DNA from: an uncultured archaeon
Lineage (GTDB): Archaea; Asgardarchaeota; Thorarchaeia; Thorarchaeales; Thorarchaeaceae
DNA length: 32,000 nt
NCBI GenBank assembly: GCA_964354495.1
Contig: CAYHAA010000020.1
Location: 1-32,000 of the forward strand
Reading direction: 5' to 3'
Under the pieces are notes generated by a model. The model was given only the letters and a program-made list of their open reading frames with translations, ran no database searches and had not been told where the DNA came from. This document shows positions 1 to 32,000 of the stretch, in pieces. Numbering within the stretch: position 1 is the stretch's first letter; the number at the start of each line of letters is the position of its first letter. The position numbers and the translations under genes were made by a program.

Positions 1-400
1 GAATTCCATGTTTTTTGGCAATAGCCACGACCTCATCCTCGAGTTCTGCTCCCGCTGGCCCAGTTTCAGAGAACCCCCCGGATATTATGATGGCTGCCTT
101 GATTCCTTTCGCAGCGATGTCTTCGAACACTCTGGGCGTGATTCTAGCGGGTACTGCAACAACAACAAGGTCAACATCCTCCTTAATATCCTGGAGAGTG
201 GGGTAACATGGAACACCTAGAACTTGGTTGTACTTCGGGTTCACTGCGTATACTTTTCCCGTATATTGTGGCTTGATGAAGTTCTGAATTATGGCCTGCC
301 CCACACTGTTTTGGCCTGCAGACGCACCATATATTGCAATACTTCTGGCGTTGAAGAAAACATCAATTGATTCAGTTGACCCAGAGGACACCGTTGGCAC
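1..400 (-). CDS. acdA: ADP-forming acyl-CoA synthetase (acetate-CoA ligase) alpha subunit, N-terminal CoA-binding domain; runs off the left window edge
   Basis: Not in the ORF track. Manual translation from GTG at 400 gives MPTVSSGSTESIDVFFNARSIAIYGASAGQNSVGQAIIQNFIKPQYTGKVYAVNPKYNQVLGVPCYPTLQDIKEDVDLVVVAVPARITPRVFEDIAAKGIKAAIIISGGFSETGPAGAELEDEVVAIAKKHGI, open to the edge. An in-frame TAA lies at 410-412. Matches the ACD alpha pattern (FFxxxSIAxxGAS, VYAVNP, DLVVVAVP, IISGGFSE). Confidence 0.88.
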   Translation of the reverse strand, partial: MPTVSSGSTESIDVFFNARSIAIYGASAGQNSVGQAIIQNFIKPQYTGKVYAVNPKYNQVLGVPCYPTLQDIKEDVDLVVVAVPARITPRVFEDIAAKGIKAAIIISGGFSETGPAGAELEDEVVAIAKKHGI

Positions 401-544
401 CCCGTTGCTTTATCTGATGAATGCCAAGTCTGGATACTAATGGGTACTTGATTCTTACCATTTGTTCATATCATTCCATGCTGGCTTCTCGTTGCATGAT
501 AAGCCTAATAGCCTGACTTCGTTTTCTCGCAGTGAGGACTGGTT

Positions 545-1552
545 GTGAGCTTCGATATTCCTGCCGATGGCCATGCGATACTGCAGGCACCCAAAAGCGA
601 ACTGGAAGACTGGATGCGCGAGGCGATGCAGGTCCGTCTTCAGTCCTTCGGCAGAGACCTCCTTTGCTATAGCCCGACTGCGTACCCCTATAAGATTCGA
701 GAACATGAACAGGCTAGTTCACACAATTTTCTCTCACTCAGTATCACTGGCACCTCCTGTTCACTCAATTGTGAACATTGTAATGGAAGACTACTGAGAG
801 GCATGGAGTCCACGAATACCCCCGAGCTTCTATTCGAGCGTTGCAAGGAGATCAAGGATCGTGGTGGTCAGGGTGTTCTAATCAGTGGTGGTTCGGACTC
901 CTCGGGCCACGTTCCCCTTAAGCGATTTGGAGAGACAATAGGCCGTGTGAAGAGAGAGTTGGAGATGCTAGTGGTGGTTCATACTGGCCTGGTGGATTCT
1001 GAAACTGCACAGATCCTTGCAGAGGCTCAAATCGATGCGGCCATGATAGATGTTGTTGGAGACAGTGATGTTGCTTCAAGAGTATATCATATCTCTGATG
1101 GACCAAAGAAGATGAGGCAGTCCCTCGATCTCCTTGAAGAGCAAAAAATCACCACAGTGCCTCACGTATTGGTTGGACTAGATTATGGACGACTACGGGG
1201 AGAGATAGAAGCTCTACAGATTATTGCGCAGGGAACGCCTTCAGCTGTTGTGATCATCGCACTCAATCCTGTCAAGAAGACGCCCATGGAGCATGTTCTA
1301 CCGCCCACTCCAGAAGAGATAGGTCGGATAATGACAACAGCTCGCCTTGGATTCCGAAATATCCCTGTCCTTCTTGGGTGTGCTCGCCCAAAGGGCAGGC
1401 ACAAGATTGACACAGACTTGCTTGCCATACGAAGTGGCATGAACGGTGTCGCTCTCATCAGTCAGGAGGGGGTCAATTTTGCAGAAAGCTTCGGGCTAGT
1501 CCCCATCTTCGAGGATGTATGTTGCAGCCTAGCCTACCAAGTTATCTCATGA
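545..1552 (+). CDS. lipS1: Radical SAM protein, archaeal lipoyl synthase component LipS1 type
   Basis: CxxxCxxC (CSLNCEHC), plus the GC(M/A)R motif (LLGCARP) and C-terminal CC motif (DVCCS) described for LipS1 of the two-component LipS1/LipS2 lipoyl synthase. GTG start. Confidence 0.78.
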   Translation: MSFDIPADGHAILQAPKSELEDWMREAMQVRLQSFGRDLLCYSPTAYPYKIREHEQASSHNFLSLSITGTSCSLNCEHCNGRLLRGMESTNTPELLFERCKEIKDRGGQGVLISGGSDSSGHVPLKRFGETIGRVKRELEMLVVVHTGLVDSETAQILAEAQIDAAMIDVVGDSDVASRVYHISDGPKKMRQSLDLLEEQKITTVPHVLVGLDYGRLRGEIEALQIIAQGTPSAVVIIALNPVKKTPMEHVLPPTPEEIGRIMTTARLGFRNIPVLLGCARPKGRHKIDTDLLAIRSGMNGVALISQEGVNFAESFGLVPIFEDVCCSLAYQVIS

Positions 1553-2101
1553 TAACCTTCTTACCACCCAGGCCGCAATCTCATAACCTGAATCAAAGAA
1601 CAAGAGCCCAATAGCAGTTGGTAGAAGGAGCGGCCAGGGTATTGACAATAAGAGTACACTGACTTTCAAGGTAAATCGGTATTTGAAGAACCTGTAAGCT
1701 CTGGGTGCTTGCTGCTGGTCTGCCCAATCATTTCCTCGTTCGTCAAGAACTGCGGCCAGAAACATCATCACAACCAGAGCCAGCCAGTCCAGTGGTCCGC
1801 TAATCGATGGAATACCCCTCCAAATCACTATAGTAGCAATCACAACGAATCCCACAATGAATTGCGGTCGATTGACTTTGCCAGAAACCAGTACACCGAT
1901 GATTATGCTTGTCATCAATGCTAAGTCCCATTCTGACACTGTCATAATCAGACCAAAGAGAAGGCCTGAGAGGGCAAGCGGAAACCAGGCTATATCTCCC
2001 CTGTCGAGTTCGTCCAGAAGGTCGTCTCCAGTCTTGAGCATCAGTCCTGTTAGGAAATAAGCTGAGAAATACATCACCCACTCGATCATATCAATATCCA
2101 T
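1547..2101 (-). CDS. Uncharacterised multi-pass membrane protein with Asp-rich loops
   Basis: 184 aa, about 5-6 hydrophobic segments; loop motifs KTGDDLLDE, GKVN and LDERGND. Stop overlaps the lipS1 stop region by 6 nt. Confidence 0.7.
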   Translation of the reverse strand: MDIDMIEWVMYFSAYFLTGLMLKTGDDLLDELDRGDIAWFPLALSGLLFGLIMTVSEWDLALMTSIIIGVLVSGKVNRPQFIVGFVVIATIVIWRGIPSISGPLDWLALVVMMFLAAVLDERGNDWADQQQAPRAYRFFKYRFTLKVSVLLLSIPWPLLLPTAIGLLFFDSGYEIAAWVVRRLS

Positions 2102-2264
2102 CCAGAAAGGGATGACACTGGTTCTAGCATCTCCTCAGGAGAGGTGCTACCCCTCAGTTTAACTATGATACTTCATCACTCTATTAGAGCATTAGTAGCC
2201 ATTGAACATCATTGGAGTAGCAACTAGACTCAATATGAAACTCTGATAAAAGTTCGTGAAGGTC

Positions 2265-2549
2265 CTACAACAGAACAACGGGTGTTCCAATAGCCTGGCC
2301 TGGAAGGTTCGAGTTGAATTTCGCACGAACGGCACCACTGTTTCCGTGAGCGCCTAGGATTTTTCCCAGTATTTCCTTATCTCCTTCGGTGACCCATTTT
2401 ACCTTACGGCTGACTAGTGCTGCAGCCTCCGCTCGTGTCTTGACCTCATCGAATACCAAAATGACTTGCTCTGTATGCTGTAGATGCCTGCCTCTACGGT
2501 AGCTTGTGACAATTCCGTTCTTACCTTTAGATACGTCACTCTTAGACAT
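2265..2549 (-). CDS. rpl35ae: 50S ribosomal protein L35Ae
   Basis: GIVTSYRRGRHLQHTEQVIL...GKILGAHGNSGAVRAKFNSNLPGQAIG is the L35Ae signature. Start placed at ATG 2549 (MSKSDVS), not the ORF-track start at 2723, which overlaps the upstream gene. Confidence 0.95.
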   Translation of the reverse strand: MSKSDVSKGKNGIVTSYRRGRHLQHTEQVILVFDEVKTRAEAAALVSRKVKWVTEGDKEILGKILGAHGNSGAVRAKFNSNLPGQAIGTPVVLL

Positions 2550-2631
2550 GCGGAGTTCCTCCAATGGGGGTTCTCGTGAACGCCCAAAGAATCGGATATA
2601 AGAGTTACTGAATGAACTCTTTGACTTCTGA

Positions 2632-3261
2632 CTACGGATCGATTCCCGGGCCGCTGCCCGACAGAGAACTAGAGTCGGTGTTACTCCTTCGAAAACTGGT
2701 ATCTTCCTTTTTTCCCCTTTCAATCAGTACGTCTCTTATTGTCCATCCAATGACATCAGGTCTCTGTGCAAGTCGGAACAGTGCAAACCATGTTCTGCCA
2801 TCTCCCATTGGCCCCTGCAAGTAGAGATTGTCTACCATTGTCCTTGTCACTCCAATCTTATCCTTGGAGTATCCTACTGAGGCTACTATTCGAGCCTCAC
2901 TGTCAACAACCTCTTTTACTCTCCACGCGTGTTGCATTACACTGATGAATGAGAGGAAGACTACGAAGAACACAATGAAGTTGGAACTCATCATCAATTC
3001 AAACCCGTAGAGAGTCGTCGTGAGTAGAATAATAGACACTATTAAAACAATCATGAACACACAGCCTTCAATGAGGGCGTTTTGAAAGCTAGTCACGCGC
3101 CAATGATAATACCTTGAAAGCCTCGAGGAAGGAGAACGGAACGACATGATGTCACCCAGATACTTGTCTCGTGCCATTCGCCCAACAAACAGCCAGATGG
3201 ACTGAAGGAGAAGTCCGTGTAGAATTATCGTGATCGAGGTCATGTTGAATAAGGTCTGCAT
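2632..3261 (-). CDS. Hypothetical membrane protein (2-3 TM plus soluble C-terminal domain)
   Basis: 209 aa ORF with two clear TM helices in the middle. TTTAAA at 3285-3290 is spaced for a leaderless start at ATG 3261. Alternative start ATG 3177 (MARDKY). Confidence 0.7.
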   Translation of the reverse strand: MQTLFNMTSITIILHGLLLQSIWLFVGRMARDKYLGDIMSFRSPSSRLSRYYHWRVTSFQNALIEGCVFMIVLIVSIILLTTTLYGFELMMSSNFIVFFVVFLSFISVMQHAWRVKEVVDSEARIVASVGYSKDKIGVTRTMVDNLYLQGPMGDGRTWFALFRLAQRPDVIGWTIRDVLIERGKKEDTSFRRSNTDSSSLSGSGPGIDP

Positions 3262-3271
3262 AGGTCTAGCC

Positions 3272-3502
3272 TTAGGGGAGTCCGTTTAAAGATATGGAAC
3301 AACGCCGCCAATCTAATACTTTCGGCACACTCCCCAGAACCGTATTGTTCACTTCATCTGACACTTGTTGCAGGAAACGCTCAACTCTATCGCAAACAAC
3401 ATCAGAGTAGGGTATATTCTGGTTTGCGCGGGTCCGGGTCTTGTCCTCCCGGAAGTGTACCTGGACTCGCCTCCCCCTCTTTCTTATCGAATGACTTATC
3501 AT
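3272..3502 (-). CDS. Possible small hypothetical protein (76 aa)
   Basis: Fills the gap between the 2632-3261 gene and dys and is co-oriented with the downstream genes. No recognisable motif, and only 35 nt separate its start from the divergent dys start. Confidence 0.3.
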   Translation of the reverse strand: MISHSIRKRGRRVQVHFREDKTRTRANQNIPYSDVVCDRVERFLQQVSDEVNNTVLGSVPKVLDWRRCSISLNGLP

Positions 3503-3537
3503 GGCAAAGACTCTTTCGCAACCTGTAGTGACTTGCT

Positions 3538-4476
3538 ATGGATAAGGTCCATCATCTTGATCCTGTTGGTTCAAACACCAGCGTTTCCAATTTTCTCGAC
3601 TCGATGCTCCGTGTGGGTGTTCTTGGGGCTGGCCGTCTAGGACGGGCTACAACAATCGTCCATCGGATGTTTGCAGACCCAGATTGCTACACATTCCTAT
3701 CGATGTCTGGTCCCATGATTCCCGGTGGCCTACGAGAAACTGTTCGCTGTCTTGTTGAGAAGGGGTACATAGATGCGATAGTCACCAGTGGAGCAAATAT
3801 CGTTCATGATCTTGTTGAGGCATACGGAGGCGCTCACTACCGTGTCCCAGCTGGCAAGGACGATTGCGAGCTTCGTGAAGCGGGGATGGGCAGAATTGCT
3901 GATATCTTCGTCAAACAGGAGGACTTTGAGAAGTTTGAGAAGGGCATCTATGACTTTCTTGATGGGCTTCCAAGCCGGAAGATGAATTCGCTCGCGCCCA
4001 GTGAGTTTCTCAAAGAGCTGGGGCAATCTGTGAGAGATGATTCTTCCTTCGTTCGACAGGCATCAGTCCATGATGTTCCCATCTTTTCGCCCGGCCTGAT
4101 GGATTCCATGCTCGGCTTCCATCTCTATACATATAGTACAACCAAGAGATTGGCGTTGGACTTTGTGAAGGACCTTCGGATACTGGGAGAGATCATCACC
4201 CAACAGAAGAAGACAGGCGCAATCATGTTAGGGGGCGGTCTCACGAAACATTTTACAATGGGCTGTACAATCTTGAGGGGCGGTCTTGATATGGCTGTTC
4301 AAATCACGCTAGACAGGCCTGAGGGAGGCAGTTTGAGCGGTGCACCTCTTGTAGAAGGGGTTTCATGGCAGAAGATACAGCCTGATGCAAACTTCGAAAC
4401 CGTGATAGGTGACGCCACGGTCATATTCCCACTCATGATAGTTGGGGTACTACCCGGGTCGTCAGACTTATCTTAA
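3538..4476 (+). CDS. dys: Deoxyhypusine synthase (aIF5A modification)
   Basis: FLSMSGPMIPGGLR, IVTSGANIVHD, LGGGLTKH, GGSLSGA and EGVSWQK with the catalytic Lys position retained. Confidence 0.95.
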   Translation: MDKVHHLDPVGSNTSVSNFLDSMLRVGVLGAGRLGRATTIVHRMFADPDCYTFLSMSGPMIPGGLRETVRCLVEKGYIDAIVTSGANIVHDLVEAYGGAHYRVPAGKDDCELREAGMGRIADIFVKQEDFEKFEKGIYDFLDGLPSRKMNSLAPSEFLKELGQSVRDDSSFVRQASVHDVPIFSPGLMDSMLGFHLYTYSTTKRLALDFVKDLRILGEIITQQKKTGAIMLGGGLTKHFTMGCTILRGGLDMAVQITLDRPEGGSLSGAPLVEGVSWQKIQPDANFETVIGDATVIFPLMIVGVLPGSSDLS

Positions 4477-4500
4477 AATAGTGTTAACAATGGTTAACAC
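4473..4500 (+). promoter_or_regulatory. TATA-like box (TTAAAATA, 4473-4480) followed directly by a 20-bp palindrome GTGTTAAC-AATG-GTTAACAC (4481-4500); putative repressor site of the VOC gene
   Basis: Perfect 8-bp inverted arms read directly, 21 nt upstream of the VOC ATG; AGGAG SD-like element in between. Confidence 0.65.
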
Positions 4501-4521
4501 AATTCAGGAGTTACCCAAAAG

Positions 4522-4917
4522 ATGACTGCTACGATACCATACCGGAACGACTCGGTCTACTTTCAATACGATGTGACTGACTTCAGTCGGGCCAGAAAGT
4601 TCTACGGCGATATCCTTGGATTCAAGATTGCCTGGGACATGGGAGATGCGGTAGGTTGGCTAGAATTTGCTCTTCCCGTGAGGGGAGCGAAACTTGGCCT
4701 CAACCTTCTCACCGAGGGCAAGGTTAAGCACGGGTCTGCTAAGCTGACACTCGATGTTTCAGATATTGAGAAGATGAAGGACTATCTCACTAGTAAGAAT
4801 GTTAAGACTGACGAGATAACGGACATACCCAACATGGTTTCCTACTTCAATATCAAAGACCCGGACGGAAATCCAATCCAGATCGTAGGCGAGCCACGAG
4901 TAAAGAGTGAGAAGTAG
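4522..4917 (+). CDS. VOC (glyoxalase/bleomycin resistance) family protein
   Basis: 131 aa; VTDFSRARKFYGDILGF, LTLDVSDIE, FNIKDPDGNPIQI are the paired beta-alpha-beta-beta-beta VOC motifs. Confidence 0.9.
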   Translation: MTATIPYRNDSVYFQYDVTDFSRARKFYGDILGFKIAWDMGDAVGWLEFALPVRGAKLGLNLLTEGKVKHGSAKLTLDVSDIEKMKDYLTSKNVKTDEITDIPNMVSYFNIKDPDGNPIQIVGEPRVKSEK

Positions 4918-4928
4918 ACTCGTACCTC

Positions 4929-5147
4929 TTACTCGTCATACTTTGTAGCTATTACAAGTCCAATCAGCATAATCAGGGCACCTATGTAGAGATGGTGCAA
5001 CTGAAAGCCCCCTATGATGTACGGGTCGAAATCCGGCAAAAAGTGAAGAAACTCGGTACCCGCTACAAAGTCATGGAGGTCATCGGCGAAAAGGACTAGG
5101 CCCAGTATGAAGGCCACCACGCCAAATCCAACACCTCTCTTTCCCAT
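4929..5147 (-). CDS. Small two-TM membrane protein with an HHLYIG motif
   Basis: 72 aa, two hydrophobic helices, ATG start, convergent with the VOC gene without overlap. Confidence 0.7.
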   Translation of the reverse strand: MGKRGVGFGVVAFILGLVLFADDLHDFVAGTEFLHFLPDFDPYIIGGFQLHHLYIGALIMLIGLVIATKYDE

Positions 5148-5316
5148 GTGTTCAATTCCTCTGTTGCCCTGTCGGGCTACACTAGTGAATACTTGGCATT
5201 GCCTAGTTATGAATGCAGTTTCTTGTGGAACCTAGCTCATCGTACGGCATGGGAGCAATGCGGGGTTGTCAAGATTATTAACAGGGAGTATGTAGAGTAT
5301 ATCAGAGGGCGCAAAA

Positions 5317-7092
5317 GTGGCCGGACGTGAATACTTGTCATTGCATGGGTCTGCAATAATCCTATTTACATTCTATATTCTAGCGGTTCTGTGCCCCAAT
5401 GTTGTGTCCAGTACTTCCATTGTAGAGTCTTATGAAGGAGAATTCTCTCATTTAGCAAGTGATAATGTAATATCTGTCGGAACACTTGTTGTTAATGAGA
5501 GTCGGGTTTTCCAGGTCGAAGGAAACATTACTTACATTGGTACGTCCTTTGAGCCAAGTTTCCTATTGGCCATAGATACGAGTGACAAGTCTGCACCTTT
5601 TGAAGTTGATAGGTTTGAAACGCCTCGAATGATTACTGGTTTCGCTATTTCAGAAAATTACTGCTATGTTCTTGATCTCGAATTCGGGTTTTGGATTCTG
5701 AACATCTCAGAACCAAGTGGCATGGACATAATTGGATATTTCAACACGTCTTGCTATACAAGCACAATACATGCCGAAAACAAAACTGTATACCTTGGAG
5801 GCTGGGATGGGCTTAGAATCGTCAATGTTAGTAATCCTGCACTTCCAATTGAAATCGGTTACTATGGGCCTTGGCTGGAAGTGGACGACCTTCAAGTGAG
5901 GGATGGATTTGCGTATCTTCTTCATGACGGAGGTCTGGTGATTGTTGATGTAAGGAATCCGAACAGTCCTAAATCCTGCAGTAGTTTCACAATCCTTGGA
6001 GCATCAGGACGTATTCATTTAGAAGATAATCTAGCATTATTGAGTTTAGACAGCCATGGATTGTTGATTCTCGACATATCCGACCCGTCAAATCCTAGCC
6101 AGATTGTGGATTACATGTGGCCCGGATTCATCACGGACCTCTACTTCGAAGGAAATCTCCTCTTTGTGGCAGAGAGCCTCAGCGGCGTCGCCATTTATGA
6201 CGCCCGAAACATTAGTGAACTTCACAATGTGGGTTCTTTTACAGACGGGTTTCGTTATGCGGGTGTCTGCGTTCGCGAAGGATATGTCTATGTCATTGAC
6301 TATGACCATGGGCTCTGGATTCTAGAACATGATTGTGATGAGGACGGGCTTTTTTCAAGACTGGAGTATGAAATTGGTACACCCCCCGATAATCCGGATG
6401 CGGACCAAGATTCTCTAAATGATGGTTTAGAGATTACGGTGTATTTCACAGACCCGCTCAACCCCGACTCTGACTCGGATTTCATGCCAGATGGATGGGA
6501 AGTCCAGTATGGGCTGAATCCGTTGGTCAATGATGACCAGCAGGACAATGATGGCGATGATCTTCCAGCCTTGGATGAGTACCTCGCAGGCACTAGCCCA
6601 TTGACAAATGACACCGATGCTGATTCGTTATCTGACTCAGCCGAACTGCTCATCTATGGTACCAGCCCCATCAATCCCGACTCCGATTTTGACCAATTAC
6701 CCGATGGATGGGAGGTACAATATTCACTCAATCCGCTACTTGATGACAGCCTTACAGACTCGGATATGGATGATTTGAACAACTTACTAGAATTTGAAAT
6801 TGGGACAAGTCCGGTACTTGCTGACAGTGATGGCGATGGATATCTAGATTCTTGGGAATACTATAACGGTTTTGATCCATTGGACTCAAGTGTGGAACCT
6901 CTACAATATTTCGTCTCAATCCTAGGCTGGCTCGTATTGATTGTAGTCGCAATCATGGGAACCATAACTATTCACTGGATATCAATGAAATACATGTCTT
7001 CTGACACCTATGAAGGATATCCTTACGATGGCACTTCTTCAAGAAGACAGTTGCCATCATCTCTTACTTGGGCATTGGAATACATGCCATAA
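5317..7092 (+). CDS. Secreted, membrane-anchored protein: LVIVD beta-propeller repeats plus Asp-rich DxDxDG (TSP3-like Ca-binding) repeats and a C-terminal TM helix
   Basis: N-terminal hydrophobic signal; repeats such as LRIVNVSNPALP, LVIVDVRNPNSP, LLILDISDPSNP; repeated DSDxDxLxDGxE...GxxPL units; TM ILGWLVLIVVAIMGTITIHWI. Confidence 0.85.
   Translation: MAGREYLSLHGSAIILFTFYILAVLCPNVVSSTSIVESYEGEFSHLASDNVISVGTLVVNESRVFQVEGNITYIGTSFEPSFLLAIDTSDKSAPFEVDRFETPRMITGFAISENYCYVLDLEFGFWILNISEPSGMDIIGYFNTSCYTSTIHAENKTVYLGGWDGLRIVNVSNPALPIEIGYYGPWLEVDDLQVRDGFAYLLHDGGLVIVDVRNPNSPKSCSSFTILGASGRIHLEDNLALLSLDSHGLLILDISDPSNPSQIVDYMWPGFITDLYFEGNLLFVAESLSGVAIYDARNISELHNVGSFTDGFRYAGVCVREGYVYVIDYDHGLWILEHDCDEDGLFSRLEYEIGTPPDNPDADQDSLNDGLEITVYFTDPLNPDSDSDFMPDGWEVQYGLNPLVNDDQQDNDGDDLPALDEYLAGTSPLTNDTDADSLSDSAELLIYGTSPINPDSDFDQLPDGWEVQYSLNPLLDDSLTDSDMDDLNNLLEFEIGTSPVLADSDGDGYLDSWEYYNGFDPLDSSVEPLQYFVSILGWLVLIVVAIMGTITIHWISMKYMSSDTYEGYPYDGTSSRRQLPSSLTWALEYMP
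6470..6740 (+). repeat. Intragenic repeat in the Ca-binding region: PDGWEVQYxLNPL occurs twice, about 214 nt apart
   Basis: ccagatggatgggaagtccagtatgggctgaatccg (about 6487-6522) versus cccgatggatgggaggtacaatattcactcaatccg (about 6701-6736). Confidence 0.7.
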
Positions 7093-7168
7093 TCCTTTTA
7101 TTGGAACTTCAAGCGGTGACGTTGAGTCTGTGCAGCTAAGACTCTAGACCAATCATAAGGTGAATAGT

Positions 7169-7708
7169 ATGGGAAAGCGCCCAGGACAATGCTACAGAGA
7201 GTGTGATCGTCCTCCTTTTATGAGAACGCGTTATATCCACAGGCGACCAGCAAGCCGTATAGTCAGCTTTGACATGGGCTATCCTGGAGGGGTATTTGAT
7301 GTAGAGATGTCGCTGATTGGTCTTGAGCGCTGCCAGATTAGGAATCAGGCTCTTGAGGCTGCACGTATCACTGCCAATCGTCAGCTGACCAAGGATGCAG
7401 GTAGATTGAACTTTCATCTTCGCATGCGTGTGAAGCCTTTGCAGTATCTCAGAGAGAACAAGATGATCTCAGGTGCTGGTGCAGACCGTGTGCAGGATGG
7501 GATGAGAAGGGCCTGGGGAAAGGTTATTGGCTCAGCAGCACGAATCAAGCCGAATCAGGCAGTCATAACAGTGAGAGTCAACCGTCAACATATTTTCGCT
7601 GGAATGGAAGCGTTGAAGAAGGCAGCTCCCAAGTTGCCGACACCCTGCAAGATTGTGTTCGACAAGATTGATCCTGTTCTCAGACGCCAGATGGGTTATG
7701 GTGTCTGA
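7169..7708 (+). CDS. rpl10e: 50S ribosomal protein L10e (uL16)
   Basis: MGKRPGQCYR..., EAARITANRQL, RENKMISGAGADRVQDGMRRAWGK, KLPTPC. ATG at 7169 with AGGTGA SD upstream. Confidence 0.96.
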   Translation: MGKRPGQCYRECDRPPFMRTRYIHRRPASRIVSFDMGYPGGVFDVEMSLIGLERCQIRNQALEAARITANRQLTKDAGRLNFHLRMRVKPLQYLRENKMISGAGADRVQDGMRRAWGKVIGSAARIKPNQAVITVRVNRQHIFAGMEALKKAAPKLPTPCKIVFDKIDPVLRRQMGYGV

Positions 7709-8442
7709 TCACCAAGGGTCTCACGTTCTTTGACCAGTCTATTCAGTTTGCTTGCGACCCCGGTCAGTGTTGTCACTTCACGGCCAGTCAGGTATGCACG
7801 ACCGAGCAGATTTCTGAATATCTGCTTTGCAATAGGCTTTCTGAAGTCCTTCAGGTCGAGATGGTCGATCATCTCATCTAGGAATACTAACACTTGCTCT
7901 CTCTCCTTGCGAGTTGCTGGCCTTGCTTTCGACCGTCTTCGAGGTTTCTCTGATGCATAGTTTGAGAAGAAGTGATAGAGCACCACTGTGACTGCATGAC
8001 TGAGGTTCATGCTTGGATATTCGTCTGCTGTCGGAATTGTGAATGACATATCGCAGAAACCAATCTCCTCGTTTGTGAGTCCGGAACTCTCGCGACCAAA
8101 TACCAGAGCAATCCTGCCATCGAGGGAGGTTGGGTCGGGCAGTTCGCGTAATGGCACTAGTGCTCTGGTGACACTGAGATTACCTCCGGATCTGGCTGTT
8201 GCTGCCCACGCAACATCTGTATCTTCGAGGGCAGACTCCAAATCCTTGAAGATGCCTGCTGAATCCAGAATATCGTGTGCATGGACTGAGAAGATCTGTG
8301 CCTGATAGTCTTCCCTCGGATCTGGACCAACGATTCTGAGTTCTTTGACGCCAAAATTGGCAAGAGTTCTTGCAACAAACCCCACGTTGCCTGGGCTTTC
8401 GGGCTCCACAAGGACAACAATAAGGTTCGGGAATTCTACCAG
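7696..8442 (-). CDS. trmJ: tRNA (cytidine/uridine-32 2'-O)-methyltransferase, TrmJ/TrmH SPOUT family; probable CTG start at 8442
   Basis: VEPESPGNVGFVARTLANFG, VFGRESSGLTNEE, YPSMNLSHAV. The frame extends upstream of GTG 8409 to include the conserved first strand (LIVVLV). The only start-like codon there is CTG 8442, 9 nt downstream of GAGGAG. Confidence 0.88.
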   Translation of the reverse strand: MVEFPNLIVVLVEPESPGNVGFVARTLANFGVKELRIVGPDPREDYQAQIFSVHAHDILDSAGIFKDLESALEDTDVAWAATARSGGNLSVTRALVPLRELPDPTSLDGRIALVFGRESSGLTNEEIGFCDMSFTIPTADEYPSMNLSHAVTVVLYHFFSNYASEKPRRRSKARPATRKEREQVLVFLDEMIDHLDLKDFRKPIAKQIFRNLLGRAYLTGREVTTLTGVASKLNRLVKERETLGDQTP

Positions 8443-8464
8443 ACAATCACACTCCTCGTGTCAG

Positions 8465-9643
8465 TTAGGTGTGAGATAATTGAACGACATCGCTATCTTG
8501 AAGCGGGTAGTTGAGGCCGACCACTCTGCGTTTTATCTTATCGTTTTCCCTGATTATCGTCGCAGACCGGAATCGGTCGATGAACAATTCCTTGTGGATT
8601 TTGGCTGCAGCATCCTCAACGACTGACCCCTCAGGAAGTACAATGGGTTTCCTCTCTCTCTGCTTTCCGGGTACCTTCGTATATACTCTCAATATATCGA
8701 GATGATGATACAATGCCCAGCTCATGCCATCAAGATTCTCTCTCTTCTCCGCAGATACTGGAACAATGTCAAAGCGGGAGCCGTATTTCTCTTCTAGTTC
8801 CTTGAATCTAGCTACAGAGCCCTGAACATCACCCTTCGTGGCAATCACCAATGCTCGAACATAGGCAACGCTTGTGTCCAAGGCGTCCACAAGCTGCTGG
8901 AAGGTTGCAGGTTTCTGAAACCGGACAATTATGTTTGTGATTCTGCGTGCTTGAAGAAACTCCTTTACCTCTTCGATGTCACCTTGATAGTTTTGTACAC
9001 CATAGATCATATGCCCGCCAAGACCGACCTTGTCTACTCGTACTGTTGTCTTTTCCTTGTTCAGACGAATTCTTGAGGAGTCAAGTTCTCCAAGAATTGC
9101 ATTCATCTGCCAATCGATATCCTCTGACAGGTCAATTATCAGTGCAATACAGTCCGTGTTTCTGGCCACTGCCAGAGATTGCCTTCCGATTCCGCTCTTG
9201 TGGCTACCCTCGAAGACGCCAGGCAATTCGATGAGTTGGATGTTGATATCCTCTAGCTTCAACATTGCAGGAGTTGGAATTGTCGTTGTGAACGGATAGC
9301 TCCCTACGTCCAACTTTGCATTGGTGACCGAGTTGATGAGAGTTGACTTCCCGCTGTTTGTTACCCCAATCAGACAGACTTGACCTGCCCCTTCCTTCCT
9401 GATGACTCCCTCTTCAGTACCGCCTCCGGATCGGCGAGCCCGTTCTTGTTCTCTTCTCTTCTCAAACAATGCTTTGAGCTGGGCAAGTTTCTTACGATAG
9501 TCTGCTAGCATTCTCTCGCCTCCCTTGTGATTAGGGGCGAGTGTAAGGAGCTTCTCTAGCTCTACTATCCTCTGAGCAAGGTCTTCTGTATCTTCATAGA
9601 CTTCCCGTTGCTTTTCGAATTGCGGGGTCACGTTAGTAGGCAA
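8465..9643 (-). CDS. DRG/Rbg-type (OBG superfamily) ribosome-associated GTPase with C-terminal TGS domain
   Basis: G1 GVTNSGKST, G2 YPFTT, G3 IELPG, G4 TKGD, G5 SA; N-terminal MPTN...PNHKG and TGS-like RVYTKVPG...AAKIH. Confidence 0.92.
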   Translation of the reverse strand: MPTNVTPQFEKQREVYEDTEDLAQRIVELEKLLTLAPNHKGGERMLADYRKKLAQLKALFEKRREQERARRSGGGTEEGVIRKEGAGQVCLIGVTNSGKSTLINSVTNAKLDVGSYPFTTTIPTPAMLKLEDINIQLIELPGVFEGSHKSGIGRQSLAVARNTDCIALIIDLSEDIDWQMNAILGELDSSRIRLNKEKTTVRVDKVGLGGHMIYGVQNYQGDIEEVKEFLQARRITNIIVRFQKPATFQQLVDALDTSVAYVRALVIATKGDVQGSVARFKELEEKYGSRFDIVPVSAEKRENLDGMSWALYHHLDILRVYTKVPGKQRERKPIVLPEGSVVEDAAAKIHKELFIDRFRSATIIRENDKIKRRVVGLNYPLQDSDVVQLSHT

Positions 9644-9687
9644 TGATAATCATGTATCTTTTTGATACTTAGATTATGAAGCTTTCC

Positions 9688-10272
9688 TCAGGTATCTGAT
9701 GTATTGTCATCTGACCTGTCATTGACATCTAAGATGAATCTCTCCGGACGCGATGGACATGATAGTCTCCTGCATCTCTCTGGCATAATCTTGGAGCTTG
9801 CCATATCCTTGCATGTCCCAGTATCATAGACAAGGAGTGCATTCTCAAGTTCGTACGACGAATCAGAATCGGACGTGCTGCCCCTGTATGCGATGAAAAT
9901 CCTATCTGGCACATACGCGTTGATTAGCTGCATGAATCCTTGCCTTCTGACAATAATTCCGTTGTCCATTACCTTCTGTGAATCTTGTGCGAGGCCCATA
10001 GCTATGTCGAGTGACTTGAGCAAGAAGAATGAAATCGATCTCTCATCAGGCGAAACCCGTTTCAAAGAATCTCCTGGAAATGATATGACCTTCAGGTCAT
10101 CAATCAATCCTGCGGCAATCGAGACTATGACATCCCTGCGCAGATTTCCAGACAGGAATAGACCTACGTTGACACATCTGCAGGCTGTGACGACCTCTGA
10201 TGAATTGGTGCCTGATTTTACAGATGCTCTATCAATTGGCAAATCGCCAAACAATACTAGGAATCGCCGCAT
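9688..10272 (-). CDS. trmY: Divergent TrmY-like (tRNA pseudouridine-54 N1-methyltransferase, SPOUT) protein
   Basis: N-terminal half matches TrmY (CRCVNVGLFLSGNLRRDV, SLKRVSPDERSISFFLLKSL). The C-terminal LGDHxG and SLGP SAM-knot motifs are not recognisable. Confidence 0.6.
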   Translation of the reverse strand: MRRFLVLFGDLPIDRASVKSGTNSSEVVTACRCVNVGLFLSGNLRRDVIVSIAAGLIDDLKVISFPGDSLKRVSPDERSISFFLLKSLDIAMGLAQDSQKVMDNGIIVRRQGFMQLINAYVPDRIFIAYRGSTSDSDSSYELENALLVYDTGTCKDMASSKIMPERCRRLSCPSRPERFILDVNDRSDDNTSDT

Positions 10273-10289
10273 TGGAGTTCATATCCAAA

Positions 10290-11645
10290 TCACATACCGG
10301 GCAGACCACTGGGAAGTCCAGGAATGCCTCCTTTTCGCCCTCTTCGCTGCTTGCCCATTTGCTTCATTATTTTCTTCATTTGTTCGTGCTGCTTTAGCAA
10401 ATCGCGAACATCCTTCTGGGAAGTACCTGACCCTTTTGCAATCCGTTTGATTCTTGAGGCCTTGATTAGTTTGGGCTCTTCCAACTCATCCTTGGTCATA
10501 GAGTTCATGATGACTTCCCATTTCTTCATGTTTTCTTCCTGAATCTCAGCGACGCCATCAGGAAGTTTGTACTGAAGCCCAAGCATCTCCATTACCTTGC
10601 CAAGTGGTCCCATCTTCTTCAACTGCTTCAGCTGTGCCATCATGTCCTTCAGGGAGAACTGCCCTTTCATTATTCGTTTGACTGCGTCTTCTTCGACCTC
10701 AATCTGCGCTTCCTTTACCTTGTCTATGAGTCCTCGAATATCTGACATACCAAGCAGTCGGCCAGCAAACTTGGTTGGATTGAATGGCTCAATTGCATCT
10801 ATTCCTTCTCCAGTTCCAATGAATTTGATTGGCGCCTTTGTAGCTGCCACTGCTGAGAGGGCGCCACCACCCTTTGCGCTGCCATCGAGCTTCGTCACAA
10901 TAATCGAGCCTATATCGGTGGCCTTTTGAAAGGCCTCTGCTTGAACACCTGCTTGTTGGCCCAGTGTGCCATCGACGACGAGTACAATCTCCTGCGGATT
11001 GACAGACTTTGAGATGTCTCTCATCTCCTTAATCAGACTGGTTTCTTCTCTGTGCCTACCTGAGGTATCTAGGAGAATGAGTTCAACTCCCTTGTCCTTC
11101 ATCTCCTTGAATCCTCTCTTTGCGAGCTTGACAGCATCCTTTTCTTCCTCGTCGCCCCAGAACGGCACATTGGATCGTTCAGCCAGCTGTTTCAACTGGC
11201 TATATGCACCGAGCCTGAAGTTGTCAGCACAGATGACTCCACTCTTGATCCCTCGTTTCTGGTAGTAGCGGGCTAGCTTTCCAATTGTTGTGGTCTTACC
11301 GGAGCCCTGAATGCCTACCATCATGACAAGGTTGGGTTTTCCGGGGTTGATTGTCAGAGGTACTGCCTTTTCTCCTAAGAAGTAGGCGAGAGTGTCCCAG
11401 ACGACCCGAACAACATGTTCCCGACGCGAAACGCCTCTTGGAAGCGACTCATCTAGAGCCTCTTTTTGTACCCTCTCTGTGATGGCCATCACGAGATTGA
11501 CATCTACGTCTGCTACGAGCAGTGCCCGCTGGATATTCTTGACCAGCTCTTTCACCAGTTCCTCATCGATGACGCTTGCACCGAAGAGTTTCTTCAGAGC
11601 GGCGTTGAGTGATTTACCAAGATTATCTAGGACCAAGACCATCAC
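10290..11645 (-). CDS. srp54: Signal recognition particle 54 kDa protein
   Basis: GIQGSGKTTT, DTSGR, TKLDG, M domain with GSG and a GGxPG tail. Alternative start TTG 11636 gives the usual MVLDNLG. Confidence 0.97.
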   Translation of the reverse strand: MMVLVLDNLGKSLNAALKKLFGASVIDEELVKELVKNIQRALLVADVDVNLVMAITERVQKEALDESLPRGVSRREHVVRVVWDTLAYFLGEKAVPLTINPGKPNLVMMVGIQGSGKTTTIGKLARYYQKRGIKSGVICADNFRLGAYSQLKQLAERSNVPFWGDEEEKDAVKLAKRGFKEMKDKGVELILLDTSGRHREETSLIKEMRDISKSVNPQEIVLVVDGTLGQQAGVQAEAFQKATDIGSIIVTKLDGSAKGGGALSAVAATKAPIKFIGTGEGIDAIEPFNPTKFAGRLLGMSDIRGLIDKVKEAQIEVEEDAVKRIMKGQFSLKDMMAQLKQLKKMGPLGKVMEMLGLQYKLPDGVAEIQEENMKKWEVIMNSMTKDELEEPKLIKASRIKRIAKGSGTSQKDVRDLLKQHEQMKKIMKQMGKQRRGRKGGIPGLPSGLPGM

Positions 11646-11770
11646 GTCGTCCAGTTAAGGAGAGGTCCTGCAGTAGCCCATATCAACTTTCGCCTTGAAC
11701 TAGTCAGGTCTATGACAAGGGGGAAGGTCTAAAACGCGAGAATATCACAGACAGGCACGTGGCGAAAGCA

Positions 11771-12253
11771 ATGTCCGAAGAAGTCGGTGGCAAGGTACGA
11801 ATTGACAAGATTGTGGACGGCACTGTCATAGACCATATCAGGGCTGGTAGTGCTCTTGAGGTCCTGAGGATTCTGGGAATCACTGGCAAGACTGGGAATG
11901 TTGTTTCACTTGCAATGAACATCAGAAGTTCAAGGATAGGAAAGAAGGACATTGTGAAGGTTGAGAATCGTTTTCTTGGTTCTGCTGAAGTAGCACGCAT
12001 CGCGCTTGTAGCCCCAGAGGCAACAATCAACCTGATCAAGGACTCCAAAGTCATCAAAAAGACTCGTATTGAACTTCCTGAAACTATTACTGGCGTCATA
12101 AAATGCCCCAATGAACGATGCGTCACCAACAAAGAGCGTGAACCAATCACGACTAAATACCAGGTTGTATCACGAAAACCGCTCCAGCTCAAATGCCTCT
12201 ACTGCTGGACTCTGGTTGATGAATCTGATGTATCTACCCTCTTTACTGGCTGA
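11771..12253 (+). CDS. pyrI: Aspartate carbamoyltransferase regulatory chain
   Basis: KIVDGTVIDHI, GKKDIVKVE, IALVAPEATIN, Zn ligands CPNERC and CLYC. ATG 11771 chosen (GTG 11759 possible). Confidence 0.95.
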   Translation: MSEEVGGKVRIDKIVDGTVIDHIRAGSALEVLRILGITGKTGNVVSLAMNIRSSRIGKKDIVKVENRFLGSAEVARIALVAPEATINLIKDSKVIKKTRIELPETITGVIKCPNERCVTNKEREPITTKYQVVSRKPLQLKCLYCWTLVDESDVSTLFTG

Positions 12254-12343
12254 AGGAGTAGTCTGAAGTCTTCAGTCAGTTTCCAAACGCTTTTAGGCAA
12301 GCTTCTGGAGCAAGGGCGTAAGTCGACCACAGAGGAAGTACTC

Positions 12344-12667
12344 GTGTCAAGTTATAAGATAGCGGTCATTGGCGATCGGGATACTGTCACAGGATTCAGA
12401 TTAGTAGGAGTCAGCGAGTGTGCCACACCAAAATCACCAGAGGAAACACGCGAGCTCCTTCTTGACTTCTTTCGAGATCCGAGTATGGGGCTTATCATTA
12501 TCACTGAGCCTCTCGCTTCAGAAGTGGAAGACACCATCGTCGAGCTCTCTCAGTCACCCGTACCTGTGATACTGCTGATTCCAGATAGGAACGCATCCAC
12601 TGGCACGTATGAAACAGTTCTGAAGGAATTGATACGAAGAGCAGTCGGAATTGAGATCAAGATCTAA
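12344..12667 (+). CDS. atpF: A/V-type ATP synthase subunit F
   Basis: KIAVIGDRDTVTGFRLVGV and IRRAVGIEI; directly upstream of subunit A. Confidence 0.93.
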   Translation: MSSYKIAVIGDRDTVTGFRLVGVSECATPKSPEETRELLLDFFRDPSMGLIIITEPLASEVEDTIVELSQSPVPVILLIPDRNASTGTYETVLKELIRRAVGIEIKI

Positions 12668-12693
12668 GACAATTAACGTGAGGTCGTGCCCTA

Positions 12694-14499
12694 TTGAGTA
12701 AACAAATCGGAAGAATCGAAACCATTGCAGGCCCTGTGGTCAAATGCTCCGGACTACCCTCTGTCCGAATGTATGAGGTAGTTCGAGTCAGCAAACAGCA
12801 TCTCATCGGTGAGGTCATAGAGGTTGCGGAGAATGAGTTTACTGCGCAAGTCTATGAAGAGACCTCTGGTCTTGCTCCAGGCGAGCCCGTCACATCCACT
12901 GGGGACTCTCTGTCCGTGGAACTTGGTCCTGGTCTTCTTGGTTCCATTTATGATGGTATTCAGCGTCCTCTACCCATCCTGCGCAAAATATCGGGTGACT
13001 TCATATCCCGTGGGCTTGATGTTGATGGGCTTGACAAAGAAAAGAAGTGGACTTTCATCCCTACTGTAAAGGTTGGCGCAAAGGTAGAGGCAGGAGACAT
13101 AATCGGTGAAGTCCCAGAAACTGGCATCATCACCTCGAGAATCTTGATACCCTTTGAACTTGCAGGCGAAGTAGTGGAGATTGTGCCAAAGGGTGAGTAT
13201 ACGGTCATTGAAACAATCTGCAAGGTCAAGAATATCCATGGTGATACACATGATGTCATAATGATGCAAAAGACTCCGGTTCGAATCGGTCGCACATTCA
13301 AAGAACGAGTATCAATGGACACGCCGCTGATCACTGGACAACGTGTCATTGATACATTCATGCCTCAAGCAAAAGGTGGAACCGGAGCTATTCCAGGTGG
13401 GTTCGGGACTGGAAAGACAGTGACACTCCATCAATTTGCAAAATGGGCTGACGCACAAGTGGTTGTGTATGTAGGCTGTGGAGAACGTGGGAATGAGATG
13501 ACTGAGGCTCTTGAAGAGTGGCCGCATCTCAAAGATCCCCGGTCAGGCCGCCCGCTCATGGAGCGTACTGTACTAATAGCAAATACATCCAATATGCCCG
13601 TTGCGGCACGAGAAGCGTCAATCTATGTAGGAGCCACTATTGCTGAGTACTTTCGAGATCAAGGATACGACGTGGCGCTGATGGCAGATTCAACATCTCG
13701 TTGGGCTGAGGCTCTTCGTGAGATATCTGGTCGACTTGGTCAACTTCCATCAGAAGAAGGCTACCCCGCATACCTTGGATCACGTCTTGCACAGTTCTAC
13801 GAACGTGGGGGGCGGGTCAAGACCCTCAGTTCAAGCGAACGGCTCGGATCTATCACAATCTGTGGAGCAGTTTCGCCTCCTGGCGGCGACTTCTCAGAGC
13901 CTGTGACACAGGCAACGCTCAGGATTGTAAAGGTCTTCTGGGCTCTGGACAAGGATCTTGCAGCACGAAGGTTCTTCCCCGCAATAAACTCTCTAACAAG
14001 CTACTCGCTCTACCACAGCACCCTTGAGAAATGGCATAAGTCGAATCTCGGTGAAGATTGGCCTGAGATAGTGAAGGAGGCACTTGCCATACTTCAGAAG
14101 GACCAGGAGCTTCGCGAGATTGTTCAGCTAGTCGGACCTGATGCGCTTCCAGAATCAGAACGCGCTATTCTTGAGGCTGCACGGATGATTAAGGAAGACT
14201 TTCTCACTCAGAGTGCAATCCATGAGATTGATACCTACTCTCCTATTGGCAAGACGTATAGAATGCTCAGAGTCATAATCGGGTTCTCACGAAAAATGAC
14301 AGCAGCTGTCAAGATGGGTGTTCACGTCCGAAGGATATTGGAGCTGAGTATACTAGACAACATAGCTCGAATGAAAATCACACCTTGGGACTCCTATGAG
14401 AGTCAAATGGATGCTATCGAGAAGAAGATGGAACGTGAGTTTCAGTCTCTCTTCCAGGAGCTATCTGAGTCAGGTTTCCTTGCTGAACATGCTGCATAG
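12694..14499 (+). CDS. atpA: A/V-type ATP synthase subunit A (catalytic); no intein
   Basis: Walker A GGFGTGKT, GCGERGNE, ANTSNMPVAAREAS, DSTSRWAEALRE, PPGGDFSEPV. TTG start. Confidence 0.97.
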   Translation: MSKQIGRIETIAGPVVKCSGLPSVRMYEVVRVSKQHLIGEVIEVAENEFTAQVYEETSGLAPGEPVTSTGDSLSVELGPGLLGSIYDGIQRPLPILRKISGDFISRGLDVDGLDKEKKWTFIPTVKVGAKVEAGDIIGEVPETGIITSRILIPFELAGEVVEIVPKGEYTVIETICKVKNIHGDTHDVIMMQKTPVRIGRTFKERVSMDTPLITGQRVIDTFMPQAKGGTGAIPGGFGTGKTVTLHQFAKWADAQVVVYVGCGERGNEMTEALEEWPHLKDPRSGRPLMERTVLIANTSNMPVAAREASIYVGATIAEYFRDQGYDVALMADSTSRWAEALREISGRLGQLPSEEGYPAYLGSRLAQFYERGGRVKTLSSSERLGSITICGAVSPPGGDFSEPVTQATLRIVKVFWALDKDLAARRFFPAINSLTSYSLYHSTLEKWHKSNLGEDWPEIVKEALAILQKDQELREIVQLVGPDALPESERAILEAARMIKEDFLTQSAIHEIDTYSPIGKTYRMLRVIIGFSRKMTAAVKMGVHVRRILELSILDNIARMKITPWDSYESQMDAIEKKMEREFQSLFQELSESGFLAEHAA

Positions 14500-14545
14500 C
14501 CAAAGCGTGGTATTCATTCCCTCAGAAGCACTCTATGGGGACGAG

Positions 14546-15097
14546 ATGATGCGCAGACAGGAACTAGACGCACTTCATGAGTCTATCCGGGACTGCAAGA
14601 TCTGTCCTCTTCACGAAACACGTCTAAATGCAGTCCCCGGTGAGGGGCCACATGATGCTAGAGTCTTTTTCATCGGCGAAGCGCCTGGTGCAAGAGAGGA
14701 TAAATTAGGAAGACCCTTTGTCGGTCGTTCGGGCGAACTCCTCACACAGATGATACAGAGCATCGGCTTGACAAGAGATGAAGTATTCATAACATCTGTG
14801 CTTAAGTCAAGACCTCCCAACAATAGAACTCCCACTAAGTCAGAGATAGAGATGTGTAGACCCTATGTTGAGAAGCAGATCGAGTTGGTCAATCCGAGAG
14901 TGGTTGTGCTCCTTGGAGGTACTGCAATCTCATCGATGGTAGGTCCATGGAGTGTTTCGGAGTCCCACGGCCAATACTTTGAGGCAAAGGGCAGAACTTA
15001 TTTCATGACCTATCACCCTGCGGCAGCACTACGATTTCCAAAGGTCAATGCCTTGATGGCTGCTGATTTCAAGATACTACGTTCCGAGTTACTCTGA
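14546..15097 (+). CDS. udg: Uracil-DNA glycosylase family 4 (variant with the third Fe-S Cys replaced by Ser)
   Basis: CKIC, GEAPG, PFVGRSG, RPPNNRTP, YHPAA. Start moved to ATG 14546, because the ORF-track extension overlaps atpA. Confidence 0.92.
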   Translation: MMRRQELDALHESIRDCKICPLHETRLNAVPGEGPHDARVFFIGEAPGAREDKLGRPFVGRSGELLTQMIQSIGLTRDEVFITSVLKSRPPNNRTPTKSEIEMCRPYVEKQIELVNPRVVVLLGGTAISSMVGPWSVSESHGQYFEAKGRTYFMTYHPAAALRFPKVNALMAADFKILRSELL

Positions 15098-15132
15098 GTG
15101 GTCATTATATTCCTGCATATCGATTCCATATT

Positions 15133-15657
15133 ATGACTCTCATGGTTCCTCAAACGTTAGTCCTCACGCTTGCACAATCTCCCTTCGACGTGGTACTGCC
15201 GGAATCTTGGTCTGTGACCATGGGTCAGATATTGAATGTTCTATTTGCCCTTGCGATACGCAGCTATCTGCTTCTCATCCTTGTAGGCCTGATACTGTAT
15301 GCCACAGGGCTCAGTGATGGCCTCTCGAAGGTCTTGGTAGCGTTTGGAATTGGGCTGTACTTCGGAGGTCCATTGATAGTGAATATCATCGCGAGTTTCT
15401 CAAGTGTTGGACTTGTCACGATGGAGAGCGCCACACTCGCATGGCTGCAGTTCTTCGGTATGAGCGATGCTGAGATTGTATACATCTTGGTATGGATTGG
15501 TGATGCCATCGCTGGTATCTGTTGCCTTGCCGGAGCTGTCCTTTATTTTACTCCGAGTACAAAGGAGCTCAGGTCTAGGGGGCAATCCCTCATTGTCAGG
15601 TCTCTAATGCTAGCTCCCGTTCTTGTTTTCTTCCATCTCACCCCGCTTCTGCTCTGA
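15133..15657 (+). CDS. Four-TM membrane protein, apparent tandem duplication of a pilin-like (VirB2/CedA1-like) hairpin
   Basis: 174 aa, hydrophobic; two halves share G-x-x-LY-x-T (VGLILYATG / AGAVLYFTP). TTATAT about 22 nt upstream suggests its own leaderless promoter. The family assignment is inference. Confidence 0.7.
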   Translation: MTLMVPQTLVLTLAQSPFDVVLPESWSVTMGQILNVLFALAIRSYLLLILVGLILYATGLSDGLSKVLVAFGIGLYFGGPLIVNIIASFSSVGLVTMESATLAWLQFFGMSDAEIVYILVWIGDAIAGICCLAGAVLYFTPSTKELRSRGQSLIVRSLMLAPVLVFFHLTPLLL

Positions 15658-15737
15658 GAGGCGCTTCGCAACTCTTAAAACTCAGCCGCTGATACGACCG
15701 GGTATTGATTTAGTACATAACCCGGACGGTTTCGTAG

Positions 15738-17138
15738 ATGCCCAAGGAATCTTCTATTGTCTATCGCACAGTGTCAGATGTCAGTGGTCCGCTCTTGGTA
15801 GTTGAAAACACCCATGACGTTTCTTACAACGAAGTCGTCAAGATACGATCTCCGGGCGGTGACTTATTGACAGGAACTGTCCTTGAGACGGGCCGTGGCA
15901 GGGCTGTCATTCAGGTCTTTGAGGGGACCAGTGGTTTAGATGCTGATATCACGTCGGTTAGGTTCACTGGAGAAACCATGAAACTGCCTGTTTCCACAGA
16001 GATTCTTGGGAGGGTTCTTGATGGTGCCGGAAATCCTCTTGACAAAGGTCCCCCACTCACTGCCGAAGACCACTGGGATATCTACGGTTCTCCAATCAAT
16101 CCCTATGCACGACAGTATCCTAGGCAACCAATTCAGACGGGTCTCTCTTCGATTGACGGTCTGAACACTCTAGTCAGAGGTCAGAAGCTGCCTATCTTCT
16201 CAGGGTCTGGTCTTCCCCACAACACGATTGCAGCTCAGATTGTCCGCCAGGCCAAGATACCTGGAGAAGAGAGTGATTTTGCTATCGTCTTTGGAGCCAT
16301 GGGCATCACTGCCACTGAGGCACAGTACTTTATGGACTCCTTCGAAGAGACTGGTGCTCTCGAACATACAGCACTATTCCTTAATCTTGCTAATGACCCA
16401 GCTATTGAGCGAATTATCACTCCTCGCGCGGCGCTCACTGCTGCAGAGTATCTAGCATATGCAGCAGACATGCATGTTCTAGTCATTCTCACTGATATGA
16501 CCAACTACGCAGAAGCGCTTCGTGAGATCAGTGCTGCAAGGTCGGAGATACCAGGTCGACGTGGGTATCCTGGCTATCTGTATACCGATCTCAGTCTCAT
16601 CTACGAACGCGCTGGAAGAATCGATGGTCGAAAGGGCACAATCACACAAATGCCTATTCTCTCTATGCCACAGGATGATATGACGCACCCAATTCCGGAC
16701 CTTACAGGCTACATAACTGAAGGTCAGATAATCGTTGGACGCGGTCTCCATCGGAGAGGTATCTACCCACCAATTGATCCTGGCCCCTCTCTAAGTCGTC
16801 TGATGAAGGAAGGTATTGGTAAGGGGATGACGCGCTTTGATCACAAAGAAGTGCAGGCTCAGCTCTACTATGGCTACTCCGAGGGCCGCGATCTTCGTGA
16901 CCTAGTTGCAGTGGTCGGTTCGGAAGCCTTGACGGATCGTGACCAGAAGTACCTGAAGTTCGCAGACAGATTCGAGACTGAGTTCATCAATCAAGGTGAG
17001 TTTGAGGACCGCTCTTTCGAACAGACCTTGGACATTGGATGGACCCTTCTCAGTGACTTTCCCGAGCGAGAACTCAAGCGAATCGACCCTGAAACAATCT
17101 CTTGGGCTAGGGAGCAGAGTCTGTACAAGCAGAGCTAG
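15738..17138 (+). CDS. atpB: A/V-type ATP synthase subunit B
   Basis: [73 protein letters not shown]. Confidence 0.97.
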
Positions 17139-17329
17139 TATGTAGAGCTATAAATGTGAGTTCATGTCGCGCGGACAGCAACTGGGATTTCCCGTGAGTA
17201 TTCTTGTAGTAACAAGTGATTGCAGAGGCGACTATGTTCGACAAAGTTGGTCTAGTCTGAAACTAGCATGTAGTGAACCACAACCGATCCTGCTCAGCAG
17301 CACTCGTAGGGATGAACTTGTCTACCACT

Positions 17330-17668
17330 CTATTCGAGACCGTGATGCAGGTAGTGATCCTTCTCTTTCTTTGCACCGAAACTTCGAATACCTTCAGTCT
17401 TGATTTGGCTCTTTATCGCCTTTGCCTGTTCAGCAGTAATCTCTCCCCGTTTCGCCAGGAAGTCAACTATCTCTATTGCCTGAGGTGCTGTATCACAACG
17501 ACGTATGTAGTCAACAACATCAGGAGTGAATGTCTGTTTCTCCTGACCTTGATCGGACTCTTCAGACATTGTTCGGACACCATCTATTTTGAAGGTTTTT
17601 GCGTTTCCCTCCTCAAGCTCCTCTGCGAGAGCTGAGAAGGGCCGACGTAAATCGTCGTCTTCGGACAT
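17330..17668 (-). CDS. DUF2095-like conserved archaeal protein
   Basis: PDVVDYIRRCDT...AIEIVDFLAKRGEIT...GIRSFGAKKEKDHY matches my recollection of the family. Start at ATG 17668 or 17704. Confidence 0.8.
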   Translation of the reverse strand: MSEDDDLRRPFSALAEELEEGNAKTFKIDGVRTMSEESDQGQEKQTFTPDVVDYIRRCDTAPQAIEIVDFLAKRGEITAEQAKAIKSQIKTEGIRSFGAKKEKDHYLHHGLE

Positions 17669-17779
17669 CTTTTTCACCAGATGCTTCCGATCAATCATGA
17701 CCATGACATCTCTCAGGAGTCATTTCTTAGGATTGACTTAAGAGCTTTACCGAGATGGCCACCCCATCAAAAAGCGTAA

Positions 17780-19306
17780 TCATTTGATAAATGCCCACGG
17801 TATTCCCTGACTAAAACGCTCTGGATCACTTCCTAGTGAGAACAGTGCGATTCCAGTTTCCTTTTCAGCTCTCCTCCAGCCGCCATATCCTCCATAGGCG
17901 GCTGCAGTACGGATGGCTTTTCCAAGAGTCCTGTTTCCAATTGACAGGGCTGCTTGAATCCGTGCGCCTCTCAGGTCAAGAGTTTCTATTGTCACTCGCG
18001 GTGTGTTTCTAAGATCCTCCTCGATATGTCTTATCTTACCACGAAGCACTTCTATCCCAGATTGAGGCTCAAGCTGCCACCTCGTTCTTGCTTTTGGAAT
18101 AAACGGATTCAAGCTAGCGGTAATTCTCATAGTTGAGTTCCTAGCCATGCCTTGTATCATTTTAATGGTGGACTCGATATCTGTATCCGTTTCTCCTGGA
18201 AGCCCAATGATGAAGTACAGCTTCAACGAGTTGTACCCAGCTGATTCCGCTGTCTTCACTGCCTCTTCAATTTCTGAATCTGTGAGACCCTTTCCGATGC
18301 TCCTTCTGAGTTCATCTGAGCCCGTTTCGGGTGCTATTGTGAGAGTCCGTTGGCCACCCTTGACTAGGCACTCCAATAGTCCTGTGGTCACAGAATCCGC
18401 TCTCAGCGACGGAACAGAGACTTCTACCCCTTGTTTCACAATCCAACATACAAGGTCCTCCAAGCTATCCAAGTCACCTAATGATGACCCGATCAATGAC
18501 ACCTTCTTTACGGGTGTCTGACTAATTCCCTGTTCTACAAGCTCCTTCAATCGTTCTAATGAACGAGTTCTTCTTGGCTGACACATGTGTCCCACAAGAC
18601 AGAACTTACATGAGTGCCCACAGCCTCTTGTGACTTCCAGCAAGAATGACTTACCAAACACGGGCTCAAGTTTCGATCCCTCCCCCACGTCTGGAACGAC
18701 TTGAGCTACTGGGTATTCGAGAGAGTCAAGATCTTCTATCATGATATGGCTTACGGAGGTAGGATTGGCTGCAGGGACATAGATACCGTTGGTGTCTGCC
18801 AGAGCTGCTATTGATTCGTCCCGGGATGTTTTGGTCCTGACTGCCTCCACAATGTCATGAACAACCAAGTCCCCCTCACCAATGGCAAAGGCGTCCACAA
18901 AATCTGTATAGGGTTCAGGATTGGAGCTCACAACCGGCCCCCCTACCAGGACAATCGGGTCATCAGCTGTTCTGTCCTCAACGAGAATGGGGATTCTGCC
19001 TATCTCCAGCATCTGTATGAGGTTCAGTATGTCCTCCTCATATGTCAACGTGAATCCCACAATGTGATTATCCATCAGTGGTCGACCGCTCTCGATTGAC
19101 AATGCTGGAGACTGTGTCTGGTATCTGAAGTATCGCTCACATGATGTATCCTCTCTGTTGTTTAGCGCTGAATAGAGTATTTGTAGAGCAAGGCCAGTCA
19201 TGCCTGCACGATATGTCGAAGGATAGCAGTACCCAAAGAGCACATCGACCTTGCTTGAGTTCTTCACGACTGAATTGAACTCTCTCAATGGTCTTGGCGC
19301 CAACAT
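17780..19306 (-). CDS. Radical SAM protein with N-terminal B12-binding-like domain (COG1032/TIGR03960-like), function unknown
   Basis: YPSTYRAGMTGLALQILY...CERYF, GGPVVSSNPEP, GEGD, RGCGHSCKFC, TIAPETGS, LYFIIGLPGET. Start at ATG 19306 behind GAGGGTG. Confidence 0.88.
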   Translation of the reverse strand: MLAPRPLREFNSVVKNSSKVDVLFGYCYPSTYRAGMTGLALQILYSALNNREDTSCERYFRYQTQSPALSIESGRPLMDNHIVGFTLTYEEDILNLIQMLEIGRIPILVEDRTADDPIVLVGGPVVSSNPEPYTDFVDAFAIGEGDLVVHDIVEAVRTKTSRDESIAALADTNGIYVPAANPTSVSHIMIEDLDSLEYPVAQVVPDVGEGSKLEPVFGKSFLLEVTRGCGHSCKFCLVGHMCQPRRTRSLERLKELVEQGISQTPVKKVSLIGSSLGDLDSLEDLVCWIVKQGVEVSVPSLRADSVTTGLLECLVKGGQRTLTIAPETGSDELRRSIGKGLTDSEIEEAVKTAESAGYNSLKLYFIIGLPGETDTDIESTIKMIQGMARNSTMRITASLNPFIPKARTRWQLEPQSGIEVLRGKIRHIEEDLRNTPRVTIETLDLRGARIQAALSIGNRTLGKAIRTAAAYGGYGGWRRAEKETGIALFSLGSDPERFSQGIPWAFIK

Positions 19307-19313
19307 AACACCC

Positions 19314-20603
19314 TCATTTGGAGGAGTCCAGATCAATGACAGTCTGATTCTGCTTCGCAATCACCATCTGGTTTGGTCCAACGTCCCTGTCCACTATGAC
19401 ACCAATGCCTGTTCTCGAGCCTTGATGCATGACAACTCCTGGGGCAATTGAAGTGCCAATCCCAGTCTTTACATCGTCGCCAATGATGGCTCCCAGTTTT
19501 CTCCTTCCAGAACTCACACGTTTTCCCTTCACGGTGCTCTCCACAGCTTGGTTATCATGCCTCAGGTTCGCAGTGATTGTTCCTGCGCCAAAGTTGCACT
19601 CTCTTCCAATGATAGAGTCCCCTACATAGGATAGGTGCCCGACATTGGTGTTGTCCATGATTATGCTGTTCTTTATCTCAACAGCATTTCCAATCTTCAC
19701 CTTCTTTCCAAGTGAAGTATGCGCACGGATGTAGCAGTTTGGCCCAATAACAGCATCCTGTCCGATGTAGACGGGTCCTTCTACATACGCACCTGTCCTT
19801 ATGACCGCTCCAGTTTCGATGATGCAGGTGCCCTTAATCACTGCGCCCTTTTCCACGGTTCCCTTGATGCTCCTAGATGACTGACTCAGGAGTTGTTTGT
19901 TGGCCTCCAATAGATCCCATGGCTTACCCACATCAAGCCACCATGATGGTAACATGTACGCTCCGACATTGCCTCTTTCAATCAGCATGCCTATTGAATC
20001 AGTGATCTCATATTCCCCTCGTGGAGAGAGTGGGGTCTTATCAATCGCAGCCCAGAGTGACGCACTTACAGCATAGAGGCCTACATTCACCAGATTGCTG
20101 ACCATCTCCTCCTTCTTTGGTTTCTCAATGAGTTTCACTGCCTTTCCTTCTCTCACAGCAACAACACCATATGCACTCGGGTCATCAATAGGCTGCACAG
20201 ATAGCGTCATCTCAAAATTCCCGCTCTCATGATACGCAATCAACCCCTCAAAGCAGCCCGGGCCAACCATTACATCACCATTCATCAATAATGACGTGTC
20301 ATCGCTAACAAACTCTCTGGCATGACCTGCCGCATGTGCTGTTCCTCTCCTCTCCTTCTGCAGAACGAAGGAAACAGACATCCTGCCTTTGCCCCATGTC
20401 TCCGAATCCACAGACTCACTGAGTTTCTCAGCATGGTAGCCATAGACAATGAGTGTTTCTTCGATACCAGCCTTCTCCAATGCCTCCAAGGTGTGAAACA
20501 GAAGAGGTCTTCCAGCTACTGGCAGGAGATGTTTTGGTTGATTTGCAGATAGTGGAAGCATCCTCGTGGAGTCACCAGCTGCTAGTAATATGGCCTTCTT
20601 CAT
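19314..20603 (-). CDS. glmU: Bifunctional sugar-1-phosphate nucleotidylyltransferase/acetyltransferase (archaeal GlmU type)
   Basis: AILLAAGDSTRMLPLS..PKHLLPV, RGEYEITD, WLDVGKPWDLL, hexapeptide left-handed beta-helix, HLSYVGDS, NFGAGTITANLR. Confidence 0.9.
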   Translation of the reverse strand: MKKAILLAAGDSTRMLPLSANQPKHLLPVAGRPLLFHTLEALEKAGIEETLIVYGYHAEKLSESVDSETWGKGRMSVSFVLQKERRGTAHAAGHAREFVSDDTSLLMNGDVMVGPGCFEGLIAYHESGNFEMTLSVQPIDDPSAYGVVAVREGKAVKLIEKPKKEEMVSNLVNVGLYAVSASLWAAIDKTPLSPRGEYEITDSIGMLIERGNVGAYMLPSWWLDVGKPWDLLEANKQLLSQSSRSIKGTVEKGAVIKGTCIIETGAVIRTGAYVEGPVYIGQDAVIGPNCYIRAHTSLGKKVKIGNAVEIKNSIIMDNTNVGHLSYVGDSIIGRECNFGAGTITANLRHDNQAVESTVKGKRVSSGRRKLGAIIGDDVKTGIGTSIAPGVVMHQGSRTGIGVIVDRDVGPNQMVIAKQNQTVIDLDSSK

Positions 20604-20862
20604 CTTGGGTCGAAGAAGTCCTACCGTCTGCAGAATTAAAGGCTTTGTAGATGATAGGATTGTCCTCAGAGGATGACTAGTACAGAAGTGGAATTGATTC
20701 TATTTCCATGAACTGACGCGGTGCACGACTGCGACATATCGCTCAATTGCTGCGATAAGTTAATAAGCAGTTTTGTAACATAGACACTTGTTTGATTGAG
20801 GCAAATCCTGCTCTGCAGAGCCTCATCAACAGACTCCAAATTTTACGGGAAGGTAATGGAAA

Positions 20863-21108
20863 ATGATGAACGAAACTGAACTTCAGGAGGAGTTGAAGAG
20901 CATGAAGCTCACAAAGAGCCAGATGATTGTTCTGGACATTCTCAGAAGCAGCGGTCAGGATGGAGCTACTCCAAAGCAACTCCTTGACAAGGTTTCTTTT
21001 GCCCCAAGGACAGTCCGTTATGCACTTCGAAAACTTCTGAAGAAACACTTGATCAAGCGTATACCCTGTCTCCAGGACATGCGCCAATGGATCTATGTAC
21101 CTGCTTAA
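20863..21108 (+). CDS. Small winged-helix (MarR/Lrs14-like) DNA-binding protein
   Basis: 81 aa; TPKQLLDKVSFAPRTVRYALRKL helix-turn-helix followed by a DMRQWIY wing. Confidence 0.85.
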   Translation: MMNETELQEELKSMKLTKSQMIVLDILRSSGQDGATPKQLLDKVSFAPRTVRYALRKLLKKHLIKRIPCLQDMRQWIYVPA

Positions 21109-21148
21109 AGCAAACTGAAGGCAGTACACTGGATGGAGATTGGCAAGC

Positions 21149-21181
21149 TGACACTAATAGCCTTAGGGCTATTAGCTGTCA
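21149..21181. promoter_or_regulatory. Long inverted repeat TGACACTAATAGCC-TTAG-GGCTATTAG(C)TGTCA between two regulator genes; putative operator or RNA hairpin
   Basis: 9-bp perfect inner arms, extended to 14 bp with one bulged C; read directly. Confidence 0.6.
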
Positions 21182-21237
21182 ATAAGTCACTAACGCTTCA
21201 ACTCTCGACATGTGTAGAAATAAATAGGTGATACCCA

Positions 21238-21924
21238 GTGCAGGGCAGTAATCCCATCGATACATTGAAGATTCTCACAGGACAACAAGCAATTGACGCA
21301 TACAAGGCTCTCAGTGATGAGAACCGAAGACAGATCCTGCATGCATTGAGAGCAAGACGAATGTCTACTATTGAATTAATGGAGTTCCTGTCTAAACAAG
21401 ATGTCAACAAGGAAGTGAAACCGCAGACTGTTCGTTATCACCTGAAGGAGCTAGAGAAGTGTGGCCTCATTCAAATGGATGGATACGAGCCAACCGGAAA
21501 CGGCGAGAGTCACATAATGCAGAAGTTGTGGCGTGCTACTGCTGAAAATGTCTTCATAACAACTGGGGATCTTGATGGTTTTGAGGCACGCAGTCCTCGG
21601 GACATTGACAAGACGCTGGACATCATTTCAACGATGAAGAGCCTGGGCTTCAAGTTTGAGAGTGAGAGTGAGATTCTGCAGATTGCAGAGGCGATGACTA
21701 AGCGAGATAGAATCTTAGACACAGGCAAGGAGTATGCAAAGGAGACTCTCCGGCAAGCCAGTGAGATTGATCCTACTCTCTATGTAGTGTTTCGCAGTCT
21801 TCTCAGTATTGTGCGACTGAACGAGAGTGATTATGAGCAGTACTGGAAGACTAGCCGCCTAGTCACAGATGGGCTTAGAGATGCCTATCGAAGAGGCGGT
21901 GGGAAGAACCCAAAGGTATACTAG
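21238..21924 (+). CDS. ArsR-family winged-helix transcriptional regulator with C-terminal extension
   Basis: KALSDENRRQILHALR, TVRYHLKELEKCGLI. AGGTGA SD upstream of the GTG start. Confidence 0.85.
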   Translation: MQGSNPIDTLKILTGQQAIDAYKALSDENRRQILHALRARRMSTIELMEFLSKQDVNKEVKPQTVRYHLKELEKCGLIQMDGYEPTGNGESHIMQKLWRATAENVFITTGDLDGFEARSPRDIDKTLDIISTMKSLGFKFESESEILQIAEAMTKRDRILDTGKEYAKETLRQASEIDPTLYVVFRSLLSIVRLNESDYEQYWKTSRLVTDGLRDAYRRGGGKNPKVY

Positions 21925-21934
21925 ACCTGCAAAA

Positions 21935-24280
21935 TCAGTCTCCTTCTTTATGTCCTGGATATTCAGCCTGCAGCAGATGTCGTATTCTGGCAGCTATCTT
22001 AGGTCCAACACCTCTCACTTTCTGTAGGCCTTTGGTGTCTTCAGAAAAGGTACGTTCCAATGTGCCAAACTCGGTGAGCAACGCTCTGGATATCACAGTG
22101 TCTATTCCAGGGAATCCTGAGAGTATGTACTCCAAGGTATCTGCATCACCGGCCTTGGTTTCCCCTGATCGAGTACGCAATGGCTTTCTCGATGAGACCT
22201 GTTCAAGATGTGCAATACGATACAGAACATTAGCAGTCTCCTCTGCATTGCGTGTCCAAATCATTGGGACCTGAATTCTGATTGCAATAGACGCCAACGC
22301 TCCGTATATTGAGGCTGGGTTCACACCCCTCAATCCAATAATCTGCTCTCCCTCAATTATCAGGACTGGACGTCGGTAAGCTGAGCGGAGAGCACTCAGC
22401 TGAACGAAGAGACGCCCATCTATGAGTGACTGTATGAAATCGTTCGACTCCTTCCGTTCAACAGCAACATCCTCAGATGCCACATAGTCTGCAATCTCAA
22501 GGCTCTCTCCAGATATTACAACATCCAAACGAGCAAGTTCACGGGCTACCGCAGTGGGCAGTTCTCTCGAGTCCACGATGAGCTTTATCTGCTCAGGTTC
22601 AGTCTTTGGTGCAATTCTGGTTATTGCCTCTGGGGTTTCTTGTGCCTTACTGTTTCTGGCAAAATCCTCAAGACTTGTCTGTTTCTCGCTCTCCTCGGCC
22701 TCTGCCTCTTTGAGAGCCTTTGGCATCCTCTTCAACTTGCTCATCACGCTCCAGTGATAGAACTCATCATGAGTTCCCTTTGCAACGAAAATCACAACTC
22801 TTCCAGGGACTCTTCGTCCCGTTCTCCCCCTCCTCTGGATATATGGGACCACTGAGGGGACACAGTCATAAAAGATTACAAGATTGCACTCTGGGATATC
22901 AAGGCCCTCTTCTCCTACCTGCGTTGCCACAAGTATGTTGAACTCATTGTTCCTGAAACCGTCTAGGACCTCCACCTGTTTCTTCTGACTGAATCCTTTG
23001 TCGGAGCCGCGGGAGCTCTGCCCCACAAAACGGCTCACACGTGCGTCACCTAATTGCTCCAGTGTTTCTGTGACCTCTGCAGCAGTATCTCGGAAACGTG
23101 TGAAGATCAAAATGCGGGAGTCAAGGTTGGCTGACAATTGCTCACTGACAATCTCAAGGACCGCATCAGCCTTCGGATGTCTGTAGTCCTTCGCTATAAG
23201 AGCCTGCAGTAGCTCCTCGAACTGCTTGAACTCTGCTCTCGTGATGAGATCCTTCAATCCCTTGGAGCTCTTCTTGTTACTGATCTCTTCATACATGCCG
23301 CGAATGTATCTCATCGTAGGTGTCAGGCCCTGTGTTCCAATGAACTCTATGAGGTGAGCTATCCTCAAGAGAGCAGTGAGATTTCTAATGACAAGAAAGA
23401 GAGTCCGTGGTGGATTCGTGAATGAACCTATCTCTTTTCGTACTGCGCCCTGTGCCTGAAGTATTTCTTTCCTTGTCAGGCGTCTGCTATCAGGCAGACT
23501 AAAGCCATGATCGACAACGGGTTTTCTATACTCCTCCATAAGCCTATACAATATATCTCGAAGCGCTTCGACTTCTGGGGGTAACCTGACATAGTACACT
23601 TCTGAGTCGACAGATACGATGTAGTCTTTCACATCCTTGCTCTTCTCATCCCTGACCTCAACATGGGTCAGCCTCAAGTTTTCACATACAGCTATGATGT
23701 GCTCTGCCTGATGCCCAGGAGATGCAGTGAGCCCAAGAGACAGTCGATTATGTCCCTGTTTCTCATAGAGTTCCGCAACGAAGGTATATGCATAGTTGCC
23801 GACGCCACGGTGAGCTTCGTCATAGACAATCAATGAAACATTGGAGAGGTCGTAGCTTCTCTGAATCAAATCGTTTTGTAATGCCTGTGGAGTCATCACA
23901 ATGACGCGCGCCTCTTGCCAAGAGGTATGTCTACTCTCTGGGGCATCTTGCCCAGTCAGGCACACGATTTGGTTCTCCTCCAAGTCAAGTACGCGTTTCA
24001 AATAGCGCGCCTGCTGGTCTACAAGAGGTCGTGATGGTGCGAGGAAGAGCACCTTTGAGTCTTGATGCTCTCTTAGACGTCTTGCTGTCAGGAGGGCGGC
24101 AATTACAGTCTTACCCAGTCCTGTGCTCAGCACTATTATTGTGCTCTGGCGAGATGCTATGTCTGCGAGGTCCACCTGATACGACCTATAGTCCAGAGTC
24201 TGGGTCTTGATTAATGGCATCTCGACGTACTTGTCGTATCCAGTCAAAGCTACAACCCCGAAGGATGCATGGATTTCCAT
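21935..24280 (-). CDS. hef: Hef (FANCM/XPF-like) helicase-nuclease: SF2 helicase, ERCC4 nuclease, HhH
   Basis: RSYQ Q-motif, STGLGKT, YDEAH, GLTASPG, QRRGRTGR, then VDSRE...VERKESNDF and GVGPK HhH. Start may be TTG 24247. Confidence 0.94.
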   Translation of the reverse strand: MEIHASFGVVALTGYDKYVEMPLIKTQTLDYRSYQVDLADIASRQSTIIVLSTGLGKTVIAALLTARRLREHQDSKVLFLAPSRPLVDQQARYLKRVLDLEENQIVCLTGQDAPESRHTSWQEARVIVMTPQALQNDLIQRSYDLSNVSLIVYDEAHRGVGNYAYTFVAELYEKQGHNRLSLGLTASPGHQAEHIIAVCENLRLTHVEVRDEKSKDVKDYIVSVDSEVYYVRLPPEVEALRDILYRLMEEYRKPVVDHGFSLPDSRRLTRKEILQAQGAVRKEIGSFTNPPRTLFLVIRNLTALLRIAHLIEFIGTQGLTPTMRYIRGMYEEISNKKSSKGLKDLITRAEFKQFEELLQALIAKDYRHPKADAVLEIVSEQLSANLDSRILIFTRFRDTAAEVTETLEQLGDARVSRFVGQSSRGSDKGFSQKKQVEVLDGFRNNEFNILVATQVGEEGLDIPECNLVIFYDCVPSVVPYIQRRGRTGRRVPGRVVIFVAKGTHDEFYHWSVMSKLKRMPKALKEAEAEESEKQTSLEDFARNSKAQETPEAITRIAPKTEPEQIKLIVDSRELPTAVARELARLDVVISGESLEIADYVASEDVAVERKESNDFIQSLIDGRLFVQLSALRSAYRRPVLIIEGEQIIGLRGVNPASIYGALASIAIRIQVPMIWTRNAEETANVLYRIAHLEQVSSRKPLRTRSGETKAGDADTLEYILSGFPGIDTVISRALLTEFGTLERTFSEDTKGLQKVRGVGPKIAARIRHLLQAEYPGHKEGD

Positions 24281-24549
24281 ATCTGAGATAATGCTTGCTC
24301 TAAAAAGGCTCCTACATGCGTTCTATTGAAGGTAGTAAGAAAACCCGGAGGGGAGTGGGTAGTTGTATCCTAGACACAGAAAGGCACACAATTCACATCT
24401 GACCAGTCATACAGATTCGGGTGCAATATGCTCTGGTGCTTCTTATTTGCCTCTCAACAAGATCGCACGTTACTAGCTAGATATTGAGTTCTAAGAGAAA
24501 ATGGATTCGACCCCTCAACATTAGGAAGAGGTGAATCTCCTAGGGACTG

Positions 24550-25317
24550 CTAGGCCGTTACCAAATAACAATATCTCCCGAACCTATCCTTCGTGAATGC
24601 ACGGAGGCTGTAAAAAGGGAGCTCCATTTCTTTCAGAACACGTATTACATGGGACCGATACTCATCTTTGTGGATGTCATCCAGCACAATTAGCCCACCT
24701 AGATGAGCTAAGGCAATGGCATCCTTCAACGTCTTTGTGCGAACTGGCATACGACCAAGATCGTGTAAGACCAAATCGAATGACTCAGGTCTAGCCTCGA
24801 TGAACGTCTGCCAGTGAACAAGATTGTCGCTAGAAAGCCTACTCGAGGTCAGAAAATTCCGAGTTGTTTCCAACCAGGTCAGGTCGTCATCCACAGACCA
24901 AATACAGCGTATGGAATCAATATTCACAGCACATAAGCGAAAGACCAACGAACTGAACCCCGAACCGAGATCAAGGACTCTCTGGGGGTTGCAGATATGA
25001 CATAATACTGTCAAAAAGACTGCCGTTTCAAACCCGATTGCCATGGCTTCTGTCGACATTTTCGAGATGTATTCATCATAGTGTGGTCGGAGATGATTCC
25101 GAATTGGCGTAGCCAATGTTTCATAATCTCGAAGCTGAGGGAATCTCTGCTGCAATTTGGTAGAATCGAGGTGCCCTCGAATCGCCTCAGAGCTCACAAG
25201 AATTTTCCGCCAAAGAAAGCGTGGCAGATTCGTAGGGTGTAGTGTCCGGCTCAACGTCATAACCAACCAAGGCTTCATTATTCTGAGTTTCATGGGGCGT
25301 CCTTTCGAACCTTGCAA
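24550..25317 (-). CDS. Class I SAM-dependent methyltransferase (Methyltransf_24-like)
   Basis: VLDLGSGFSS motif I, SVDD motif II, FDLVLHD, GGLIVLDD. Start uncertain. Confidence 0.8.
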   Translation of the reverse strand: MQGSKGRPMKLRIMKPWLVMTLSRTLHPTNLPRFLWRKILVSSEAIRGHLDSTKLQQRFPQLRDYETLATPIRNHLRPHYDEYISKMSTEAMAIGFETAVFLTVLCHICNPQRVLDLGSGFSSLVFRLCAVNIDSIRCIWSVDDDLTWLETTRNFLTSSRLSSDNLVHWQTFIEARPESFDLVLHDLGRMPVRTKTLKDAIALAHLGGLIVLDDIHKDEYRSHVIRVLKEMELPFYSLRAFTKDRFGRYCYLVTA

Positions 25318-25495
25318 TAATCTTTTCTATTCACGGAGTCACCCCTTTCACACCCCCATCATCCCTATTGCAGTCAGCTTCGTCATTCCTAGTCTTCCTT
25401 GCGGCTGTTTTCTCATCTAGAATGGCTCTGACCATGATAATACTCACTGTAAAAAGCCTCCTACAAATACATCCTATAGAATAAGGAGCCGAGAC

Positions 25496-25840
25496 ATGAT
25501 GACTACTACCACTAAGGAGCCAATGCCAAGCATCGAGGCAGAGCTCTACGAGCTGAAGATGCCGGGTCGACTCTTGGGAAAGGAAGTACTTGATAACAGG
25601 GCTCGACGCATTGGCATTGTTAGAAGCATAAGAATCGCCTTGCATCCATTACGCTCCGAGCTCATTGTGAAGGGCGCAGAAGTCGAGTTTCCTGTCGACT
25701 TCTCGAAGGTTGATGCTGTCGGCACTGTGGTACAGCTTAACTCGGTGGTCAAGGATGCAGAAGAGATAGAGGTCCATGATGTCATAAGGCTACAGAAAGA
25801 GGTCCTTGACGACATCAAATCGTGTCTGGGCGGACAGTAG
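25496..25840 (+). CDS. PRC-barrel domain protein
   Basis: LLGKEVLDNRARRIGIVRSI and PVDFSKVDAVGTVVQL fit the PRC-barrel pattern; AAGGAG upstream. Confidence 0.72.
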   Translation: MMTTTTKEPMPSIEAELYELKMPGRLLGKEVLDNRARRIGIVRSIRIALHPLRSELIVKGAEVEFPVDFSKVDAVGTVVQLNSVVKDAEEIEVHDVIRLQKEVLDDIKSCLGGQ

Positions 25841-25910
25841 TTCCACAACAAGGGCATTTCGAAGAGCTTATACAGCTCGGCTGCCTCCTTCCATTTCTGG
25901 AGGCAAATCC

Positions 25911-26732
25911 ATGGTCCTCACTGTTGAACAACTTGCACGGGCTATTGATCACACCGAGCTAAAGCCAGAGGCTAAGCAGAGTAAGATAAAGCAGCTCTGT
26001 GAAGAGGCAATATCGTACAATTTTGCAGCAGTCTGTATCAACCCAGTCCATATTGAGTATGCAGCTCAGCTGCTCAAGGACTCAGCAGTAAAGGTGGCTT
26101 CTGTCATAGGCTTTCCACTCGGAGCTACTCTGTCTGAGGTCAAGGCCATGGAAACTCGTGAGGTCGTGAGGCGGGGGGCAGATGAAGTTGATATGGTGAT
26201 CAACGTTGGCGCCTTGCGTGACGAGAATTACGATCTTGTGCGAAGCGACATAGAAGCGGTAGTTGCAGCCTCTGGCGAGGCTCTTGTGAAGGTCATCCTC
26301 GAGACTGGCCTGCTCACTGATGACCAGAAGAAGAAGGCATGTCTTCTATCCAAGGAGGCAGGTGCAGATTTTGTCAAGACCTCGACTGGGTTTGGACCAA
26401 TGGGAGCGACTCCTTATGATGTCAAACTCATGCGAGAGACTGTGGGTGACTCCATGGGTGTGAAGGCTGCTGGAGGAATCCGTACATTCAAGGAGGCTCT
26501 CCGATTGATAGATGCGGGAGCCAATAGACTCGGAACGAGCTCTGGGATAGGAATCATTGAAGACTACCGATGGGCTCAGTATAGTGAGTCTTGGATGCAG
26601 CCCGACAAACCCTGCTGGACATGCCCGAGTCGCATGGCGAACATAGCGAAACAACCCAAAGAAGTGTATCTCTGGTATAAACAGCGGTGCCTGATGTGTC
26701 CAAACAAGGACCATAATATCTTCACAGAATAG
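25911..26732 (+). CDS. deoC: 2-deoxyribose-5-phosphate aldolase with a C-terminal four-cysteine extension
   Basis: IDHTELKP, VIGFPLG, KVILETG, FVKTSTGF (Schiff-base Lys), GVKAAGGIR, RLGTSS. ATG 25911 behind GGAGG. Confidence 0.95.
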   Translation: MVLTVEQLARAIDHTELKPEAKQSKIKQLCEEAISYNFAAVCINPVHIEYAAQLLKDSAVKVASVIGFPLGATLSEVKAMETREVVRRGADEVDMVINVGALRDENYDLVRSDIEAVVAASGEALVKVILETGLLTDDQKKKACLLSKEAGADFVKTSTGFGPMGATPYDVKLMRETVGDSMGVKAAGGIRTFKEALRLIDAGANRLGTSSGIGIIEDYRWAQYSESWMQPDKPCWTCPSRMANIAKQPKEVYLWYKQRCLMCPNKDHNIFTE

Positions 26733-26744
26733 GAGGAATAACGA

Positions 26745-28544
26745 GTGTCTGATGCATCATCTCAACTATATTCTGAGGCCGAGCTGCTCTTCATCTCCCT
26801 TATTGATAGGACCATCACTCGAAAGCCTCTGCCTCCGGCCCTCTACAAGGAGTACCTCGGTGGTCGTGGTCTTGGTGTGAAGTTGCTCTACGATAATCTT
26901 GCACCGGGTATTGCTCCTCTCTCCCCAGATAACTGGTTAGTCTTTGCAGTGGGCCCATCAACTGCGACATCAGTCCCTACAGGTGGCCGTTTTGTTGTGA
27001 TTACCAAGTCTCCTGCTACGGGAACAATATTCGACTCGAATGCAGGTGGATACTTTGGCGCTCAGTTACGTCGTGCTGGCCTCGCTGCAGTCATCTTCAC
27101 CGGAGCCTCAAAATCACCTGTCTATCTCTGGATCAATGACAATCAGGTCGAGATTCGTGATGCTTCCAAGATCTGGGGCAAGACTACAGACGTCGCGACC
27201 GACCAGCTGATCAAGGAGACCGATGAAAAGGCACAGGTCGCCTGTATTGGTCCTGCCGGGGAGAATATGATCAATCTCGCAGCTATCGTGACTGACAAGC
27301 ACAGGGCTGCGGGTCGTGGCGGCGTCGGAGCTGTGATGGGTTCCAAGAAGCTTAAGGCAGTGGTCGTTCGTGGGACAAGGACTCCTGGCGTTGCTCAGCC
27401 CGAGAAACTGCGAGAGGCAGTAGAACGAGCACGTCTTCTTATCAAGAAGAACCCAGTGACAGACAAATCGTTGCCAGTCTATGGTACTCCAGTCCTTGTC
27501 AGTGTGATAAACGAGGCTGGAATGCTGCCCACTCGTAACTTCCAAGAGGGTAGATTCAATGATGCTGATGGAGTCTCAGGAGAGAAACTGCTAGAGCGCT
27601 TTTCTCTAAAGCCCTACAACTGCTATGGTTGTCCTATTGGTTGTGGACGCATGAGTCGGGTGCGGGGTAAGGATATGGGCGGTCCCGAATTCGAGTCGAT
27701 ATGGGCACTTGGCCCGCAATGCGGAATCAACGACCTCGAATGGATTGCTTTGGCGAACGATAAGTGCAACCTATTGGGAATCGATACAATCTCAGTCGGT
27801 AGTACTCTCGGGTGTGCCATGGAGCTTGTTCAAAGGGGCAAACTAGAGCATTCGCTCAAGTTTGGCGATACGACGGGAGTCCTTGAAATGATTGAAGATA
27901 TCGCTTATGCCCGTGGTCTGGGAGCGGAGCTGGGGAAGGGTTCCAAAGTATTCGCAGCGAATTATGGAGCTCCTGAGCTCGCCATGCAGGTCAAGGGCCT
28001 TGAGATACCAGCGTACGACCCACGAGGTGTGCAGGGGCATGCTCTTGGGTATGCCACATCAAACAGAGGTGGCTGCCATCTTCGGTCCTACATGATTGGT
28101 CCCGAAATCTTGGGAAGCCCCGTGCTAGTAGACCGGGATATAACCGAAGGCAAGGCCGATCTCGTAATCCTGTTCCAGAATCTATCTGCTGCTATGGACT
28201 GTATGGTTGTGTGCAGATTCACGAACTTTGCTTGGACAGTAGACGACTACGCCGCGATGGTCAGCGCAGGCACGGGTCTAAAGATTGATGGCAAGGAACT
28301 ACTTCGCATCGGAGCGCGGATCTGGAATCTAGAGAAACTGTTCAATATACGTGAGGGATTCGGGAAGAGTGATGACGCTCTGCCTCCACGCTTCTCCACT
28401 CCACTCACAGAAGGTGGCTCGAGAAAAAGGGTAGCTCAGATTGATGTAATGCTTCCAGAGTATTATTCTCGGAGAGGTTGGGACAAAGAGGGACGACCTA
28501 CTGGGAAACTGCTGAAGAGCCTCAACATCCCTATCGAAAGGTGA
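26745..28544 (+). CDS. aor: Tungsten-dependent aldehyde:ferredoxin oxidoreductase
   Basis: YLGGRGLG, KSPATG, SNAGG, GRGGVGAVMGSKKLKA, CYGCPIGCG, GPEFES, LGIDTIS, YDPRG, RGGCH. GGAGG SD; starts 12 nt after the deoC stop. Confidence 0.93.
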   Translation: MSDASSQLYSEAELLFISLIDRTITRKPLPPALYKEYLGGRGLGVKLLYDNLAPGIAPLSPDNWLVFAVGPSTATSVPTGGRFVVITKSPATGTIFDSNAGGYFGAQLRRAGLAAVIFTGASKSPVYLWINDNQVEIRDASKIWGKTTDVATDQLIKETDEKAQVACIGPAGENMINLAAIVTDKHRAAGRGGVGAVMGSKKLKAVVVRGTRTPGVAQPEKLREAVERARLLIKKNPVTDKSLPVYGTPVLVSVINEAGMLPTRNFQEGRFNDADGVSGEKLLERFSLKPYNCYGCPIGCGRMSRVRGKDMGGPEFESIWALGPQCGINDLEWIALANDKCNLLGIDTISVGSTLGCAMELVQRGKLEHSLKFGDTTGVLEMIEDIAYARGLGAELGKGSKVFAANYGAPELAMQVKGLEIPAYDPRGVQGHALGYATSNRGGCHLRSYMIGPEILGSPVLVDRDITEGKADLVILFQNLSAAMDCMVVCRFTNFAWTVDDYAAMVSAGTGLKIDGKELLRIGARIWNLEKLFNIREGFGKSDDALPPRFSTPLTEGGSRKRVAQIDVMLPEYYSRRGWDKEGRPTGKLLKSLNIPIER

Positions 28545-28593
28545 AAATGCCCACTATCCGCAGACCGGTAAAGAATAACTGGAGATGCTCTAG

Positions 28594-30549
28594 CTGCCAA
28601 GAGAAAAACACAGTCGCAGGAAGTTCCGAAGAGGACATGCACCCTACTTGACCAAGATTCGGTTCTACTGGTGCGACTCATGCAACGTACCAAGAATCGC
28701 AGAGACAGAGTGCAGCACCTGTGGTACGCTACCAAGGCAGGTAGAGCTGTCACCGCCAGGGGACCCGTTTCCAGCGATGGATGGCCACCTCAAGAGGGCA
28801 ATAGACACGATTGACTCTCAGTTCGGAGATGGTGTGGGACTTGTTTTGCTTCCTACAAGCAAGACGATAGTGATGAATAAGGTGTCCTCGCTGGATGCTA
28901 TGTATGAGATCATTGTGGACGGATACTTGGTTGGCAGATTACGATTTGATATTGAAAAACACGGATACACCTTTCTCCTTGCTATTGAAGGAGCTCGTAG
29001 AATCGGTGCAGTCAGTAGGCAGAAGTGGGTCTCTATCCATGACGGTGTTCTGAAATATCTGAGAGATGGAGCGAATCTGATGCTCCCTGGTGTACAGGGC
29101 TGTGACTCAGGGATAGAGGTGGATGACGAAGTCTGGATTGTCGGCTCAGATGGTGTTGTCCTCGGCAATGGCATTGCACGAATGAGCGGTGCTGAAATGG
29201 CGAAAGAGAGCAAAGGATTCGCAGTCAAGATTCGCGAGGTTTCCAATCCTACCCCTCCGGCAGAGAATACAGTCGAATCGACGTGGGATGATGCTGTCGC
29301 GGCGAATCTGAATAATCTTGTCAGAATCGAGGAAGAGGCCGTTTCTTTTGTCAGACGTGTCGTCGAAAAGAACAAGGGTCTTCCTGTTGTTGTAGGCTTT
29401 AGCGGAGGAAAAGACTCTCTCGTAACCTATCTTGTCGTGGAGAGAGCAATAGGAGAGAGCCCCCCACTCTTCTTCATGGATACAGGCCTTGAGCTCCCTG
29501 AAACCATCGAATTCATTCGCAGGTTCGCAGAGGGGCGAAATGTACGAATCATTGGCGAGAAGGCTGGAGACCGATTCTGGCAATCTTTGGACGTCTTCGG
29601 TCCGCCGGCCAGAGACTTTCGTTGGTGCTGCAAGGTTCTCAAACTGGGGCCAGCAGCCACATCAATTGCTGCAGAGCTCGGTAGCGAGACCCTCTCCTTC
29701 ATGGGTCAGAGAAAGATGGAGTCTTTCCAGAGATCCGTAGAACCCAGAGTCACAGAGAATCCGTGGGTTCCTGGGCAGATTTCAGCCAACCCGATACAGA
29801 ATTGGAACGCTCTTGAGGTATGGCTGTACACATTCAAGATGAGGGCTGACTTCAACCCGCTCTATACCAAGGGCTATCACAGAATGGGCTGCTACTTATG
29901 TCCTGCATCGCCGCTTGCTGAACTGGAGAGTCTACGTCAGACCCATCCTGAGCTCTACAAGCAGTGGGATGAGAAGATGAGAGAGTGGGCTGGGCGGTAC
30001 GGTTTTCCAGAGGACTGGTTTGAGCTAGGGTTTTGGCGCTGGAAGAACCTGCCAAAGGGGCAGCTCGAACTTATCAACCGACTTGGCTTGAGTATCACTC
30101 CCGCACGACAGAGCCCTGGAGAGAAAATCGAGCTCAACATCACAAAAGGAGTATCCCCATGCACCAAATCTGGTTTCAGTCTTGAAGGCTCCTTCTCAGC
30201 TGGTATTGATCTTAGCAGAATTTCAAAAATCATGCCCATATTCGGGAGTACGAAGGTCTCTGAGGAACTTGGCGCCCTTCGAACAACATCTGGAGAGAAC
30301 CATATTGCGTTCTTTAGCTCTGGTTCTGTGGTCGTGCGTGGCCCCGATGAGCGTACTGTGGAATGTCTTGCTAAGCAATTGGAGCGTGCGACTCGGAGGG
30401 CTCTTCTCTGTCAAGCATGCGGTTCCTGTATCCCACAGTGTGACCAGGGTGCTCTATATCATGATAACGGAAAGATTGCCGTGGACGAAGACAAGTGCAT
30501 TAACTGCCTTGAGTGCGACAAATGGCCTTGCCCTACATATCTGACTTAG
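28594..30549 (+). CDS. Zn-ribbon + PUA + PAPS-reductase-like (PP-loop) + ferredoxin-like multidomain Fe-S protein; probable CTG start at 28594 (ORF track: TTG 28648)
   Basis: WCDSCNVP..CSTCG; PUA region (GANLMLPGV...VDDEVWIV...GNGIARM); FSGGKDS; RWCCKVLKLGP; RMGCYLCP; C-terminal CQACGSCIPQC and CINCLECDKWPCP. Confidence 0.88.
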   Translation: MPREKHSRRKFRRGHAPYLTKIRFYWCDSCNVPRIAETECSTCGTLPRQVELSPPGDPFPAMDGHLKRAIDTIDSQFGDGVGLVLLPTSKTIVMNKVSSLDAMYEIIVDGYLVGRLRFDIEKHGYTFLLAIEGARRIGAVSRQKWVSIHDGVLKYLRDGANLMLPGVQGCDSGIEVDDEVWIVGSDGVVLGNGIARMSGAEMAKESKGFAVKIREVSNPTPPAENTVESTWDDAVAANLNNLVRIEEEAVSFVRRVVEKNKGLPVVVGFSGGKDSLVTYLVVERAIGESPPLFFMDTGLELPETIEFIRRFAEGRNVRIIGEKAGDRFWQSLDVFGPPARDFRWCCKVLKLGPAATSIAAELGSETLSFMGQRKMESFQRSVEPRVTENPWVPGQISANPIQNWNALEVWLYTFKMRADFNPLYTKGYHRMGCYLCPASPLAELESLRQTHPELYKQWDEKMREWAGRYGFPEDWFELGFWRWKNLPKGQLELINRLGLSITPARQSPGEKIELNITKGVSPCTKSGFSLEGSFSAGIDLSRISKIMPIFGSTKVSEELGALRTTSGENHIAFFSSGSVVVRGPDERTVECLAKQLERATRRALLCQACGSCIPQCDQGALYHDNGKIAVDEDKCINCLECDKWPCPTYLT

Positions 30550-30553
30550 TCTG

Positions 30554-31585
30554 CTACGGAGAAGAGGGAAACCGTTTCTTCCACCGTCTTGTTAGGCTAC
30601 TGCACGTCATCAACTCTGGGTCTGCGTCCTTTATGATTCTCAGAAGTGCTTTGTATGCCTCATGATGTCTAGGATGCCCGAAGTCCTCTTGGTCCGGATG
30701 GAGGATGAAAGTTGCGAGGCCTCCCTGCGATTTGATGTAGTCCATCTTTTTCTTCAAGACTCGCAATATACTCTCCTCTGAGAGCTTGTAGTAGTACAGT
30801 AGTGTCCAATCTTGAGGCATTGACACAGGTATTTCTACGATGGTACTACGTTTCCATACCCCGTCCTCCTTATACATCGGGTAGAATGGAAAGACTGTCC
30901 TACTGCCCGTGGAGGCATAACCAATAGTGGAGTCGTCCGTGTCCGGGAATGAAGAATCCCATTCAAATCCTGCTTCACTAAGATGGCGAATCATCATCTT
31001 GGTTCTGTGAAGCCAGGGTGCTCTATAGCCAAGCGAGGGCAAACCAAGTTCCTTCCCCCGCATCGCTGATTTGAAAATTCGGGCTCTCTGTTCCTCATCA
31101 GAGAGAAAGGCGAATTTCCCATCGTGATGGAGTCCGTGCATACCTACGTCAAAGCCATCTCGCAGAAGCGATGCAATGAGGTCCTGGTCCAATTCATACT
31201 CAAGGGAGCTGGGCACTATGTTGAACGTAGAAACCATGTCCTCTGCCCGTTCAATCTCAACAAACTTCGACAGACCGTACTCATACCCCTCTCTTGTATC
31301 GACATCATGAGTCATTATCACTCCGAAGTCCTTCTGCCAGAACTCGCGTTTCTCCTCAGTCGAAGGGTCCAATCTGTCAGCTAGATCGTCAATAGGAAAG
31401 GTCCTTCTCTTTGGTGCATCTGATGACTTGGGTCTTATCAGGGAAAGAAGCGACACAAATGAATCTCGTATCTGATATGGAATATATTCTACCAGCCTGA
31501 AGCCTACTCCGAGTTGCAGCACGGCTGGCGGTCGATAGTCTATGTCTAGTTCATTCCTGAAGTAGTCGCTCTTAGTAATCTTCAA
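30554..31585 (-). CDS. Polysaccharide deacetylase (NodB-like, CE4) family protein
   Basis: MTHDVD, GMHGLHH, GYRAPWL, WDSS, FILHPD. TTG start. Confidence 0.82.
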   Translation of the reverse strand: MKITKSDYFRNELDIDYRPPAVLQLGVGFRLVEYIPYQIRDSFVSLLSLIRPKSSDAPKRRTFPIDDLADRLDPSTEEKREFWQKDFGVIMTHDVDTREGYEYGLSKFVEIERAEDMVSTFNIVPSSLEYELDQDLIASLLRDGFDVGMHGLHHDGKFAFLSDEEQRARIFKSAMRGKELGLPSLGYRAPWLHRTKMMIRHLSEAGFEWDSSFPDTDDSTIGYASTGSRTVFPFYPMYKEDGVWKRSTIVEIPVSMPQDWTLLYYYKLSEESILRVLKKKMDYIKSQGGLATFILHPDQEDFGHPRHHEAYKALLRIIKDADPELMTCSSLTRRWKKRFPSSP

Positions 31586-31602
31586 TATTCACTCACCGTT
31601 GA

Positions 31603-32000
31603 TCAGGAGGAGTACTTCATCCAGTGACCATATCTGGAGAGCCAACCATTTATCACCATGCTCACTTTTGTACGAGTTCCTCCCCAAGTGCTGTTCGCAA
31701 GGTCGAACCACCAAGACCCCATCTGCTCCAGGTTCGCTGCACGTTCCGGAGCAATGGCAAACAGCGTGATAACGAAAGTTCTCTCGCGGACCATGTCCCA
31801 GAGTTCATCTCTGTCTTCGAACATGAAGATCACATGGTTATCTTGTTTCGAAGAAGGCCCCTTGGGAGTCCGGAATGAGGTCTTGGCATACGCTTCTTCG
31901 AGGACCGGGTCCGTCAGTGTCCAGTCTTCGATCCGGAGATAACCCACGAGTTCAATGAGCATATTCTTGAGTATGTCGCGTTTTTCCTTGTCTGTATACT
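31603..32000 (-). CDS. Hypothetical protein, 5' end beyond the right window edge
   Basis: The ORF-track 119 aa frame stays open to the edge (...YTDKEKRDILKNMLIELVGYL), so ATG 31962 is probably internal. No motif recognised. Confidence 0.6.
   Translation of the reverse strand, partial: YTDKEKRDILKNMLIELVGYLRIEDWTLTDPVLEEAYAKTSFRTPKGPSSKQDNHVIFMFEDRDELWDMVRERTFVITLFAIAPERAANLEQMGSWWFDLANSTWGGTRTKVSMVINGWLSRYGHWMKYSS

Follow-up and report, generated by a model that had tools for sequence, protein, structure and literature searches.

The aldolase DeoC cleaves 2-deoxyribose-5-phosphate to glyceraldehyde-3-phosphate and acetaldehyde, and in the textbook bacterial deo operon its gene sits beside deoA, deoB and deoD, with no AOR. 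Tungsten AOR oxidizes acetaldehyde to acetate with reduction of ferredoxin, AOR proper passing its electrons to free ferredoxin. To our knowledge, the known AORs are broad-range, free-standing enzymes that function in peptide fermentation or acid reduction, and none has a dedicated aldolase partner. Within the wider AOR family, AorABC from Aromatoleum aromaticum (8c0z) and WOR5 (6x1o) do combine a catalytic subunit with a bound partner, which is in both cases an iron-sulfur electron-transfer subunit. A DERA also provides the entry reaction of the SPU microcompartments published for the Hodarchaeales (bioRxiv 10.1101/2025.11.08.687404; PMC12747264). There, the gene for a tail-less DERA shares an operon with those for aldehyde dehydrogenase, shell proteins and acetate kinase (cf. 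PMC12747264), and the route leads to acetyl-CoA and NADH, then to ATP via acetate kinase; AOR is unmentioned in the preprint (PMC12747264). Our literature search found no paper describing a deoC-aor pair.

The locus considered here differs from the textbook arrangement in that the partner of deoC is an AOR gene. It originates from a Thorarchaeia (Asgard) genome (GCA_964354495.1, 97.7% complete), in which we analysed positions 1-32,000 of the forward strand of contig CAYHAA010000020.1; this whole 32,000-nucleotide stretch is referred to as the window (Table 1). Direct reading of the sequence confirmed what the initial annotation had described, namely two co-oriented genes on the + strand separated by 12 nt, each with GGAGG before it. 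As the Shine-Dalgarno sequence of aor overlaps the stop codon of deoC, translational coupling of the two genes is suggested. Relatives begin with ATG, TTG or GTG at the equivalent point of the alignment, leaving gaps of 11-12 nt, which supports GTG as the start of aor. Almost every Thorarchaeia-type locus, from two families, has a gap of 11-12 nt, with a single case of 19 nt (L042), and the gap ranges from -8 to 35 nt in the deoC-aor loci of Hodarchaeales. A terminator scan found no terminator-like site on the + strand within the gap; a sigma-70 promoter scan is not applicable to archaea. Small contigs from a sediment metatranscriptome (X20) are at least 99% alike to deoC at 26140-26492 and 26561-26702 and to aor at 28066-28254, none of them spanning the junction, and such contigs carry no information on strand, ends or level and may reflect DNA carry-over. 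The junction is bridged by a contig (26694-26835) from a sequencing run of unspecified kind.

Table 1 Features of the deoC-aor locus, with coordinates in the window
Feature	Position	Strand	Details
GGAGG ribosome-binding site of deoC	25899..25903	+	7 nt upstream of ATG; read from sequence
deoC, P0001	25911..26732	+	273 aa; ATG 25911, stop TAG 26730-26732
Proximal tail of DeoC, aa 217-233	26559..26609	+	last barrel helix extended; W221, S225, W228; predicted AOR-docking surface
Four-cysteine module of DeoC, aa 234-263	26610..26699	+	PCWTCPSR ... KQPKEVY ... CLMC; presumed metal-binding
C-terminal motif N-x-F-x-[DE] of DeoC	26715..26729	+	NIFTE in this DeoC
GGAGG ribosome-binding site of aor	26732..26736	+	8 nt upstream of GTG; overlaps deoC stop
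aor, P0002	26745..28544	+	599 aa; start GTG 26745
AOR aa 453-476	28101..28172	+	main predicted contact surface for DeoC tail; complex prediction

By family score, lysine motif and fold, the deoC product is a class I DERA, for which cleavage activity is predicted. It scores 289.4 bits against the equivalog TIGR00126 (cut-off 117.3), and its closest solved relatives in the PDB are DERAs, headed by 5dbu at 264 bits. These short-type enzymes (5dbu, 6d33, 3ngj, 3r12) share with it the TIM barrel and the Schiff-base lysine motif at 50-60% identity. D94, K127, K156 (in FVKTSTGF) and K185 are invariant among 29 aligned Asgard DeoCs; K156, K185 and D94 align with 5dbu, the Schiff-base lysine being retained. 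The AF2 model (pLDDT 92) superposes on solved DERAs with an rmsd of 0.7-0.8 Å over ~215 columns and a TM-score, by target, of 0.95-0.98 (Foldseek). The gene is present as a single copy in the host genome. What distinguishes this protein from the solved DERAs is that its barrel (aa 1-217) continues into a C-terminal tail of 56 further residues, four of them invariant cysteines; the alignments to PDB DERAs stop near aa 217-222.

The adjoining gene encodes an AOR proper, for which tungsten use and acetaldehyde oxidation are predicted. The protein has the ~600-aa architecture of an AFOR_N domain (262 bits) and an AFOR_C domain (458 bits), and it matches the PDB AORs 9mqx, 9g7j and 1aor at 608, 579 and 569 bits, as against 324 for FOR and 184 for WOR5; against the GAPOR model it reaches 37.8 bits (cut-off 1300). 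Together with ~50% identity to AOR proper (Pyrococcus furiosus 1aor; 9mqx, 9g7j), it has the same two-domain layout, length and key residues: C293, C296, C300 and C490 align in 1aor with the four cysteine ligands of the [4Fe-4S] cluster, E315 and H445 with the catalytic Glu and His, and D347 and D485 with the two pterin-binding Asp motifs. These scores and residues place the enzyme with the acetaldehyde-oxidizing AOR proper rather than with FOR, GAPOR or WOR5, in favor of the initial annotation. Membership of the NF007354 subgroup (PRK09849, a 703-aa equivalog) was ruled out, the score of 209.5 bits lying far under the cut-off of 868 and matching the N-terminal domain alone. The host genome encodes 10 other AOR paralogues, each at most 37% identical to P0002.

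With 11 AOR genes in one genome, some chance adjacency to deoC would be possible a priori; the adjacency that we observe is well beyond chance expectation. An aor gene directly follows deoC in all 23 assessable genomes of the same genus, and the same order is present in 10 genera of the family to which the window belongs, in genus g12 of family f12 and, at ~50% identity, in Hodarchaeales. Outside the Asgard archaea it recurs in Hadesarchaea, Thermoplasmata, Cloacimonadota, Anaerolineae, Chlorobiota, Bacteroidales and unclassified MAGs, and tblastn searches revealed that it is retained down to ~32-35% DeoC identity; it spans both domains. A neighbourhood survey had been proposed to find out whether the adjacency was peculiar to this genome; it extends to three Asgard families and at least six other phyla.

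Phylogenetic analysis likewise revealed the deoC-linked AOR clade that had been looked for, in that two clades (SH-aLRT 85 and 95) contain all of the linked AORs. The AOR of the window differs from AORs proper elsewhere in belonging to sub-clades whose members all follow a tailed deoC. Linkage state changes only 2 times on the AOR tree, against a mean of 31.6 for shuffled states, and none of 500 shuffles equalled this value. Sub-clades of the DeoC tree mirror the linked AOR clades, and the two genes are co-inherited. The DeoC tree lacks a resolved backbone and is compatible with a single or several origins of the pair, so that the many occurrences may share one or a few origins and are not independent of one another.

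The initial annotation had not connected the gene pair with the C-terminal tail of DeoC, whose presence goes along with that of the AOR. This tail consists of an aromatic helix, a PCxxCP...CxxC segment and an acidic end. W221 and S225 are present in all of 16 AOR-linked Asgard DeoCs, and W228 in nearly all; most linked DeoCs of other phyla keep an aromatic residue at 221 and tryptophan at 228, position 221 being methionine in L137. C235, C238, P239, C260 and C263 do not vary in any of the Cys4-tailed sequences aligned. At the extreme C-terminus, N269 and F271 likewise show no variation and D273 hardly any (alignment A3), and the ends in other phyla are related (N[RK]FYE or RK[ND]KDF). No Pfam family matched the tail, and a search with the four-cysteine module returned only 13 matches in 1.84 billion representative proteins. 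Modelled on DeoC alone, the tail attains good confidence (pLDDT 79-90), with short helices at 234-237, 239-242 and 250-261 in the cysteine module (pLDDT 80-90). Compared with zinc ribbons and rubredoxin-like domains, the module has two invariant CxxC pairs, yet its model is helical and it matches no Pfam family. It is probably a metal site. A homologous tail in family f5 is devoid of cysteines. The tail defines a new DERA subfamily carrying a new small cysteine domain.

In all of the lineages named above, the DeoC followed by an AOR gene carries the 56-aa tail, and in the same genomic context the two features come and go together. In family f1 the genes run Hef - c7 - deoC - [AOR] - PUA/PAPS-reductase; a tail-less DeoC of 220-229 aa is encoded in six genera of this family, and the three of these that were compared for gene order have the same neighbours with the AOR missing. 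Family f12 presents the same contrast between genera g12 and g34, one with tail and AOR and the other with neither. Furthermore, all six of the tail-less-DeoC genomes examined are without any AOR more than 39% identical to P0002. Conversely, Cys4-tailed DeoCs without an adjacent AOR occur in families f6, f8 and f15 and in P0049, hence the tail is not strictly bound to adjacency; where the Cys4 tail lacks an adjoining AOR, a related AOR is encoded elsewhere in the genome (54%, 52% and 46-48% identity). W221, S225 and W228, which the AOR-linked DeoCs retain, are not preserved in the Cys4 tails of the unlinked f6, f8 and f15 proteins. In a forward test, divergent metagenomic DeoCs were chosen by the tail motif alone and the downstream gene was then inspected: two DeoCs with the motif are followed by an AOR gene at +4 and +18 nt, whereas one without an aromatic residue at position 221 has no AOR following. 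We regard functional coupling of deoC and aor as very likely.

A possible structural basis for this coupling is offered by complex prediction, in which DeoC and AOR reached an ipSAE of 0.80 (runs 0.80, 0.75 and 0.80), against 0.01 for the best of three controls. In calibration, 58 of 80 solved complexes reached this mark, as did 2 of 110 mismatched pairs; these counts hold only roughly here because the model was built from custom 16-row alignments. Contacts agreed by at least 87% between runs, and partner pLDDT was at least 89. As no PDB match contains both the DeoC and the AOR families, the high ipSAE is unlikely to reflect memorization of a known complex by the predictor. Confident contacts on DeoC comprise residues 192-195, 213-214, 217-218, 220-221, 224-228 and 230-233, so that the interface is on the proximal tail, and the four cysteines lie outside them. 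On the AOR, the surface listed in Table 1 is complemented by predicted contacts at 231-236, 498-500 and 516-520, and P459, D463, R464, G469, K470 and V474 of the contact region are invariant in 16 linked AORs. The prediction thus supports, and does not demonstrate, binding of the proximal tail to the AOR, and we consider stable docking of DeoC on AOR via the tail to be moderately likely.

Taken together, these findings can be accommodated in a model that makes deoC and aor a two-gene operon serving one pair of metabolic steps. DeoC would split 2-deoxyribose-5-phosphate into glyceraldehyde-3-phosphate and acetaldehyde, the adjoining AOR would convert the acetaldehyde to acetate while reducing ferredoxin, and the 56-aa tail would dock the aldolase to the AOR. 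By this means a volatile and toxic aldehyde could be produced beside the enzyme that consumes it, limiting its escape. We judge this tail-docked route from deoxyribose-5-phosphate to acetate and reduced ferredoxin to be reasonably likely; its substrate and direction, like the tail's metal and the source of deoxyribose-5-phosphate, are inferred, and the physical complex is supported by the predicted model. We lean slightly towards a stronger formulation, in which the acquired Cys4 tail clamps a dedicated AOR into a hard-wired DERA-AOR heterocomplex, with acetaldehyde passed directly, without a shell, with low-potential electrons gained from DNA sugar, and with the module spread as one unit by gene transfer between anaerobic archaea and anaerobic bacteria. 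The lineages named for such a spread are Asgard, Hadesarchaea and Thermoplasmata on the archaeal side and Cloacimonadota, Anaerolineae, Chlorobiota and Bacteroidales on the bacterial side. The proposal of a dedicated deoC-aor module made in the initial annotation is supported, each of the tests run against it having turned out in its favor.

Could the tail instead have nothing to do with docking? The two enzymes might share a pathway through which acetaldehyde simply diffuses, the tail serving as a structural zinc site, in stability or oligomerization, or as a regulatory or nucleic-acid finger. The position of the cysteine module outside the confident contacts, the Cys4 tails without an adjoining AOR (f6, f8, f15 and P0049), the cysteine-free tail of f5 and the confident folding of the tail on DeoC alone are all in keeping with such a role. 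It is difficult to reconcile, however, with the joint gain or loss of tail and AOR in the same context in two families and also at genome level, with the conservation of W221, S225 and W228 in linked DeoCs as opposed to the unlinked Cys4 tails of f6, f8 and f15, or with a complex prediction so far above its controls, and we hold it to be unlikely. The cysteines also invite the idea that the module binds iron in the manner of rubredoxin, or an iron-sulfur cluster, and relays electrons near the AOR [4Fe-4S] cluster, DeoC then being a redox partner subunit. The arrangement of the four invariant cysteines as two CxxC pairs would suit this, as would the inclusion in the predicted AOR patch of residues 498-500, just past the cluster ligand C490, and docked iron-sulfur subunits do exist in other AOR-family enzymes, such as AorA in 8c0z. 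Yet the cysteines fall outside the confident interface, the module is modelled as helices, unlike the knuckle pair of rubredoxin, and AOR proper works with free ferredoxin; an electron relay is therefore quite improbable.

The reactions of DeoC and AOR are both reversible, and flow in the opposite direction would have the AOR reduce acetate to acetaldehyde for DeoC to condense with glyceraldehyde-3-phosphate into deoxyribose-5-phosphate, docking pulling the unfavorable acid reduction along. A complex would help to trap the scarce aldehyde, and the host genome gave no match for the large subunit of a class I/II ribonucleotide reductase. A class III anaerobic ribonucleotide reductase is nevertheless present (458 bits), so that synthesis of deoxyribose by DeoC and AOR is not required. 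The alternative partner of DERA in Hodarchaeales, moreover, is a catabolic aldehyde dehydrogenase with acetate kinase (PMC12747264), and DeoC-PNP fusions elsewhere indicate nucleoside breakdown; we regard reverse flow as very improbable. Even less credence can be given to an inherited gene order without functional meaning. The 11 AOR paralogues and the extensive synteny among related genomes might have produced one, but the pair persists in different domains and phyla amid otherwise unrelated neighbours, the linked AORs form clades of their own, and tail and AOR are gained or lost jointly.

Under the preferred reading, in which the tail docks DeoC to the AOR, the module would perform the same job as the Asgard aldehyde-dehydrogenase microcompartment around DERA. 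Both share the entry reaction, and both would confine acetaldehyde and gain energy from it. They differ in that the SPU route yields acetyl-CoA and NADH whereas the pair would yield acetate and reduced ferredoxin, and in that confinement would be achieved by direct docking instead of a shell. One Hodarchaeales genus has both the SPU form and the tail-plus-AOR form, with two of three flanking genes shared; the presence of tail and AOR where the recently reported microcompartment might stand suggests two evolutionary answers to the aldehyde problem. The likeness is functional only: no BMC shell genes are found in the four Hodarchaeales genomes with tail and AOR, nor any BMC-domain gene in the host genome of the window, and an SPU-type locus, which would have BMC shell genes and an acylating aldehyde dehydrogenase next to DERA, was ruled out. 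Compared with AorABC and WOR5, the predicted partner here is a substrate-making enzyme rather than an iron-sulfur subunit.

As for the origin of the substrate, neither the bacterial phosphopentomutase deoB (TIGR01696) nor the thymidine/AMP phosphorylase family (PF00591) was found in the host genome, and a source of deoxyribose-5-phosphate is accordingly no more than plausible; it may be formed from nucleosides through PNP-family phosphorylases and a PGM/PMM-type pentomutase, four PNP-family and three PGM/PMM genes of putative specificity being present. The acyl-CoA synthetase in the window was ruled out as part of the module: the fragment at 2-400 encodes the CoA-binding N-terminus only and lies on the opposite strand, 25 kb from the pair. 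The link had already been called weak, rightly so, and acetate would be the end product here.

Extracellular DNA is a large nutrient pool of anoxic sediments, where Asgard archaea are abundant. If the model is correct, the pair would provide a specific route by which deoxyribose provides glycolytic carbon, acetate and reduced ferredoxin while acetaldehyde is kept from the cytoplasm, and the ferredoxin could in turn supply hydrogen production or ion pumping. One clade among the many unassigned AOR paralogues of anaerobes would also gain a partner and a physiological substrate, and a naturally docked aldolase-oxidoreductase pair would be relevant to DERA-based biocatalysis. Among the best 120 longer DeoC homologues none is a DeoC-AOR fusion; the fusions present there join DeoC to PNP, RpiB, a flavoprotein or a radical-SAM protein.

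By sequence comparison, deoC and aor are a widespread, horizontally mobile two-gene module, and structure prediction indicates that a dedicated C-terminal tail of DeoC probably serves docking onto the aldehyde:ferredoxin oxidoreductase (AOR). No description of a deoxyribose-phosphate aldolase (DERA)–AOR operon or complex was found in the literature searched. The initial annotation had proposed that the couple is a module leading from deoxyribose to acetate with electrons passed to ferredoxin; our findings support this reading, and the recurrence of the pair reaches further than was proposed.

The window belongs to a 3.3-Mb Thorarchaeota (Asgard) genome assembled in 51 contigs. Coordinates read from the sequence agree in all details with the co-orientation, 12-nt spacing and GGAGG motifs reported earlier: one motif lies 7 nt upstream of the deoC start codon and a second overlaps the deoC stop, 8 nt ahead of the aor start. 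A 12-nt gap leaves no space for a promoter, and a scan of the deoC–aor interval found no terminator-like sites on the plus strand. One metatranscriptome matches parts of both genes, the junction lying outside the matched stretches. The ORF immediately preceding deoC in the same orientation belongs to cluster c7; it has no Pfam family, is conserved in Thorarchaeaceae with or without AOR (also L031, L034, L037, L040, L047 and L060) and in the window overlaps two minus-strand ORFs of about its own size. The gene next after aor directly follows deoC in AOR-less relatives and is thus part of an older synteny, not of the AOR module.

Features of the deoC–aor module and related loci
Feature	Location	Strand	Details
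c7 ORF	window 25496-25840	+	cluster members 110-150 aa
deoC	window, ATG 25911 to TAG 26730-26732	+	273 aa
DeoC tail, part 1			extension of last barrel helix; W221, S225, W228
DeoC tail, part 2			cysteine module; PCxxCPSR ... KQPKxVY ... CxxC
DeoC tail, part 3			C-terminal end; N-x-F-x-[DE]
aor	window, GTG 26745 to 28544	+	599 aa
PUA/PAPS-reductase gene	window 28648-30549	+	PUA + PAPS-reductase (PP-loop) protein
nrdD	C1:228419-230191, window's genome		class III ribonucleotide reductase
Family f5 deoC	L062:5839-6657; also L065, L067, L068		tail without cysteines
Broken deoC	L127:3394-3996		uncultured Thorarchaeia-type MAG; precedes aor
Family f8 AOR	G031:C42:14590-16377		52% identity
Family f8 deoC	G031:C42:26011-26637		Cys4-tailed
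Hodarchaeales SPU-type operon	L096:159-7852 (G139:C10); also L094, L095, L098, L109, L110		microcompartment genes

DeoC, encoded by a single-copy gene, passes the NCBIfam equivalog TIGR00126 (289 bits, cut-off 117), shares 50-60% identity with solved short DERAs, and yields a model (pLDDT 92) that superposes on solved DERAs at 0.7-0.8 A; across 29 Asgard DeoC sequences there is no variation at the Schiff-base lysine (K156, in FVKTSTGF), at K185 or at D94. AOR contains both AFOR_N and AFOR_C domains and scores far higher against solved AORs (9mqx 608, 9g7j 579 and 1aor 569 bits) than against FOR (324) or WOR5 (184), while its match to the archaeal GAPOR model (37.8 bits) is far below that model's cut-off of 1300. 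All four cysteine ligands of the cluster in 1aor, its catalytic Glu and His, and its two pterin-binding Asp motifs have aligned counterparts in this protein. Since each of the ten other AOR-family paralogues in the genome is at most 37% identical to it, the deoC-linked gene is the only AOR proper of this genome.

The DeoC barrel ends at about residue 217 and is followed by 56 further residues, modelled as helical with fair confidence (pLDDT 79-90). This tail matches no Pfam family, no solved DERA aligns to DeoC past about residue 222, and a tail profile matched only 13 of 1.84 billion representative proteins, nearly all of them DeoC tails or fragments, the two weakest being unrelated Cys-repeat proteins. 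In f5 the DeoC tail is homologous and retains KKQPKEVYDFY, whereas all four cysteines have been lost; the f5 genes are flanked by MutS and by a gene for a 710-aa Ribophorin_I-domain protein, and no AOR occurs nearby. At L127 the frame changes after about residue 201 and the tail is lost; either a pseudogene or an assembly error could account for this.

Adjacency is not confined to the window's genome: an AOR orthologue is next after deoC in all 23 same-genus genomes in which downstream DNA is present, and the neighbourhood survey extended the pair to further Asgard groups and other phyla. Among 80 deoC loci from a sample of the phylum, AOR lies directly downstream of deoC in ten genera of the window's family f1, in genus g12 of family f12, and after one DeoC type in family f22 (Hodarchaeales, according to the literature), with gaps of 11-12 nt (once 19) in f1 and g12 and of -8 to 35 nt in f22. 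In this sample every AOR-linked DeoC carries the full cysteine tail, and no AOR lies within 6 kb of any DeoC that lacks the tail. The clearest evidence is the presence or absence of tail and AOR together within one gene context. The f1 order is Hef nuclease, c7 ORF, deoC, [AOR] and PUA/PAPS-reductase-like gene; six f1 genera possess a tail-less DeoC of 220-229 aa and no AOR, and the three of these compared for gene order have exactly the same neighbours as the tailed form. The same contrast recurs in f12, where g12 has tail and AOR and g34 neither. Tailed and tail-less DeoCs at the shared Thorarchaeia locus are only about 50% identical and fall in different parts of the tree, so one type has replaced the other in place; within one family the two types occupy one locus in L034-L036, L039, L040, L047-L049, L055 and L056 versus L031-L060. 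Six of six tail-less genomes lack any AOR more than 39% identical to that of the window. Genomes with a Cys4-tailed DeoC lacking an adjacent AOR encode a related one elsewhere (54%, 52% and 46-48% identity); the 52% copy, that of f8, is on the same contig about 10 kb from deoC and may represent a looser version of the pairing.

Complex prediction, run as one DeoC–AOR job with 16-row alignments of linked pairs, gave an ipSAE of 0.80 (0.80, 0.75 and 0.80 in the individual runs), against 0.01 for the highest of three controls. Of 80 solved complexes 58 attain this mark, as do 2 of 110 mismatched pairs; these counts are only a rough calibration because custom alignments were used. At least 87% of contacts were common between runs, and partner pLDDT was at least 89. 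Recall of a solved complex is unlikely, as no PDB match contains both families. The model thereby supports, without proving, DeoC–AOR binding. Confident contacts comprise DeoC 192-195, 213-214 and 217-233, the last being the proximal tail with its W221, S225 and W228, and AOR 231-236, 453-476, 498-500 and 516-520. AOR-linked DeoCs with as little as 50% identity retain these three tail residues; the Cys4 tails found in f6, f8 and f15, which have no adjacent AOR, do not. The cysteine module lies outside the confident interface and may only keep the tail in shape.

Beyond the Asgard archaea, a scan of 80 named AOR loci (one genome per species) revealed a tailed deoC directly upstream of AOR in Hadesarchaea, Thermoplasmata, four Cloacimonadota, two Anaerolineae, two Chlorobiota, two Bacteroidales and three unclassified or probably mis-binned MAGs, as well as in Thorarchaeia-type loci and one Hodarchaeota locus. 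The non-Asgard linked DeoCs all retain PCxxC (in most cases PCxxCP) ... CxxC and end in a related motif. In other lineages, including Firmicutes, methanogens, Desulfurococcales, Helarchaeota and Baldrarchaeota, about 39 AOR loci could be assessed, and deoC is absent from them. In a forward test, divergent metagenomic DeoCs were chosen by tail profile alone and the downstream gene was then inspected: the two that have the aromatic motif and available DNA each precede an AOR, one at +4 nt (54% identity) and the other at +18 nt (51% identity); a third precedes a gene of at least 554 aa at +26 nt, seen without DNA; and one without an aromatic at position 221 has a convergent peptidase gene next.

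In a tree with the paralogues of the window's genome as outgroup, every deoC-linked AOR lies in one of two clades. Clade I (SH-aLRT 85) comprises 38 linked AORs and one of non-assessable context, and clade II (SH-aLRT 95) seven, all linked; the linkage label needs 2 changes on the tree, compared with 31.6 on average after shuffling. The DeoC backbone is without resolution, yet its sub-clades mirror those of AOR, indicating that the pair was inherited and transferred as a unit. On these trees the occurrences are not independent events, and they may have a single origin.

A different solution is found in Hodarchaeales, where a tail-less DERA, fused to an unknown N-terminal part of about 260 aa (482-aa frame), shares an operon with aldehyde dehydrogenase (Aldedh), an RnfC/Nuo51-like iron-sulfur flavoprotein, BMC-H, BMC-T (tandem BMC), two EutN, RpiB and acetate kinase. 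This SPU-type microcompartment has already been reported in a preprint that does not mention AOR (bioRxiv 10.1101/2025.11.08.687404, PMC12747264). Whereas DERA is here combined with aldehyde dehydrogenase and shell genes, the window's type combines tailed DeoC with AOR, and no BMC-domain genes were found in its genome or in four Hodarchaeales genomes with the tail and AOR form. The forms are mutually exclusive in the 10 genomes seen, and in one genus they share two downstream genes (an unknown 380-aa gene and MetRS) that come after one form-specific gene. Genetically, DERA is thus coupled to either of two alternative acetaldehyde-consuming modules, which supports the functional reading.

Archaeal phosphopentomutase is a member of the PGM/PMM family; the window's genome encodes three PGM/PMM-family mutases and four PNP/UDP-family phosphorylases, and bacterial deoB was not found in it. 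In this genome, 97.7% complete, no PF00591 member was detected, hence neither TrpD nor a thymidine or AMP phosphorylase, and no large subunit of a class I/II ribonucleotide reductase was detected either. Because the class III enzyme NrdD is present, the DeoC–AOR pair need not operate in the biosynthetic direction. In Anaerolineales and metagenomes, PF01048 purine-nucleoside phosphorylase and DeoC occur as single-polypeptide fusions (P0073, P0103, P0107 and P0110), which ties DERA to nucleoside breakdown.

Follow-up and report, generated by a model that had tools for sequence, protein, structure and literature searches.

In an uncultured Thorarchaeota archaeon, the deoxyribose-5-phosphate aldolase (DERA) encoded by the deoC gene carries a C-terminal module with four cysteines. 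This module is real and conserved, is confined to DeoC, and has been inherited and lost jointly with a dedicated clade of tungsten-type aldehyde:ferredoxin oxidoreductases (AOR). We tentatively read this tail as a zinc-stapled tether, which would attach DeoC to AOR for the hand-over of acetaldehyde. The window, i.e., the whole stretch of DNA that was analysed, is 32,000 nucleotides long, and all positions below refer to it unless a locus or contig is named.

The deoC gene and its four-cysteine tail

The features of the window on which the argument depends are the following:

25899 to 25903, forward strand: ribosome-binding GGAGG motif of deoC, ending 7 nt short of the ATG (read in the sequence)
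25911 to 26732, forward strand: deoC, ATG start, 273 codons plus TAG (26730-26732)
25929 to 26558, forward strand: core TIM barrel of the class I aldolase DERA, with the Schiff-base Lys in FVKTSTGF (TIGR00126, 1.3e-86)
26559 to 26729, forward strand: C-terminal tail of 57 aa (residues 217-273), of no known family
26613 to 26624, forward strand: first knuckle, C235-W-T-C238, inside a conserved P-C-x-x-C-P, invariant in alignments
26649 to 26681, forward strand: KQPKEVYLWYK stretch, conserved, the sole part of the tail that is also kept in the Cys-less tails (family f8)
26688 to 26699, forward strand: second knuckle, C260-L-M-C263, invariant in alignments
26715 to 26729, forward strand: last residues N-I-F-T-E, a free N-x-F-x-D/E end that the aligned AOR-linked tails retain
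26732 to 26736, forward strand: ribosome-binding GGAGG of aor, whose first base is also the final base of the deoC stop (read in the sequence)
26745 to 28544, forward strand: aor, tungsten-type aldehyde:ferredoxin oxidoreductase of 599 aa, GTG start, in the DeoC-linked AOR clade

The ATG at 25911 agrees with 27 homologues, which all begin MxLT in the alignment; a TTG further upstream (25806) was considered as the start and is disfavoured by these homologue starts and by the GGAGG that precedes the ATG. The gene is the sole DERA gene of the source genome (97.7% complete). Just upstream of it lies an open reading frame of 114 aa without a Pfam match (25496-25840, forward strand), and in another Thorarchaeota genome a frame of 111 aa, also without a Pfam entry, occupies the same place (L004:5464-5799). 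A Hef-like helicase-nuclease gene is also found upstream of deoC (21935-24280, reverse strand), its Pfam families being taken from the orthologue in L004.

The barrel is that of an ordinary enzyme. The TIGR00126 (deoC) profile covers residues 7-216 (profile positions 1-210 of 211; 289 bits for a cut-off of 117.3 in the NCBIfam scan) and Pfam DeoC (PF01791) covers residues 10-212 (81.7 bits, cut-off 23.8). A sequence search of the PDB gave 5dbu, 6d33, and 3ngj as the best solved relatives of the barrel, with an E-value of 1e-77 for 5dbu across residues 8-217. Residues D94, K127, K156 (in FVKTSTGF), and K185, presumably the catalytic Asp and Lys residues of DERA, are invariant in 28 DeoC sequences and were aligned with the solved 5dbu. 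In the AlphaFold2 (AF2) model of the whole protein, the barrel has a pLDDT above 90. Judged by these matches, DeoC is a complete short-type class I DERA, metal-independent and a putative aldolase, having its full barrel in common with the other members of this type (TIGR00126; 5dbu, 6d33, 3ngj, 1mzh). However, solved DERAs align to residue ~217-222 of DeoC and end within a few residues there and, like typical DERAs, they stop a few residues past the last helix, whereas the protein of the window runs on for 57 residues that include the Cys4 module. Since TIGR00126, Pfam DeoC, and the solved DERAs all end before it, the segment 217-273 is an appendage.

An earlier note, made from the letters of the window, had described this appendage as a C-x2-C-x21-C-x2-C metal-binding module. 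Its motif and span (26613-26699) are exact to the base, with the Cys codons at 26613-26615, 26622-26624, 26688-26690, and 26697-26699. The tail is also where the note had placed it, except that the start given there, 26560, misses the reading frame by one base, E217 beginning at 26559; in addition, the peptide that it quoted misses D218, which is a trivial slip.

A word-indexed search with the tail alone retrieved 37 protein clusters. All of them have a Pfam DeoC domain and, with three exceptions, a length of 271-275 aa; the tails are 63-97% identical, and the clusters with a source name are all DeoC proteins of Thorarchaeota. In an alignment of 28 proteins from Thorarchaeota and Hermodarchaeota, the four Cys are invariant, together with R220, W221, D232, P234, W236, P239, S240, R241, P249, K250, V252, Y253, Y256, K257, N269, and F271, and the mean column identity is 84% in the tail and 79% over the whole protein. 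Among the Cys-bearing tails, the four Cys, the x21 spacing, P239, Y253, and K257 stay invariant down to ~30% tail identity. Indeed, C-x2-C-x21-C-x2-C was found in every Cys-tailed genome lineage examined, while a metagenomic protein, P0044, has an x19 spacer. A scan of named genome records gave 58 tail loci, exclusively from Thorarchaeota, Hermodarchaeota, 'Promethearchaeota', or unnamed archaeal MAGs. The tail appears from these alignments to be under purifying selection. Hence, the four Cys, whose conservation the earlier note had proposed to check, and their spacing hold in lineages with tails only 28-37% identical, and its main claim, a conserved appendage of Cys4 metal-binding type on a normal class I DERA, is supported at the sequence level.

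The tail matched no described domain in the searches made. Searched alone against Pfam and NCBIfam, it gave only noise; a tail profile found nothing below E = 1 in the PDB; and a feature search of the ESM Atlas returned no usable match. Its pLDDT is 54-64 within the whole DeoC. A tail-only AF2 model, built from 37 diverse sequences, reaches 67.6 overall and ~80 across residues 244-263, and contains one helix (residues 250-261, low confidence) between the knuckles. This model had no Foldseek match, and the wide VIA-align search gave a best Z of 2.8, i.e., helical noise, for a model whose pLDDT is only 67.6. Zinc ribbon and rubredoxin-like modules also have two CxxC knuckles with conserved spacing; however, neither a profile nor a fold match relates the tail to them, and it is a helix, not beta hairpins, that is modelled (at low confidence) between its knuckles.

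When 1.84 billion cluster representatives were searched exhaustively with an HMM of the tail, ten matches came up. Seven of them are true, and all seven are C-termini of DeoC or short fragments of them. Three apparently stand-alone tail proteins (P0041, P0042, and P0049) come from contigs of 532-676 bp, and P0049 still includes the end of the barrel, starting within its last helix; we regard all three as fragments rather than a split form of the enzyme. A search for shorter proteins yielded no candidate for a free-standing tail. Moreover, we found no paper describing a tailed DeoC in the literature searched. The statement of the earlier note that no DeoC with this appendage had been described is thus borne out across Pfam, NCBIfam, the PDB, and this literature, and the tail would represent a domain family not yet described, carried by a known enzyme.

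Distribution of the tail across Asgard families

We searched 400 genomes of the phylum of the window, 201 of which have a DERA. A tail profile built from Thorarchaeota only matches 93 of the 400 genomes and a diverse tail profile 128. In the window's own family, f1 (Thorarchaeota), 65 of 85 genomes have the tail; it is present in 13 of 19 genomes of f14 (Hermodarchaeota), 9 of 22 of f11, and all 31 of f8, and in one or two genomes each of f3, f5, f6, f7, and f22. The tails of f11, f22, f7, f5, f6, and f3 are ~28-42% identical to that of the window and keep P-C-x-x-C-P, the x21 spacer, Y253, K257, and the second CxxC.

Family f8 is a case of its own. Its 31 genomes all match the diverse profile and the tail is homologous (W-F ... 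KKQPKEVYDYY), but all four Cys are gone in the five loci read; the Cys-less tail ..YSWGAADPKKQPKEVYDYY.. is found at L041:4082-4897 (reverse strand), L043, L044, and L045 (genomes G015, G011, G038, and G020). There, deoC adjoins mutS, not aor. In the DeoC tree, the five f8 rows nest among Cys-tailed rows (95/91). Such a joint loss of all four ligands, with the rest of the tail kept, is the pattern expected of a structural zinc site. Ribosomal proteins, which have Cys-containing and Cys-less forms of zinc ribbon modules, offer a comparison.

The DeoC tree also places tail-less proteins. Those of genera g8 and g11 and of the Hermodarchaeota genus g42 fall inside the tailed clade of Thorarchaeota and Hermodarchaeota, and those of g2, g13, g14, and g15 form a separate lineage at the same genomic site. 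Because tail-less DeoCs survive in the same clade, the barrel does not need the tail to persist. In some genomes of family f11 (L047:4133-5563 on the reverse strand, L048, and L049), a second DeoC copy forms the C-terminal domain of a larger protein (~476 aa), the first ~258 residues of which have no Pfam match; this copy has neither a Cys tail nor an adjoining AOR.

Linkage with the neighbouring aor gene

In the window, aor begins 12 nt after deoC and its product matches AFOR_N (E = 3.9e-78) and AFOR_C (E = 4.1e-137) of Pfam. All tail-bearing loci examined from f1, f14, f11, f22, and f7 are arranged similarly, with AOR beginning 10-55 nt after deoC, and so is the locus of the metagenomic P0044. 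A link between deoC and encapsulins, DeoC being associated with A-domain encapsulins in Thermococcales (PMC8346489), was considered and dropped, the gene after deoC here being AOR. The source genome (G000, 3.3 Mb) has eleven genes of the AOR family, the deoC-linked one being at most 40% identical to the others, and one of the paralogues (C19:52950-54773) sits in an open frame of 1220 aa.

Within f1, the tail and the AOR orthologue are both present in ten genera (g1, g3-g7, g9, g10, g12, and g16) and both missing from six (g2, g8, g11, and g13-g15). In all 12 tail-less loci examined from these six genera, deoC is directly followed by the gene for a PUA-PAPS-reductase protein, which in the window lies downstream of aor (28648-30549, forward strand). 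This gene therefore marks the site where the segment made of tail and aor is present or absent. No AOR exceeding 40% identity to that of the window, a level equal to that of the ten AOR paralogues of the source genome itself, was found in five tail-less genomes that are 83-99% complete. Among the Thorarchaeota and Hermodarchaeota loci examined, none has kept the tail after losing aor. Moreover, in a tree of 20 DeoC-linked and 20 unlinked AORs of the same subfamily, a single split separates the two sets (95/91, and 97% of bootstrap trees). Tailed deoC and aor thus appear to be one evolutionary cassette, which was probably gained or lost as a unit two to four times. These events seem to be few (two to four) and the lineages related, hence not independent. 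The co-loss is in itself only weak evidence of functional coupling, because the tail-coding segment and aor are contiguous and a single deletion removes both. One Thorarchaeota genome, G381, had looked like a case of DeoC-AOR fusion (L160, C238:5800-9400); the locus has a deletion from the barrel end through the tail into the aor start and the two frames differ, so that it is not a fusion but either a misassembly or a broken deoC.

The tail is also found away from AOR. In f5, f6, and f3, the Cys4 tail has no adjoining AOR, the neighbours being a helicase, an NTPase, and a triosephosphate isomerase; these genomes carry AORs of 46-54% identity elsewhere, in G005 ~10 kb off on the same contig. 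The AOR subfamily itself is common in Asgard genomes without a tailed DeoC. With f5, f6, and f3 unlinked and f8 both unlinked and Cys-less, the core of the tail does not depend on zinc or on gene linkage. The co-occurrence with aor that the earlier note had put forward as a check is seen as gene adjacency in Thorarchaeota, Hermodarchaeota, f11, f22, and f7, and not in f3, f5, f6, and f8.

Some residues follow the linkage. W221 is invariant in linked tails and missing from all unlinked ones, and all 28 aligned linked tails share the free N-x-F-x-D/E end, which no unlinked tail has, two features that were noticed post hoc and that may be due to shared descent. The f6 tails keep Y-N-x-F but run on for three or four residues, and P0044, which has AOR downstream, has the variant end Y-R-K-F-K-D-F. 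On the AOR side, residues 268, 276, 281, 481, 491, 501, and 560 are each shared by at least 90% of the 20 linked AORs and by at most 10% of the 20 unlinked ones. These positions, three of which cluster at 268-281, are candidate partner-contact positions.

A physical contact was also addressed by complex prediction, using AOR (28-row alignment), the 60-residue tail (matched rows), and Zn. The ipSAE values were 0.41, 0.32, and 0.11 (median 0.32), the best of three controls being 0.00, which was graded as weak support; at least 69% of the contacts agree between runs and the partner pLDDT is 44-57. In the calibration, whose counts are only rough here owing to the custom alignments and the ligand riding along, 58 of 80 solved complexes scored high enough to pass, as against 2 of 110 mismatched pairs. 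At an ipSAE of 0.60 or below, only 7 of these 80 complexes passed, plus both mismatches, so that a pass at a low score is wrong in most cases, unless the pairing was already likely. The prediction is thus a small push towards docking of the tail on AOR, no more. The docking suggested by the earlier note gains circumstantial support from the joint presence and absence of tail and AOR orthologue across genera, from the single linked clade, and from this weak fold pass, and it suffers from the tails that persist without an adjoining AOR and even without Cys.

Possible functions of the tail

The reading that we prefer would make the tail an Asgard-specific mini-domain, added at the C-terminus of a normal class I DERA. 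Its two CxxC-P knuckles would clamp a short helix (KQPKEVYxWYK), most likely by means of one structural Zn ion. The tail, in its linked form with W221, R241, and the free N-x-F-x-D/E end, would then tether DeoC to the tungsten AOR that the following cistron encodes. The acetaldehyde freed by the aldolase would immediately be oxidised to acetate, and ferredoxin would be reduced. Its removal would pull the reversible aldol cleavage forward and would spare DERA from inactivation by its own product, acetaldehyde being known to inactivate this enzyme (PMC6244999, PMC8403123). Four elements of this scheme are what we infer: that the module binds a metal, that this metal is zinc, that the tail physically binds AOR, and that acetaldehyde is channelled.

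Assemblies of a comparable logic have been described. DmpFG and BphIJ are aldolase-dehydrogenase complexes, encoded by adjacent genes, which channel acetaldehyde; as proposed for deoC-aor, an aldolase that releases acetaldehyde is paired with an enzyme that oxidises it. However, the enzymes are not homologous: DmpFG and BphIJ associate a class II pyruvate aldolase with an acylating NAD dehydrogenase, and deoC-aor encodes a class I DERA and a tungsten AOR, whose complex or tunnel would be putative. DUF35, the zinc-ribbon scaffold of the archaeal thiolase/HMG-CoA synthase complex, is likewise a small Cys4 module that joins two consecutive enzymes and passes on an unfavourable intermediate, in likeness to the proposed tether; it differs in being a separate protein with an OB fold, while the tail is fused to the first enzyme and has no sequence match to it.

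The tail could instead be intrinsic to DeoC, i.e., a zinc-stapled element (zinc-free in f8) that stabilises the oligomer or folds over the active site, the link with aor being only shared inheritance. We regard this as the main rival, somewhat less likely than the tether, and several observations argue for it: the core motif persists in f5, f6, and f3 and, Cys-less, in 31 of 31 f8 genomes, all without a linked AOR, the tail ends in a conserved aromatic-acidic motif, and one deletion explains its co-loss with aor. A precedent for such an element exists in E. coli DERA, which has a mobile C-terminal tail with Tyr259 (PMC8403123). That tail also lies beyond the barrel, has an aromatic residue at its end, and could reach the active site; it is however short, disordered, metal-free, and unrelated in sequence, whereas the tail described here is long, has a Cys4 module, and is dispensable in close relatives. 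The terminal Tyr of the E. coli enzyme is absent here, the protein of the window ending in F-T-E and some relatives in F-Y-D. The dispensability weighs against an intrinsic role, tail-less DeoCs being kept intact inside the same DeoC clade, and in Thorarchaeota and Hermodarchaeota no locus retains the tail once aor is gone. Moreover, the context of the barrel gave the tail no higher AF2 confidence (54-64 in the whole protein, 68 alone), and the C-terminal motif and W221 follow the linkage to AOR, which an intrinsic role does not predict.

A different use of the four Cys, which we consider improbable, is that they bind iron in a rubredoxin-like manner or form a thiol switch, the tail carrying electrons of AOR or gating the aldolase by redox state. 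Two CxxC knuckles in an aromatic-rich segment of ~50 aa, beside a ferredoxin-dependent and oxygen-sensitive enzyme, would suit such a role, and sequence alone cannot tell Zn from Fe. However, neither rubredoxin nor any other Pfam family matches; both knuckles are CxxC-P, not the CxxCG or CPxCG of rubredoxins; the spacer has 21 residues, not ~29; and the f8 tails, devoid of the four Cys with the rest maintained, follow a structural rather than a redox pattern. Redox sensing, which the earlier note had listed, found nothing in its favour, and neither did its suggestion of nucleic-acid binding. The latter, by which a nucleic-acid-binding or regulatory zinc finger would give DeoC a second role, is very improbable: small Cys4 modules often bind nucleic acids and the tail has several Lys and Arg, but the module was found on no protein other than DeoC, neither sequence nor fold searches matched it to a known finger, and it has a distribution that follows a metabolic partner gene. 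Finally, an artefact, i.e., a lost stop codon or a frameshift having fused a small reading frame onto deoC, has a negligible chance, as no evidence was found for it, and the same 273-aa reading recurs in dozens of independent assemblies with the tail under apparent purifying selection. The assembly error envisaged in the earlier note is thus excluded, the same architecture being present in 37 clusters and 93 genomes from independent assemblies.

Coming back to the tether, we favour, with somewhat less than even confidence, the view that the Cys4 tail holds together a dedicated DERA-AOR assembly of Asgard archaea in which acetaldehyde would be handed straight to the tungsten enzyme, i.e., a non-homologous archaeal counterpart of DmpFG built on an undescribed domain family. 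In a rarer variant of this DERA-AOR tether, the site may bind iron and relay electrons from AOR.

DERA has been studied in depth and serves as an industrial biocatalyst; its main weakness lies in its inactivation by acetaldehyde (PMC6244999, PMC8403123). If the tether is true, a natural DERA wired to a partner that removes the aldehyde shows how cells handle the acetaldehyde problem. The tail itself is a small new domain family (~57 residues, four Cys) that is easily tested, with tail-less and Cys-less natural controls in sister lineages. For Thorarchaeota, Hermodarchaeota, and related archaea, the deoC-aor pair would constitute a conserved, ferredoxin-reducing route from deoxyribose (of necromass DNA) to acetate, as predicted from their genes.

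Follow-up and report, generated by a model that had tools for sequence, protein, structure and literature searches.

A widespread archaeal PUA/PAPS-reductase-fold/ferredoxin fusion protein as a candidate RNA backbone phosphorothioate writer

Considering its domain anatomy, the homology of its catalytic cassette to that of BrxP and long SspD, its extra PUA module, the loss of the reductase nucleophile and its single-copy retention without DNA-defence partners, the 651-aa protein encoded at positions 28594..30549 (forward strand) of the 32,000-nt Thorarchaeota sequence analyzed here (the whole of which is named the window) is proposed to be a stand-alone, housekeeping, ATP- and Fe-S-dependent RNA backbone phosphorothioate writer, acting most likely on tRNA and possibly on rRNA. 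We assign a probability of roughly 55% to this reading. As judged from profile matching, the protein is an ordinary member of the widespread, pan-archaeal and functionally uncharacterized PRK13795 family, since it passes the equivalog cut-off of NCBIfam model NF010368 (PRK13795; 600.9 bits against a cut-off of 588, residues 18-643), which is labelled “PUA-PAPS reductase-like fusion” and for which the PRK13795 entry carries the title “hypothetical protein”.

The gene is a single open frame, and comparison of Thorarchaeota loci indicates that it is initiated at the CTG codon at position 28594. CTG is found at the start position in 28 of the 31 loci scored, with either CTG or TTG being kept there, a GGAG-like motif is usually located 8-9 nt before this codon, and a conserved Arg/Lys tail begins at the same point; together these features uphold the start coordinate given in the initial annotation. 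In the window, the motif is represented by a Shine-Dalgarno-like GGAGA (28581..28585, forward strand; 8 nt 5’ of the CTG), while the Arg/Lys-rich N-terminal tail (28594..28647, forward strand; 4-9 Lys or Arg residues in homologs) is predicted to be disordered (pLDDT <50 for residues 1-16). A TTG codon at 28648 was dropped as the start in favor of the CTG on the basis of the same comparison of loci. Database gene calls often begin downstream of 28594 (590-aa entries), and by missing the CTG start (window 28581-28647) gene callers often lose both the basic tail and the Zn ribbon. A promoter and terminator scan gave results no better than chance, and no RNA data set was listed among the sequencing runs containing this DNA.

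An AlphaFold model of the protein (mean pLDDT 89.8, pTM 0.88, disorder being confined to the N-terminal tail) and motif and Pfam analyses define the following order of domains, all encoded on the forward strand. A Zn ribbon of the CxxC..CxxC type (C27, C30, C40 and C43; 28672..28722), common to long SspD, is followed by a pre-PUA plus PUA module (residues ~63-216; 28780..29241) that was recognized by Pfam (PUA, E 6e-17, residues 145-216) and by structure matching, and that is missing in long SspD and BrxP. Next is the PP-loop/PAPS-reductase-fold catalytic domain (29386..29907; Pfam PAPS_reduct, E 2.4e-39, residues 265-438), which contains SGGKDS (29401-29418), RWCCK (29620-29634; C345 and C346) and GCYLCP (29887-29904; C433 and C436), and which is without an ECG(L/I)H tail. 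An α+β domain (residues ~511-604; 30124..30405) defined from the model gives a weak match to the TBP fold (1mp9; Z 9.0, rmsd 2.7, 89 aligned residues), and the ferredoxin-type domain (30409..30531), whose two cysteine groups start at 30409 and 30496, holds eight invariant cysteines that probably bind two [4Fe-4S] clusters. All 16 motif cysteines of the Zn ribbon, catalytic cluster and ferredoxin, together with SGGKDS, are invariant among 30 Asgard homologs with identities down to 34%. The Zn ribbon, PUA domain, SGGKDS, RWCCK, GCYLCP and C-terminal cysteine cluster listed in the initial annotation were thus all recovered in place by the motif and Pfam checks, and two domains, the pre-PUA (residues ~63-140) and the α+β domain, were added to that list.

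The PRK13795 family is represented in 112 of the 151 Asgard genomes sampled, nearly always by one copy, and in all genomes of the host family (26/26), while outside Asgard it is found in Methanosarcinales, Methanomassiliicoccales, Hadarchaea and Thermoproteota. Whole-length structure matches (TM ~0.9) were to clusters from Thermoplasmatota, Methanobacteriota and Thermoproteota, and the named homologs of 67-98% identity are nearly all from Thorarchaeota. This distribution bears out the earlier view of a widespread architecture whose novelty, if any, is confined to function. No solved structure of a PRK13795 member was found. One large Asgard family (f9) is nearly without the gene (a single, partial match among 25 genomes; see also f14 and f17), and could thereby serve as a naturally occurring negative control where the modification is concerned. 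In some members (G089:C13:12584-14023; P0188), frames of 870-900 aa are observed in which the match is split within the catalytic domain, an intein-like pattern.

Next to the 651-aa gene lie deoC, aor and a gene resembling those of polysaccharide deacetylases; deoC, which has a four-cysteine tail, and then the AOR gene (window 25806-28544) are co-oriented with it in most Thorarchaeota loci. Linkage to deoC and aor is limited to Thorarchaeota and rarely seen elsewhere, the neighbors in Methanosarcinales and Methanomassiliicoccales being different (Cas4-like, DinB, FtsZ and PurH). As the neighbors change between lineages, the gene has no conserved partner. No SspC/BrxC ATPase, PglZ or BrxL gene is adjacent to it, the recurring neighbors elsewhere being lineage-specific, and DUF4007/SspB is neither fused to the protein nor encoded among the recurring neighbors (in a genome-wide DUF4007 search the positive control was likewise without a match). 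A small cytidylyltransferase-type gene resembling that of the archaeal FAD synthase RibL lies 4 kb past the gene and outside the window (L015:4615-5076), and is nearby in 22 Thorarchaeota loci. The window further contains a LipS1-family lipoyl synthase-like gene (545-1552; 211 bits against a cut-off of 230) and a gene for a Hef-type helicase-ERCC4 nuclease (21935-24280).

Profile and sequence comparisons indicate that the closest characterized kin of the protein is the pair formed by BrxP and long SspD, which are DNA phosphorothioation enzymes. The best characterized profile was BrxP in a defense library (E 2e-53, versus E 3e-16 for CysH and E 9e-14 for APS reductase), far above DndC, and in other PRK13795 members the BrxP match covers the region from PP-loop to ferredoxin. 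The best annotated full-length relatives are a Treponema SspD encoded in an sspD-sspB-sspC-desulfurase operon (E 9e-50; 31% identity across 448 aa) and a Methanosphaera BREX-4 BrxP (one record in two versions). Among annotated plasmids, the catalytic part was matched over its full length only by these two and by one orphan; a second long SspD with an identical operon layout was also found. Comparison with a long SspD profile extends from the PP-loop to the ferredoxin (probability 100, E 4e-52), and the corresponding alignment is colinear from Zn ribbon to ferredoxin, with a single archaeal insert that contains the pre-PUA and most of the PUA domain. No PUA protein was present among the 50 best Foldseek matches of a long SspD model, the core of which is of low confidence (pLDDT 66.8). 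The α+β/ferredoxin extension has been described as distinguishing BrxP and some of the SspD proteins (PMC12839542), and BrxP together with BrxC produces DNA phosphorothioate (PMC12914056). A 381-aa ferredoxin-bearing, PUA-less relative is encoded on plasmid II of Methanobacterium congolense (L128:5941-7086); it has no annotated ssp or brx neighbors and groups loosely with SspD/BrxP in the tree.

The phylogenetic comparison with CysH and DndC suggested in the initial annotation was based on 213 core columns and a midpoint root, with long branches and few outgroups, the sequences of MJ0066, MJ0973 and FAD synthase being left out; it placed the PRK13795 family with SspD/BrxP and DndC, apart from CysH plus CysD (support 99/97), and a constrained grouping of the family with CysH was rejected (p-AU 0.009). 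The position of DndC shifts between trees, and DndC itself is a poor model of the protein (TIGR03183, 39.2 bits against a cut-off of 290.4), no dndBDE context being present at the gene.

RNA is most likely the target, given that the protein has a PUA module and no DNA-modification partners. Over residues 60-218, the structure resembles the part of archaeosine TGT that binds tRNA, at its C-terminus (1iq8, C2-C3 domains; Z 15.2, rmsd 2.7, 150 aligned residues), with further structure matches to PH0734, MCT-1/eIF2D, NSun6 and Cbf5, and the nearest in-genome paralog of the module is ArcS. In aTGT, NSun6 and Cbf5, the PUA domain docks the 3’ end of RNA. The PUA fold also occurs in a non-RNA enzyme, glutamate 5-kinase being among the fold matches. 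The initial annotation had left open whether a base or the backbone is thiolated and had taken TtcA/TtuA and DndC as models; the backbone is now favored because the catalytic cassette is nearest to those of backbone-modifying enzymes, the closest model being BrxP/SspD instead of the enzymes named there.

A possible link to sulfur supply was provided by a search for longer relatives, which retrieved 91 paralog clusters (the named ones from Methanomicrobiales) fused to a SufS-type cysteine desulfurase. The part of these proteins that extends from the Zn ribbon to the core shares 30-36% identity with the query across ~490 residues, and SGGKDS, CC and GCxxCP are kept in 91/91 clusters, the PLP-lysine motif in at least 70 and the RSGxHC-type cysteine motif in at least 67. 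This paralogous clade is without the ferredoxin, and its PUA domain is too divergent for the PUA-module profile. This desulfurase fusion was also noted by Yu et al. (PMC6286981). Such a partner would fit sulfur insertion or cluster upkeep, rather than sulfate reduction, and these fusions, together with the kinship to BrxP and long SspD, back the earlier suggestion of sulfur insertion. The host genome encodes several class V PLP enzymes in addition to DndA.

It is unlikely that the 651-aa protein is an APS/PAPS reductase, a reading disfavored by the missing catalytic tail, the missing pathway, the phyletic mismatch and the tree. The nucleophile of APS/PAPS reductases is the cysteine of a C-terminal ECG(L/I)H. 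This tail was found in 0 of 42 family members (the query and 41 relatives), as compared to four of six CysH controls (a fifth having ECGFH), and alignment shows that the PP-loop is intact in the PRK13795 family and lost in CysH. The APS-type CC…CxxC ligand set for a [4Fe-4S] cluster is present and aligns with those of 2goy and 7lhr, while the APS/PAPS reductase family models score below their cut-offs (59.9/154, 51.7/235 and 40.5/165 bits). The initial annotation had reported no sulfate-assimilation genes nearby, which holds genome-wide, as Sat, CysD, APS kinase and siroheme sulfite reductase are all missing from the host genome (97.7% complete). Within the host family, Sat is present in 9/26 genomes versus 26/26 for the PRK13795 family. 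That the protein is nonetheless a genuine assimilatory reductase, with its fused ferredoxin in place of thioredoxin, is a view for which the shared fold and cluster motif, the database annotation of the gene as a sulfate-assimilation reductase, the occurrence of Sat in 74/151 Asgard genomes and the APS/PAPS reduction reported in vitro for the M. jannaschii homologs MJ0973 and MJ0066-type (PMC3448663, PMC6286981) may be cited. For MJ0973, the Vmax and kcat reported are low (PMC3448663), sulfite reductase is found in only 1/151 Asgard genomes, many archaea with such genes have no APS source (PMC6286981), and M. infernus, which has both homologs together with Sat, APS kinase and Fsr, does not grow on sulfate (PMC10322725). 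From profile matches (query versus PRK08557, E 4e-57; the M. jannaschii control was also matched in the family survey), the “APS reductase” (MJ0973) and “PAPS reductase” of M. jannaschii appear to be relatives of the PRK13795 family. We thus regard the reductase explanation as very improbable, in agreement with the initial annotation, which had argued against it.

The most serious competitor, which we nevertheless consider unlikely, is an enzyme that thiolates RNA bases, or modifies RNA by some other adenylation-dependent route, in the manner of TtuA, NcsA or TtcA and acts on an unassigned archaeal thio-nucleoside: the same PP-loop plus Fe-S logic, the similarity in fold to NcsA (Z 12.9) and to TtuA (Z 11.0), the tRNA-type PUA module and the desulfurase fusions would all suit it, whereas the core belongs to the PAPS-reductase subgroup (Z 16-21) with backbone-modifying BrxP/SspD as its nearest relatives, and the genome already contains separate ThiI and NcsA/TtuA-type genes. 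The TtuA/NcsA/TtcA models were not among the 25 best NCBIfam matches of the query, and are matched by another host gene. Less probable again is a small-molecule or cofactor enzyme inserting sulfur or adenylating its substrate (LarE-like thiolation or FAD synthesis), in which the PUA domain would be regulatory or vestigial. Its arguments are the top fold matches of the core, namely the eukaryotic FAD synthase 8rom (Z 21.3, rmsd 2.5, 171 aligned residues, 16% identity) and CysD (Z 18.9), and one member (P0141, L134:5001-7202) that has a CysN/EF-1A-like C-terminal region in place of its own; against these, an FAD synthase has no use for cluster cysteines or a ferredoxin, the downstream RibL-like gene is a candidate for that role, and the CysN-like fusion occurs on a single metagenomic contig that could be chimeric. 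Least probable of all is an orphan SspD/BrxP that phosphorothioates the chromosome. The nearest characterized kin do act on DNA, and PUA-like folds are able to read DNA (PMC12839542), but sspB, sspC, brxC and pglZ are absent from the recurring neighbors of 80 loci, the near-universal single-copy retention is unlike that of defense genes, and the host has its own complete dndABCDE cluster (dndB-C-D-E plus dndA; L014:6575-12648, contig C16, ~8.6-14.6 kb), DndC being found in 4/61 host-family genomes.

If the protein is an RNA backbone phosphorothioate writer, the basic tail, Zn ribbon and pre-PUA/PUA module would dock the RNA, plausibly through its 3’ end, and the SGGKDS PP-loop would use ATP to activate a backbone phosphate with release of PPi. 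Sulfur from a housekeeping cysteine desulfurase would then be passed to the catalytic [4Fe-4S] cluster (CC…CxxC) to replace a non-bridging oxygen, and the C-terminal ferredoxin would supply the electrons needed to reduce a persulfide or to repair the cluster; the activation, sulfur transfer and electron supply steps are at the proposal stage for DndC and SspD as well. A broader and clearly more tentative proposal, which we consider rather doubtful, is that the family as a whole represents an undescribed tRNA/rRNA phosphorothioate writer, being the housekeeping counterpart, and possibly the ancestor, of SspD/BrxP, and that misannotated members of this family account for the archaeal “APS/PAPS reductases” from which sulfate assimilation has been deduced in methanogens and Asgard archaea.

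The literature searched, which left most subscription papers outside its coverage, contained no paper dealing with RNA phosphorothioate enzymes of archaea or with the PRK13795 PUA fusion. Phosphorothioates in archaeal rRNA and tRNA, and the enzymes responsible, are reportedly the subject of a 2025-26 report; this makes a new function less likely, and the function of the family may have been published already. According to a 2021 review, RNA phosphorothioate had no known enzyme at that time (PMC8341892). Were the writer reading correct, a very common archaeal gene would introduce a backbone modification into RNA, a single-chain stereospecific writer of interest to RNA-therapeutics chemists would be at hand, an RNA housekeeping enzyme would be tied to DNA phosphorothioate defense systems, and a false marker of sulfate assimilation would leave archaeal annotation, explaining the inability of M. 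infernus to use sulfate (PMC10322725). The elements that are new here are the comparison with long SspD, which match domain by domain, the fusions to a desulfurase, the counts across genomes and the conservation of the CTG start, the 651-aa gene itself being one more Thorarchaeota example of a known family.

In comparison with known systems, the Thorarchaeota protein differs from its PRK13795 relatives only in its CTG start and basic tail. CysH shares the fold and, in its APS-type form, also the four cluster cysteines, while the ECG(L/I)H tail, the lost PP-loop and the pathway are all on the CysH side only. TtuA, NcsA and TtcA share PP-loop and [4Fe-4S] chemistry on RNA, but belong to another PP-loop subgroup (Z ~11-13 versus 16-21), have no PUA domain and correspond to a separate host gene. 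DndC shares the SGGKDS PP-loop, GCxxC and its side of the tree with respect to CysH/CysD, but is without PUA domain, Zn ribbon and ferredoxin, and a separate true DndC is carried by the host genome. BrxP and long SspD have in common with the archaeal protein, in the same order, the PP-loop, cluster motif, GxW motif, α+β domain (at a position equivalent to residues ~511-604) and ferredoxin, and long SspD also shares the Zn ribbon and a subsequent D-x-R-P-x-F segment. The pre-PUA/PUA insert (~75 residues or more) is found in the archaeal protein and not in BrxP/SspD, which are sporadically distributed and accompanied by DUF4007/SspB and a linked SspC/BrxC ATPase. The characterized phosphorothioate systems require a partner ATPase, whereas the archaeal gene, with its housekeeping distribution, occurs without a linked one.
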